Shown here: piece after piece, positions 1 through 9,685 of the stretch | Layout of the letters: each line of letters opens with the position of its first letter | Position numbering within the stretch: position 1 is the first letter of the stretch | IMG/VR virus record: IMGVR_UViG_2737471850_000009 | Coordinates: 1-9,685 of that record | Reading direction: 5' to 3' (one strand) | DNA length: 9,685 nt | DNA from: a virus | Lineage: Duplodnaviria > Heunggongvirae > Uroviricota > Caudoviricetes | Translations under genes and position numbers: made by a program | Notes under the pieces: generated by a model | What the model saw: the letters and a program-made list of their open reading frames with translations, nothing else | What the model was told of the DNA's origin: nothing | Database searches by the model: none

Positions 1-510
1 CGCGTCACGAATGGTTTTAATGCCGTAAATGCTCTTCATGGCGGTTACGCCCGCCAGTTCGTTGGCCGGGAATGTGCAGACACTGATTTCCCGCAGATAA
101 GTAATGTTTTTGAAAATGAGGCCGGACGTGCCGACGGTGTAATCGTCAGGGCCGACTGAAAAACCCACCGACATGCCTTCAACCGTGCCATGCTGCATGG
201 CGGCCTTCAGATCCTCGGCCAGGCTCAATCTGGGTGTGAGCTGCCCTCGGACATAAAGCCCCTTCTCGTCTTCGTGCATGGCATCCCATTTGCCAACCGG
301 GATGGCTCGCGTCTGGTGGTTGAAGAACATCGCCACCTTGCGGCTCTGGTTAGCCACCACACCAGCGAAAGCCCCGGGCAAAATAATGTCGCCGTCGGCG
401 TCGGTGTTATTGAAAACCGAGGCATACCCTTCAAACGTTCCCTTGCTGCCGTCGCCGGTGAACTTGATTTCGGTCTGGTCGAACGCCAGCGTCTTGTGAA
501 TATCAGGCAT
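1..510 (-). CDS. HK97-family prohead maturation protease (peptidase S78), N-terminal part; gene continues past the window start
   Basis: My own minus-strand translation from ATG at 510-508 stays open to position 1 (MPDIHKTLAFDQTEIKFTGDGSKGTFEGYASVFNNTDADGDIILPGAFAG...ISVCTFPANELAGVTAMKS...). The GDIILPGAF and FPAN motifs are typical of HK97-type prohead proteases. It sits directly downstream of portal. It is absent from the ORF track because there is no in-window stop. The start could instead be the in-frame ATG at 522. Confidence 0.8.
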   Translation of the reverse strand, partial: MPDIHKTLAFDQTEIKFTGDGSKGTFEGYASVFNNTDADGDIILPGAFAGVVANQSRKVAMFFNHQTRAIPVGKWDAMHEDEKGLYVRGQLTPRLSLAEDLKAAMQHGTVEGMSVGFSVGPDDYTVGTSGLIFKNITYLREISVCTFPANELAGVTAMKSIYGIKTIRDA

Positions 511-527
511 CGTGGCCCCCATAAAAA

Positions 528-1799
528 TTAAGCCCCGTCATTGCGGGGCTCTTTGTTTGTTCCGAGGTCGGTAATGGGAACGTTCTGCGACTGGCGCGTC
601 GCCACATCACCGCCAGGCAAAGGCGGAAGATTATCCAGTCGCCGCACTTCGTTAACGGTACGGATCCCTGTATTAACCATGGTTTGCATGAAGGTAGCGC
701 GGCTCGCTGAGTCACCACGAAGCAGGCCATCAAGGTTATGCTCGGCGTGCAGCCTTCCCTGATCGGACTCTTTTACCAGCCAGCGCTCTATGCTGTACTC
801 CCAGCGATCGAGATAGGGCTTCAGGGTGTACTGGAGAAAGCCGAGGTTCTGCTGTTCAATGCCGCTGCCCCATGAAGTTGTTTTTTCAACATCACCAACC
901 AGGTGCGGCGGAACACCGTAAAAGCGCGCCAGCTCTGCCACCTGAAACTTACGGGCCTCAAGCATCTGTGCGTCCTGCGGCGAGATGCCTATCGGCTGCG
1001 TGGTGAACCCGCTCTCAATGATCCAGAGGCGTTTTCTCACCGGGCCGCCGGCAATCTCCTTAAAGTTTTCCTCCAGCTGTCCGCGCTGCTCTTTGGTCAG
1101 CACCTTGCCGTCAGTCATCAGGATTTGCGGTGATTTGGCGCCGTTGGCGAAAAACTCCCGCTGGTTATCTTCCATAGCAATAGCCACGCCTGCAGATTTG
1201 GCGCTGAACGCCAGCGGCGATAACCCGACCAGCCCGTTAAAGCCGAAGCCTTTCAGGTGGAATATTTCTTTCGGCTTAAAGTCCACATACTCGCTGTCGC
1301 GCCGGTACCGGTAGATGACATTTTTTCCATCGAGCCGGACATCCATATTCGCGCTCATCAGCGGAAGCAGGCTGATGACATCGCCGACGCTGTTTCGCTC
1401 CACATGCGCGTAGGCATTGCCGTAGGCGCAAAGCTGCATTGTCATTGCCTCGCGAAACTCCAGCGCGGTCATGAAGTTGTTGGGCCGGAAGCGAAGAAGC
1501 TTCGCCAGCGGGTTCTGGTTGTCGACTTTCTTTCGCTGATCATCGATGGTTTCAAAAACATCCAGCGGTAACGAGGCTGTTACGGTGGAGATGAGCCGGA
1601 TGCAGGCCCATACGGTGCTGATCGACATGTTGCGCTCATCGCTCACCACCGATTCCCCGACGGTGCCGTGAGCTGATGTGCCCGCCATCTGCGAGCCATT
1701 ATCCGGTGAAACCAGGCGGCCACCGGTCAGAATAGAGGCCATGCGCGCCCAGAATGGCGATCGCGTTCGCAGGTCAATGCTGTAATCGGTATCTGCCAT
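528..1799 (-). CDS. Phage portal protein, HK97 family
   Basis: 423-aa ORF with the length and sequence character of HK97-family portals. Its ATG lies 2 nt after the terL stop (tight coupling). Canonical position between terL and prohead protease. Confidence 0.9.
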   Translation of the reverse strand: MADTDYSIDLRTRSPFWARMASILTGGRLVSPDNGSQMAGTSAHGTVGESVVSDERNMSISTVWACIRLISTVTASLPLDVFETIDDQRKKVDNQNPLAKLLRFRPNNFMTALEFREAMTMQLCAYGNAYAHVERNSVGDVISLLPLMSANMDVRLDGKNVIYRYRRDSEYVDFKPKEIFHLKGFGFNGLVGLSPLAFSAKSAGVAIAMEDNQREFFANGAKSPQILMTDGKVLTKEQRGQLEENFKEIAGGPVRKRLWIIESGFTTQPIGISPQDAQMLEARKFQVAELARFYGVPPHLVGDVEKTTSWGSGIEQQNLGFLQYTLKPYLDRWEYSIERWLVKESDQGRLHAEHNLDGLLRGDSASRATFMQTMVNTGIRTVNEVRRLDNLPPLPGGDVATRQSQNVPITDLGTNKEPRNDGA

Positions 1800-1801
1800 T
1801 T

Positions 1802-3334
1802 TTAAACGCTCAAAAAGTTGTAAATGAAATCGTTAACGTCGCCCGGATCCTCCACCTCATCACTGGTCTGTGCGCCGATAGACATCGCCAGCGCCACCAT
1901 GCCGTCGATACGGCCGCTCGATTTGCCTTTCACAAACTTGCGGTTACCGGCGGGGTCGGTGATTACCGTGGCGTTTTTGGCGCACATCTCGAGGATCGGA
2001 TGGTTGCCGTGCTTCAGTTGCGCGCCGAGCAGTTTAGCTTCCAGCTCCCTGAGCGCAGGCGACATGGAGACAAAACCCTGGCCGAATTCCACGAACCGCT
2101 CGAGCTCCGCCTCAGTGAAACCGGCGTCGATGAGATGCGGGCGAAGGAAGCGCATGTTGTAGCGGTCGAACGCCAGCGCCCGGACGTTACAGATATCAAA
2201 AACGCGCCGCAGCTCCCGTGCAATAAAGGCGTACTCAATGGCTTTGCCCGGCGTCGTGTTCAGCCAGCCCTGCTTCGCCCATATGTCATAAGGCACGCGA
2301 TCGTTACGCGCCTTGTCCGCCAGCCCCTCTTCAGGTAGCCAGAACTTACAGTGCACATCGCCCTGCGTTGTGTTGAGCACCAGCGCGGTCAGGTCCGACA
2401 CGCTGGAAAGGTCCAGCCCGCCCCAGACGGTAGCGCCCGCCAGTTCGCCAGGCTCTTCTTTGTTCATGTGCCAGACGGTCTGGCTGACGAACGGGCTTTT
2501 CGCCTCAACCCTGCGGTTCAGTACAAGGTTCTCAAATTCAGCCTGGCGCGACGGGAGGCGCTTGGCGCTGGCGGCCATATCCAGCACTTCTTTCTGGTTC
2601 ATGAACACATCGAAGGCCGGGTTAGCCAGCCTGATGGCTTCGACAGAGAAAGGATCGATATCTTCCGGCGCGGTCTGCAGCCGTACCACCGTTCGCGGAT
2701 CGGCACCGGTCAGGCCATCATCAATCAGCAGGCTGAGCAGGTCGCTCGCATCGGGTGCCTGGGTGCTGATGATTACCGAGATAGGGTTGTCCTGAGCAGC
2801 GGTCGCGGTTTCCAGAGCTTCATAAAGCGGGTCACGCGGCCCGCGCACCTGGCCCAGCTCATCATGGGCGACAAATCGCGGCGAGAAACCGTAGGCCGTT
2901 GTGGCCTCAGCGCTCAACGCGCGATAGTAAGAGCCCAGTTCAGGGCAGTGAATCTCTTTGGCTGAATCTTTTATGGCAACGTATTGCATCAGTGTCGGAT
3001 TCATACGACACATTTTCGAAGCAAGGTTAAACAGAATTGCTGCCTGATCGCGTGATCGGGCTGCGGAATACAATTGTGAGTTAGGCGCTGATTCGGGACC
3101 AACCAGATAAAGCAGCATGATTATCGCTGTCTCTACCGTCTTGGCGTTCTTTCGCCCCCTGCTGATAATCGCGCGGCGAGTACCATGCTCATTATCAAAT
3201 ATTGCTCTGAAGTCATCCTTCATGAAAGGAGCCATCTTCAGAGGCTGGCCTACGTACTTCCCTTCAGGGATCAGGATGTGTTTCTCACACCAGGCTATAT
3301 TGCGCTCAGCCCTTGTAAGCTTTTTTTTCGCCAT
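1802..3334 (-). CDS. terL: Terminase large subunit (ATPase/nuclease)
   Basis: 510-aa ORF with an N-terminal P-loop-like segment (ISRGRKNAKT) and a DE acidic box (FVAHDELG), followed by a nuclease-like C-terminal half. Lies directly downstream of the small subunit gene and upstream of portal. Confidence 0.9.
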   Translation of the reverse strand: MAKKKLTRAERNIAWCEKHILIPEGKYVGQPLKMAPFMKDDFRAIFDNEHGTRRAIISRGRKNAKTVETAIIMLLYLVGPESAPNSQLYSAARSRDQAAILFNLASKMCRMNPTLMQYVAIKDSAKEIHCPELGSYYRALSAEATTAYGFSPRFVAHDELGQVRGPRDPLYEALETATAAQDNPISVIISTQAPDASDLLSLLIDDGLTGADPRTVVRLQTAPEDIDPFSVEAIRLANPAFDVFMNQKEVLDMAASAKRLPSRQAEFENLVLNRRVEAKSPFVSQTVWHMNKEEPGELAGATVWGGLDLSSVSDLTALVLNTTQGDVHCKFWLPEEGLADKARNDRVPYDIWAKQGWLNTTPGKAIEYAFIARELRRVFDICNVRALAFDRYNMRFLRPHLIDAGFTEAELERFVEFGQGFVSMSPALRELEAKLLGAQLKHGNHPILEMCAKNATVITDPAGNRKFVKGKSSGRIDGMVALAMSIGAQTSDEVEDPGDVNDFIYNFLSV

Positions 3335-3347
3335 TCGCTAATCAGCC

Positions 3348-3782
3348 TTAATCAATTTCCCAGGGCTTTTTCTCCCGAGCCAGATTGCTGTTGGCCCGGC
3401 CAACAGTTTTGGGATCGGCAGTAGCCTGGCGGGTAATCCGCAGGCGGGTCGCAAGAGAAGATGCCGATCGCACCTCGCGCTCGCGCATCGTGAGCAGCCT
3501 GTCGTAGCGCTTCAGCCCGTCTTCGCGGGACAACCACTCGAGCTCAAACTCTTCAATCTGGGTGGTGAGCAGCCGGGCCTGCACCACATGCCGACAGTAC
3601 ATCTCCAGCATGTCCCGGTGTGTTTCGGTGAATGAGCTGGCCGGGTTGTCATTAACCAGCCGGACCCAGACGTTAATCTCCGGATCGCTCAGGTGAATGG
3701 ACGGCTGCAACCTGCTTTCAGCCAGTGCCGGCAGCGAGACAGCAGACGTCGCAGCCAGAGACTTTCTGCCTCGCTGTGCCAT
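3348..3782 (-). CDS. terS: Terminase small subunit (P27-like)
   Basis: Start chosen at the internal ATG (MAQRGRKSL...) at 3782, preceded by AAGGA about 9 nt upstream. The 44 codons upstream in the track ORF run through a poly-C/AT-rich noncoding-looking tract. About 144 aa, basic N-terminus, immediately upstream of terL. Confidence 0.65.
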   Translation of the reverse strand: MAQRGRKSLAATSAVSLPALAESRLQPSIHLSDPEINVWVRLVNDNPASSFTETHRDMLEMYCRHVVQARLLTTQIEEFELEWLSREDGLKRYDRLLTMREREVRSASSLATRLRITRQATADPKTVGRANSNLAREKKPWEID

Positions 3783-3914
3783 CGCGTTTTTCCTTTTTTT
3801 CTGGACGTTTTTAAAAATAAAACTGGGAGCGCGGTCTTTAAGAATTTGGTACCAGAGTTTTACCCCTCCCCCTCCCTTACCAACATAAATATGAGAATTG
3901 ATATCATTTCTCAA

Positions 3915-4124
3915 TTACGTGTAAGCTTGAGTGAGGTATGCCAGAGGGCACCAGACGATCACCAACGCCGATTGGCAATGTGAGGGTAATGGTAGGGTAA
4001 TGGTAGGCAGCATCTCACCGACCTCATGATTGAAGGAGACTGCAGTGGCATGTTTAAAGCTCACGCTATCAATGCTCAACTCAATCAACTTCCCATCACG
4101 GTATTCAATCTTCATGTCTTGCAT
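3915..4124 (-). CDS. Hypothetical small protein (doubtful); may be non-coding cos region
   Basis: ATG at 4124 is preceded by AGGAG with a 6-nt spacer, directly after the HNH stop. The reading frame runs through the 11-bp tandem repeat (translated as PTITLPLP) and ends only at 3915, so the C-terminal half looks non-coding. Confidence 0.25.
   Translation of the reverse strand: MQDMKIEYRDGKLIELSIDSVSFKHATAVSFNHEVGEMLPTITLPLPSHCQSALVIVWCPLAYLTQAYT
3984..4005. repeat. Tandem direct repeat, 2 copies of the 11-bp unit GGGTAATGGTA (followed by GG)
   Basis: Read directly: GGGTAATGGTAGGGTAATGGTAGG. Candidate terminase small-subunit binding repeats (cosB-like), by position. Confidence 0.85.
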
Positions 4125-4136
4125 CAACTACTCCTG

Positions 4137-4427
4137 TTACCAGATAACACGGCCTTCATTATCGAACTCGGTGACCGTTCCGCCCTTCTCCATCCTCTGC
4201 TTTACCGAGTCGTGGCAACGTTTGCAAAGTGACTGAAGATTATCCGGATCATGAAAGAGCCTATCGTCTCCTTTGTGCGGGATGACATGGTCAACGATCG
4301 TTGCCGCTATCACCTGATTGCGCCGGAGGTGGAACTCACAAAGAGGTTGCTTCTGAAGCTGGTGATAGCGGAGTCGGTACCAACGCTTGGAATTGTAGAG
4401 GCTATGCCAAGGTGAATTGGATGCCAT
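4137..4427 (-). CDS. HNH endonuclease (terminase-associated, phage type)
   Basis: 96-aa ORF with a Cys pair and His/Asn signature (CEFH...N...H...CKRCH) typical of small phage HNH nucleases. GGGAG SD about 8 nt upstream of the ATG. Positioned just upstream of cos and terS as in HK97-like phages. Confidence 0.85.
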   Translation of the reverse strand: MASNSPWHSLYNSKRWYRLRYHQLQKQPLCEFHLRRNQVIAATIVDHVIPHKGDDRLFHDPDNLQSLCKRCHDSVKQRMEKGGTVTEFDNEGRVIW

Positions 4428-4504
4428 GGTTAATCTCCCTCTGCATTGCTAAATCGCCAATTCCGGCTAACGGCGTGCCCAGGCTCACAGCTGAAAGACT
4501 TTCT

Positions 4505-4534
4505 TTGAAGTGCGCGTGAGATGCGCTTTATACT
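4505..4534 (+). promoter_or_regulatory. Putative sigma70-type promoter for the YkgJ-like gene
   Basis: TTGAAG (4505-4510), 18-nt spacer, TATACT (4529-4534), about 95 nt upstream of the ATG at 4630. Sequence-only prediction. Confidence 0.3.
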
Positions 4535-4629
4535 CCAGCAATAGCCGCCAGCAATGCCAGTAAGTATCAAATTACAAAATTATCTTTGTTCATTTTGTTG
4601 AGTGACACCTCAAAAAGGAGGCATGGGAA

Positions 4630-5163
4630 ATGAGTCTGGAAAAATTGCTAATCAAAGATAGAAAATGTGGTTCATGTTCTGTTTGTTGTAAATCCCTGAG
4701 AATCGAAGAGCCAGAGCTTAAAAAATTTGCTGGAGTGCCATGTCAGCATCTTAAAGCACAGGGCGGATGTTCGATTTATAATGATCGCCCATCTCTATGT
4801 CGTACGTGGTACTGCGGATGGAGAGTTTTAGGTATCGGTCCGGAAATGAGGCCTGATCGTTGTGGTGTTCTTATTCGCTTCGATGGCAAAGCTCTGTGCT
4901 TTCAGCCAGTAAATGATGGTCAAGTTACTACATTGCTTGATCCAGAGCCTTTACGTGTTTTAAGCAGTTCAATTGCAAATGGGATGACCGTTCAGATTTC
5001 GATTCCGACAAAAGAAGGCTTTTGCTCTTCAAATGTCGACGTTACAGCAGCTATGACCGAGGTAGTTAAAACCAGAGAGTTTGATAAGATTCGTGCAACT
5101 ATGATTGGATTAATTCAATTCGCTGCGAATTCGAAGACAGACCCGATTGCTCCTTTAAATTAG
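4630..5163 (+). CDS. YkgJ-family cysteine-cluster protein (CxxCxxCC putative Zn/Fe-chelating domain, UPF0153-like)
   Basis: 177-aa ORF with AAGGAGG SD 9 nt upstream. Carries CGSCSVCC (CxxCxxCC) and later GGCSIYNDRPSLCRTWYC, matching the two hallmark segments of the YkgJ/CxxCxxCC family. Opposite strand to all flanking phage genes and visibly AT-richer (sampled stretches roughly 32-43% GC versus the clearly GC-richer late genes). Confidence 0.75.
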   Translation: MSLEKLLIKDRKCGSCSVCCKSLRIEEPELKKFAGVPCQHLKAQGGCSIYNDRPSLCRTWYCGWRVLGIGPEMRPDRCGVLIRFDGKALCFQPVNDGQVTTLLDPEPLRVLSSSIANGMTVQISIPTKEGFCSSNVDVTAAMTEVVKTREFDKIRATMIGLIQFAANSKTDPIAPLN

Positions 5164-5171
5164 CATCCGAT

Positions 5172-5189
5172 GCCGGGGTTGCACCCGGC
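5172..5189 (+). terminator. Stem-loop immediately after the stop codon of the YkgJ-like gene (weak or atypical terminator)
   Basis: GCCGGG-GTTGCA-CCCGGC, a 6-bp GC stem with a 6-nt loop, 8 nt after TAG. No U tract on either strand, so not a canonical intrinsic terminator. Confidence 0.25.
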
Positions 5190-5557
5190 TTAACAAACGA
5201 GAAACATACGAATCGGTTGCAAATCTCAAGCAGCTCTTGTCTTTTAACATTAGACGATCGTTTCATTAGCATTTCATCTGATGTACTGAATAAGTTTTTC
5301 ATAAAACATTCCCATTCTAATTATCTAGGCTGCATTTAAATGCCTCACCACTTCCCGGAGTGGCCACGCTCATGCCCTTGAGTTGCTGTCGCTTCATCGC
5401 CGCTTATAACCGGTGCGCGTCTGGCGTTCGCGCTGCTCTACCGGAGCTTATTTTGATATAAGAACCTTGACCCGTCGCTATACAGGCTCGCTCAATGGCG
5501 ACTCAGGGCAGCATCATTACTGCTGCATTGCCTTTCGGCTGCGGTCTAACCGCTTTG

Positions 5558-5788
5558 CTACTTGATTTCGAGTTTCTCCTTCTGACAATTTGCCTGCCAC
5601 GCTTTGTTATGCGTCAGGATGTCGCGCTTGGTCTGCTTATCCAACACATCCCAGTCATTATCTGTTGCATAGATAGGATGAACCCAGTCGCACGCCGTAT
5701 CGACTACCTCAACCCTTACGGGTCCAGTTTGTGCGCAGCTCGCGATCAACGTCGTCGCCAGGCATATGATTAACTTTCTGCTGTACAT
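5558..5788 (-). CDS. o-spanin (Rz1-like outer-membrane lipoprotein)
   Basis: Internal ATG at 5788 (MYSRKLIICLATTLIASCAQTGP...) preceded by GAGAGG with a 6-nt spacer. Signal peptide with lipobox-like IASC. The gene begins inside the i-spanin gene in another frame and extends past it (overlapped architecture as in P2 lysB/lysC). The longer track ORF from 5959 is treated as an artefactual extension. Confidence 0.55.
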   Translation of the reverse strand: MYSRKLIICLATTLIASCAQTGPVRVEVVDTACDWVHPIYATDNDWDVLDKQTKRDILTHNKAWQANCQKEKLEIK

Positions 5789-5981
5789 TACTGGCCTCTC
5801 TGGTGACTTCTGCCTGACGTTCTGCCACTGCAACCTTCGCCGCTGCGTTTTCTTCAGTGCGTTGTTGATCGGCTTTCGCTTCTGCTTTGCTGGTTCCGCG
5901 AATATGGCCAAGACCAAACCCACCAGCAGCGGCAACACAGATAGCACCAATGACACCAATGATGATTTCTACAATGCTCAT
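5709..5981 (-). CDS. i-spanin (Rz-like; N-terminal TM helix plus charged coiled-coil periplasmic region)
   Basis: The ATG overlaps the endolysin stop (ATGA). N-terminal hydrophobic helix IVEIIIGVIGAICVAAAGGFGLG followed by an Ala/Glu/Lys/Gln-rich segment. Sits immediately after the endolysin. At 90 aa it is short for an i-spanin. Confidence 0.5.
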   Translation of the reverse strand: MSIVEIIIGVIGAICVAAAGGFGLGHIRGTSKAEAKADQQRTEENAAAKVAVAERQAEVTREASNVQQKVNHMPGDDVDRELRTNWTRKG

Positions 5982-6589
5982 GCAATCACCGCTTTCGCTT
6001 TGCCGTAACGCACGCGTCTGTCGTTAATGCCGTTCTGACCGCCATTGATAATCTGAGTGATGCGCACCAGGTCATCGGTGTACTTCAGGCAACCTTTGGA
6101 GGCGTAGAACCATGCAGCAGAACGCGCAGCATTGATGTCTTTCTCCAGCAGTTCAGGGTTAGTAACCAGGTCAAGCTTCAGACCATTGCCGCAATCACGG
6201 TAATTGGTGAGACCGGTAATCTGAATTAATCCGCGCCCACGGTATTTCCAGCCATCACCAGCAGCTTTATTACCCAGGCGGTTGCTGTATACCAGGTTCG
6301 CGATAGCTTCCTGACTTGCTGGCTTACCGTTGGCACGTCCAAGCATTGAGGCCTGGTAGTTCGTTACCCGGCGTCCAAACGTCGTCAGTAATGCGGCAGG
6401 CGTGTAGTTGAAGTTCTCCACCAGCGCAGAGAATCCCGCCGATTCATGTCCTACCTGAGCAATGAACATCGCCTTATCTTTTGGTTCAGTGATGCCGAAC
6501 TCTTTCATTGCATCCGTAATCGGCTGAAACCAGCGCGCAGCTAACCCGGCGCTAATTACAGCCGCCTGTTGAAATTGTGATTGGTTCAT
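5978..6589 (-). CDS. Endolysin, glycoside hydrolase family 19 (chitinase-like phage lysozyme)
   Basis: 203-aa ORF with GH19-type endolysin sequence character (e.g. FIAQVGHESAGF, KYRGRGLIQITG, INGG segments). Its ATG overlaps the stop of the upstream membrane-protein gene. Confidence 0.85.
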   Translation of the reverse strand: MNQSQFQQAAVISAGLAARWFQPITDAMKEFGITEPKDKAMFIAQVGHESAGFSALVENFNYTPAALLTTFGRRVTNYQASMLGRANGKPASQEAIANLVYSNRLGNKAAGDGWKYRGRGLIQITGLTNYRDCGNGLKLDLVTNPELLEKDINAARSAAWFYASKGCLKYTDDLVRITQIINGGQNGINDRRVRYGKAKAVIA

Positions 6590-6864
6590 TAATGCCTCAG
6601 CGTATCAACGAGACGCGCTACGTTCCCACGAGCCCATAAGACGGCAGCGCAAATAAGAAGGTTTACGATGACCACCATCCAGTGTGACTCCTGGTAGAGG
6701 CCAAACAGATATCGGAATGGAACGCTGGCATAAACCAGCACAACGAAGTACGCCAGCAATGATATAGCGGGGCGATGTCTTGCCCCTTCACGCTGGTAGA
6801 ACATCAGGACGATGACTGCACAAATACCTGCATTCACCATCGCTGACGGATCACTTGTTACCAT
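6589..6864 (-). CDS. Small membrane protein, putative holin/antiholin
   Basis: Start placed at ATG 6864 with GGAGG upstream (the track uses GTG at 6882). Two to three hydrophobic helices. Its stop overlaps the endolysin start. Confidence 0.5.
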   Translation of the reverse strand: MVTSDPSAMVNAGICAVIVLMFYQREGARHRPAISLLAYFVVLVYASVPFRYLFGLYQESHWMVVIVNLLICAAVLWARGNVARLVDTLRH

Positions 6865-7246
6865 TGCTGGCCCCTCCTCCACGGAATCGCGAAAGAATAC
6901 TGAACAGGCTTCCCAAATCCTGACTGTTGAAAAATGTGAGCACTTTGATTGTCATCGCCGCCACTACAACAGCACCAAGCGCGTCTAATGGTCTGTCACT
7001 GTACCCGGTAGCTTGTGACAACTTTGAACCAACCAGGCCAGCAGCAAGAACGCCAACAATGAATGACGTCATGAAGTAAGCAATCAGTCGTACTCGTGTG
7101 ATATTTGCCGCTGTCGCTACATAAAATACTGCACCAGCGAATGCGCCAAATACCACGCCATAATCAATACCGGTTGCGAGACCAAATACACTGGCTCCCA
7201 TCAGGCCACCAGCCGCGACCGTAGTGCCAGAAACAGGATCGGACAT
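6851..7246 (-). CDS. Phage holin-family membrane protein
   Basis: 131-aa ORF with Gly/Ala-rich transmembrane helices and a hydrophilic C-terminus. GAGGGGG SD upstream. It is the first gene after the late terminator, as expected for a holin. Confidence 0.6.
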   Translation of the reverse strand: MSDPVSGTTVAAGGLMGASVFGLATGIDYGVVFGAFAGAVFYVATAANITRVRLIAYFMTSFIVGVLAAGLVGSKLSQATGYSDRPLDALGAVVVAAMTIKVLTFFNSQDLGSLFSILSRFRGGGASNGNK

Positions 7247-7330
7247 TAAGCCCCCTCTTATTGCTGTGAGTCCTCTCAGAACGAGGGGAAAATAAAAAGG
7301 GCCACCAATTGGCAGCCCTCAAAACGCAAA

Positions 7331-7360
7331 AACCCGCACGATGGCGGGTTTCTTTTTGTT
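7331..7360. terminator. Intrinsic terminator (tR'-like), apparently bidirectional
   Basis: AACCCGC-ACGATG-GCGGGTT, a 7-bp stem, followed by TCTTTTTGTT on the plus strand and preceded by AAAACGCAAAA (a T-run on the minus strand). Lies between Q and the holin gene. Confidence 0.6.
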
Positions 7361-7399
7361 CTGTTGCTCAGTTCGCTTTAACGTCCCGAGCCTACCACA

Positions 7400-7428
7400 A
7401 TTTAAGCACTTTCTTGCTCACTCTGCAA
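7400..7428 (-). promoter_or_regulatory. Candidate late promoter (PR'-like) overlapping the 3' end of Q
   Basis: Minus strand reads TTGCAG, 17 nt, TTAAAT. The -10 overlaps the Q stop codon. The terminator lies about 40-60 nt downstream, giving the short leader typical of Q-dependent late promoters. Confidence 0.35.
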
Positions 7429-7980
7429 CTTAAATCTGTCGCTATTTGTGCCGAATGCGTCACAAACTGGAGCGTACAGGATCGATTCTGCTAGACTTAG
7501 CCAAGTGTCAATGCGACGACGGCAGGTGATCAGCGGCCAATCAGGGTGTTTAGCCTGCAGTTCATTGGCCATCTGCAACTTACTCTTACGTAGGCGATGG
7601 CGGTCGACAATCACGCTATAGAGCGATCGGTAGTCATCATTCATCAGTACAGAAGCAATGACTCCGTCAACTAACAACCCTTCTTCGTCTGAACAGAACG
7701 CCAGACCGCTTTTATTTTTGCTGTTGAGGATTTCACGCAGGTACGCTTCAAGTTCAGGCTTGGTGATACCTGATTTCTTCATGCGGCGCAGAGCATCATT
7801 GATAGCTGTCTTGGTGATTTTCCCGGATGCCAGAAGCTGGTTAAACATGTTCCCACCACTACCGCCGCCGATATAAGACCAGCGGCCCCACATGCGCAAC
7901 TTACCCTGTATCCAGATGCTTTCCAGAGTACGAAGACGAACCATTTCACCAGATTTACCAACTTCAGAAGGATTAATCAT
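7402..7980 (-). CDS. Late-gene antiterminator Q (phage 82 / QuuD-like family)
   Basis: 192-aa ORF with GGAGAA SD upstream. Segments RMWGRW and CSDEEGLLVDG...YSVIVD resemble the ERWGAW and Cys/Asp-rich blocks I recall from 82-type Q proteins. Position immediately upstream of promoter, terminator and lysis genes supports the call. Confidence 0.65.
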   Translation of the reverse strand: MINPSEVGKSGEMVRLRTLESIWIQGKLRMWGRWSYIGGGSGGNMFNQLLASGKITKTAINDALRRMKKSGITKPELEAYLREILNSKNKSGLAFCSDEEGLLVDGVIASVLMNDDYRSLYSVIVDRHRLRKSKLQMANELQAKHPDWPLITCRRRIDTWLSLAESILYAPVCDAFGTNSDRFKLQSEQESA

Positions 7981-7994
7981 TTAGCGTTCTCCAC

Positions 7995-8318
7995 TTACGC
8001 CAGTACGCCGATTGCCAGCGCACGATCTATAACCCGAAACATCAGGACCATCTGGTCACCGTATTTCGCTTCAAATGCCACAGGATCAGCATGCAACTCG
8101 TCGTGATGCTCTCTGCACAGAGGAATCACAAACAGGTCGTGTGCCTTTGTACCCATTCCACCCTGCCCGTGGCCAATCAGGTGGTGGGGGTCGTCAGCTT
8201 GCTTGTTACAGCAGACGCACAGCTGGGCCTTAACCCATCTCGTGTATTTCTCATTCACCCAGCGACGACGCTTGGGTTTAAGCATGAAGGATTCCGGTGT
8301 CTCCGGGTCTACCTTCAT
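7995..8318 (-). CDS. HNH-motif protein of nin-region type (DUF968 / Ref-like putative nuclease)
   Basis: CVCCNKQADDPHHLIGHGQGG...CREHHDELH shows a Cys pair plus paired His motifs. Sits immediately upstream of Q, as nin-region genes do in lambdoid phages. Start uncertain: GTG at 8324 (track), ATG at 8318, or ATG at 8285. Confidence 0.5.
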   Translation of the reverse strand: MKVDPETPESFMLKPKRRRWVNEKYTRWVKAQLCVCCNKQADDPHHLIGHGQGGMGTKAHDLFVIPLCREHHDELHADPVAFEAKYGDQMVLMFRVIDRALAIGVLA

Positions 8319-8790
8319 CGCCACTATCTTTTTCGCTTTCTCCTGTACCTTCGCTTATGCGGTTCAGGTTGCTGTTTTAGAAATTCGCGAAGCCCGTTGT
8401 AAGTACAAAGAACTGCAATCACAAAACGCAGACATGGCAGTACAGCTCGCTAACGCCGAGAGCAAGTGCAGGGAGCTGGCGTTGGAGAATGCATACATCC
8501 GCAACCGGTACAAAGAACTGGACTTGTTAATCGGGAAAAACATCCTGGTCATGCAGGCAGCGATTATCGAATGGCAGGCAACTGGCGACGCTAAGAACGG
8601 GCTGTCATGGATTTATAACACCCTGTTTGGGCCTAGTGAATTGCCTGACGAATCTGAGAAAGATGCTCAGGCCTACTTTGACCGCAAATATGCACCGATT
8701 AACGAAGAGTTGATGGCACTTCACAAGTGGTTTTGGGAACAAAGTGAAGTTGAACGTGCCGCCGCTGGCATTGGCGTGAAGGGGGAGTGA
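8284..8790 (+). CDS. Hypothetical protein: N-terminal hydrophobic helix plus coiled-coil-like region
   Basis: First ATG of the track ORF (which begins at a TTG at 8203). MKDSGVSGSTFIATIFFAFSCTFAYAVQVAVL is followed by heptad-like KYKELQSQNADMAVQLANAESKCRELALENAYIRNRYKELD. The antisense frames look like junk. No family recognised. Its 5' end overlaps the 5' end of the divergent DUF968-like gene. Confidence 0.5.
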   Translation: MKDSGVSGSTFIATIFFAFSCTFAYAVQVAVLEIREARCKYKELQSQNADMAVQLANAESKCRELALENAYIRNRYKELDLLIGKNILVMQAAIIEWQATGDAKNGLSWIYNTLFGPSELPDESEKDAQAYFDRKYAPINEELMALHKWFWEQSEVERAAAGIGVKGE

Positions 8791-8791
8791 G

Positions 8792-8965
8792 ATGGCAGAA
8801 CGCTGGAAGATTCTCCTGCTAATAGCATTTATTTTTTTGACGGTCATTCCAGTAAGCATGGTGGCCGTGAAGGTTTATGTGTCTCCATGGCTGCTAATTG
8901 CAGGTCATGCAGGCGCAATGCTTTTCGGTTTTATATGCGCTGAGCTCGCGCGGAAGGATTACTAA
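8792..8965 (+). CDS. Small hydrophobic protein (57 aa, two predicted TM helices)
   Basis: Not in the ORF track (under 60 aa). ATG 8792 preceded by GGGGGAG. Translation MAERWKILLLIAFIFLTVIPVSMVAVKVYVSPWLLIAGHAGAMLFGFICAELARKDY. The stop lies 3 nt before the recombinase ATG, in the same frame. Confidence 0.4.
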   Translation: MAERWKILLLIAFIFLTVIPVSMVAVKVYVSPWLLIAGHAGAMLFGFICAELARKDY

Positions 8966-8968
8966 CCC

Positions 8969-9685
8969 ATGACAACTAACAACCACCCGGCGAACGGTCC
9001 TGTATCACTCGATCGGCTGCACCAGATACGCGAAATACTCAGCAAAGCAGCAGCACAAAGCGACGGCGGTAATCTCGGCTACGCAATGGCTGATGCTGTG
9101 AAGGTGATTGATGGGGCAATTGCTGAGTTTGGTAACCCATGCGTAGGCGTCGATAAATACCCTAAACCTCAGCGCGACCGATACATTACGGATGAAGAGT
9201 ATTTAGCAATTTATGACTGTGCTACTGATCCGGTAAAAGCCGCAATGGAAATTGCTTATCTCTGTGCAGCGAGGGTTTCCGATGTTCTGAAAATGGACTG
9301 GAATCAGATAATGGATAAAGGAATTTTCATTCAACAGGGTAAAACTGGAGTTAAGCAGATTAAAGCGTGGACAGACCGCTTGCACTCCGCTGTCAATCTT
9401 TGCAGGAAATCAGGGGAAGATGGCGCTGTCATCAAAACCATGTACGGAGAGCGATATTCCTATAAAGGTTTCAATGAAGCCTGGAGAAAGGCTAGGAATG
9501 CGGCTGCTGAAAAAATTGGCAGACCGTTAGACTGCACGTTCCATGATCTGAAGGCGAAAGGCATTTCTGACTATGAAGGAAGTGGCCGTGATAAGCAAAA
9601 ATTCAGTGGTCACAAAACTGAATCACAGGTGTTGGTATACGACAGGAAAGTAAAAATTAGCCCAACTTTAAACAGAAAAATGTGA
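8969..9685 (+). CDS. Tyrosine recombinase, lambda-Int-like catalytic domain only (arm-binding domain absent)
   Basis: 238 aa. Aligns by eye to the C-terminal ~250 residues of lambda Int (RYITDEEYLAIY...ARVSDVLKMDW...QQGKTGVK...TFHDLK...GHKTESQVLVYDR versus lambda LTADEYLKIY...QRVGDLCEMKW...SKTGVK...TFHELR...GHKSDTMASQYRD). The catalytic Arg-I, Lys, His and Tyr are present, but Arg-II is Lys. Ends with a stop at the window edge. Confidence 0.8.
   Translation: MTTNNHPANGPVSLDRLHQIREILSKAAAQSDGGNLGYAMADAVKVIDGAIAEFGNPCVGVDKYPKPQRDRYITDEEYLAIYDCATDPVKAAMEIAYLCAARVSDVLKMDWNQIMDKGIFIQQGKTGVKQIKAWTDRLHSAVNLCRKSGEDGAVIKTMYGERYSYKGFNEAWRKARNAAAEKIGRPLDCTFHDLKAKGISDYEGSGRDKQKFSGHKTESQVLVYDRKVKISPTLNRKM

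Follow-up and report, generated by a model that had tools for sequence, protein, structure and literature searches.

A predicted HK97-type cos site beside a small conserved gene in an HK97-like prophage

The stretch of viral DNA analyzed here (the window; 9,685 nucleotides, IMG/VR record IMGVR_UViG_2737471850_000009) carries on its minus strand, in this order, an HNH endonuclease gene, a small open reading frame (ORF), a predicted cos site, terS, terL, and a portal gene (Table 1). TerL aligns with HK97 gp2 over its full length of 510 amino acids (aa) at 44% identity (E 6e-151), and the HNH protein is 41% identical to HK97 gp74 (E 4e-20). These two identities back the HK97-type arrangement of HNH, cos, terS, and terL that had been proposed in an initial annotation of this DNA. 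The portal protein has a Phage_portal Pfam match on contigs identical to the window, and an NCBIfam search with the small ORF, TerS, and HNH gave zero matches. A prophage in Escherichia coli isolate F467 is collinear with the window and 81% identical to it across the HNH-to-terS region. Homology to this complete prophage stops at position 8297, inside a DUF968 gene and beside an integrase-like ORF, and one sister contig of the window prophage has an additional deletion. The prophage looks truncated, so that its cos site may no longer be used, and it is probably defective.

Table 1. Features of the packaging region of the window and the record junctions aligned to it; a slash marks the junction between the last and the first base of a phage record
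Feature	Coordinates	Strand	Sequence, evidence, or remark
HNH endonuclease gene, gp74-like packaging accessory nuclease	4137-4427	minus	Pfam HNH 7e-9; phrog_2323 4.4e-32
Small conserved gene, phrog_24041, 69 aa, frameshifted C-terminal tail	3915-4124	minus	PHROG 2.3e-18
11-bp tandem duplication	3984-4005		GGGTAATGGTA x2 (coding strand CTACCATTACC x2); TRF
Imperfect palindrome, weak optional element	3892-3913		TGAGAA-N10-TTCTCA; overlaps ancestral small-gene stop codon
G box	3852-3876	minus	GGGAGGGGGAGGGG then TAAAACTCTGG; conserved over 82 distinct relatives
Predicted cleavage site (cosN equivalent)	3824-3836	minus	GAC + CGCGCTCCCA; alignment to HK97, D3, and PAJU2 ends
Predicted small-terminase site (cosB equivalent)	3792-3812	minus	AAAAACGTCCAGAAAAAAAGG; 7-A tract; +12 to +32 from cut
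terS, small terminase subunit	3348-3782	minus	phrog_12559 4.5e-76; weak Terminase_4 match
terL, large terminase subunit (ATPase + nuclease), HK97 type	1802-3334	minus	Pfam TerL_ATPase + TerL_nuclease
Portal protein gene	528-1799	minus	ORF list; annotated portal in collinear E. coli F467 prophage
Window stretch equivalent to the junctions below		minus	GGGAGGGGGAGGGGTAAAACTCTGG...TTAAAGACCGCGCTCCCAGTTTTATTTTTAAAAACGTCCAGAAAAAAAGGAAAAACGCGATG
HK97 record junction			GGGCAGGGGGGGGGATCAAATCTT...AAATGACCGCCGCCAAA/GTTTGAATTTAACGCTAACCCGATTTTTTT...ATG; terS at +50
D3 record junction			GGGGTGGGGCGGGTCAAAACCTT...GGACACCGCGCCCCCA/GGTCTTTTTCC
PAJU2 record junction			GGGGGGTAGGAAAAAATTTT...TCTAGAC/CGCGCCCGAAAGTCTTTC

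Positions 3783 to 4136, between terS and HNH, had initially been taken for a single noncoding region. This did not hold, because positions 3915 to 4124 form a conserved 69-aa minus-strand ORF. The true intergenic stretch is 132 bp long (3783 to 3914), or runs from 3783 to 3903 if the ancestral reading frame of the small gene, whose stop codon would sit at 3906-3904, is used. The small gene has an AGGAG ribosome-binding site, with the ATG coming 8 nt after it. Homologues of 69 aa are annotated at the same position in E. coli F467 and in Klebsiella phage KPP5665-2. Both copies are labelled "serine acetyltransferase," an odd label that is a mislabelling. Intact homologues, 69 aa long and ending in RENLRIIEK, were present in 60+ of approximately 96 loci from genomes and IMG/VR; a word-indexed homologue search with the small ORF returned nine proteins only. 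HK97 itself carries an unannotated homologue at 39394-39597 (NC_002167), with gp74 (39054-39413) on one side and the right end of the genome (39732) on the other. The small ORF is missing from 22 related loci (about a quarter) that retain HNH and the cos region; here, HNH stops 106 to 132 bp before terS, or 215 to 216 bp in two of them. Judged from its distribution, the small gene is conserved but optional. In an AlphaFold2 model of its product, residues 1 to 48 form a beta core (pLDDT of ~80) and residues 49 to 69 form a tail (pLDDT of <50). Foldseek searches of PDB and BFVD with this model gave no significant fold match.

The two sequence elements highlighted by the initial annotation, an 11-bp tandem repeat at 3984-4005 and a poly-C tract at 3863-3876, are both present at these coordinates. 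Tandem Repeats Finder (TRF) called the repeat at 3983-4007 with a period of 11, 2.3 copies, and a 100% match. The duplication throws the small gene out of frame from about residue 46 on, and phrog_24041 correspondingly matches residues 1 to 46 only in the window and residues 1 to 69 (69/69 positions) in the closest intact allele, L065. According to the model, the frameshift would mainly swap the poorly ordered C-terminal tail of the small protein. In place of the two 11-mers of the window, E. coli F467 has a single one, as does L065, whose first 44 residues differ from those of the window only by V36 in place of G36. Among the 96 fetched loci, two copies are confined to the window and L022, a locus with an identical TerS and a likewise scrambled small-protein tail; the relatives are single-copy or diverged here. 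Fifteen contigs, drawn from several independent samples, encode the exact frameshifted protein; one of them, in NCBI GCA_000819325.1, is 100% identical to window positions 915 to 7124. The duplication is thus a genuine allele rather than an assembly artefact.

We next considered whether the GGGTAATGGTA repeat might be a TerS-binding or cleavage-adjacent element, as had been suggested; it would then be comparable to the repeated R sites in the cosB of lambda. In favor of this, the direct repeat is perfect and improbable by chance, and it is situated between HNH and terS. However, it lies inside a conserved coding gene and shifts its frame, and the 22 loci without that gene still have HNH, the G box, the cut core, and the TerS motif. 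Its distance from the predicted cut is 160 to 180 bp in the upstream direction, and the mapped TerS site of HK97 lies on the opposite side. The properties by which lambda R elements are recognized, namely being noncoding, conserved with a shared TerS, and adjacent to the cut, are all absent from the repeat. Because the relatives are single-copy and the gene is missing entirely from about a quarter of them, the repeat is not a terminase element, and its place in an optional gene means that it cannot be a required signal. We therefore give the suggestion practically no credence. On sequence grounds, the repeat is best read as a lineage-specific slippage duplication inside a coding gene, with no part in packaging.

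The initial annotation had deemed the cohesive ends impossible to place from sequence alone and had proposed a comparison with the cos sites of HK97-like phages. In that comparison the window aligns base for base with HK97, D3, and PAJU2 at their junctions (Table 1), and these genome ends, together with the metagenomic contig ends described below, revise the earlier statement. In HK97, the overhangs are 3′ and 10 nt long, and the −1/+1 junction of the record defines the cut (PMC11331095, PMC9410871). The D3 cos has been reported as the 9-nt sequence 5′-GCGCCCCCA-3′ (bioRxiv 10.1101/2025.08.30.673261), and this sequence forms the last 9 nt of the D3 record. The PAJU2 record begins where the HK97 and D3 overhangs begin. 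Aligned to the cut core and flank of the window, GAC/CGCGCTCCCA/GTTTT (3836-3819, with slashes at the predicted cuts), the junction cores read GAC CGCCGCCAAA/GTTTG in HK97, CGCGCCCCCA/GGTC in D3, and GAC/CGCGCCCGAA in PAJU2. Literature searches found no HK97 overhang sequence in print, and the side of the junction on which this overhang lies was inferred from D3 and PAJU2.

From this alignment, we predict a 10-nt 3′ overhang, CGCGCTCCCA, at 3833-3824 on the minus strand. The nicks would fall between 3824 and 3823 on the top strand and opposite the 3834-3833 step on the bottom strand. The left genome end is predicted to start at G3823, and joined ends would restore GACCGCGCTCCCAGTTTT. This placement should be accurate within a base or two, and an overhang of 9 nt, the length reported for D3, is possible in the window instead of 10. 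A perfect inverted repeat, AAAGAC-N10-GTCTTT, surrounds the overhang in 16 of 84 relatives, a symmetry that is expected from two-fold symmetric nicking 10 nt apart.

The ends of metagenomic contigs point to the same position. A search of IMG/VR using a TerL alignment (window, HK97, D3, and PAJU2) yielded 80 loci, and in 21 of them terS was preceded, within approximately 60 bp, by a contig end. Of these 21 contigs, 11 start exactly 12 nt before a [T/C]AA[A/C/T] motif and encode a TerS with the N terminus MxxRGRKS. G3823 of the window likewise lies 12 nt before AAAAC, so that the 11 contig starts are the equivalent of position 3823. These contigs come from relatives at 50 to 65% TerL identity, outside the window's own family. 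Two further contigs, with HK97-type TerS, begin as the HK97 record does. Starts at +1 would be what blunt-ended libraries of 3′-overhang DNA should give. An exact-pattern scan of IMG/VR for GGGGTAAAACTCTGG, aimed at contigs that stop at the right cos end, was uninformative about such ends.

Downstream of the predicted cut, the core motif AAACGTCCAGAAAAAAAGG lies at 3810-3792, +14 to +32 from the cut. The minimal TerS site of HK97 has been mapped experimentally to +15 to +29 and contains an A-tract; HK97 TerS reads this site via its N-terminal arm (Arg7) and Arg128 as DNA exits the ring tunnel (PMC11331095). Because AAACGTCCAGAAAAAAAGG shares its offset with this mapped site, we predict it to be the TerS site of the window. 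The motif AAACGTCCAGA(6-7)G was found in 83 of 86 distinct relatives, plus one close variant. These relatives include betaproteobacterial prophages of Comamonas, Delftia, Acidovorax, and Xenophilus, whose TerS proteins are just 67 to 69% identical and in which the remaining intergenic sequence has diverged. The distance from the TerS motif to the ACCGCGC core is exactly 25 nt in all 84 of 84 relatives, and the distance to the ATG varies by 1 to 2 nt. The 3′ end of the predicted site overlaps the terS ribosome-binding site (AGGA), and part of the motif conservation may therefore be translational.

The TerS protein is 42% identical to that of PAJU2. Against HK97 gp1, neither BLASTP nor a PDB profile search gave a match, and an hhalign comparison was not significant (E 0.05, covering the N-terminal 54 aa only). 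We then generated an AlphaFold2 model of TerS (pLDDT 80.7) and compared it with 350,000 PDB chains using Foldseek. The best matches were the HK97 TerS structures 8POP and 6Z6E; they were weak (probability 0.77 to 0.80, E 0.7 to 1.6), with TM scores of 0.44 to 0.61. From the shared offset and these comparisons, we infer the same recognition mode as in HK97 with a different specificity. TerS and its predicted site would then represent a distinct specificity module at the HK97-equivalent position.

The conserved motifs could also be explained by headful (pac) packaging, with the motifs serving as promoter, ribosome-binding, or terminator signals of terS, and the AGGA in the conserved A-rich block is indeed a plausible Shine-Dalgarno sequence. 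A ribosome-binding site alone is insufficient, however, to account for CGTCCAG and its exact 25-nt spacing to the core, both of which are kept in betaproteobacteria. A scan of positions 3300 to 4700 for promoters and terminators found neither inside 3783-3914, and folding of the 132-nt intergenic region on both strands gave no significant structure (z = −0.66). Scanning the complete window against Rfam (E ≤ 1) returned just a sub-threshold isrJ match at 497-552 and none in 3783-4136. Together, these scans lend no support to a structured RNA, promoter, or terminator in the intergenic region. Moreover, TerL is related over its full length to a cos terminase, a gp74-like HNH gene adjoins, the cut core can be aligned with known cos ends, and related contigs stop at a fixed base. 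Headful phages are marked by a pac-type TerL and a lack of fixed ends; here, TerL groups with that of the cos phage HK97, and the ends are fixed in the related contigs. We consider headful packaging very improbable for this locus.

We also examined the imperfect palindrome at the upstream edge of the intergenic region. Many relatives, as well as PAJU2, have palindromes of the form (A)ATGAGA...TCTCAT(T) upstream of their G tracts; HK97 and D3 each have a half-site. The palindrome is missing from loci without the small gene, and for this reason it was downgraded as a required cos element.

The poly-C tract CCCCTCCCCCTCCC (3863-3876, plus strand) corresponds to a G tract at 3876-3863 on the coding strand. 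It is the sole match to this sequence in the window at up to two mismatches, where 0.05 would be expected. The tract stops 26 nt short of the cut-site GAC in 73 of 84 relatives and 27 nt short of it in another 6 (79/84 in total). HK97, D3, and PAJU2 have counterparts of the G tract that precede the genome end by 39 to 42 nt. We then turned to a more diverse set of 27 TerL lineages with 43 to 66% identity, scoring a tract as at least 8 G in 11 nt. Eighteen of the 27 have a G tract on the coding strand at the equivalent place and three have a C run. In most of these 18 loci the tract is within the top 1 to 2% of G-dense windows of the 5.5-kb locus, and a GTC(A/G)AA-like box usually comes next. 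In several lineages without a G tract, a gene abuts terS, and cos may therefore lie elsewhere in these genomes. The view of the poly-C tract as an element of the cos region was in this way borne out, and sequence conservation argues that the G tract is a position-fixed cos subsite. No description of it was found in the literature covered.

It is nevertheless possible that the cos region is correctly identified and that the G/C tract is a passenger, either a slippage-prone homopolymer or a quirk of composition. In keeping with this, the length and composition of the tract differ between close relatives (from G6AG3 to G3TG7AG4), and 9 of the 27 diverse lineages have no strong tract at that position. 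Against it stand the fixed position of the tract relative to GAC, its recurrence in HK97, D3, and PAJU2 despite little other common intergenic sequence, its strand bias and local G density, and the conserved box that comes after it. We regard a passenger tract as unlikely. A more far-reaching proposal is that the G box, 26 to 29 nt before the GACCG core, is a required and undescribed subsite of HNH-dependent HK97-type cos throughout the Proteobacteria. We advance this tentatively, as possible rather than probable; if so, the terminating motor, the portal, or the HNH protein may read the G box during DNA entry. Since the motor would meet the G box approximately 40 bp before the cut, by which point a similar length of DNA would be past the nuclease and in the portal, a cosQ-like role or HNH docking is conceivable, albeit conjectural.

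Taken together, we conclude with a probability of roughly 0.8 that the interval comprises the cos site of an HK97-like prophage (approximately 3783 to 3890, some 110 bp directly preceding terS) and a separate small gene without a packaging role. Homology suffices to map this cos site, which appears to be of the ordinary HK97 type. Its TerL, HNH, cut-site, and G-box modules are all homologous to those of HK97. We envisage a cos made of three rigidly spaced modules, the G box (3876-3852), the cleavage core (3836-3819), and the TerS site (3810-3792). By analogy with HK97, the TerS ring would bind the A-tract site just downstream of the cut on concatemeric DNA and position TerL. TerL and the HNH protein would nick the strands 10 nt apart, giving 10-nt 3′ overhangs, and packaging would proceed from the left end at G3823 towards terS, terL, and portal. 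For termination, the motor would reach the next cos from the HNH side, pass the G box first, and stall against TerS bound beyond the cut.

The window itself, as a standard HK97-type packaging site in what is probably a defective prophage, is of little import. Its value lies in a base-level cos prediction for a large family of enterobacterial prophages in Klebsiella, Enterobacter, Citrobacter, Pseudescherichia, and others. The comparisons also suggest a modular evolution of cos, in which the cut site and the G box travel with TerL and HNH and the TerS site travels with TerS, at the 25-nt spacing. Just two points merit a specialist's attention, namely the conservation of the G box and the HK97 gene that lacks annotation. 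If the G-box proposal is true, the 340 bp next to the right end of HK97, a phage that already serves as a structural model, contain both an untested cos element and a conserved gene without annotation. The role of the G box is directly testable in the existing HK97 in vitro packaging system, and the reference record of HK97 lacks an annotation for the conserved gene beside cos.

Among known systems, the window is most readily compared with HK97. The two share the gene order, the related TerL and HNH proteins, a homologous small ORF between HNH and cos, a G tract approximately 40 nt before the cut, a GACCGC core followed by a T-rich left end, a TerS site (predicted in the window) with an A/T tract at about +15 to +30, and a terS that starts 42 to 50 nt after the cut. 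They differ in TerS, which has no detectable sequence relation, in the overhang (CGCCGCCAAA in HK97 versus the predicted CGCGCTCCCA in the window), and in the TerS site (CTAACCCGAT7 in HK97 versus the predicted AAACGTCCAGA7GG in the window). The Pseudomonas phages D3 and PAJU2 (Detrevirus) have overhangs, CGCGCCCCCA and CGCGCCCGAA, that are almost identical to the one predicted for the window; upstream, each phage has an HNH gene and, at 40 nt, a G tract. PAJU2 additionally has the related TerS, with an MAxRGRKS N terminus common to both. In contrast, the reported D3 overhang is 9 nt long, the TerS-site sequences of D3 and PAJU2 are unlike that of the window, and between HNH and cos PAJU2 has an unrelated ORF and D3 has none. 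Lambda differs further, with 12-nt 5′ overhangs, three R repeats and IHF in cosB, a winged-helix gpNu1, no HNH, and a cos without sequence similarity to that of the window. The same three-part logic of cosQ, cosN, and cosB is possible in both, with an upstream element that the terminating motor encounters first, a cut, and a downstream TerS site beside terS, a cosQ-like role of the G box being conjecture. Finally, herpesvirus pac1, a T-rich element flanked by G-rich tracts, resembles the window in pattern only: both have a G-rich tract with an A/T-rich box after it, separated from the cleavage point by a constant distance of approximately 40 bp.

The gene for a 69-aa protein between the HNH gene and cos (the small ORF), whose tail is frameshifted in the window, has an 88-aa homologue in Pseudescherichia vulneris that represents a second, independent C-terminal frameshift variant. 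Its reading frame runs on across the G tract, the G-rich run upstream of the predicted cut, giving the ending ...GGDGRGGRVKL. The existence of this second variant suggests that the tail of the small-ORF protein is frequently disrupted. Homologues of the small ORF are labeled “serine acetyltransferase” in both RefSeq (WP_226425439.1) and GenBank (KPP5665-2 gp57 and ST16-OXA48phi5.3). The name finds no support in any Pfam or NCBIfam model, so the label looks like a propagated misannotation.

Many loci carry a palindrome of the type (A)ATGAGA-N-TCTCAT(T) at 10 to 25 nt 5′ of the G tract. At the equivalent place, the relative in E. coli F467 carries AATGATAATAATTATCATT, which resembles a Fur box, and in loci that lack the small ORF the palindromes upstream of the G tract are missing too.

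Features and their positions in the window and in related loci
Feature	Position	Strand	Remark
Gene for 177-aa CxxCxxCC cysteine-cluster protein	window 4630-5163	+	Pfam PF03692, just under cut-off
Small ORF and homologues (naming comparison)	window 3915-4124; L001 6559-6768; L004 1501-1710		
(A)ATGAGA-N-TCTCAT(T) palindromes	window 3892-3913; corresponding sites in L103 (PAJU2), L002 (HK97) and numerous loci		

The cysteine-cluster gene is an opposite-strand insertion between the lysis cassette and the HNH gene and looks like a moron. A 59-bp noncoding element (window 4468-4526) has unannotated matches at 88 to 94% identity in HK639, mEp390, mEp213, mEp043, Fraca, FSL SP-016, AsXd-1, and some 16 E. 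coli chromosomes. In both the window and mEp213 it separates the final gene of the late operon from a gene on the other strand. A small hairpin overlaps this element, as does a promoter-like sequence on the + strand, TTGAAG-18-TATACT (4505-4534); the element may represent a shared regulatory or promoter region of a moron gene.

An Rfam isrJ match (window 497-552, + strand) scored 26.9 bits and so remained below threshold, the gathering score being 37. The score is due to a GC-rich hairpin, AAGCCCCG...CGGGGCT, where the portal gene ends, and the feature is probably a mere terminator-like hairpin.

The prophage looks truncated at window 7995-9685. The match to the complete F467 prophage ends at 8297, within the DUF968 gene, whose product comprises 109 aa in the window but 329 aa in F467, and beyond this point come unrelated ORFs on the + strand, together with an integrase-like ORF (8969-9685). 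A sister contig (L188) carries an additional deletion equivalent to window 6519-9130, and in another contig (L191) TerL is split.

A homologue of the small ORF, intact and 67 aa long, is present in HK97 as well (NC_002167.1, 39394-39597; L002, 895-1098) and matches phrog_10282 with an E value of 1e-47. It is located between gp74, the HK97 HNH gene, and the right cos end, overlaps the 3′ end of gp74 by 20 nt, and is left without annotation in the RefSeq record; the matching region of HK022 (NC_002166) likewise bears no annotated feature.

Follow-up and report, generated by a model that had tools for sequence, protein, structure and literature searches.

Positions 4428–5347 of the window (the whole 9,685 nucleotide stretch of viral DNA that was analysed) appear from sequence comparisons to be a horizontally mobile accessory-gene cassette, or moron, that lies antisense within the late operon. 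The host backbone is an Enterobacteriaceae lambdoid/HK97-like prophage, and the cassette occupies its lysis-to-packaging junction. The cassette carries a plus strand gene (4630–5163) for a two-domain, 177 amino acid protein with a cluster of cysteines. We think it likely that this is an autonomous moron encoding a metal-binding protein of the YkgJ superfamily; that judgement covers the observed and the inferred parts of the reading together, and leaves aside the more speculative chemistry considered below. Morons of this kind are ordinary phage accessory cargo at the lysis/packaging junction. The protein itself represents an unstudied, strongly conserved two-domain lineage within a metal-cluster superfamily that is very large and has hardly been characterised.

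A mobile cassette between the spanin and packaging genes

An initial annotation had placed the cysteine-cluster gene antisense between the spanin genes and the HNH/terminase genes, and this arrangement is correct, as all of the neighbouring genes are on the minus strand. To the left of the gene lie an HNH endonuclease (4137–4427; PF01844 at 7e-9 and phrog_2323 at 4.4e-32), which forms the left flank of the moron and is part of an HNH-TerS-TerL packaging set, and then TerS, TerL and portal. The right flank is a spanin pair (5558–5981; phrog_1275 at 1.9e-30 and phrog_1026 at 3.3e-31), in which the o-spanin (5558–5788, lipobox LIASC) and i-spanin (5709–5981) genes overlap, and beyond it are a GH19 endolysin, two holins and a Q-like protein.

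The limits of the cassette were defined by comparison with a prophage of E. coli F467. The two are homologous at 2950–4427 and again at 5348–6627 (79–82% identity); the DNA between these blocks has no homology to the F467 prophage, which has a different plus strand gene of 141 amino acids in the slot. The base composition of the segment was also computed, since lower GC than the flanking genes had been claimed for it. Its GC content is 0.422 versus 0.51–0.55 in the flanks (window mean 0.519, standard deviation 0.042), and it essentially equals the minimum of the window, whose lowest-GC stretch of 920 nucleotides starts at 4421 (0.4207). The cysteine-cluster ORF has a GC content of 0.419 and a GC3 of 0.320, with GC3 at 0.43–0.70 in every other gene of the window.

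The gene is not tied to one kind of phage. In about 30 viral contigs it is always on the plus strand beside minus strand spanin genes, whatever the type of terminase and portal. A protein identical to that of the window was found in 404 indexed blocks of the sequence collection, in both HK97-like and lambda Nu1/gpA-type prophages and in three prophage remnants (L170, L171 and L176), and the assemblies that carry it, in various prophages, number in the hundreds and come from Enterobacter, Citrobacter and E. coli. That an identical protein is so widely distributed and is kept even in remnants suggests that it benefits the lysogen. The same junction in relatives holds other accessory genes, among them one for a Tad2-like protein and a glucosyltransferase gene (phrog_854) that falls in the PHROG category 'moron'. 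Presence or absence at a single slot, occurrence of the cassette in unrelated backbones and remnants, and a covarying terminator (below) thus bear out the earlier proposal that the gene is a moron. Among the cultured phages of INPHARED, none has a full-length close homologue.

The closest known parallel in position is lambda bor, the classic lysogenic-conversion moron, which lies between Rz/Rz1 and cos/nu1 and is transcribed against the late operon. The window moron is in the same slot, from spanins to packaging genes, and in the same antisense orientation; like bor, it is a small unit with its own translation signal, its own terminator and a presence/absence polymorphism. The proteins are unrelated, however, as Bor is an outer-membrane lipoprotein that is expressed in the lysogen, whereas the window protein has neither a signal peptide nor a lipobox and is predicted to be cytoplasmic.

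The gene probably encodes a divergent member of the YkgJ/CxxCxxCC superfamily

The translated ORF contains everything that the initial annotation had read in it, namely 177 residues, 11 cysteines (residues 13, 16, 19, 20, 38, 47, 57, 62, 78, 90 and 132), a CxxCxxCC signature (C13-G-S-C16-S-V-C19-C20, codons at 4666–4689) and a second cysteine block, C47-S-I-Y-N-D-R-P-S-L-C57-R. The gene is real and is under strong purifying selection. In comparisons with relatives dN/dS is 0.03–0.13 (with dS saturated) and the length stays at 177 codons throughout, and eight of the cysteines (13, 16, 19, 20, 38, 47, 57 and 62) are invariant in 64 related sequences. There are 25 close homologues, and after clustering at 50% the relatives number 6,798 representatives at E≤1e-3 and 140 at E≤1e-30. 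We considered whether the ORF might instead be a fortuitous reading frame in AT-rich junk DNA, or a pseudogene in decay there, as long spurious ORFs become commoner on some strands when GC is low and the Pfam score of the protein falls under the cutoff (below). The thousands of relatives, the eight invariant cysteines and the low dN/dS refute this idea, and the confident fold prediction and the identical protein in hundreds of assemblies also speak against it, so that we give it virtually no credence.

Assignment to a family is less straightforward. The Pfam family PF03692 (CxxCxxCC, UPF0153) is described as a 'putative zinc- or iron-chelating domain', and a match to it had been foreseen for this protein. 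Its profile does match (E=1.9e-4), and the name given to the identical protein by NCBI/PGAP is 'YkgJ family cysteine cluster protein', but the score of 22.5 bits is half a bit below the Pfam cutoff of 23. The same profile is matched weakly by 19 of 22 close relatives and, in the wider set, by 23 of 64; for both sets the threshold was E≤0.01, and the best E-value was 7e-5. The protein matches phrog_9155 at 1.4e-16; no NCBIfam model of any kind matched it at E≤0.01, and a sequence search of the PDB with two family profiles gave nothing at E≤10.

The window protein and E. coli YkgJ are both small and soluble, and they have in common eight conserved cysteines arranged as CxxCxxCC followed by C...C-[ST]-I-Y-x-x-R-[PS]-x-x-C-R, the second block of YkgJ being CCTIYKNRSSTCR. 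YkgJ is, however, only 109 amino acids long and is a core chromosomal gene, whereas the window protein has 177 amino acids, including an extra, confidently folded C-terminal domain, and is prophage-borne; an hhalign comparison of the window protein family with YkgJ aligned 15 columns with a probability of 21%. In the AlphaFold2 (AF2) prediction, which has a pLDDT of 81 overall and above 90 in the C-terminal domain, an N-terminal domain of the CxxCxxCC/YkgJ superfamily with eight cysteines (residues ~10–65) is joined to a C-terminal alpha/beta domain (residues ~75–177) that carries conserved RPD and PT..G motifs of its own. The C-terminal domain is specific to a subfamily of proteins of about 180 amino acids, and fold searches of BFVD returned only uncharacterised phage proteins. 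On these sequence comparisons we place the protein in the YkgJ/CxxCxxCC superfamily, as a divergent branch with two domains and not as a YkgJ orthologue.

Signals for expression of the cysteine-cluster gene

A near-perfect Shine-Dalgarno sequence had been noted ahead of the gene, and AAGGAGG is indeed present at 4615–4621, 8 nucleotides before the ATG at 4630. The claim of a promoter-like sequence is less secure. A candidate sigma-70 site on the plus strand, TTGAAG-N18-TATACT (4505–4534), has 9 of 12 consensus matches, but such sites are not enriched in the window (3 were observed versus 2.2±1.8 in shuffled sequences), and the candidate is therefore no better than chance. Its sequence recurs in only one other locus, L168, which has an upstream region of the window type. 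Loci of the L004 type have in common with it a 59 nucleotide block alone, in which the -35-like hexamer lies, and the remaining aligned loci are different.

This block (4468–4526) is conserved on the minus strand. Copies with 85–93% identity are found upstream of both HK639_13 and the cluster-18 genes, and each of these matches PF09327; elsewhere, then, the block is the leader of a 'Phage_Tail_Tip'-like gene, and here it is found upstream of HNH, where we read it from these matches as an apparent recombination relic. Two further interpretations of the block, a sigma-54-like -24/-12 element on the minus strand and a promoter on the plus strand, were considered and rejected as unsupported.

At the other end of the gene, 9 nucleotides past the stop codon, is a terminator hairpin, GCCGGGG-TTGCA-CCCGGC (5172–5189, plus strand). 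Its position is kept in other loci with compensatory changes in the stem (for example GTCGGAG..CTCCGAC and GTCGGGG..CCCCGAC), and in most loci the hairpin is followed by a T-rich tract, TCTTTAAAA or TTTTTAAAA; the T tract of the window itself is weak.

We propose, with somewhat better than even confidence, that the gene is transcribed from a promoter of its own, independently of late transcription, the lysogen being the likeliest setting. In lytic growth, late transcription modified by Q would cross the moron antisense.

What the protein might do

The product would be a soluble, cytoplasmic Fe-S or Zn protein of 177 amino acids, probably expressed in the lysogen. The eight cysteines very probably bind metal. 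This could be Zn or, in the manner of FliB, a [4Fe-4S] cluster on the CxxCxxCC motif; the other four invariant cysteines may make up an additional metal site, and the C-terminal domain may select a substrate or partner.

The initial annotation described the function of the family as unknown, a statement that is only partly true because two distant members are characterised methyltransferases. FliB, the flagellin lysine N-methyltransferase of Salmonella, has an N-terminal cysteine cluster that binds [4Fe-4S], with eight conserved cysteines and the spacing CX4CX3CC (PMC8598068). DpdM, a phage protein of the DUF3109 family, is a preQ1 methyltransferase, and E. coli YkgJ has been described as its homologue (PMC10516641). 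The window protein resembles both in having an N-terminal cysteine cluster of the same general type, but its spacing is CX2CX2CC and it is far shorter than FliB. Given that no NCBIfam model matched it at E≤0.01, no FliB-type model did so; the Pfam DUF3109 profile matched neither the protein nor its 64 relatives, and no 7-deazaguanine, dpdA or preQ pathway genes were found among the scanned ORFs of the window or in the gene tables of related loci. Catalysis of an Fe-S-dependent group (methyl) transfer to a host or phage macromolecule, by analogy with these distant relatives, is a speculation that we regard as improbable for this particular protein. As the sole motif relatives with known chemistry are unusual Fe-S-linked methyltransferases, biochemistry on the window protein could contribute to defining the role of the superfamily as a whole.

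Two alternatives to a role in lysogenic conversion were weighed. The first is a phage-intrinsic task in lytic growth, in packaging or head morphogenesis, for instance as a metal-dependent accessory factor. HNH proteins are accessory factors for HK97-type terminases, and the window gene adjoins the HNH-TerS-TerL set. In three distant phages (L042, L046 and L047) a full two-domain homologue is in the sense orientation, directly following and overlapping portal and ahead of the gene for the prohead protease, and in two others (L050 and L059) a full two-domain homologue is on the same strand as TerL, about 1 kb upstream of it. The sense orientation of such homologues within the head or packaging module agrees better with a phage-intrinsic role than with lysogenic conversion. 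In all of the roughly 30 enterobacterial loci, on the other hand, the gene opposes the late operon and has its own Shine-Dalgarno sequence and terminator; moreover, it is kept in the three remnants, which are without packaging genes, it is dispensable in the related F467 backbone, and it has homologues in non-phage chromosomal contexts as well (Psychromonas, Moritella, Oleispira and alphaproteobacteria). For the window gene we therefore consider such a lytic role very unlikely. In the gene neighbourhoods of 80 bacterial loci no partner was conserved beyond the genus level; a weak recurrence of an SDR gene with an enoyl-CoA hydratase gene, in Moritella and Kordiimonadaceae, is an exception.

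The second alternative, that the cassette serves the prophage in defence, through superinfection exclusion or abortive infection, or else in anti-defence, has a little more in its favour but still seems unlikely to us. Antisense morons at the lysis/packaging junction often protect the lysogen, and in five loci (L013–L016 and L028) a protein with a Tad2-like anti-Thoeris domain is encoded beside the cysteine-cluster gene, which indicates that the junction collects conflict genes. The 177 amino acid protein nevertheless matches none of the 5,027 models in PADLOC-DB v2, so that the earlier suggestion of anti-defence cargo is left unsupported. None of the known families of defence or anti-defence proteins uses its fold, an anti-defence gene is as a rule expressed early and in the sense orientation rather than lying antisense in the late region, and the chromosomal homologues in non-phage contexts likewise argue against a task of this kind. 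We retain an autonomous moron for a metal-binding protein as the preferred reading.

A small convergent ORF

The initial annotation did not remark on a convergent small ORF and a structured RNA, which together fill the rest of 5164–5557. The putative small ORF (5302–5099, minus strand, 67 amino acids here, conserved core SDxxLM..L.K..F) runs toward the cysteine-cluster gene and overlaps its terminator hairpin and its last 65 nucleotides. A regular expression for the core motif, with a background rate of some 3 hits in 2.16 million six-frame residues, was applied to 98 loci and matched in 25, on the strand opposite to the gene and downstream of it; all 25 are enterobacterial prophage loci (L004–L032), and the three loci with the window allele (L001–L003) miss it by a single residue.

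The functional unit might accordingly be a two-gene convergent module, in which a small protein or RNA from 5302–5099 acts as partner, substrate or antisense regulator of the cysteine-cluster gene. The core accompanies the gene in relatives whose proteins are as little as about 40% identical and is hardly found outside such loci, and F467 has lost both. The ORF also overlaps the 3' end of the gene and its terminator, and its frame stays open across an in-frame indel of 3 nucleotides. Against this reading, substitutions show no excess at third positions (0.32, 0.24 and 0.32 at the three positions), L017 does not keep the start codon, and no Pfam or PHROG family matches the ORF; it is also absent beside the chromosomal and distant viral homologues of the gene. 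We hold the module to be rather doubtful, and continue to treat the cysteine-cluster gene as an autonomous moron.

A structured RNA element beside the cassette

Between the spanin genes and the cassette gene is an unannotated structured RNA of about 200–215 nucleotides (5555–5339, minus strand), which is in the sense of the late operon, begins 3 nucleotides past the o-spanin stop codon and belongs to the phage backbone and not to the cassette. It is very probably a genuine RNA structure that is maintained by selection. In an alignment of 73 sequences 97.6% of the cells are paired, and changes on both sides are seen in 14 of 27 base pairs, whereas shuffled alignments gave 5.4±1.5 and none of 500 reached the observed value. 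The element has at least six helices, with invariant loops, and at least 120 viral contigs carry it. It is usually preceded by a Shine-Dalgarno sequence and a mini-ORF of 1–4 codons; in the window their position is occupied by the end of the o-spanin ORF.

Rfam searches matched no family to it, either in the window (E≤1) or in five loci that contain divergent copies (E≤0.1). The element was not found among classic model phages by distant blastn, and a full-text search for its invariant strings returned only unrelated primers. Several known RNAs were considered and rejected as identities for it, namely HK022 put, which is 70 nucleotides long, lambda PreS/LPR1, which sits between ea10 and ral, HnrS, which is 66 nucleotides long, the sRNAs of the 6S region, and tRNA or tmRNA.

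In lambdoid phages the element occurs at operon junctions, in the interval between pL/cI and N, just past Q and tR', and inside the late operon after the lysis cassette, always in the sense orientation. These are the same kinds of locations as those of nutL/nutR, HK022 putL/putR, the lambda 6S/pR' leader and StxS. It is a good deal larger than such elements, as put is about 70 nucleotides with two stem-loops and StxS is 74 nucleotides, as against some 200 nucleotides and six or more helices here, and unlike the lambdoid leader and processivity RNAs it is preceded by a Shine-Dalgarno sequence and mini-ORF and has no Rfam model. We tentatively suggest that it represents an undescribed family of translation-gated cis-regulators, such as a processivity, insulator or stability switch, although this role is conjectural. 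In the window phage it would, on the same conjecture, condition late transcription or translation just before the antisense run through the moron toward HNH and terminase. The combination of structured RNA and mini-ORF, which is widespread, covarying and absent from Rfam, is a more surprising find than the moron, and its placement exactly where lambdoid phages control transcription processivity merits a study of its own.

A conserved antisense gene at the lysis/packaging junction

An open reading frame at 4630-5163 on the plus strand encodes a 177-amino acid protein with 11 cysteines (residues 13, 16, 19, 20, 38, 47, 57, 62, 78, 90 and 132), among them a CxxCxxCC motif (C13-C20) and a second block, C47-SIYNDRPSL-C57-R; the Shine-Dalgarno sequence AAGGAGG (4615-4621, plus strand) lies 8 nt 5' of its ATG. 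All neighbouring genes lie on the minus strand: on the left HNH (4137-4427), followed by a 70-aa ORF, TerS, TerL and portal, and on the right the overlapping o- and i-spanin genes (5558-5981), a GH19 endolysin, two holins, a DUF1133/Q-like gene and a gene for a DUF968 protein. The initial annotation, made by inspection, had described such an 11-cysteine ORF with CxxCxxCC and CSIY-x-RP-x-CR motifs and a near-perfect Shine-Dalgarno sequence, antisense between the spanin and the HNH/terminase genes, and every one of these elements is present. Its description of the gene as lower in GC than its flanks also holds when composition is computed: GC is 0.419 and GC3 is 0.320, both outliers (GC3 is 0.43-0.70 in all other window genes), and no 920-nt stretch of the window is appreciably lower in GC than 4428-5347, at 0.422 (scan minimum 0.4207 at 4421; mean 0.519, sd 0.042).

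The ORF is a real gene. Its orthologues in other loci all have exactly 177 codons, dN/dS between pairs is 0.03-0.13 (synonymous sites being saturated in comparisons to the window allele), and a word-indexed search with the protein found 25 homologues with identities down to 32%. A full HMM scan with the alignment of these 25 matched 6,798 cluster representatives at E<=1e-3, 3,653 at <=1e-10 and 140 at <=1e-30, mostly as full-length matches to proteins of about 175-200 aa. Across a 64-sequence alignment C13, C16, C19, C20, C38, C47, C57, C62 and P75 are invariant, and the remaining three cysteines of the window protein show no conservation there.

The gene is carried by an exchangeable moron cassette

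The E. coli F467 prophage shares window 2950-4427 and 5348-6627 at 79-82% identity, and in place of 4428-5347 it carries an unrelated 1-kb segment. That segment contains another plus-strand gene, of 141 codons, whose product had no match in a Pfam search. This replacement defines the cassette boundaries, and it shows that the slot accepts alternative antisense cargo. In about 30 IMG/VR contigs the cysteine-cluster gene is opposite in strand to, and convergent with, the spanin genes, and the terminase and portal on its other side are just 24-35% identical to those of the window, or absent. An index of the assembly collection places the identical protein in 404 blocks; the six places examined from among these include HK97-like prophages, a lambda-type Nu1/gpA/gpW/portal_2 prophage (locus L168) and the decayed remnants L170, which adjoins gtrABC-like genes, and L171. 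A 69%-identical allele (P0004) occurs in a similar range of contexts, including a remnant adjoining a transposase (L176). The position of the cassette within these phages differs among a variable set of junction genes, which encode a phrog_854 glucosyltransferase (PHROG category 'moron'), a 485-aa GT2-like protein, and tail-tip-like and Tad2-like proteins. Among the cultured phages of INPHARED there is no full-length close homologue, and the matches, confined to cyanomyophages and one Rhizobium phage, cover the cysteine domain only. The lambda moron bor lies after Rz/Rz1 and before the packaging genes and is transcribed against the late operon, and the cassette has the same architecture relative to the spanins, packaging genes and late operon. 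The replacement in F467, the unrelated backbones and the remnants turn what had been an inference into an observation: the gene is a moron in the bor position, with a product that already bears the YkgJ-family label at NCBI. The original finding was correct and its interpretation sound.

A 200-aa protein gene directly adjoins the cysteine-cluster gene in L013-L016 (6810-7412) and L028, and the C-terminal domain of its product is Tad2-like (Thoeris anti-defence 2; PF11195, 2.4e-21). Judging from this neighbour, the lysis/packaging junction collects conflict-related cargo.

Transcription signals of the cassette

Given the gene order and strand, late transcription would have to cross the cassette antisense, as had been proposed. 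A terminator hairpin (5172-5189) lies directly 3' of the main-gene stop codon; its position is kept between loci with compensatory changes, the stems being GCCGGGG/CCCGGC in the window and GTCGGAG/CTCCGAC, GTCGGGT/ACCCGGC or GTCGGGG/CCCCGAC elsewhere. In most loci the hairpin is followed by TCTTTAAAA or TTTTTAAAA; the T tract of the window copy is weak. No T run follows the hairpin on the late-operon strand, so it should not stop late transcription. The promoter-like sequence reported for the gene is there (TTGAAG-N18-TATACT, 4505-4534, plus strand), but matches of this type are equally frequent in shuffled sequence, and since the regions upstream of the main gene are conserved between loci just in part, its promoter remains a prediction. 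We think it probable that the gene is expressed from the prophage independently of late transcription.

The -35-like hexamer of this candidate promoter falls within a 59-nt block (4468-4526) that recurs at 85-93% identity in unrelated phages (HK639, L161 2501-2559; L003 7977-8035; L022, L023, L029 and L031), each time just 5' of a gene that includes a Phage_Tail_Tip (PF09327) segment. For HK639_13 and cluster 18 it is the leader of the tail-tip-like gene. In the window the block stands ahead of HNH and not of a tail-tip gene, which marks a recombination or deletion junction, and we take it to be a recombination relic.

A small convergent ORF

What is left of the cassette (5164-5347) is occupied too: most of a 67-aa minus-strand ORF (5302-5099) lies in it, and this ORF runs across the hairpin into the final 65 nt of the main gene. 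At the corresponding position, enterobacterial prophage loci have ORFs of 51-69 aa that share the core SDxxLM-x9-10-L-x-K-x6-7-F, even where identity of the main protein falls to about 40%. The core pattern matched 25 of 98 tested loci, all within L004-L032, against a background of about 3 matches in the remaining 2.16 million six-frame residues scanned; the loci with the window allele (L001-L003) are one residue short of it. The small ORF is co-inherited with the main gene in enterobacterial prophages, is lost together with it in F467, and is absent beside chromosomal and distant viral homologues of the main gene. An in-frame 3-nt indel leaves it open, one locus lacks its start codon, substitutions show no third-position concentration (0.32, 0.24, 0.32), and family searches gave no match. 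We regard it as a candidate protein, a candidate regulatory RNA or DNA block, or both, with a codon-position pattern that is not clearly protein-like. In L022, L023, L025, L027 and L032 the small ORF starts with MVETQ, the first residues of the adjacent phrog_854 glucosyltransferase gene; this shared start suggests that the cassette may have been inserted just inside the start of that gene, duplicating it.

Family and possible function of the protein

PF03692 (CxxCxxCC), the family named in the initial annotation, is the sole Pfam match of the protein (E=1.9e-4), at 22.5 bits, just below the cutoff of 23. The same profile was weakly matched by 19 of 22 close and 23 of 64 broader relatives, and strongly by none. 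The N-terminal half matches phrog_9155 (PHROGs, function unknown; 1.4e-16), and NCBIfam and PADLOC searches with the protein returned zero matches. NCBI lists the identical protein as 'MULTISPECIES: YkgJ family cysteine cluster protein [Enterobacteriaceae]', and its sources are chiefly Enterobacter hormaechei/cloacae and Citrobacter, plus some E. coli; a 70%-identical allele, in 5 of 5,426 E. coli genomes, has the same PGAP name. E. coli YkgJ (109 aa) has the same motif pattern, but its hhalign alignment to the window protein spans just 15 columns. On these results we have filed the protein as a divergent two-domain branch of the YkgJ/CxxCxxCC superfamily and not as a YkgJ orthologue.

The protein is conserved, has two domains and eight invariant cysteines, and looks soluble, with no signal peptide or lipobox seen by inspection. 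Cysteine sets of the YkgJ/CxxCxxCC kind bind Zn or Fe. Among characterised distant relatives, FliB has eight conserved cysteines and its N-terminal cysteine cluster holds a [4Fe-4S] cluster required for methyl transfer (PMC8598068), and DpdM, which is phage-encoded and has YkgJ as its homologue in E. coli, methylates preQ1 in DNA (PMC10516641). In our estimate, the 177-aa protein very likely binds metal; we lean slightly towards Fe-S, and consider Zn alone possible but doubtful. Fe-S-dependent group transfer on a macromolecule would be quite improbable.

The main rival reading is a phage-intrinsic role for the protein. In the GC-rich viral contigs L042 (2417-3028), L046 (2468-3097) and L047 (2963-3592) a full two-domain homologue lies in sense orientation between the portal gene, which it overlaps, and the prohead protease gene, and in two more, L050 (1750-2481) and L059 (493-1320), a two-domain homologue lies about 1 kb upstream of TerL; these sense-oriented positions hint at such a role in those lineages. 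Speaking against this rival, the gene here is an antisense autonomous unit, is retained in prophage remnants and is dispensable in F467. A defence-type benefit is unlikely. The function of the two-domain subfamily is easy to test.

The neighbourhoods of 80 chromosomal homologues have no conserved partner. The sole neighbourhood signal outside phages is the recurrence, in two distant proteobacterial classes, of adjoining SDR and enoyl-CoA hydratase genes (Moritella, L097-L100; Psychromonas, L094; Kordiimonadaceae/Emcibacteraceae, L104, L112 and L138); the alphaproteobacterial homologues are additionally beside acyl-CoA dehydrogenase and RidA-like genes.

A structured RNA element beside the cassette

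The most novel content of the interval, overlooked in the initial annotation, is a structured RNA element with an associated mini-ORF. The element (5339-5555, minus strand) is about 200 nt long, begins just past the o-spanin stop codon and lies outside the cassette, since F467 keeps it. Its sense strand is that of the late operon, as many G-U pairs fit the minus strand only. No other part of the interval has close DNA matches in phage and E. coli collections, where the element is never annotated, and it dominates the megablast matches found in 151 of 5,426 complete E. coli genomes. An exact degenerate pattern built from its core matches at least 120 IMG/VR contigs, and copies lie in loci L159-L165 and L177-L294. 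Only about nine isolated phages carry it (733R5, 716R3, two Stx2c phages, Hafnia yong1, mEp213, RothC/D and a Providencia phage), and a distant blastn search found it in none of the classic model phages.

Covariation in the element is strong. On an alignment of 73 sequences (the window copy and 72 representatives, every pair of which is below 93% identity), pairing in a six-helix structure reaches 97.6%, double-sided changes occur in 14 of 27 pairs compared with 5.4+/-1.5 in shuffles (0 of 500 reach this), and compensatory cells number 62, where shuffles give 8.5 and slid controls no more than 19. Invariance of the blocks CCGGUUAUNAGCGGC and CUCAAGGGCAUG is due in part to their having served to select copies. 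Rfam 15 has no match to the window at E<=1, nor to five loci with divergent copies at E<=0.1. Put, PreS, HnrS, StxS and tRNA were considered as identities and rejected.

A Shine-Dalgarno sequence and a mini-ORF of 1-4 codons usually stand ahead of the element. Of 104 unique copies, 60 are preceded by a Shine-Dalgarno sequence, a start codon, 0-5 sense codons and a stop a few nt 5' of the first helix; exactly two sense codons are present in 40 of these 60, and seven are ATG-stop. In the window the end of the o-spanin ORF (..AAG TAG) takes this place. At least 20 copies follow Q-type antiterminators, and in 29 of 106 copies a strong intrinsic terminator lies directly 5' of the Shine-Dalgarno sequence, like tR'. 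At least 11 lie between cI or upstream genes on one side and, on the other, an N-like gene whose product has an arginine-rich N-terminus; 14 follow spanins. Our leading conjecture is that the element acts in cis, gated by translation, on the processivity of transcription, on RNA stability or on translation downstream.

Other features of the window

The IMG/VR contig L001 is 100% identical to window 1-6518 and then passes straight to the integrase-like ORF (window 8969-9685), so that the holins, Q-like gene and DUF968 gene (6519-8968) are missing from it; either it is a deletion variant or one of the two sequences is rearranged. That integrase-family ORF (PF00589, 1.6e-11) is unusually close to the Q region. 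Finally, a weak isrJ-like Rfam match at 497-552 on the plus strand (26.9 bits, where the gathering score is 37; E=0.12) is largely accounted for by a GC hairpin where the portal gene ends and is probably just a terminator-like hairpin.

Follow-up and report, generated by a model that had tools for sequence, protein, structure and literature searches.

A probable two-deletion stump of a defective lambdoid Escherichia coli prophage whose fused ORFs resemble a defence cassette

Introduction

Deletions have stripped cryptic lambdoid prophages of Escherichia coli, among them DLP12, Rac and Qin, of their regions for immunity, replication and recombination, and the late genes have been kept. Small membrane proteins are known from phage exclusion, among them SieA and SieB of P22, RexB of lambda and Imm of T4. 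The N-terminal part of lambda integrase (Int) comprises the arm-type and core-type DNA-binding regions. Lambda Ea22 has been described as a mosaic of a coiled coil and an exchangeable C-terminal domain, and the pro-lysogenic activity reported for it requires more than this C-terminal domain (PMC10834534).

Here, we analysed a 9,685-nt stretch of tailed-phage DNA (IMG/VR record IMGVR_UViG_2737471850_000009), referred to as the window. An earlier note on this sequence had pointed to two membrane-associated genes next to a short recombinase and considered them a possible superinfection-exclusion or abortive-infection moron, or equally remnants of the pL-operon region between int and N. Our comparisons indicate that the interval is very probably the left-arm stump of a defective lambdoid E. 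coli prophage at tRNA-Ser(CGA), made by two deletions. It resembles DLP12, Rac and Qin in being a stump next to a tRNA attachment site, in the retention of late genes and in the truncated or fused genes at its scars, but it is distinct from them, occupies another site (tRNA-Ser(CGA), near mtfA) and is found in a rare lineage only.

Results

Layout and distribution of the interval

Three ORFs encoding proteins of 168, 57 and 238 amino acids (aa) follow one another in the interval (Table 1). Gaps of 1 and 3 nt separate them, and they run opposite to the late operon, which is on the minus strand. The coordinates, tight spacing and shared orientation agree with the earlier note. Between the capsid gene and Q the late region still looks complete, the interval has a GC content like that of its flanks, and an Rfam scan of the window returned no RNA family. 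Between positions 7300 and 9685, 0 sigma-70-like promoter sites were found versus 2.8 expected by chance, using a crude consensus scan that weak or non-sigma-70 promoters or read-through could escape.

None of 5426 complete E. coli genomes contained a match covering at least 80% of positions 7900-9685. The trio, whose joint conservation the earlier note had proposed to check, is not conserved: it is confined to one rare lineage, and the 238-aa fusion protein forms a singleton cluster on 3 contigs.

Table 1 Features of the interval with their putative origins as suggested by sequence comparison. Positions refer to the window.
Feature	Position	Strand	Remarks
Putative 3' remnant of a DUF968/HNH-type nin-region gene	7995-8349	-	stop codon and last ~117 of ~329 codons
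168-aa ORF	8284-8790	+	ATG start
Codons 1-22 of the 168-aa ORF	8284-8349	+	apparent antisense reading of the DUF968 remnant, non-native coding
Putative deletion junction 1	8349-8350	.	3' DUF968 (-) joined to early-left Ea22-side sequence (+)
Segment of ~51 nt	8350-8400	+	in frame with the Ea22-like part; coiled coil of an unsampled Ea22 variant or junction filler
Putative 3' part of an Ea22-like early gene	8401-8790	+	coiled-coil end and conserved C-terminal domain, residues ~40-168
57-aa ORF, predicted two-helix small membrane protein gene, intact	8792-8965	+	ATG start; phrog_4918; TGAGATG overlap with the upstream ORF
238-aa ORF ("short recombinase")	8969-9685	+	directly 3' of the 57-aa ORF
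Putative first 53 codons of a ~178-aa hypothetical early-left gene	8969-9127	+	phrog_6144 type
Putative deletion junction 2	9127-9131	.	in-frame fusion; placeable only within about 4 nt
Putative integrase catalytic-domain end and stop codon	9128-9685	+	last ~185 codons of a 329-aa tyrosine integrase

A truncated DUF968 gene at the first junction

The minus-strand gene at the left end of the interval is incomplete and truncated at its 5' end. It matches Pfam DUF968 (PF06147) at 2.6e-58 over profile positions 67-171 of 171 only, and phrog_96 only at profile positions 227-334 of 334. E. coli TST3 has an intact version of this gene, 990 bp long (L001, 3096-4085). The alignment of the remnant DNA to it breaks off at position 3450, equivalent to window position 8349; up to and including ...TCTCCTGTACC the two sequences are the same, and unrelated sequence starts with the following base.

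Since short-read contigs can mis-join at repeats, we considered that both junctions in the window might be assembly chimeras. We found nothing in favour of this explanation. A repeat search detected no repeat at either junction, the 168-aa product is also present in NCBI nr, and the same 9.7-kb sequence with both junctions was recovered from two further independent read-set assemblies (ERR3333579 and SRR8095548) at 99.9-99.99% identity. The presence of the same scars in three independent assemblies therefore argues against an assembly error, which we consider to have next to no chance of being the explanation.

A chimeric 168-aa ORF with an Ea22-like C-terminus

The 168-aa ORF appears to be a chimera of an antisense DUF968 start and the 3' part of an Ea22-like gene. 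Its codons 1-22 overlap the DUF968 remnant on the opposite strand. Among 3561 homologues, none covers codons 1-22 except the same fusion (P0002). A Shine-Dalgarno sequence is absent upstream of the ATG at 8284; the 57-aa and the 238-aa ORFs each carry one.

The hydrophobic N-terminal stretch described in the earlier note is present as the single such stretch of the ORF (residues 14-32; Kyte-Doolittle 19-residue mean 1.83), but it is unlikely to be a natural membrane anchor. It spans the junction between residues 22 and 23, with TIFFAFSCT on one side and FAYAVQVAVL on the other. It has about the length of a transmembrane helix, its hydrophobicity is marginal and it contains Ser, Thr and Cys. 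As the predicted helix straddles the junction, it would be a by-product of the fusion.

The remainder of the ORF points to the Ead/Ea22-like family. It matches phrog_18739 (1e-55, profile positions 290-414 of 416) and phrog_250 (6.5e-40, positions 201-320 of 367), in both cases at the C-terminal end only. Most of the 3561 homologues are named ead/Ea22-like and many carry a precomputed PF13935 assignment; their alignments start at residue ~26-40, and residues 68-168 are almost invariant (alignment A1). At the DNA level, the Ea22-like part shares 93.5% identity with the final 306 bp of the Ea22-like gene in the intact E. coli prophage L002. The N-terminal Pfam domain Ead_Ea22 (PF13935), which is detected in full-length relatives (L002, 5.8e-20; PH444, 5.9e-14; ST11-VIM1phi8.1, 2.3e-18), is absent from the 168-aa ORF, for which no Pfam family was found at E<=1. 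Judged by these matches, the ORF is apparently a fragment of a family member and not a complete one. The earlier note had recognised the family of neither small protein and had stated that its reading would be refuted if the 168-aa protein were clearly homologous to a known phage housekeeping protein; clear homology to a known phage family was found, and the 57-aa protein belongs to phrog_4918 (see below). In the NCBI pipeline, the ORF is annotated as a normal ead/Ea22-like family protein (WP_244462337.1) and the chimera is not flagged.

The 3' two-thirds of the ORF are 63-95% identical to ead/Ea22-like proteins, including those of Shiga-toxin (Stx) phages such as BP-4795 and Stx2-phage 86. 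Like lambda Ea22, the fragment lies upstream of int in the early-left operon in the same orientation, and the ORF has the mosaic build of a coiled coil and an exchangeable C-terminal domain (PMC10834534). Order and orientation also correspond to L002; relatives of the fragment occur in nin regions as well. The ORF differs from lambda Ea22 in missing the parts that bear the Ead_Ea22 signature, namely the N-terminal segment and the greater part of the coiled coil, and in its apparent fusion to antisense DUF968 sequence. Its C-terminal domain is also not the solved one of lambda Ea22, as a PDB sequence search with the ORF gave noise only (E = 0.79). AlphaFold2 predicted the Ea22-like C-terminal domain (45 homologues) as all helical with a pLDDT of 59. 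Pfam and NCBIfam scans returned nothing meaningful for the 168-aa or the 57-aa ORF. The repeat search also revealed a 13-nt YKEL-coding repeat inside the coiled coil.

The segment directly behind the first junction (8350-8400) had no DNA match in E. coli genomes or phages (blastn, distant mode), and exact-pattern scans found none in viral, genome or metagenome contigs. When representative genomes were scanned with the protein as guide, the segment again had no match, and the best matches began at ORF residue ~40; it is reached only by one tblastn match (from residue 26) and by the HMM alignment to phrog_250 (from residue 22). Likewise, these searches revealed no intact Ea22-side parent of 8350-8430. 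As the segment has no match in these collections, the exact breakpoint on the Ea22 side and any microhomology cannot be stated.

An accidental fusion can in principle gain a function, if it is expressed and the hydrophobic N-terminus acquired in the fusion anchors the Ea22 coiled coil and C-terminal domain in the inner membrane. In favour of this, an ATG opens a reading frame of 168 codons, the hydrophobic stretch is about as long as a transmembrane helix, and all three samples carry the fusion, differing by one amino acid (A37T). These observations have to be weighed against the missing Shine-Dalgarno sequence and promoter-like site and against the marginal hydrophobicity noted above. As the three samples are 99.9-99.99% identical, the persistence of the fusion reflects recent common descent and not selection. 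Furthermore, the C-terminal domain of lambda Ea22 alone does not have the activity of the full protein (PMC10834534). A gain of function is therefore very unlikely in our view. Because the pro-lysogenic activity needs more than the C-terminal domain (PMC10834534), the Ea22 function of the 168-aa ORF is probably lost.

Fusion of a hypothetical early gene to the integrase

By its alignments, the 238-aa "recombinase" consists of two pieces joined in frame: 53 codons from a hypothetical gene and, behind them, the final ~185 codons of a 329-aa integrase. At 8967-9130, the DNA shows 92% identity to L002 4575-4735, where a 178-aa CDS (4577-5113) begins, and phrog_6144 matches residues 1-43 of the ORF, which is supported by a protein alignment (A4). 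The DNA at 9131-9685 is 97% identical to positions 4001-4555 of a second prophage, L003, which form the 3' end of an integrase CDS (3566-4555). Pfam Phage_integrase (PF00589) is detected at residues 72-226 (1.6e-11), and the tail of the ORF is identical to integrase residues ~145-329 (A4). When the window is compared with both L002 and L003 at the DNA level, the switch between parents falls between GCTGAGTTT and GGTAACCCATGC. Integrase residues 1-~145 are missing, and 53 residues of an unrelated hypothetical protein stand in their place. By analogy with lambda Int, the lost part would carry the DNA-binding functions. The three ORFs are present where the earlier note had placed them, but they do not form a cassette, since the 168-aa and 238-aa ORFs appear to be accidental fusions.

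On two longer contigs (L005 and L006), the integrase stop codon is followed by the same spacer and the same 3' end of tRNA-Ser(CGA) as in L003. This places the end of the prophage at tRNA-Ser(CGA), near mtfA by comparison with L003.

An intact small membrane protein gene between the fusions

The 57-aa gene is the sole intact conserved gene of the three. It matches phrog_4918 at 1.1e-22 (residues 1-54 against profile positions 2-55 of 59). Homologues of this type form 15 clusters, all of 57-58 aa, and occur in temperate enterobacterial prophages and Klebsiella phages. Residues R4, P20, W33, G38-H39, G41, G46-F47 and C49-A50-E51-L52 are invariant, and informative pairs gave dN/dS values of 0.05-0.39. 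An Ea22-like gene lies directly ahead of the 57-aa gene in 10 of 11 enterobacterial loci and in 3 Klebsiella phages. Because of the HMM match, the constant length, dN/dS below 0.4, its own ribosome-binding site (AAGGGGGAG, upstream of the ORF) and the conserved position, we regard the gene as real; the family appears to be under purifying selection. Within this lineage, 3 non-synonymous and 1 synonymous differences separate the gene from its closest relative, which is too few to tell selection. The TGAGATG motif suggests translational coupling to the upstream ORF.

Two hydrophobic segments (residues 4-32, with a Kyte-Doolittle peak of 2.83 at 7-25, and residues 32-53) and an AlphaFold2 model of a helical hairpin (H4-25 and H32-56, pLDDT 77) are in line with the two-helix protein of the earlier note. 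The protein is thus predicted to be a membrane-embedded two-helix hairpin. A fold search with this hairpin against viral structures retrieved generic helical hairpins only (best E = 3.2). The protein matches phrog_4918 over its full length and no feature sets it apart from the family; what differs from the other loci examined is the Ea22-like C-terminal domain encoded upstream. A link of the 57-aa gene to this one C-terminal domain was rejected, as the loci encode differing upstream domains, which share no more than their last codons (..AAGIGVKGE). Relative to L002, the 57-aa module is exchanged exactly at gene boundaries.

The resemblance to SieA/SieB, RexB and Imm is limited to a general description, as a small, hydrophobic protein encoded by a phage in an accessory region. 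The 57-aa protein has no sequence or profile similarity to them (no PADLOC match) and, unlike them, its gene lies inside early operons in live phages and is not an autonomously expressed lysogen gene.

The phrog_4918 proteins may represent a small family of two-helix inner-membrane proteins whose genes would, in live phages, be translationally coupled to the 3' end of Ea22-like early genes. It may be speculated that they are dedicated early-gene partners of Ea22-like proteins that act in membrane modulation of the pro-lysogenic effect or in superinfection exclusion. The second helix contains the invariant residues His39, Cys49 and Glu51, and the survival of the gene with its own ribosome-binding site in a gutted arm could indicate retention by the host. 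We nevertheless hold such a partnership to be distinctly unlikely; a weaker variant of it is that the accidental hydrophobic N-terminus might make the Ea22 fragment a new membrane-tethered protein.

A DpdH label and the assignment to defence

The PADLOC model PDLC02890 (DpdH) matches residues 57-154 of the 168-aa ORF at 2.4e-34, with a model length of 127 positions. However, it matches ordinary phage and prophage Ea22-like proteins equally well (about 1e-36). Canonical DpdH/DpdI have been described as BrxC-like (preprint 10.1101/2025.09.15.676423). No other Dpd component was recognised among the window ORFs or among the genes on 10 kb of the late-gene side of L005, which have phage functions. 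The identification of the 168-aa ORF as DpdH was rejected: as the model recognises ordinary Ea22-like proteins and the other Dpd genes are absent, the label says nothing about this locus. PADLOC gave no match for the 57-aa and 238-aa proteins.

Besides this label, a genuine moron cassette, in which a membrane-anchored coiled-coil protein and a small membrane protein are expressed beside the short recombinase for superinfection exclusion or abortive infection, could appeal to the hydrophobic segments in both ORFs, to the close packing of three ORFs in one orientation and to the intact 57-aa gene from a conserved family. Several results contradict it. The anchor seems to be encoded by the antisense strand of the truncated DUF968 gene and the junction, and its N-terminus has no counterpart among the homologues besides the same fusion. 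The trio is restricted to one rare lineage, no credible defence-family match was obtained, and promoter-like sites were not found in the crude scan, which is a weak negative. We therefore consider the moron proposed in the earlier note highly improbable, and there is no evidence for a defence function of the locus.

Discussion

The most probable origin of the interval is a pair of deletions in a lambdoid prophage. The first would have run from inside the Ea22-like early-left gene to inside the DUF968 gene of the nin region. By analogy with an intact relative, it would have removed roughly 10 kb, comprising recombination, immunity (repressor, cro, pL, pR) and replication genes and most nin genes. 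In the TST3 prophage, about 9.5 kb separate the Ea22-like gene from DUF968, and this stretch carries ParB, repressor, cro, replication genes, a methylase, RusA and an antirepressor. Because the two genes are transcribed divergently, both would have kept their 3' parts, now back to back at 8349/8350. Read in antisense, the DUF968 remnant is by chance open and includes an ATG, which would have created the 168-aa ORF. The second deletion, roughly 2 kb and in frame, would have taken the genes of the xis region and the integrase N-terminus and fused the hypothetical gene to the integrase catalytic domain. This fits the order in L002, which reads Ea22-like gene, small gene, 178-aa hypothetical gene, further genes, exonuclease, xis-like gene, int and chromosome. 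The alternative raised in the earlier note, remnants of the pL-operon region between int and N, is thus borne out: the fragments correspond to int-proximal early-left genes in the order and orientation of the intact prophage.

We found no intact phage that could have contributed all three segments by itself; a single simple deletion at each junction is therefore the most parsimonious history and is not demonstrated. Alternatively, recombination between two or more resident prophages may have made the junctions, with each arm from a different parent. The three segments do have their closest relatives in separate E. coli prophages, which differ in integrase and in attachment site (tRNA-Leu for TST3, beside yejO for L002 and tRNA-Ser for L003), and lambdoid phages are highly mosaic, as illustrated by the swap of the 57-aa module. 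However, every fragment has the orientation that internal deletions of the standard lambdoid map predict, and mosaicism of the parent phage alone accounts for the differing best matches. We judge recombination between prophages to be unlikely, and its outcome would be the same dead chimeric stump.

Following the two proposed deletions, the stump is probably transcriptionally silent or nearly so, as pL, pR and N are gone and no promoter-like site is nearby. The chimeric Ea22 and integrase proteins are probably non-functional, and the element would be unable to excise by its own integrase or to replicate.

Deletion scars in a decayed prophage are an ordinary kind of finding. The locus nevertheless calls for caution, since an ORF with a transmembrane helix and a coiled coil beside a short recombinase mimics a defence cassette, and here both appear to be deletion fusions. 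Recognition of the Ea22-like C-terminal domain by the PADLOC DpdH model could also yield false defence calls. The 57-aa family is uncharacterised, and its fixed place behind Ea22-like genes offers a modest lead for studies of the lambda exo-xis region.

The 168-aa reading frame is a chimera

The stretch runs backwards through the right-hand part of a lambdoid prophage. Coordinates, spacing and strand of the three plus-strand ORFs are as the earlier note gave them.

Features of the window, with the matches of one defence-gene model in the window and related loci
Feature	Position	Strand	Remark
Portal	528-1799	-	
Large terminase	1802-3334	-	
Small terminase, HNH gene		-	
Lysis cassette		-	spanin-like ORFs, glycoside hydrolase 19 endolysin, two holins
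Q-like antiterminator (DUF1133)	7402-7980	-	
109-codon ORF with DUF968 match	7995-8324	-	next after Q-like antiterminator
Three ORFs of the finding	8284-9685	+	168, 57 and 238 aa
PDLC02890 matches	window 8452-8745; L002 3653-4303; L004 2884-3495		Ea22-like C-terminal domain, 1e-34 to 1e-37

In profile searches, PHROG matches of the 168-aa ORF were confined to the C-terminal ends of profiles that are themselves long (phrog_18739, positions 290-414 of 416, from ORF residue 43; phrog_250, positions 201-320 of 367, from residue 22), and for the DUF968 ORF on the opposite strand the match covered just the latter half of the family profile (Pfam 67-171 of 171; phrog_96 227-334 of 334). DNA comparison was decisive and identified the 168-aa ORF as a chimera. 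In the E. coli TST3 prophage DUF968 is a 990-bp gene, and this gene together with DUF1133 aligns to window 7328-8349, with identity through ...TCTCCTGTACC and unrelated sequence from the next base, 8350. Since this identity ends at 8349, the ATG at 8284 and the first 22 codons of the ORF are antisense sequence to the last-retained part of DUF968. Beginning at about residue 40, the ORF shares 63-95% identity with proteins annotated as ead or Ea22-like (3561 matches at E ≤ 1e-5), and residues 68-168 are nearly invariant in an alignment of 12 sequences. At the DNA level, 8485-8794 shows 93.5% identity with the 3' end of an Ea22-like gene in an intact E. coli prophage (L002). The Pfam domain Ead_Ea22 lies at the N-termini of full-length relatives; the Pfam search with the 168-aa ORF gave no match whatever. 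The hydrophobic peak (residues 14-32, TIFFAFSCT/FAYAVQVAVL) spans the junction at residue 22/23, the N-terminus is absent from all homologues except one with the same fusion (P0002, 99% identical), and no Shine-Dalgarno sequence precedes the ATG. The observation in the earlier note is thus confirmed in part: the ORFs and their hydrophobicity are real, but not the gene model for the 168-aa protein, which joins antisense DUF968 to the 3' part of an Ea22-like gene.

About 51 nt right of this junction (8350 to about 8400) matched no DNA or protein in the collections searched and were reached only by the phrog_250 alignment and one tblastn match. Their frame is that of the Ea22-like sequence and they resemble coiled coil; a YKEL-coding 13-mer occurs at 8403 and again at 8508. 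This stretch is probably the sequence of an unsampled Ea22 variant.

In Citrobacter prophages (L007-L011), a 132-aa short form (gene 8001-8399) with the same Ea22-like coiled coil and C-terminal domain lies in the nin region after the replication genes, with a DNA methyltransferase next. This module therefore serves in both early operons of different phages.

A defence function is not supported

The only result pointing to defence for 8284-8965 was a match of the PADLOC model labelled DpdH (PDLC02890, 127 positions) to residues 57-154 of the 168-aa ORF (2.4e-34). At about 1e-36 the same model also matches ordinary Ea22-like proteins, from Stx-type phages, phage PH444 and Citrobacter prophages. 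Canonical DpdH/DpdI are described as BrxC-like in a recent preprint (10.1101/2025.09.15.676423), and no other Dpd gene was found among the window ORFs and the late-gene-side genes of L005, a longer contig containing the window. As the model matches ordinary Ea22-like proteins equally and no other Dpd gene is nearby, we regard the label as uninformative. The suggestion of a moron or defence cassette is unsupported. PDLC02890 may give false defence-system calls in prophages. The interval 8284-9685 belongs to a decayed prophage arm of an ordinary kind.

As an autonomous accessory gene, a 177-aa Cys-rich ORF (4630-5163, plus strand) is a better candidate than 8284-8965. It runs opposite to the late operon, flanked by the HNH gene and the lysis cassette, sits within a low-GC stretch (about 43-45% against 50-60% in the flanks) and by appearance is a moron-type insertion; it matches phrog_9155 (1.4e-16) and scores 22.5 bits with Pfam CxxCxxCC (PF03692), just under the cutoff of 23.

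The short recombinase is a fusion of two genes

The 238-aa "short recombinase" is an in-frame fusion. At 8967-9130 the window shares 92% identity with the beginning of a gene for a 178-aa hypothetical protein after the Ea22 region of L002, and at 9131-9685 it shares 97% with the final 555 bp of a gene for a 329-aa integrase in E. coli CUWW10; three-way alignment places the parent switch within 9127-9131, with the frame preserved. The product, a singleton cluster among about 15 billion proteins, retains the PF00589 catalytic domain and lacks integrase residues 1 to about 145, which by analogy with lambda Int we take to carry the arm-binding domain and much of the core-binding domain. In longer contigs with the window, the spacer and tRNA-Ser(CGA) 3' end that come after the integrase stop are the same as in CUWW10, where this tRNA adjoins mtfA; this side is the attL end of the prophage.

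FHDLKAKG is encoded at 9545-9565, with identical residues in the intact CUWW10 integrase (L003 3566-4555). Judged by eye, in a register that may be wrong, HDLK has Lys where the tyrosine recombinase H-x-x-R box usually has the second catalytic Arg.

The 57-aa gene is real and usually follows an Ea22-like gene

Lying between these two frames, the 57-aa gene is a real gene. Its family, not recognised earlier, is that of phrog_4918 (full-length match, 1.1e-22). The 15 homologous clusters, from Citrobacter, Salmonella and E. coli, are all 57-58 aa, ten Klebsiella phage records carry copies with 61-69% identity, and pairwise dN/dS is 0.05-0.39 for pairs with enough substitutions. The ribosome-binding site is strong (AAGGGGGAG) and the start codon lies one base past the upstream stop (TGAGATG). 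AlphaFold2 predicts helices at 4-25 and 32-56 (pLDDT 77), in agreement with the two-helix protein first described, and the second holds the invariant polar residues His39, Cys49 and Glu51. Searches of PADLOC, Pfam and NCBIfam returned nothing, and the fold search gave generic hairpins only.

Compared with L002, the module is swapped exactly between the Ea22-like stop and the next gene's start; the L002 slot holds an unrelated soluble 90-aa protein. Of 11 enterobacterial loci, 10 have an Ea22-like gene directly upstream, as do three Klebsiella phages. The 57-aa gene is placed either in the early-left region near int or in the nin region, there after the replication genes, and a DUF551 protein often comes next. 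The upstream C-terminal domains vary by locus, which have in common just the final codons (..AAGIGVKGE) with the ribosome-binding site of the 57-aa gene.

At window 8755-8794 and at about 3985-4003 in L015-L025, unrelated Ea22-like C-terminal domains share the final codons ..AAGIG(V)KGE and stop, and this end looks like a conserved module boundary where early-region genes are exchanged. On a Citrobacter contig (L019), a clear 187-aa Ea22-like ORF with a GTG start (3438-4001), directly upstream of the 57-aa gene, is missing from the public gene set.

Origin of the scars

Both scars are genuine, since contigs from separate read sets agree with the window across the two junctions (99.9% and 99.99% identity). 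The scars are rare as well: among 5426 complete E. coli genomes, not one has a match to 80% of 7900-9685 at a single locus. The gene order in TST3, an intact relative, is att, int, xis-like, small genes, Ea22-like, more small genes, ParB, repressor, cro, replication genes, methylase, RusA, antirepressor, DUF968 and Q, with about 9.5 kb between the Ea22-like gene and DUF968. Transcription runs toward int for genes to the left of the repressor and toward Q for genes to its right; because of this divergence, a deletion from inside Ea22 to inside DUF968 would leave two 3' fragments joined tail-outward, as seen. It would also remove pL, pR, the repressor and the recombination and replication genes. 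A second deletion, by analogy with L002, would have cost about 2 kb. Lost with it would be the remainder of the 178-aa gene, small genes, a 3'-5' exonuclease, the xis-like gene and int at its 5' end. A single deletion at each junction is only the parsimonious reading, because a search for an intact phage with all parental segments found none; recombination between different prophages is a possible source of the junctions. With the Ea22-like fragment and the start of the 178-aa gene in L002-like order beside int, the alternative in the earlier note, remnants of the int-N region, proved correct.

Consequences for the prophage

Ea22 proteins of lambda and Stx phages favour lysogeny. In them a short N-terminal segment is followed by a long coiled coil and by a C-terminal domain that is exchangeable and that in lambda does not alone reproduce the activity of the full protein (PMC7093339; PMC10834534). 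Unlike these, the window fragment keeps only the coiled-coil end and the C-terminal domain. It has no translation signal, pL is lost, and a consensus scan found no promoter-like sites in 7300-9685. Q is normally transcribed from pR. Our best estimate is that neither the 168-aa ORF nor the integrase fusion is active, both being relics, and that the prophage would be unable to excise by its own integrase or to replicate and would lack pR as the normal source of Q transcription. The 57-aa gene is intact and is probably poorly expressed in this prophage.

Follow-up and report, generated by a model that had tools for sequence, protein, structure and literature searches.

How does an integrase-like gene come to lie within 1 kb of the nin-region gene that adjoins a late antiterminator Q, with no intact early genes in between? 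The question is raised by the right end (7995–9685) of the window analysed here, a stretch of 9,685 nucleotides of viral DNA. The initial annotation had counted about 0.7 kb and two small genes between the int-like gene and the DUF968 gene. This spacing is correct: the start of the DUF968 ORF (8324) is 644 bp away from that of the int-like ORF (8969), with ORFs at 8203/8285–8790 and 8792–8965. Measured by homology, the interval from the DUF968 stump to the true int sequence is 784 bp (8350–9133). We are highly confident that this region belongs to a defective lambdoid prophage that occupies serU, a tRNA-Ser gene of an E. coli/Shigella chromosome, that it lies at the attL end of the element, and that two separate deletions, arising by illegitimate recombination, shaped it. 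The prophage combines an HK97-type head and packaging module, Q-dependent late control and an ST64B-type integrase. Gene stumps and no intact early genes lie between Q and the window end, as follows.

6851–7246: first holin (from the ORF list).
7297–7320, minus: terminator-like hairpin with a T-run, between Q and the first holin (consensus scan only).
7402–7980, minus: Q-like late antiterminator, intact, 192 aa (DUF1133/Phage_antitermQ, Pfam E = 1.7e-92; PHROG 753, 'anti-termination protein Q-like').
7995–8349, minus: DUF968/HNH-like nin-region gene, 3′ stump, last 118 of 329 codons (Pfam, PHROG 96).
8349/8350: junction J1, read as a deletion scar, between the divergent stumps DUF968′ (minus) and ea22-family′ (plus).
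8350–8790, plus: ead/Ea22-family early-left-operon gene, 3′ part (PHROG 18739 positions 290–414 of 416; PHROG 250 positions 209–320 of 367).
8792–8965, plus: small hydrophobic ORF of 57 aa, apparently full length (PHROG 4918 positions 2–55 of 59, E = 1.1e-22).
8969–9133, plus: early-left-operon ORF (PHROG 6144), first 55 codons; intact length 200–281 aa.
9133/9134: junction J2, read as an in-frame deletion scar with imperfect GG(T/C) microhomology; the 55-codon stub is fused to int codon 146.
9134–9685, plus: ST64B-type tyrosine integrase, catalytic-domain stump, corresponding to residues 146–329 (BLASTP, Pfam).

The minus strand carries, in order, Q, the terminator-like site (7320–7297), the holins, a GH19 endolysin, a spanin-like ORF pair, HNH, TerS, TerL and portal. 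This is the lambdoid late-operon arrangement, in which Q, a leader with a terminator-like site, lysis genes and packaging genes follow one another on one strand. Many intact prophages encode an identical Q protein. The two holins, GH19 endolysin, HNH, TerS, TerL and portal genes are all full-length ORFs in the window; the spanin-like pair was recognised from ORF translations alone, without a family match. The earlier description of the lysis and packaging modules as complete therefore holds for the window, but the element as a whole has lost tail genes outside it. The hairpin at 7297–7320 is a candidate tR′-type terminator at which Q may act. Consensus scans found no sigma-70 promoter upstream of Q or of the plus-strand ORFs, which is a weak negative. 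They also found no terminator-like site on the serU strand ahead of the int stump, so low-level read-through into Q from the serU side is possible. A tRNA scan of the window found none, no Rfam family matched anywhere in the window, and repeats in 7900–9685 were of chance size only, with no att-like or IS ends.

Each of the four genes that meet at the two junctions is shorter than its full-length homologues, and similarity drops sharply at the breakpoints. The retained parts are 118 of 329 codons of DUF968, all but 37 codons of the ea22-family gene, 55 of the 200–281 codons of the PHROG-6144 ORF and 184 of 329 codons of Int. On the Q side, ORF 7995–8324 (minus) matches PF06147 at profile positions 67–171 of 171 (E = 2.6e-58), and the stump matches PHROG 96 at positions 217–334 of 334. 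The stump lacks a start codon and the first ∼211 codons; the annotated GTG start at 8324 falls within the homologous coding region, and no full-length protein of ∼326–329 aa with its own start is encoded. E. coli FAM21845 has a full-length version of this gene, of 329 aa, and Klebsiella phage KpF5 has one of 326 aa. Similarity to ten intact prophages with an identical Q ends at 8349 in nine and at 8348 in the tenth. J1 was compared base by base with FAM21845 (L024) on its left side and with IMG/VR contigs L038–L040 on its right side, and no microhomology was seen relative to these comparators.

Beyond J1, the ea22-family gene lacks its own start and first 37 codons, and the listed ORF 8203–8790 takes its start from antisense DUF968 sequence. 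In L038–L040, 37 codons (MTATNKPMTGAQLDELMAVAMRMQSDSEKMGERSVSI) precede the residue at 8350. Positions 8485–8794 are 90% identical to the ead/Ea22-like gene of mEp460, and the 57-aa ORF occupies the place of the small ORF that follows that gene in mEp460 (synteny with gp29-gp28-gp27). The 55-codon stub shares 93% aa identity with residues 1–55 of a 227-aa gene in FAM21845 (L024, 23112–23795), which is followed by exonuclease, xis and int. The PHROG-6144 ORF lies directly upstream of a 3′-5′ exonuclease gene in intact relatives, and L038–L040 also have a PHROG-6144 gene followed by an exonuclease.

E. coli ES8 and Citrobacter meridianamericanus give the best DNA matches to 8485–9133, and in both the matching genes belong to the nin region, between replication and Q and on the strand of Q. 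A nin-region origin of 8350–9133 with inversion was considered and rejected, as the segment is co-oriented with int. It is also countered by the same genes in the left operon of FAM21845 and L038–L040 and, for the Ea22-like gene only, of mEp460 and ST64B. We prefer a left-operon origin of 8350–9133 because of the co-orientation with int and the left-operon synteny; it needs only two deletions. For 8485–9133, this origin is suggested by orientation and synteny (L024, L038–L040, mEp460, ST64B), not by a unique match.

J2 was likewise compared base by base, with L024, L025 and L018 for the left parent and L003, L004, L022 and L027 for the right parent. The int-like ORF 8969–9685 (plus) is a chimera in which int makes up codons 56–238 only. 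BLASTP aligns its residues 55–237 with residues 146–328 of the 329-residue ST64B Int at 83% identity, the stump has 87% aa identity to the Int of Klebsiella phage KpF5, and the Phage_integrase domain (PF00589) is matched over residues 72–226 (E = 1.6e-11). The initial annotation had called this gene an integrase fragment, which it contains, but the ORF itself is an in-frame fusion that keeps a native start codon. Residues 1–145 of the 329-aa Int are exchanged for 55 unrelated residues, and no full-length integrase is encoded. Because of this replacement, int pseudogene or int fusion is the proper label for the ORF, rather than integrase. The arm-binding and core-binding domains that att recombination requires are N-terminal in lambda Int; by analogy, the lost residues 1–145 would correspond to these regions. 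Of the conserved catalytic set R...K...H-x-x-(R)...H...Y, candidates for the R, H and Y residues are seen in the translated stump, and HDLK stands where the second Arg is expected. All 17 other members that align without a gap share this K, including ST64B and KpF5 and down to 47% identity (one family member has a gap at the motif), so we regard it as a family trait and not a lesion.

BLAST gave the impression of a site-specific int breakpoint at 9131–9134 shared by the window, the L027 type and E. coli HS. We rejected this reading: the L027 and HS sequences run further into int, by 72 nt and about 24 nt, respectively, and the breakpoint appears shared because the window stops being int there.

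Searches of the window with Pfam and PHROGs identified no homologue of a repressor, Cro, replication protein, N or xis. The claim that no immunity or replication genes lie between the int fragment and the nin/Q region is thus upheld; the early genes seen there are stumps. No cI/cro-type immunity or replication genes were found elsewhere in the att-bounded element either. We consider the element defective because immunity, replication and nin genes are absent, an absence that does not contradict lambdoid ancestry. In all ten intact prophages with an identical Q, the 329-aa DUF968 gene is preceded by ANT/KilA, RusA, MT-A70, replication, CP76/cII-like, Cro-like and S24 repressor genes. From DUF968 to int, intact relatives carry antirepressor, RusA, methylase, replication, cII/cro/cI, recombination, exonuclease and xis genes. 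The comparison with intact relatives that the initial annotation had proposed thus puts 9.5–11 kb of early genes between DUF968 and int (9.5 kb in KpF5), compared with 0.78 kb in the window. FAM21845 matches both sides of the gap in the orientation seen in the window, at 97.8% for Q-DUF968 and 95.8% for the 55-codon stub; there, Q-DUF968 and the stub gene are 10.2 kb apart, with exonuclease, xis and int after the latter.

The breakpoints, truncations, host flanks and intact comparators are observed directly, and from them we infer the order and mechanism of the deletions. Deletion 1, of about 9.5 kb, with its scar at 8349/8350, would extend from DUF968 codon ∼211 leftwards to codon 37 of the ea22-family gene in the distal left operon. 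It would have crossed the antirepressor, RusA, methylase, replication, cII/cro and cI genes and the proximal left operon, where a ParB-like gene lies. Deletion 2, of about 1.9 kb, with its scar at 9133/9134, would have taken the rest of the PHROG-6144 ORF, the 3′-5′ exonuclease, xis and the first 145 int codons. Together, the two would have removed about 10–11 kb containing the immunity, replication, recombination and excision genes. The deletion origin proposed earlier is retained in this model, with two deletions in place of one. The sizes are estimates from mosaic relatives because the exact parental prophage was found neither among the E. coli genomes nor in the phage collection. None of 5,426 complete E. 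coli genomes covers more than 42% of 7400–9685, so the exact element is absent from this set, and only one covers at least 80% of 1–7400, at 87% identity.

The flank beyond 9685, where the initial annotation had advised looking for att sites and host genes, could be read in L035 (GCA_000819325.1), which is 100% identical to the window. There, 115 nt separate the int stop from the tRNA-Ser(cga) gene serU, after which come mtfA, asnT and yeeJ, and the host flank is 99.4% identical to E. coli HS. The window-type junctions are also carried by GCA_012072605.1. Since serU and host genes stand directly beyond it, the int stump is terminal, not internal, and adjoins attL. The arrangement named by the initial annotation as a refutation, with repressor and replication genes immediately past 9685 and an internal int, was thus looked for and did not appear. 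In the sister variant L027, the tRNA 3′ end is repeated directly over 63 nt at attR; the host genes next to it encode Ni_hydr_CYTB and ZinT domains and are taken to be yodB and zinT. In the window-type strain, attR falls just outside the retrieved locus, and its position was estimated by offset. The element is thus chromosomal and lies between att repeats, with int adjoining attL. Together with the truncated junction genes and the intact relatives, these host flanks support the earlier suggestion that a cryptic prophage has been stripped of its early region.

Between near-identical strains, large deletions that arose independently have taken away Q, the holins, tail genes, the tailspike and a portion of the endolysin. 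L027, L032 and L034 carry the same prophage (99.97–99.99% identical) and keep 72 nt more of int, which is joined to the interior of the endolysin gene; this is an independent deletion. The window-type element is ∼19 kb long and has HNH-TerS-TerL-portal-protease-capsid but no tail-shaft genes. Its missing tail genes point to a recent deletion because sister strains, 99.9–100% identical, retain the tape-measure and other tail genes. The attR end holds genes for O-antigen modification, of gtrABC-like and acyltransferase type. In every case in which this end is visible, the gtr genes are retained (L027 and L029 types; partly in L031, L032 and L034, whose contigs end within the gtr cluster). Compared with phages, this cargo gave gtrA/gtrB matches of only about 77%, and no known serotype-converting phage was among them.

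Other origins of this arrangement must be weighed against deletion from a single prophage. The int′-ea22′ part could be the remnant of an older serU prophage and the DUF968′-Q-late block could come from a second phage, the two having been joined after tandem lysogeny or by illegitimate recombination. In its favour, mosaicism is pronounced in lambdoid genomes, the best Q-DUF968 relatives (FAM21845 and others) carry a different, 437-aa integrase, and further int stumps of this family occur at serU next to unrelated late regions, E. coli HS being one case. However, KpF5 unites the int type and the packaging module of the window in one phage, both flanks of the gap have matches in FAM21845 with the orientation kept, and sister variants have a longer int contiguous with the same late genes. 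We therefore judge recombination between prophages very unlikely; either route would end in a defective remnant that lacks early genes. The alternative raised by the initial annotation, a mosaic junction, taken as part of a working phage, is at odds with the truncation of all four junction genes. For the same reason, hardly any credence can be given to a functional phage or satellite, such as a capsid-forming PICI, in which int beside Q would be the normal order. The length of ∼19 kb, the capsid and packaging genes and the missing tail-shaft genes lend it a superficial likeness to such satellites. Capsid-forming PICIs, though, have intact int, regulatory and pri-rep modules and capsid/packaging genes without lysis genes. 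Here, Int is truncated, xis is absent, no regulatory or replication module lies between the att sites, a full Q-lysis cassette is present, and sister strains carry tail genes.

A chimeric contig of unrelated prophage pieces would also produce abrupt junctions; prophage repeats often break or mis-join short-read assemblies, and some contigs here end inside the tRNA. Both junction strings, however, occur exactly in eight loci from six samples, namely four NCBI assemblies and two Logan runs, which were assembled independently and are each represented twice. The contigs that carry them include some of 130–190 kb reaching host DNA on both sides. An artefact of assembly or of the window is thus extremely improbable. 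Selection might instead have kept the element as a domesticated one, for its gtr/acyltransferase cargo, for the Q-lysis-capsid block or for the chimeric Int-domain protein, for example against incoming serU phages. Such domestication would supplement the deletion origin, not replace it. The gtr genes retained at every visible attR end, the uninterrupted late ORFs of the window and the in-frame int fusion with its native start all speak for it. Against it, independent large deletions among near-identical strains indicate ongoing decay rather than conservation, and consensus scans found no promoter for Q or the fusion ORF; on balance, we think it unlikely. Actual expression and use by the host of the chimera 8969–9685 or of the promoter-less Q-lysis-capsid block is a decidedly long shot. 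Expression might then come from read-through starting at serU, which is directed into the element along the Q strand; no terminator is predicted in between. If this were true, the host could be using the remnant, as a domesticated module, to block integration or excision of ST64B-type phages at serU or for controlled lysis.

Deletion from a single prophage, the reading we prefer, has several consequences. The element should be incapable of repression, induction and replication. It should also be unable to excise because xis is gone, as are the N-terminal 145 residues of Int, which by analogy with lambda Int would be its arm- and core-binding part. Q is left without its usual pR-type promoter, and the lysis and packaging genes, although intact, are thus probably not expressed. 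With xis, the first 145 residues of Int and the replication and tail genes all missing, we infer that the element is non-inducible and forms no plaques. It should be scored as a non-inducible remnant, not as a prophage, and annotation of the locus should treat the 'integrase' at the window end as a pseudogene or fusion and the DUF968 and ea22-like ORFs as fragments.

Prophage decay by such deletions is an ordinary, well-known route, and the locus leaves the current understanding of prophage biology unchanged. What it provides is a base-resolved case of decay by successive independent deletions among near-identical strains, in which the O-antigen-modifying cargo at the far end is what survives in most variants. 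Close parallels are found in E. coli K-12, above all DLP12 and also Rac, Qin and e14, which are defective lambdoid remnants fixed at chromosomal att sites. Remnants of the DLP12 type have, like the window element, had immunity and replication genes deleted and have kept int-proximal pieces, Q, lysis genes and part of the packaging module; they form no phage unaided, as should also be true here. The window element differs in its site (serU, rather than argU, ttcA or icd), its truncated and fused ST64B-type integrase, its HK97-type head module, the lack of IS elements in the region studied and the gtr/acyltransferase cargo.

Intact phages with this integrase type are Salmonella phage ST64B and Klebsiella phage KpF5, whose Int catalytic domains are 83–87% identical in aa to that of the window. 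Both are complete temperate genomes of 38–40 kb with repressor, replication genes, xis and an Int of 329–330 aa; compared with them, the window element lacks about 10 kb, from int codon 146 to DUF968 codon ∼211. In ST64B, the left operon ends with an ead/Ea22-like gene, a 277-aa ORF, exonuclease, xis and int. KpF5 shares 84% nt identity with the window over TerS-TerL-portal, and both have the DUF968-Q pair. The identical-Q E. coli prophages (e.g., FAM21845, CP017220; ET5, CP101014) have the holin and GH19 endolysin layout of the window. Their Q-DUF968 DNA is 89–98% identical to that of the window in nine prophages and 97.8% in FAM21845, whose left-operon PHROG-6144 ORF is 95.8% identical over the retained 166 nt. 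Unlike the window element, these prophages have a full early region, another integrase and, in part, other packaging modules.

The E. coli HS remnant at serU resembles the window in layout, with a truncated int of the same family beside serU that abuts a truncated late-region gene, and no early region. It is an independent event: its int breakpoint is different (579 bp are kept), its int DNA is 79% identical and its late genes are unrelated. Close relatives of the Int stump adjoin tRNA-Ser(cga) in other enterobacterial genomes as well, and int stumps of the ST64B-type family appear to accumulate at serU.

The element belongs with the defective lambdoid prophages of E. coli, a kind long known from DLP12, Rac, Qin and e14, and is a new instance of it. 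It carries two deletion scars and four truncated genes, and every early function has been lost. Its intact analogues are Salmonella phage ST64B, Klebsiella phage KpF5 and prophages of the type found in E. coli FAM21845. The minus strand of the window is a lambdoid late region with genes in the usual order, followed by a short stretch of plus-strand ORFs:

528–1799, minus strand: portal
1802–3334, minus strand: TerL
TerS, minus strand
4137–4427, minus strand: HNH endonuclease
about 5560–5980, minus strand: overlapping spanin-like ORF pair (from ORF translations only)
5978–6589, minus strand: GH19 endolysin
6851–7246 and 6589–6882, minus strand: two holins
7320–7297, minus strand: predicted terminator-like hairpin (sequence scan)
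7402–7980, minus strand: Q-like antiterminator (DUF1133, E=1.7e-92; PHROG 753)
7995–8324, minus strand: DUF968 ORF, upstream of Q
8203–8790, plus strand: ORF
8792–8965, plus strand: ORF of 57 aa (PHROG 4918)
8969–9685, plus strand: int-like ORF with a Phage_integrase (PF00589) match at residues 72–226

The initial annotation described spacing and content correctly: 644 bp separate the DUF968 ORF from the int-like ORF, and no look-alikes of a repressor, Cro, N, O/P or xis lie between them. Its reading of a cryptic prophage that has lost its early region is borne out by the scars, the truncated genes and the early genes kept in intact relatives; the loss took two deletions, however, not one, and the int ORF is itself chimeric.

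The DUF968 match covers only profile positions 67–171 of 171; the full-length genes of FAM21845 and KpF5 encode 329 and 326 aa, respectively. Looking up the exact Q protein gave ten intact prophage contexts, all with a 329-aa DUF968 gene preceded by early genes: an ANT/KilA antirepressor, RusA, a LexA-like gene, an MT-A70 methylase, a replication protein, cII-like (CP76) and Cro-like genes, an S24 repressor and leftward-operon genes, which in seven of the ten include a 346-aa ParB-like gene. Similarity to the window stops at exactly 8349 in nine of these prophages and at 8348 in the tenth, at about codon 212 of DUF968. On the other side, 8485–8794 is 88–94% identical to ead/Ea22-like genes, and 8350–8481 is 93–96% identical to a gene in three IMG/VR contigs (L038–L040), with similarity starting exactly at 8350. 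The ea22-family gene of these contigs has 37 extra upstream codons (start MTATNKP...) and is located after a ParB-like gene. Because similarity breaks at 8349 on one side and at 8350 on the other, we place the first junction (J1) at 8349|8350, where there is no microhomology relative to the comparators. By sequence comparison, the DUF968 and ea22-like ORFs are both 5′-truncated and meet at J1. The start codon of the ORF at 8203–8790 is antisense DUF968 sequence, and this ORF is an accident of the join. Since the two stumps diverge from the scar, both promoter-proximal ends and all that lay between were lost together, about 9.5 kb on the scale of intact relatives.

The int-like ORF aligns as a fusion. 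Its residues 55–237 are 83% identical to residues 146–328 of the 329-aa ST64B integrase (87% for KpF5 Int), while residues 1–55 are non-integrase and match residues 1–55 of a 227-aa gene of FAM21845 (L024, 23112–23795) at 93% identity. That gene stands in the leftward early operon, followed by a 3′-5′ exonuclease, xis and int; in L038–L040 the same gene, at 200–281 aa, is likewise followed by the exonuclease. Base-by-base comparison with the parents places the second junction (J2) at 9133|9134: the sequence of the left parent is ...TTTGGT|GCTGAG, that of the right parent, represented by this prophage in the sister variant L027, is ...CCAGGC|AACCCATGC, and that of the window is ...TTTGGT|AACCCATGC. 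The join is in frame, at an imperfect GG(T/C) microhomology, and removed the remainder of the left-operon ORF, the exonuclease, xis and int codons 1–145 (about 1.9 kb on the FAM21845 scale). At 9539–9550 the int stump encodes HDLK, with lysine in place of the second catalytic arginine of lambda-type integrases (H-x-x-R). The motif of the ST64B-type family is H-D-[L/I/N]-K (window; comparison loci L003–L017, L022, L036 and L037); the lysine is kept in all 17 other distinct members aligned ungapped there, among them ST64B and KpF5, at identities as low as 47% across Gammaproteobacteria, and one Raoultella MAG sequence has a gap at the motif.

For the 784 bp retained between the scars, some of the best DNA matches (E. 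coli ES8, Citrobacter meridianamericanus) are small nin-region genes on the Q strand. In the window, the small genes run in the same direction as int and diverge from Q. Their order (ea22-family gene, small ORF, PHROG-6144 ORF, then (exonuclease, xis) int) agrees with the left operon of FAM21845 and with L038–L040, and more loosely with the left operons of mEp460 and ST64B, whose third genes belong to other families (DUF551 and sb31). Gene order and orientation fit a left-operon origin, which we adopt because it needs only two deletions; a nin-region origin would require an additional inversion and was set aside. The 57-aa ORF, uninterrupted between both scars, is strongly hydrophobic.

The window ends exactly at the stop codon of the int fusion, with the attachment site and tRNA just outside. 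Its full length matches GCA_000819325.1 (L035) at 100% identity, and five other contigs match it at 99.9–99.99%. Past the int stop, L035 has a predicted intrinsic-terminator-like hairpin and then, 115 nt from the stop, the 3′ end of tRNA-Ser(cga) (serU), convergent with int; mtfA, tRNA-Asn and a yeeJ-type adhesin gene lie beyond. From asnT through mtfA to serU, identity with E. coli HS is 99.4%, so the host is E. coli or Shigella, and the int stump lies at the end of the element, adjoining attL. Close integrase relatives in Pseudescherichia and Enterobacter also adjoin serU. attR is marked in L027 by a second copy of the 3′ end of the tRNA, a 63-nt direct repeat 14.4 kb away; it lies just past a gtrA-gtrB-gtrC-like cluster, beside host genes that we interpret as yodB and zinT and that have Ni_hydr_CYTB and ZinT domains. 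Judged by offset, the window-type element would measure about 19.4 kb. The initial annotation would have been refuted by early genes directly past the window and an internal position of int; this was checked, with a negative outcome. No regulatory or replication genes were called anywhere between the att sites. At its attR-proximal end, outside the window, the element has a tailspike gene, an Acyl_transf_3 acyltransferase gene and, for O-antigen glucosylation, a gtrC-gtrB-gtrA-like cluster (L029 14266–21179; L027 15333–18712). The gtr genes are present wherever this end was fetched, even with tail genes and tailspike gone, and matches to this cargo in the phage database show only about 77% identity.

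Three forms of this prophage were seen, 99.9–100% identical in shared parts. The first (L026, L028, L030) has J1 and J2 and still carries the tape-measure and other tail genes. The second, the window type (L029, L031, and L035 as far as its contig reaches, which is short of the tail-gene region), also has both junctions. Lysis and packaging genes are in the window as annotated, but outside the window the element is not complete on its late side: another 4.2 kb of tail genes, for the assembly chaperone and tape measure (L030 12046–16276), is missing from L029 and L031 but kept in near-identical strains, and the scar has a 15-nt overlap. The third form (L027, L032, L034; 99.97–99.99% identical) lacks J1 and J2. 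Its int stump (L027 4658–5257) is 72 nt longer and joined directly to the endolysin interior (near L027 5282; cf. window 6518 and 9134), Q and both holins are gone, and it keeps head-completion genes absent from the other forms. Since it retains int sequence lost in the window type, the deletions arose independently from an ancestor that was more complete. Breakpoints at the head-tail boundary fall within 5 nt of each other across all forms. The pattern indicates decay, not conserved architecture. E. coli HS (L036 11480–12802) has a 579-bp int stump of the same family at serU (79% nucleotide identity), unrelated in origin, which directly abuts a truncated late gene with an unrelated terminase and no early region; Enterobacter sp. 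kpr-6 combines an int stump with two copies of the att core, separated by 8.3 kb. serU thus seems to collect decayed prophages with ST64B-type int.

The deletions would have arisen by illegitimate recombination, J2 at 2–3-nt microhomology and J1 blunt relative to comparators. Excision presumably fails, since both xis and the first 145 residues of Int are missing; judging from lambda Int, that N-terminal part would contain the arm-binding and core-binding regions. The element presumably could not replicate either, and pR-type transcription that normally reaches Q would be lost. Given that loss, and as a consensus scan found no promoter upstream of Q, the lysis and packaging genes, though intact, are probably not expressed. 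serU is transcribed toward the prophage on the strand of DUF968′, Q and the late genes (L035 1910–2115), and the consensus scan found no terminator-like site on the tRNA strand before the int stump, only a hairpin for the int strand (L035 2103–2080); read-through from serU into Q may therefore occur. The least ordinary reading, in which the host would express and use the Q-lysis block or the in-frame fusion with the Int domain, is highly improbable. A PICI or other satellite was rejected because there is no regulatory or replication module, int is truncated, a lysis cassette is present and sister strains carry tail genes.

A 177-aa Cys-rich ORF (4630–5163, plus strand) lies between the lysis cassette and HNH/TerS, opposite to both, in a local GC trough (0.42–0.46 versus 0.51–0.57 nearby). 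It has a weak CxxCxxCC zinc/iron-chelating match, under the Pfam cut-off, matches PHROG 9155, and is called at only 105 aa in some near-identical strains; from these features it looks like a moron.

Follow-up and report, generated by a model that had tools for sequence, protein, structure and literature searches.

The DNA analysed here, a window of 9,685 nucleotides from a virus, ends in an open reading frame (ORF) whose nature bears on whether the element can still excise. The initial annotation described the 238-aa product as a lambda Int-like tyrosine recombinase that has no arm-binding domain and carries lysine at the second catalytic arginine (Arg-II). Two options were offered: (a) the 3' portion of a prophage int gene that survived an internal deletion and acquired a new start codon, or (b) a short FimB/FimE-like recombinase with altered chemistry or a DNA-binding-only role. 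We are confident, from sequence comparisons, that the ORF is best read as a dead integrase remnant. It would have arisen when a deletion fused part of int in frame to another gene, in a prophage at serU that carries two deletions and is presumably locked in.

The catalytic domain and its active-site residues

We searched the ORF with Pfam profiles, as the initial annotation had proposed, and found the phage integrase domain (PF00589) at ORF residues 72-226. The match scored 44.7 bits (E = 1.6e-11) against a curated cut-off of 27.1 bits and covered profile positions 2-167 of 172, confirming that a catalytic domain is present. Lambda Int was the sole PDB match for the ORF (phmmer, E ~1e-10), with ORF residues 66-224 aligned to lambda Int residues 174-342 at ~27% identity. 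A comparison with the NCBIfam models matched no family.

The fold of the protein was examined in an AF2 model. Residues ~70-205 of the 238-aa ORF were modelled with pLDDT above 90, and residues 1-66 with pLDDT of 37-54. The best local fold match of the modelled ORF was the lambda Int catalytic core 1ae9, with a TMt of 0.72 and an rmsd of 3.0 A.

The catalytic residues were assigned from a phmmer alignment and a MAFFT alignment, both of which agreed. The ORF and its active-site positions are as follows.

8969-9685, plus strand: chimeric 238-aa ORF, in which the 5' part of an early-left gene and the 3' part of int are joined in frame; its TGA stop is the final triplet of the window (ORF list, PF00589)
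9272-9274, plus strand: Arg-I, R102 (AARVSD), equivalent to lambda R212 (phmmer, MAFFT)
9341-9343, plus strand: catalytic beta-hairpin Lys, K125 (QGKTGVK), equivalent to lambda K235 (phmmer, MAFFT)
9542-9553, plus strand: HDLK box, with H192 equivalent to lambda H308 and K195 at the Arg-II position (lambda R311; the lambda box reads HELR) (phmmer, MAFFT)
9611-9613, plus strand: His-III, H215 (GHK), equivalent to lambda H333 (phmmer, MAFFT)
9638-9640, plus strand: nucleophile Tyr, Y224 (LVYDR), equivalent to lambda Y342 (phmmer, MAFFT)

Arginine at the Arg-II position of the HxxR box is absent from the ORF, and K195 stands in its place. The HDLK reading of the initial annotation was thus upheld, since K195 pairs with lambda R311 in the phmmer and MAFFT alignments alike. 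The same alignments bore out its statement that Arg-I, the Lys, the GHK His and the Tyr are kept (R102, K125, H215 and Y224). Compared with lambda Int (1ae9 for the catalytic core, 1z1g for the full-length protein), the ORF therefore has the same catalytic fold and the equivalents of R212, K235, H308, H333 and Y342, but it has Lys for R311 and is without the N-domain or the core-binding domain.

Two parent genes and their junction

We determined the parentage of the region by megablast against 5426 complete E. coli genomes, and found that it splits into two unrelated pieces, which meet within a single codon.

8969-9130, plus strand: codons 1-54, which stem from the beginning of an unrelated hypothetical gene (783 nt, 260 aa) in the lambdoid early-left operon
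9131-9133, plus strand: deletion junction GGT (Gly55), a 2-3 nt microhomology common to both parent genes
9131-9685, plus strand: last 555 nt of an ST64B-family int gene, encoding the linker and the complete catalytic domain (megablast)

The piece from the donor gene is 96% identical to two E. coli loci (L003 6489-6641 and L010 5581-5746). Window positions 8961-9113 show 96% identity to the 5' end of the 783-nt gene, and with a closer allele from E. coli ES8 the homology extends to 9133. The intact prophage of E. coli MB06232 carries, in order, an ea22-like gene, a small hypothetical gene, the 783-nt gene, a 3'-5' exonuclease gene, an excisionase gene and the integrase gene. A Pfam scan of the 260-aa donor protein, and of the ea22-like ORF and the 57-aa ORF that precede the fusion in the window, matched nothing. 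The donor piece supplies the start codon and the ribosome-binding site of the ORF. The initial annotation had taken the start codon for a new one, but it is the native one of the upstream gene, which is unrelated to int and joined to it in frame.

The int piece comprises 185 codons including the stop, and corresponds to residues 145-329 of a parent gene of 990 nt (329 aa). It has 97.1% nucleotide identity to the int gene of E. coli CUWW10 (L001 6001-6555), which is annotated as a tyrosine-type recombinase/integrase (WP_248872576.1, 329 aa). The CUWW10 gene lies 115 nt from the tRNA-Ser(CGA) gene serU, with mtfA adjoining. We found 16 differences from the CUWW10 allele, all synonymous and 0 non-synonymous, and the 184 encoded residues (ORF residues 55-238) are 100% identical to the C-terminus of this E. 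coli member of the ST64B-family integrases. The 16:0 count is compatible with purifying selection and could be read as selection that continues on the ORF. Most simply, it may reflect functional alleles that diverged before a recent deletion.

Integrase-derived sequence begins at ORF residue 55/56, which is parent residue 145/146 and, in the MAFFT alignment, about lambda residue 162. This point is the end of the core-binding domain or the interdomain linker, just before the detectable lambda homology (residue 174), and at most the last few residues of the core-binding domain are left in the ORF. The initial annotation had placed the start of the protein near lambda residue ~100, with a tail of the core-binding domain. 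This placement has to be corrected, because the first 54 residues are not integrase and the int part begins only at about lambda 162. Its claim that the arm-binding domain is missing was supported: a tblastn search with parent Int residues 1-146 against the whole window gave no match (best E = 8.8). Five excisionase or putative excisionase proteins, taken from the int-adjacent genes of relatives, also gave no significant tblastn match in the window. Option (a), internal deletion of a prophage int gene down to its 3' part, is supported by the 555 nt from the 3' end of int and by the tRNA-Ser gene that lies beyond the window.

FimB and FimE are similar to the ORF in overall length, and all of them contain the PF00589 domain. 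A protein of 238 aa with this domain and with Lys at Arg-II could be a genuine short, autonomous recombinase of the FimB/FimE kind, its chemistry altered by the Lys, that acts on nearby inverted repeats or att sites. We consider this highly improbable. FimB and FimE own an N-terminal DNA-binding domain and a flanking invertible element, whereas the ORF has a foreign N-terminus, lies beside no such element and descends from an arm-type integrase. Another, unrelated gene contributes its first 54 aa, which have low confidence in the model. From there on, the protein equals the C-terminus of an arm-type integrase of 329 aa, and Lys is normal in the full-length parent clade. Moreover, the NCBIfam models gave no match, and a search near the ORF for inverted repeats that could bracket an invertible segment found only 14-nt pairs at chance level. 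These observations speak against option (b) of the initial annotation in both its FimB/FimE-like and its DNA-binding-only form.

The two homologies overlap at the junction: that to the ES8 allele ends at 9133, and that to int begins at 9131. The shared GGT is a microhomology of the type left by illegitimate deletion.

The exact 238-aa protein is rare. It was found in 3 Logan contigs only, in a collection of 15 billion proteins, and has no record in NCBI. In the set of complete E. coli genomes, not one (0/5426) covers 80% or more of positions 8200-9685, and exact-match scans with 43 nt and 21 nt of junction sequence found it absent from 185,579 species-representative genomes. The protein is known solely from Logan short-read assemblies, and the contigs end within the repeated tRNA-Ser sequence. 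Both features would fit a chimeric contig assembled from a real genome with a full-length int gene. Against such an artefact, the junction sits in unique sequence rather than in a repeat, and it was found in contigs from at least two sequencing runs (ERR3333579 and SRR8095548). The junction contigs also differ among themselves, by 3 mismatches and a 6-nt indel over 9.7 kb, and a few substitutions set them apart from the window as well. Since slightly differing contigs from separate runs share the junction, we conclude that it is real and inherited, and an assembly accident is very hard to credit.

Lysine at Arg-II in the parent clade

The initial annotation treated the Lys at Arg-II as an anomaly of the present copy. 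We found that the full-length CUWW10 integrase already reads HDLK, and that its relatives have the same HD[L/I]K box. These include the Int of the Klebsiella phage KpF5 (88.8% identical to the CUWW10 integrase) and the integrases of the Salmonella phages ST64B (Sb28) and 118970_sal3 (84.5%). The box is likewise present in Stenotrophomonas phage BUCT708 (58%), E. coli phage 606R7 (58.5%), Pectobacterium phage ZF40 (48%) and phage mEp390 (47%).

A wider set of homologues was taken from the best 120 matches of a search of 5.8 billion proteins. Among these best 120 matches, the box is HD[L/I]K in 97/97 homologues that retain the motif region, down to 55% identity. The other 23 are either fragments that end before the motif or full-length proteins that escaped the regular expression and, when read individually, show HDIK or HDLK. 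We also compared 120 full-length representatives at 50% identity (P0121-P0268). At Arg-II, 85 of them have Lys, 33 have Arg and 2 are degenerate (HDIG and QDIN), and the 33 nearest in the ranking all have Lys. The equivalents of R212, K235, H308, H333 and Y342 are kept throughout the 120 representatives.

By these comparisons, Lys is the ancestral, fixed state of a large clade of lambda-type integrases, among them those of viable temperate phages. The Lys of the remnant was inherited unchanged from a functional parent clade and is not part of the decay. As an anomaly of this copy the substitution does not stand, because it is fixed across the ST64B/KpF5/mEp390/ZF40 integrase clade, full-length members included. 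For the same reason, the Lys says nothing about altered chemistry in the remnant.

Lys at this position is uncommon in the family at large. Across tyrosine recombinases, Arg-II is R in 99.1% and K in 0.5% (PMC2943603), and the small number of natural Lys variants has also been remarked on elsewhere (PMC4381057). The Cre mutant R292K is active in vivo and in vitro, yet its covalent intermediate builds up, and vaccinia TopIB R223K keeps ~10% of its activity (PMC2943603). A natural Lys integrase, Pal_Y-Int_1, gave integration in 18.7% of plasmid-receiving cells, and a second Lys integrase failed (PMC12884075). Excision of the ST64B prophage is measurable by attP qPCR, and its reintegration has been attributed partly to another integrase, IntA (PMC12455584). 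As the prophage's own integrase, Sb28 would be the enzyme behind this excision. If the ST64B-like clade works with Lys where Cre R292K accumulates an intermediate, this implies compensating changes in the active site. Lys at Arg-II is known in outline, from 0.5% of the family, and the literature searched contained no study of it in the ST64B-like clade.

Decay of the prophage at serU

As a whole, the window represents a lambdoid prophage whose packaging genes are HK97-like. The minus strand encodes first the portal, the large terminase, the small terminase and an HNH protein, next the lysis proteins (spanins, a GH19 endolysin, two holins), and then a DUF1133 Q-like protein and a DUF968 protein. 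The plus strand carries the ea22-like gene, the 57-aa ORF and the int fusion. The genes next to the fusion are as follows.

7995-8345, minus strand: DUF968 gene reduced to its C-terminal third, directly adjoining the ea22-like gene (PF06147)
8284-8790, plus strand: ead/Ea22-like gene, with which the surviving part of the early-left operon begins (93.9% identity to annotated ead/Ea22-like genes from 8485 on)
8792-8965, plus strand: ORF for a hydrophobic 57-aa protein, upstream of the fusion in its operon and syntenic with the small hypothetical gene of intact relatives

Three further features of the late region were observed. A moron-like cargo gene, a 177-aa ORF (4630-5163, plus strand), is inserted where the lysis cassette meets the HNH-terminase genes, in the opposite orientation to both. 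It has a weak CxxCxxCC domain (putative zinc/iron-chelating, YkgJ-like; Pfam score 22.5 against a cut-off of 23). Downstream of the GH19 endolysin gene, an overlapping ORF pair (5558-5981, minus strand) resembles i-spanin/o-spanin, and the longer ORF of the pair contains a lipoprotein-box-like LIASC motif. Upstream of the endolysin, two neighbouring holin genes (6589-7246, minus strand) match PF05449 (Phage_holin_3_7) and PF16931 (Phage_holin_8) and overlap by ~30 nt.

The DUF968 remnant covers only positions 68-171 of the 171 in the PF06147 profile, and its intact homologue in E. coli Z142-3 (L002) has 329 aa. DUF968 homology ends at 8345, and ea22-type homology begins at 8429-8485. A distant BLAST search of positions 8320-8500 against E. 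coli genomes matched only 8429-8493, to ea22-like coiled-coil segments, and 8346-8428 matched nothing. In intact relatives, rdgC, the repressor gene, cro, ymfL, the replication genes and the nin genes stand between ea22 and DUF968, and all of them are absent from the window. The truncated DUF968 gene abutting the ea22-like gene thus marks a second deletion, which removed the immunity and replication region. Taken together, the gene content indicates that the element has undergone at least two internal deletions. It no longer has its immunity and replication region or its early-left promoter, it is without an excisionase gene, and int is missing its first 435 nt. A search of positions 7900-9685 for a sigma-70 consensus promoter found none, against 2.2 expected by chance, a difference that carries little weight.

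Rfam and tRNA scans of the window found nothing, as the tRNA gene lies just past its end. The initial annotation had advised extending the sequence past 9685 in search of a tRNA 3' end, and this proved informative. Two contigs that carry the exact ORF (L008 and L009) run 143 nt past the stop codon. Past a 115-nt spacer they enter the minus-strand tRNA-Ser(CGA) gene at its 3' end, which reads TGGCGGAGAGAGGGGGATTTGAACCCCC. The layout of spacer and tRNA is identical to that in CUWW10 and Z142-3, which places the ORF at the prophage end in serU. Within the spacer, TTTTCTCA occurs three times as a direct repeat, at spacings of 13 and 10 nt (L008 10756-10786, 38-68 nt past the window end). The repeats are kept downstream of int in ST64B (L012) and KpF5 (L004), where the flanks are divergent. 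They are candidate P'-arm Int-binding sites of this integrase clade, and the domain that would bind them is missing from the remnant.

With the ST64B-family integrases, the remnant shares the HDLK box, the position next to tRNA-Ser(CGA) and the three downstream TTTTCTCA repeats. The full-length WP_248872576.1 is ~85-89% identical to ST64B Sb28 and KpF5 Int. In contrast to these integrases, the remnant is without parent residues 1-144, has 54 foreign N-terminal residues instead, and has no excisionase gene adjacent to it. Since the ORF falls short of the ~329 aa of the clade, it is a remnant and not an intact ST64B/KpF5 member.

We propose the following origin. An illegitimate deletion at GGT would have joined codon 54/55 of the early-left gene to codon 145/146 of int. 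This first deletion would have removed the rest of the early-left gene, the intervening genes (the exonuclease gene and xis in intact relatives) and the arm- and core-binding domains of Int. The fusion would have fallen in frame by chance, so that an ORF survived with the start of the upstream gene, the linker and the catalytic domain. The second deletion, from DUF968 to the ea22-like gene, would have taken away the repressor, the early promoter and the replication region.

Lambda-type integrases need their arm- and core-binding domains, and Xis for excision. From these requirements, the fusion has presumably lost recombination activity. It would also be poorly expressed. Without the arm- and core-binding domains, the excisionase gene and the native promoters, the protein should be unable to assemble an intasome on the att sites. 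The prophage end would then be locked in unless Int and Xis act in trans, because no intasome could form. It is decayed and probably excision-dead.

Prophage decay is well known to leave truncated int pseudogenes next to tRNA genes. The 238-aa fusion is an ordinary case of it, although the exact fusion is absent from NCBI. A second case was found in E. coli Z142-3 (L002 4680-5370), in which a 370-nt int remnant, annotated as a pseudogene, lies at serU and abuts a truncated ymfL gene. Both cases are 3' int fragments left beside the serU tRNA after an internal deletion, and the early genes are lost in both. The Z142-3 remnant differs in having another breakpoint and in abutting an opposite-strand ymfL, whereas the present fusion is in frame and leaves an open ORF of 238 aa. 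The same int also occurs truncated behind unrelated foreign N-termini, possibly created by IS insertions, in the E. coli protein clusters P0064 (226 aa) and P0103 (189 aa). These independent truncations look like recurrent prophage decay that halts short of the adjacent tRNA gene. A further representative, P0121 (232 aa), in which int begins at almost the same residue, was considered as a recurrence of the fusion and rejected, as its N-terminus reads by eye as frameshifted int.

The CUWW10 locus was also inspected. Its full-length int gene is stranded, with IS1 immediately upstream, and beyond the IS1 lie gtr-type glucosyltransferase genes disrupted by IS1 (L001 4783-5480 and 594-1291). The CUWW10 element is thus also a decayed remnant, of a serotype-converting prophage.

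A different outcome would be that the fusion is expressed and that its lone catalytic domain has a residual or new activity. It could nick and close DNA like a type IB topoisomerase, or act as a dominant negative against phages with the same Int type at serU. The isolated catalytic fragment of lambda Int (residues 170-356) retains topoisomerase activity. The predicted fold of the ORF is complete and confidently modelled, with all catalytic residues of the clade. The reading frame is uninterrupted, and the upstream gene gives it a native start and ribosome-binding site. Several independent E. coli remnants also keep the catalytic-domain ORF open. However, the fusion is very rare (3 contigs), a fusion has a 1-in-3 chance of being in frame, the native promoters are gone and the search for a consensus promoter was negative. 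The N-termini of the other remnants are unrelated, as expected of random decay that stops before the tRNA gene, and there is no sign of selection after the fusion. We regard such an activity as unlikely. If it were true, a dominant-negative block of ST64B/KpF5-type integration or excision at serU would be a form of superinfection interference.

Under the preferred reading, that of a dead integrase remnant, this end of the serU prophage should remain in the chromosome for good, except where a related phage provides Int and Xis in trans. The locus also indicates that a substituted catalytic residue in a fragment is to be judged against its own full-length family before it is called an anomaly. 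The ST64B/KpF5/mEp390/ZF40 clade, in turn, offers a convenient natural system for studying how tyrosine recombinases tolerate Lys at Arg-II.
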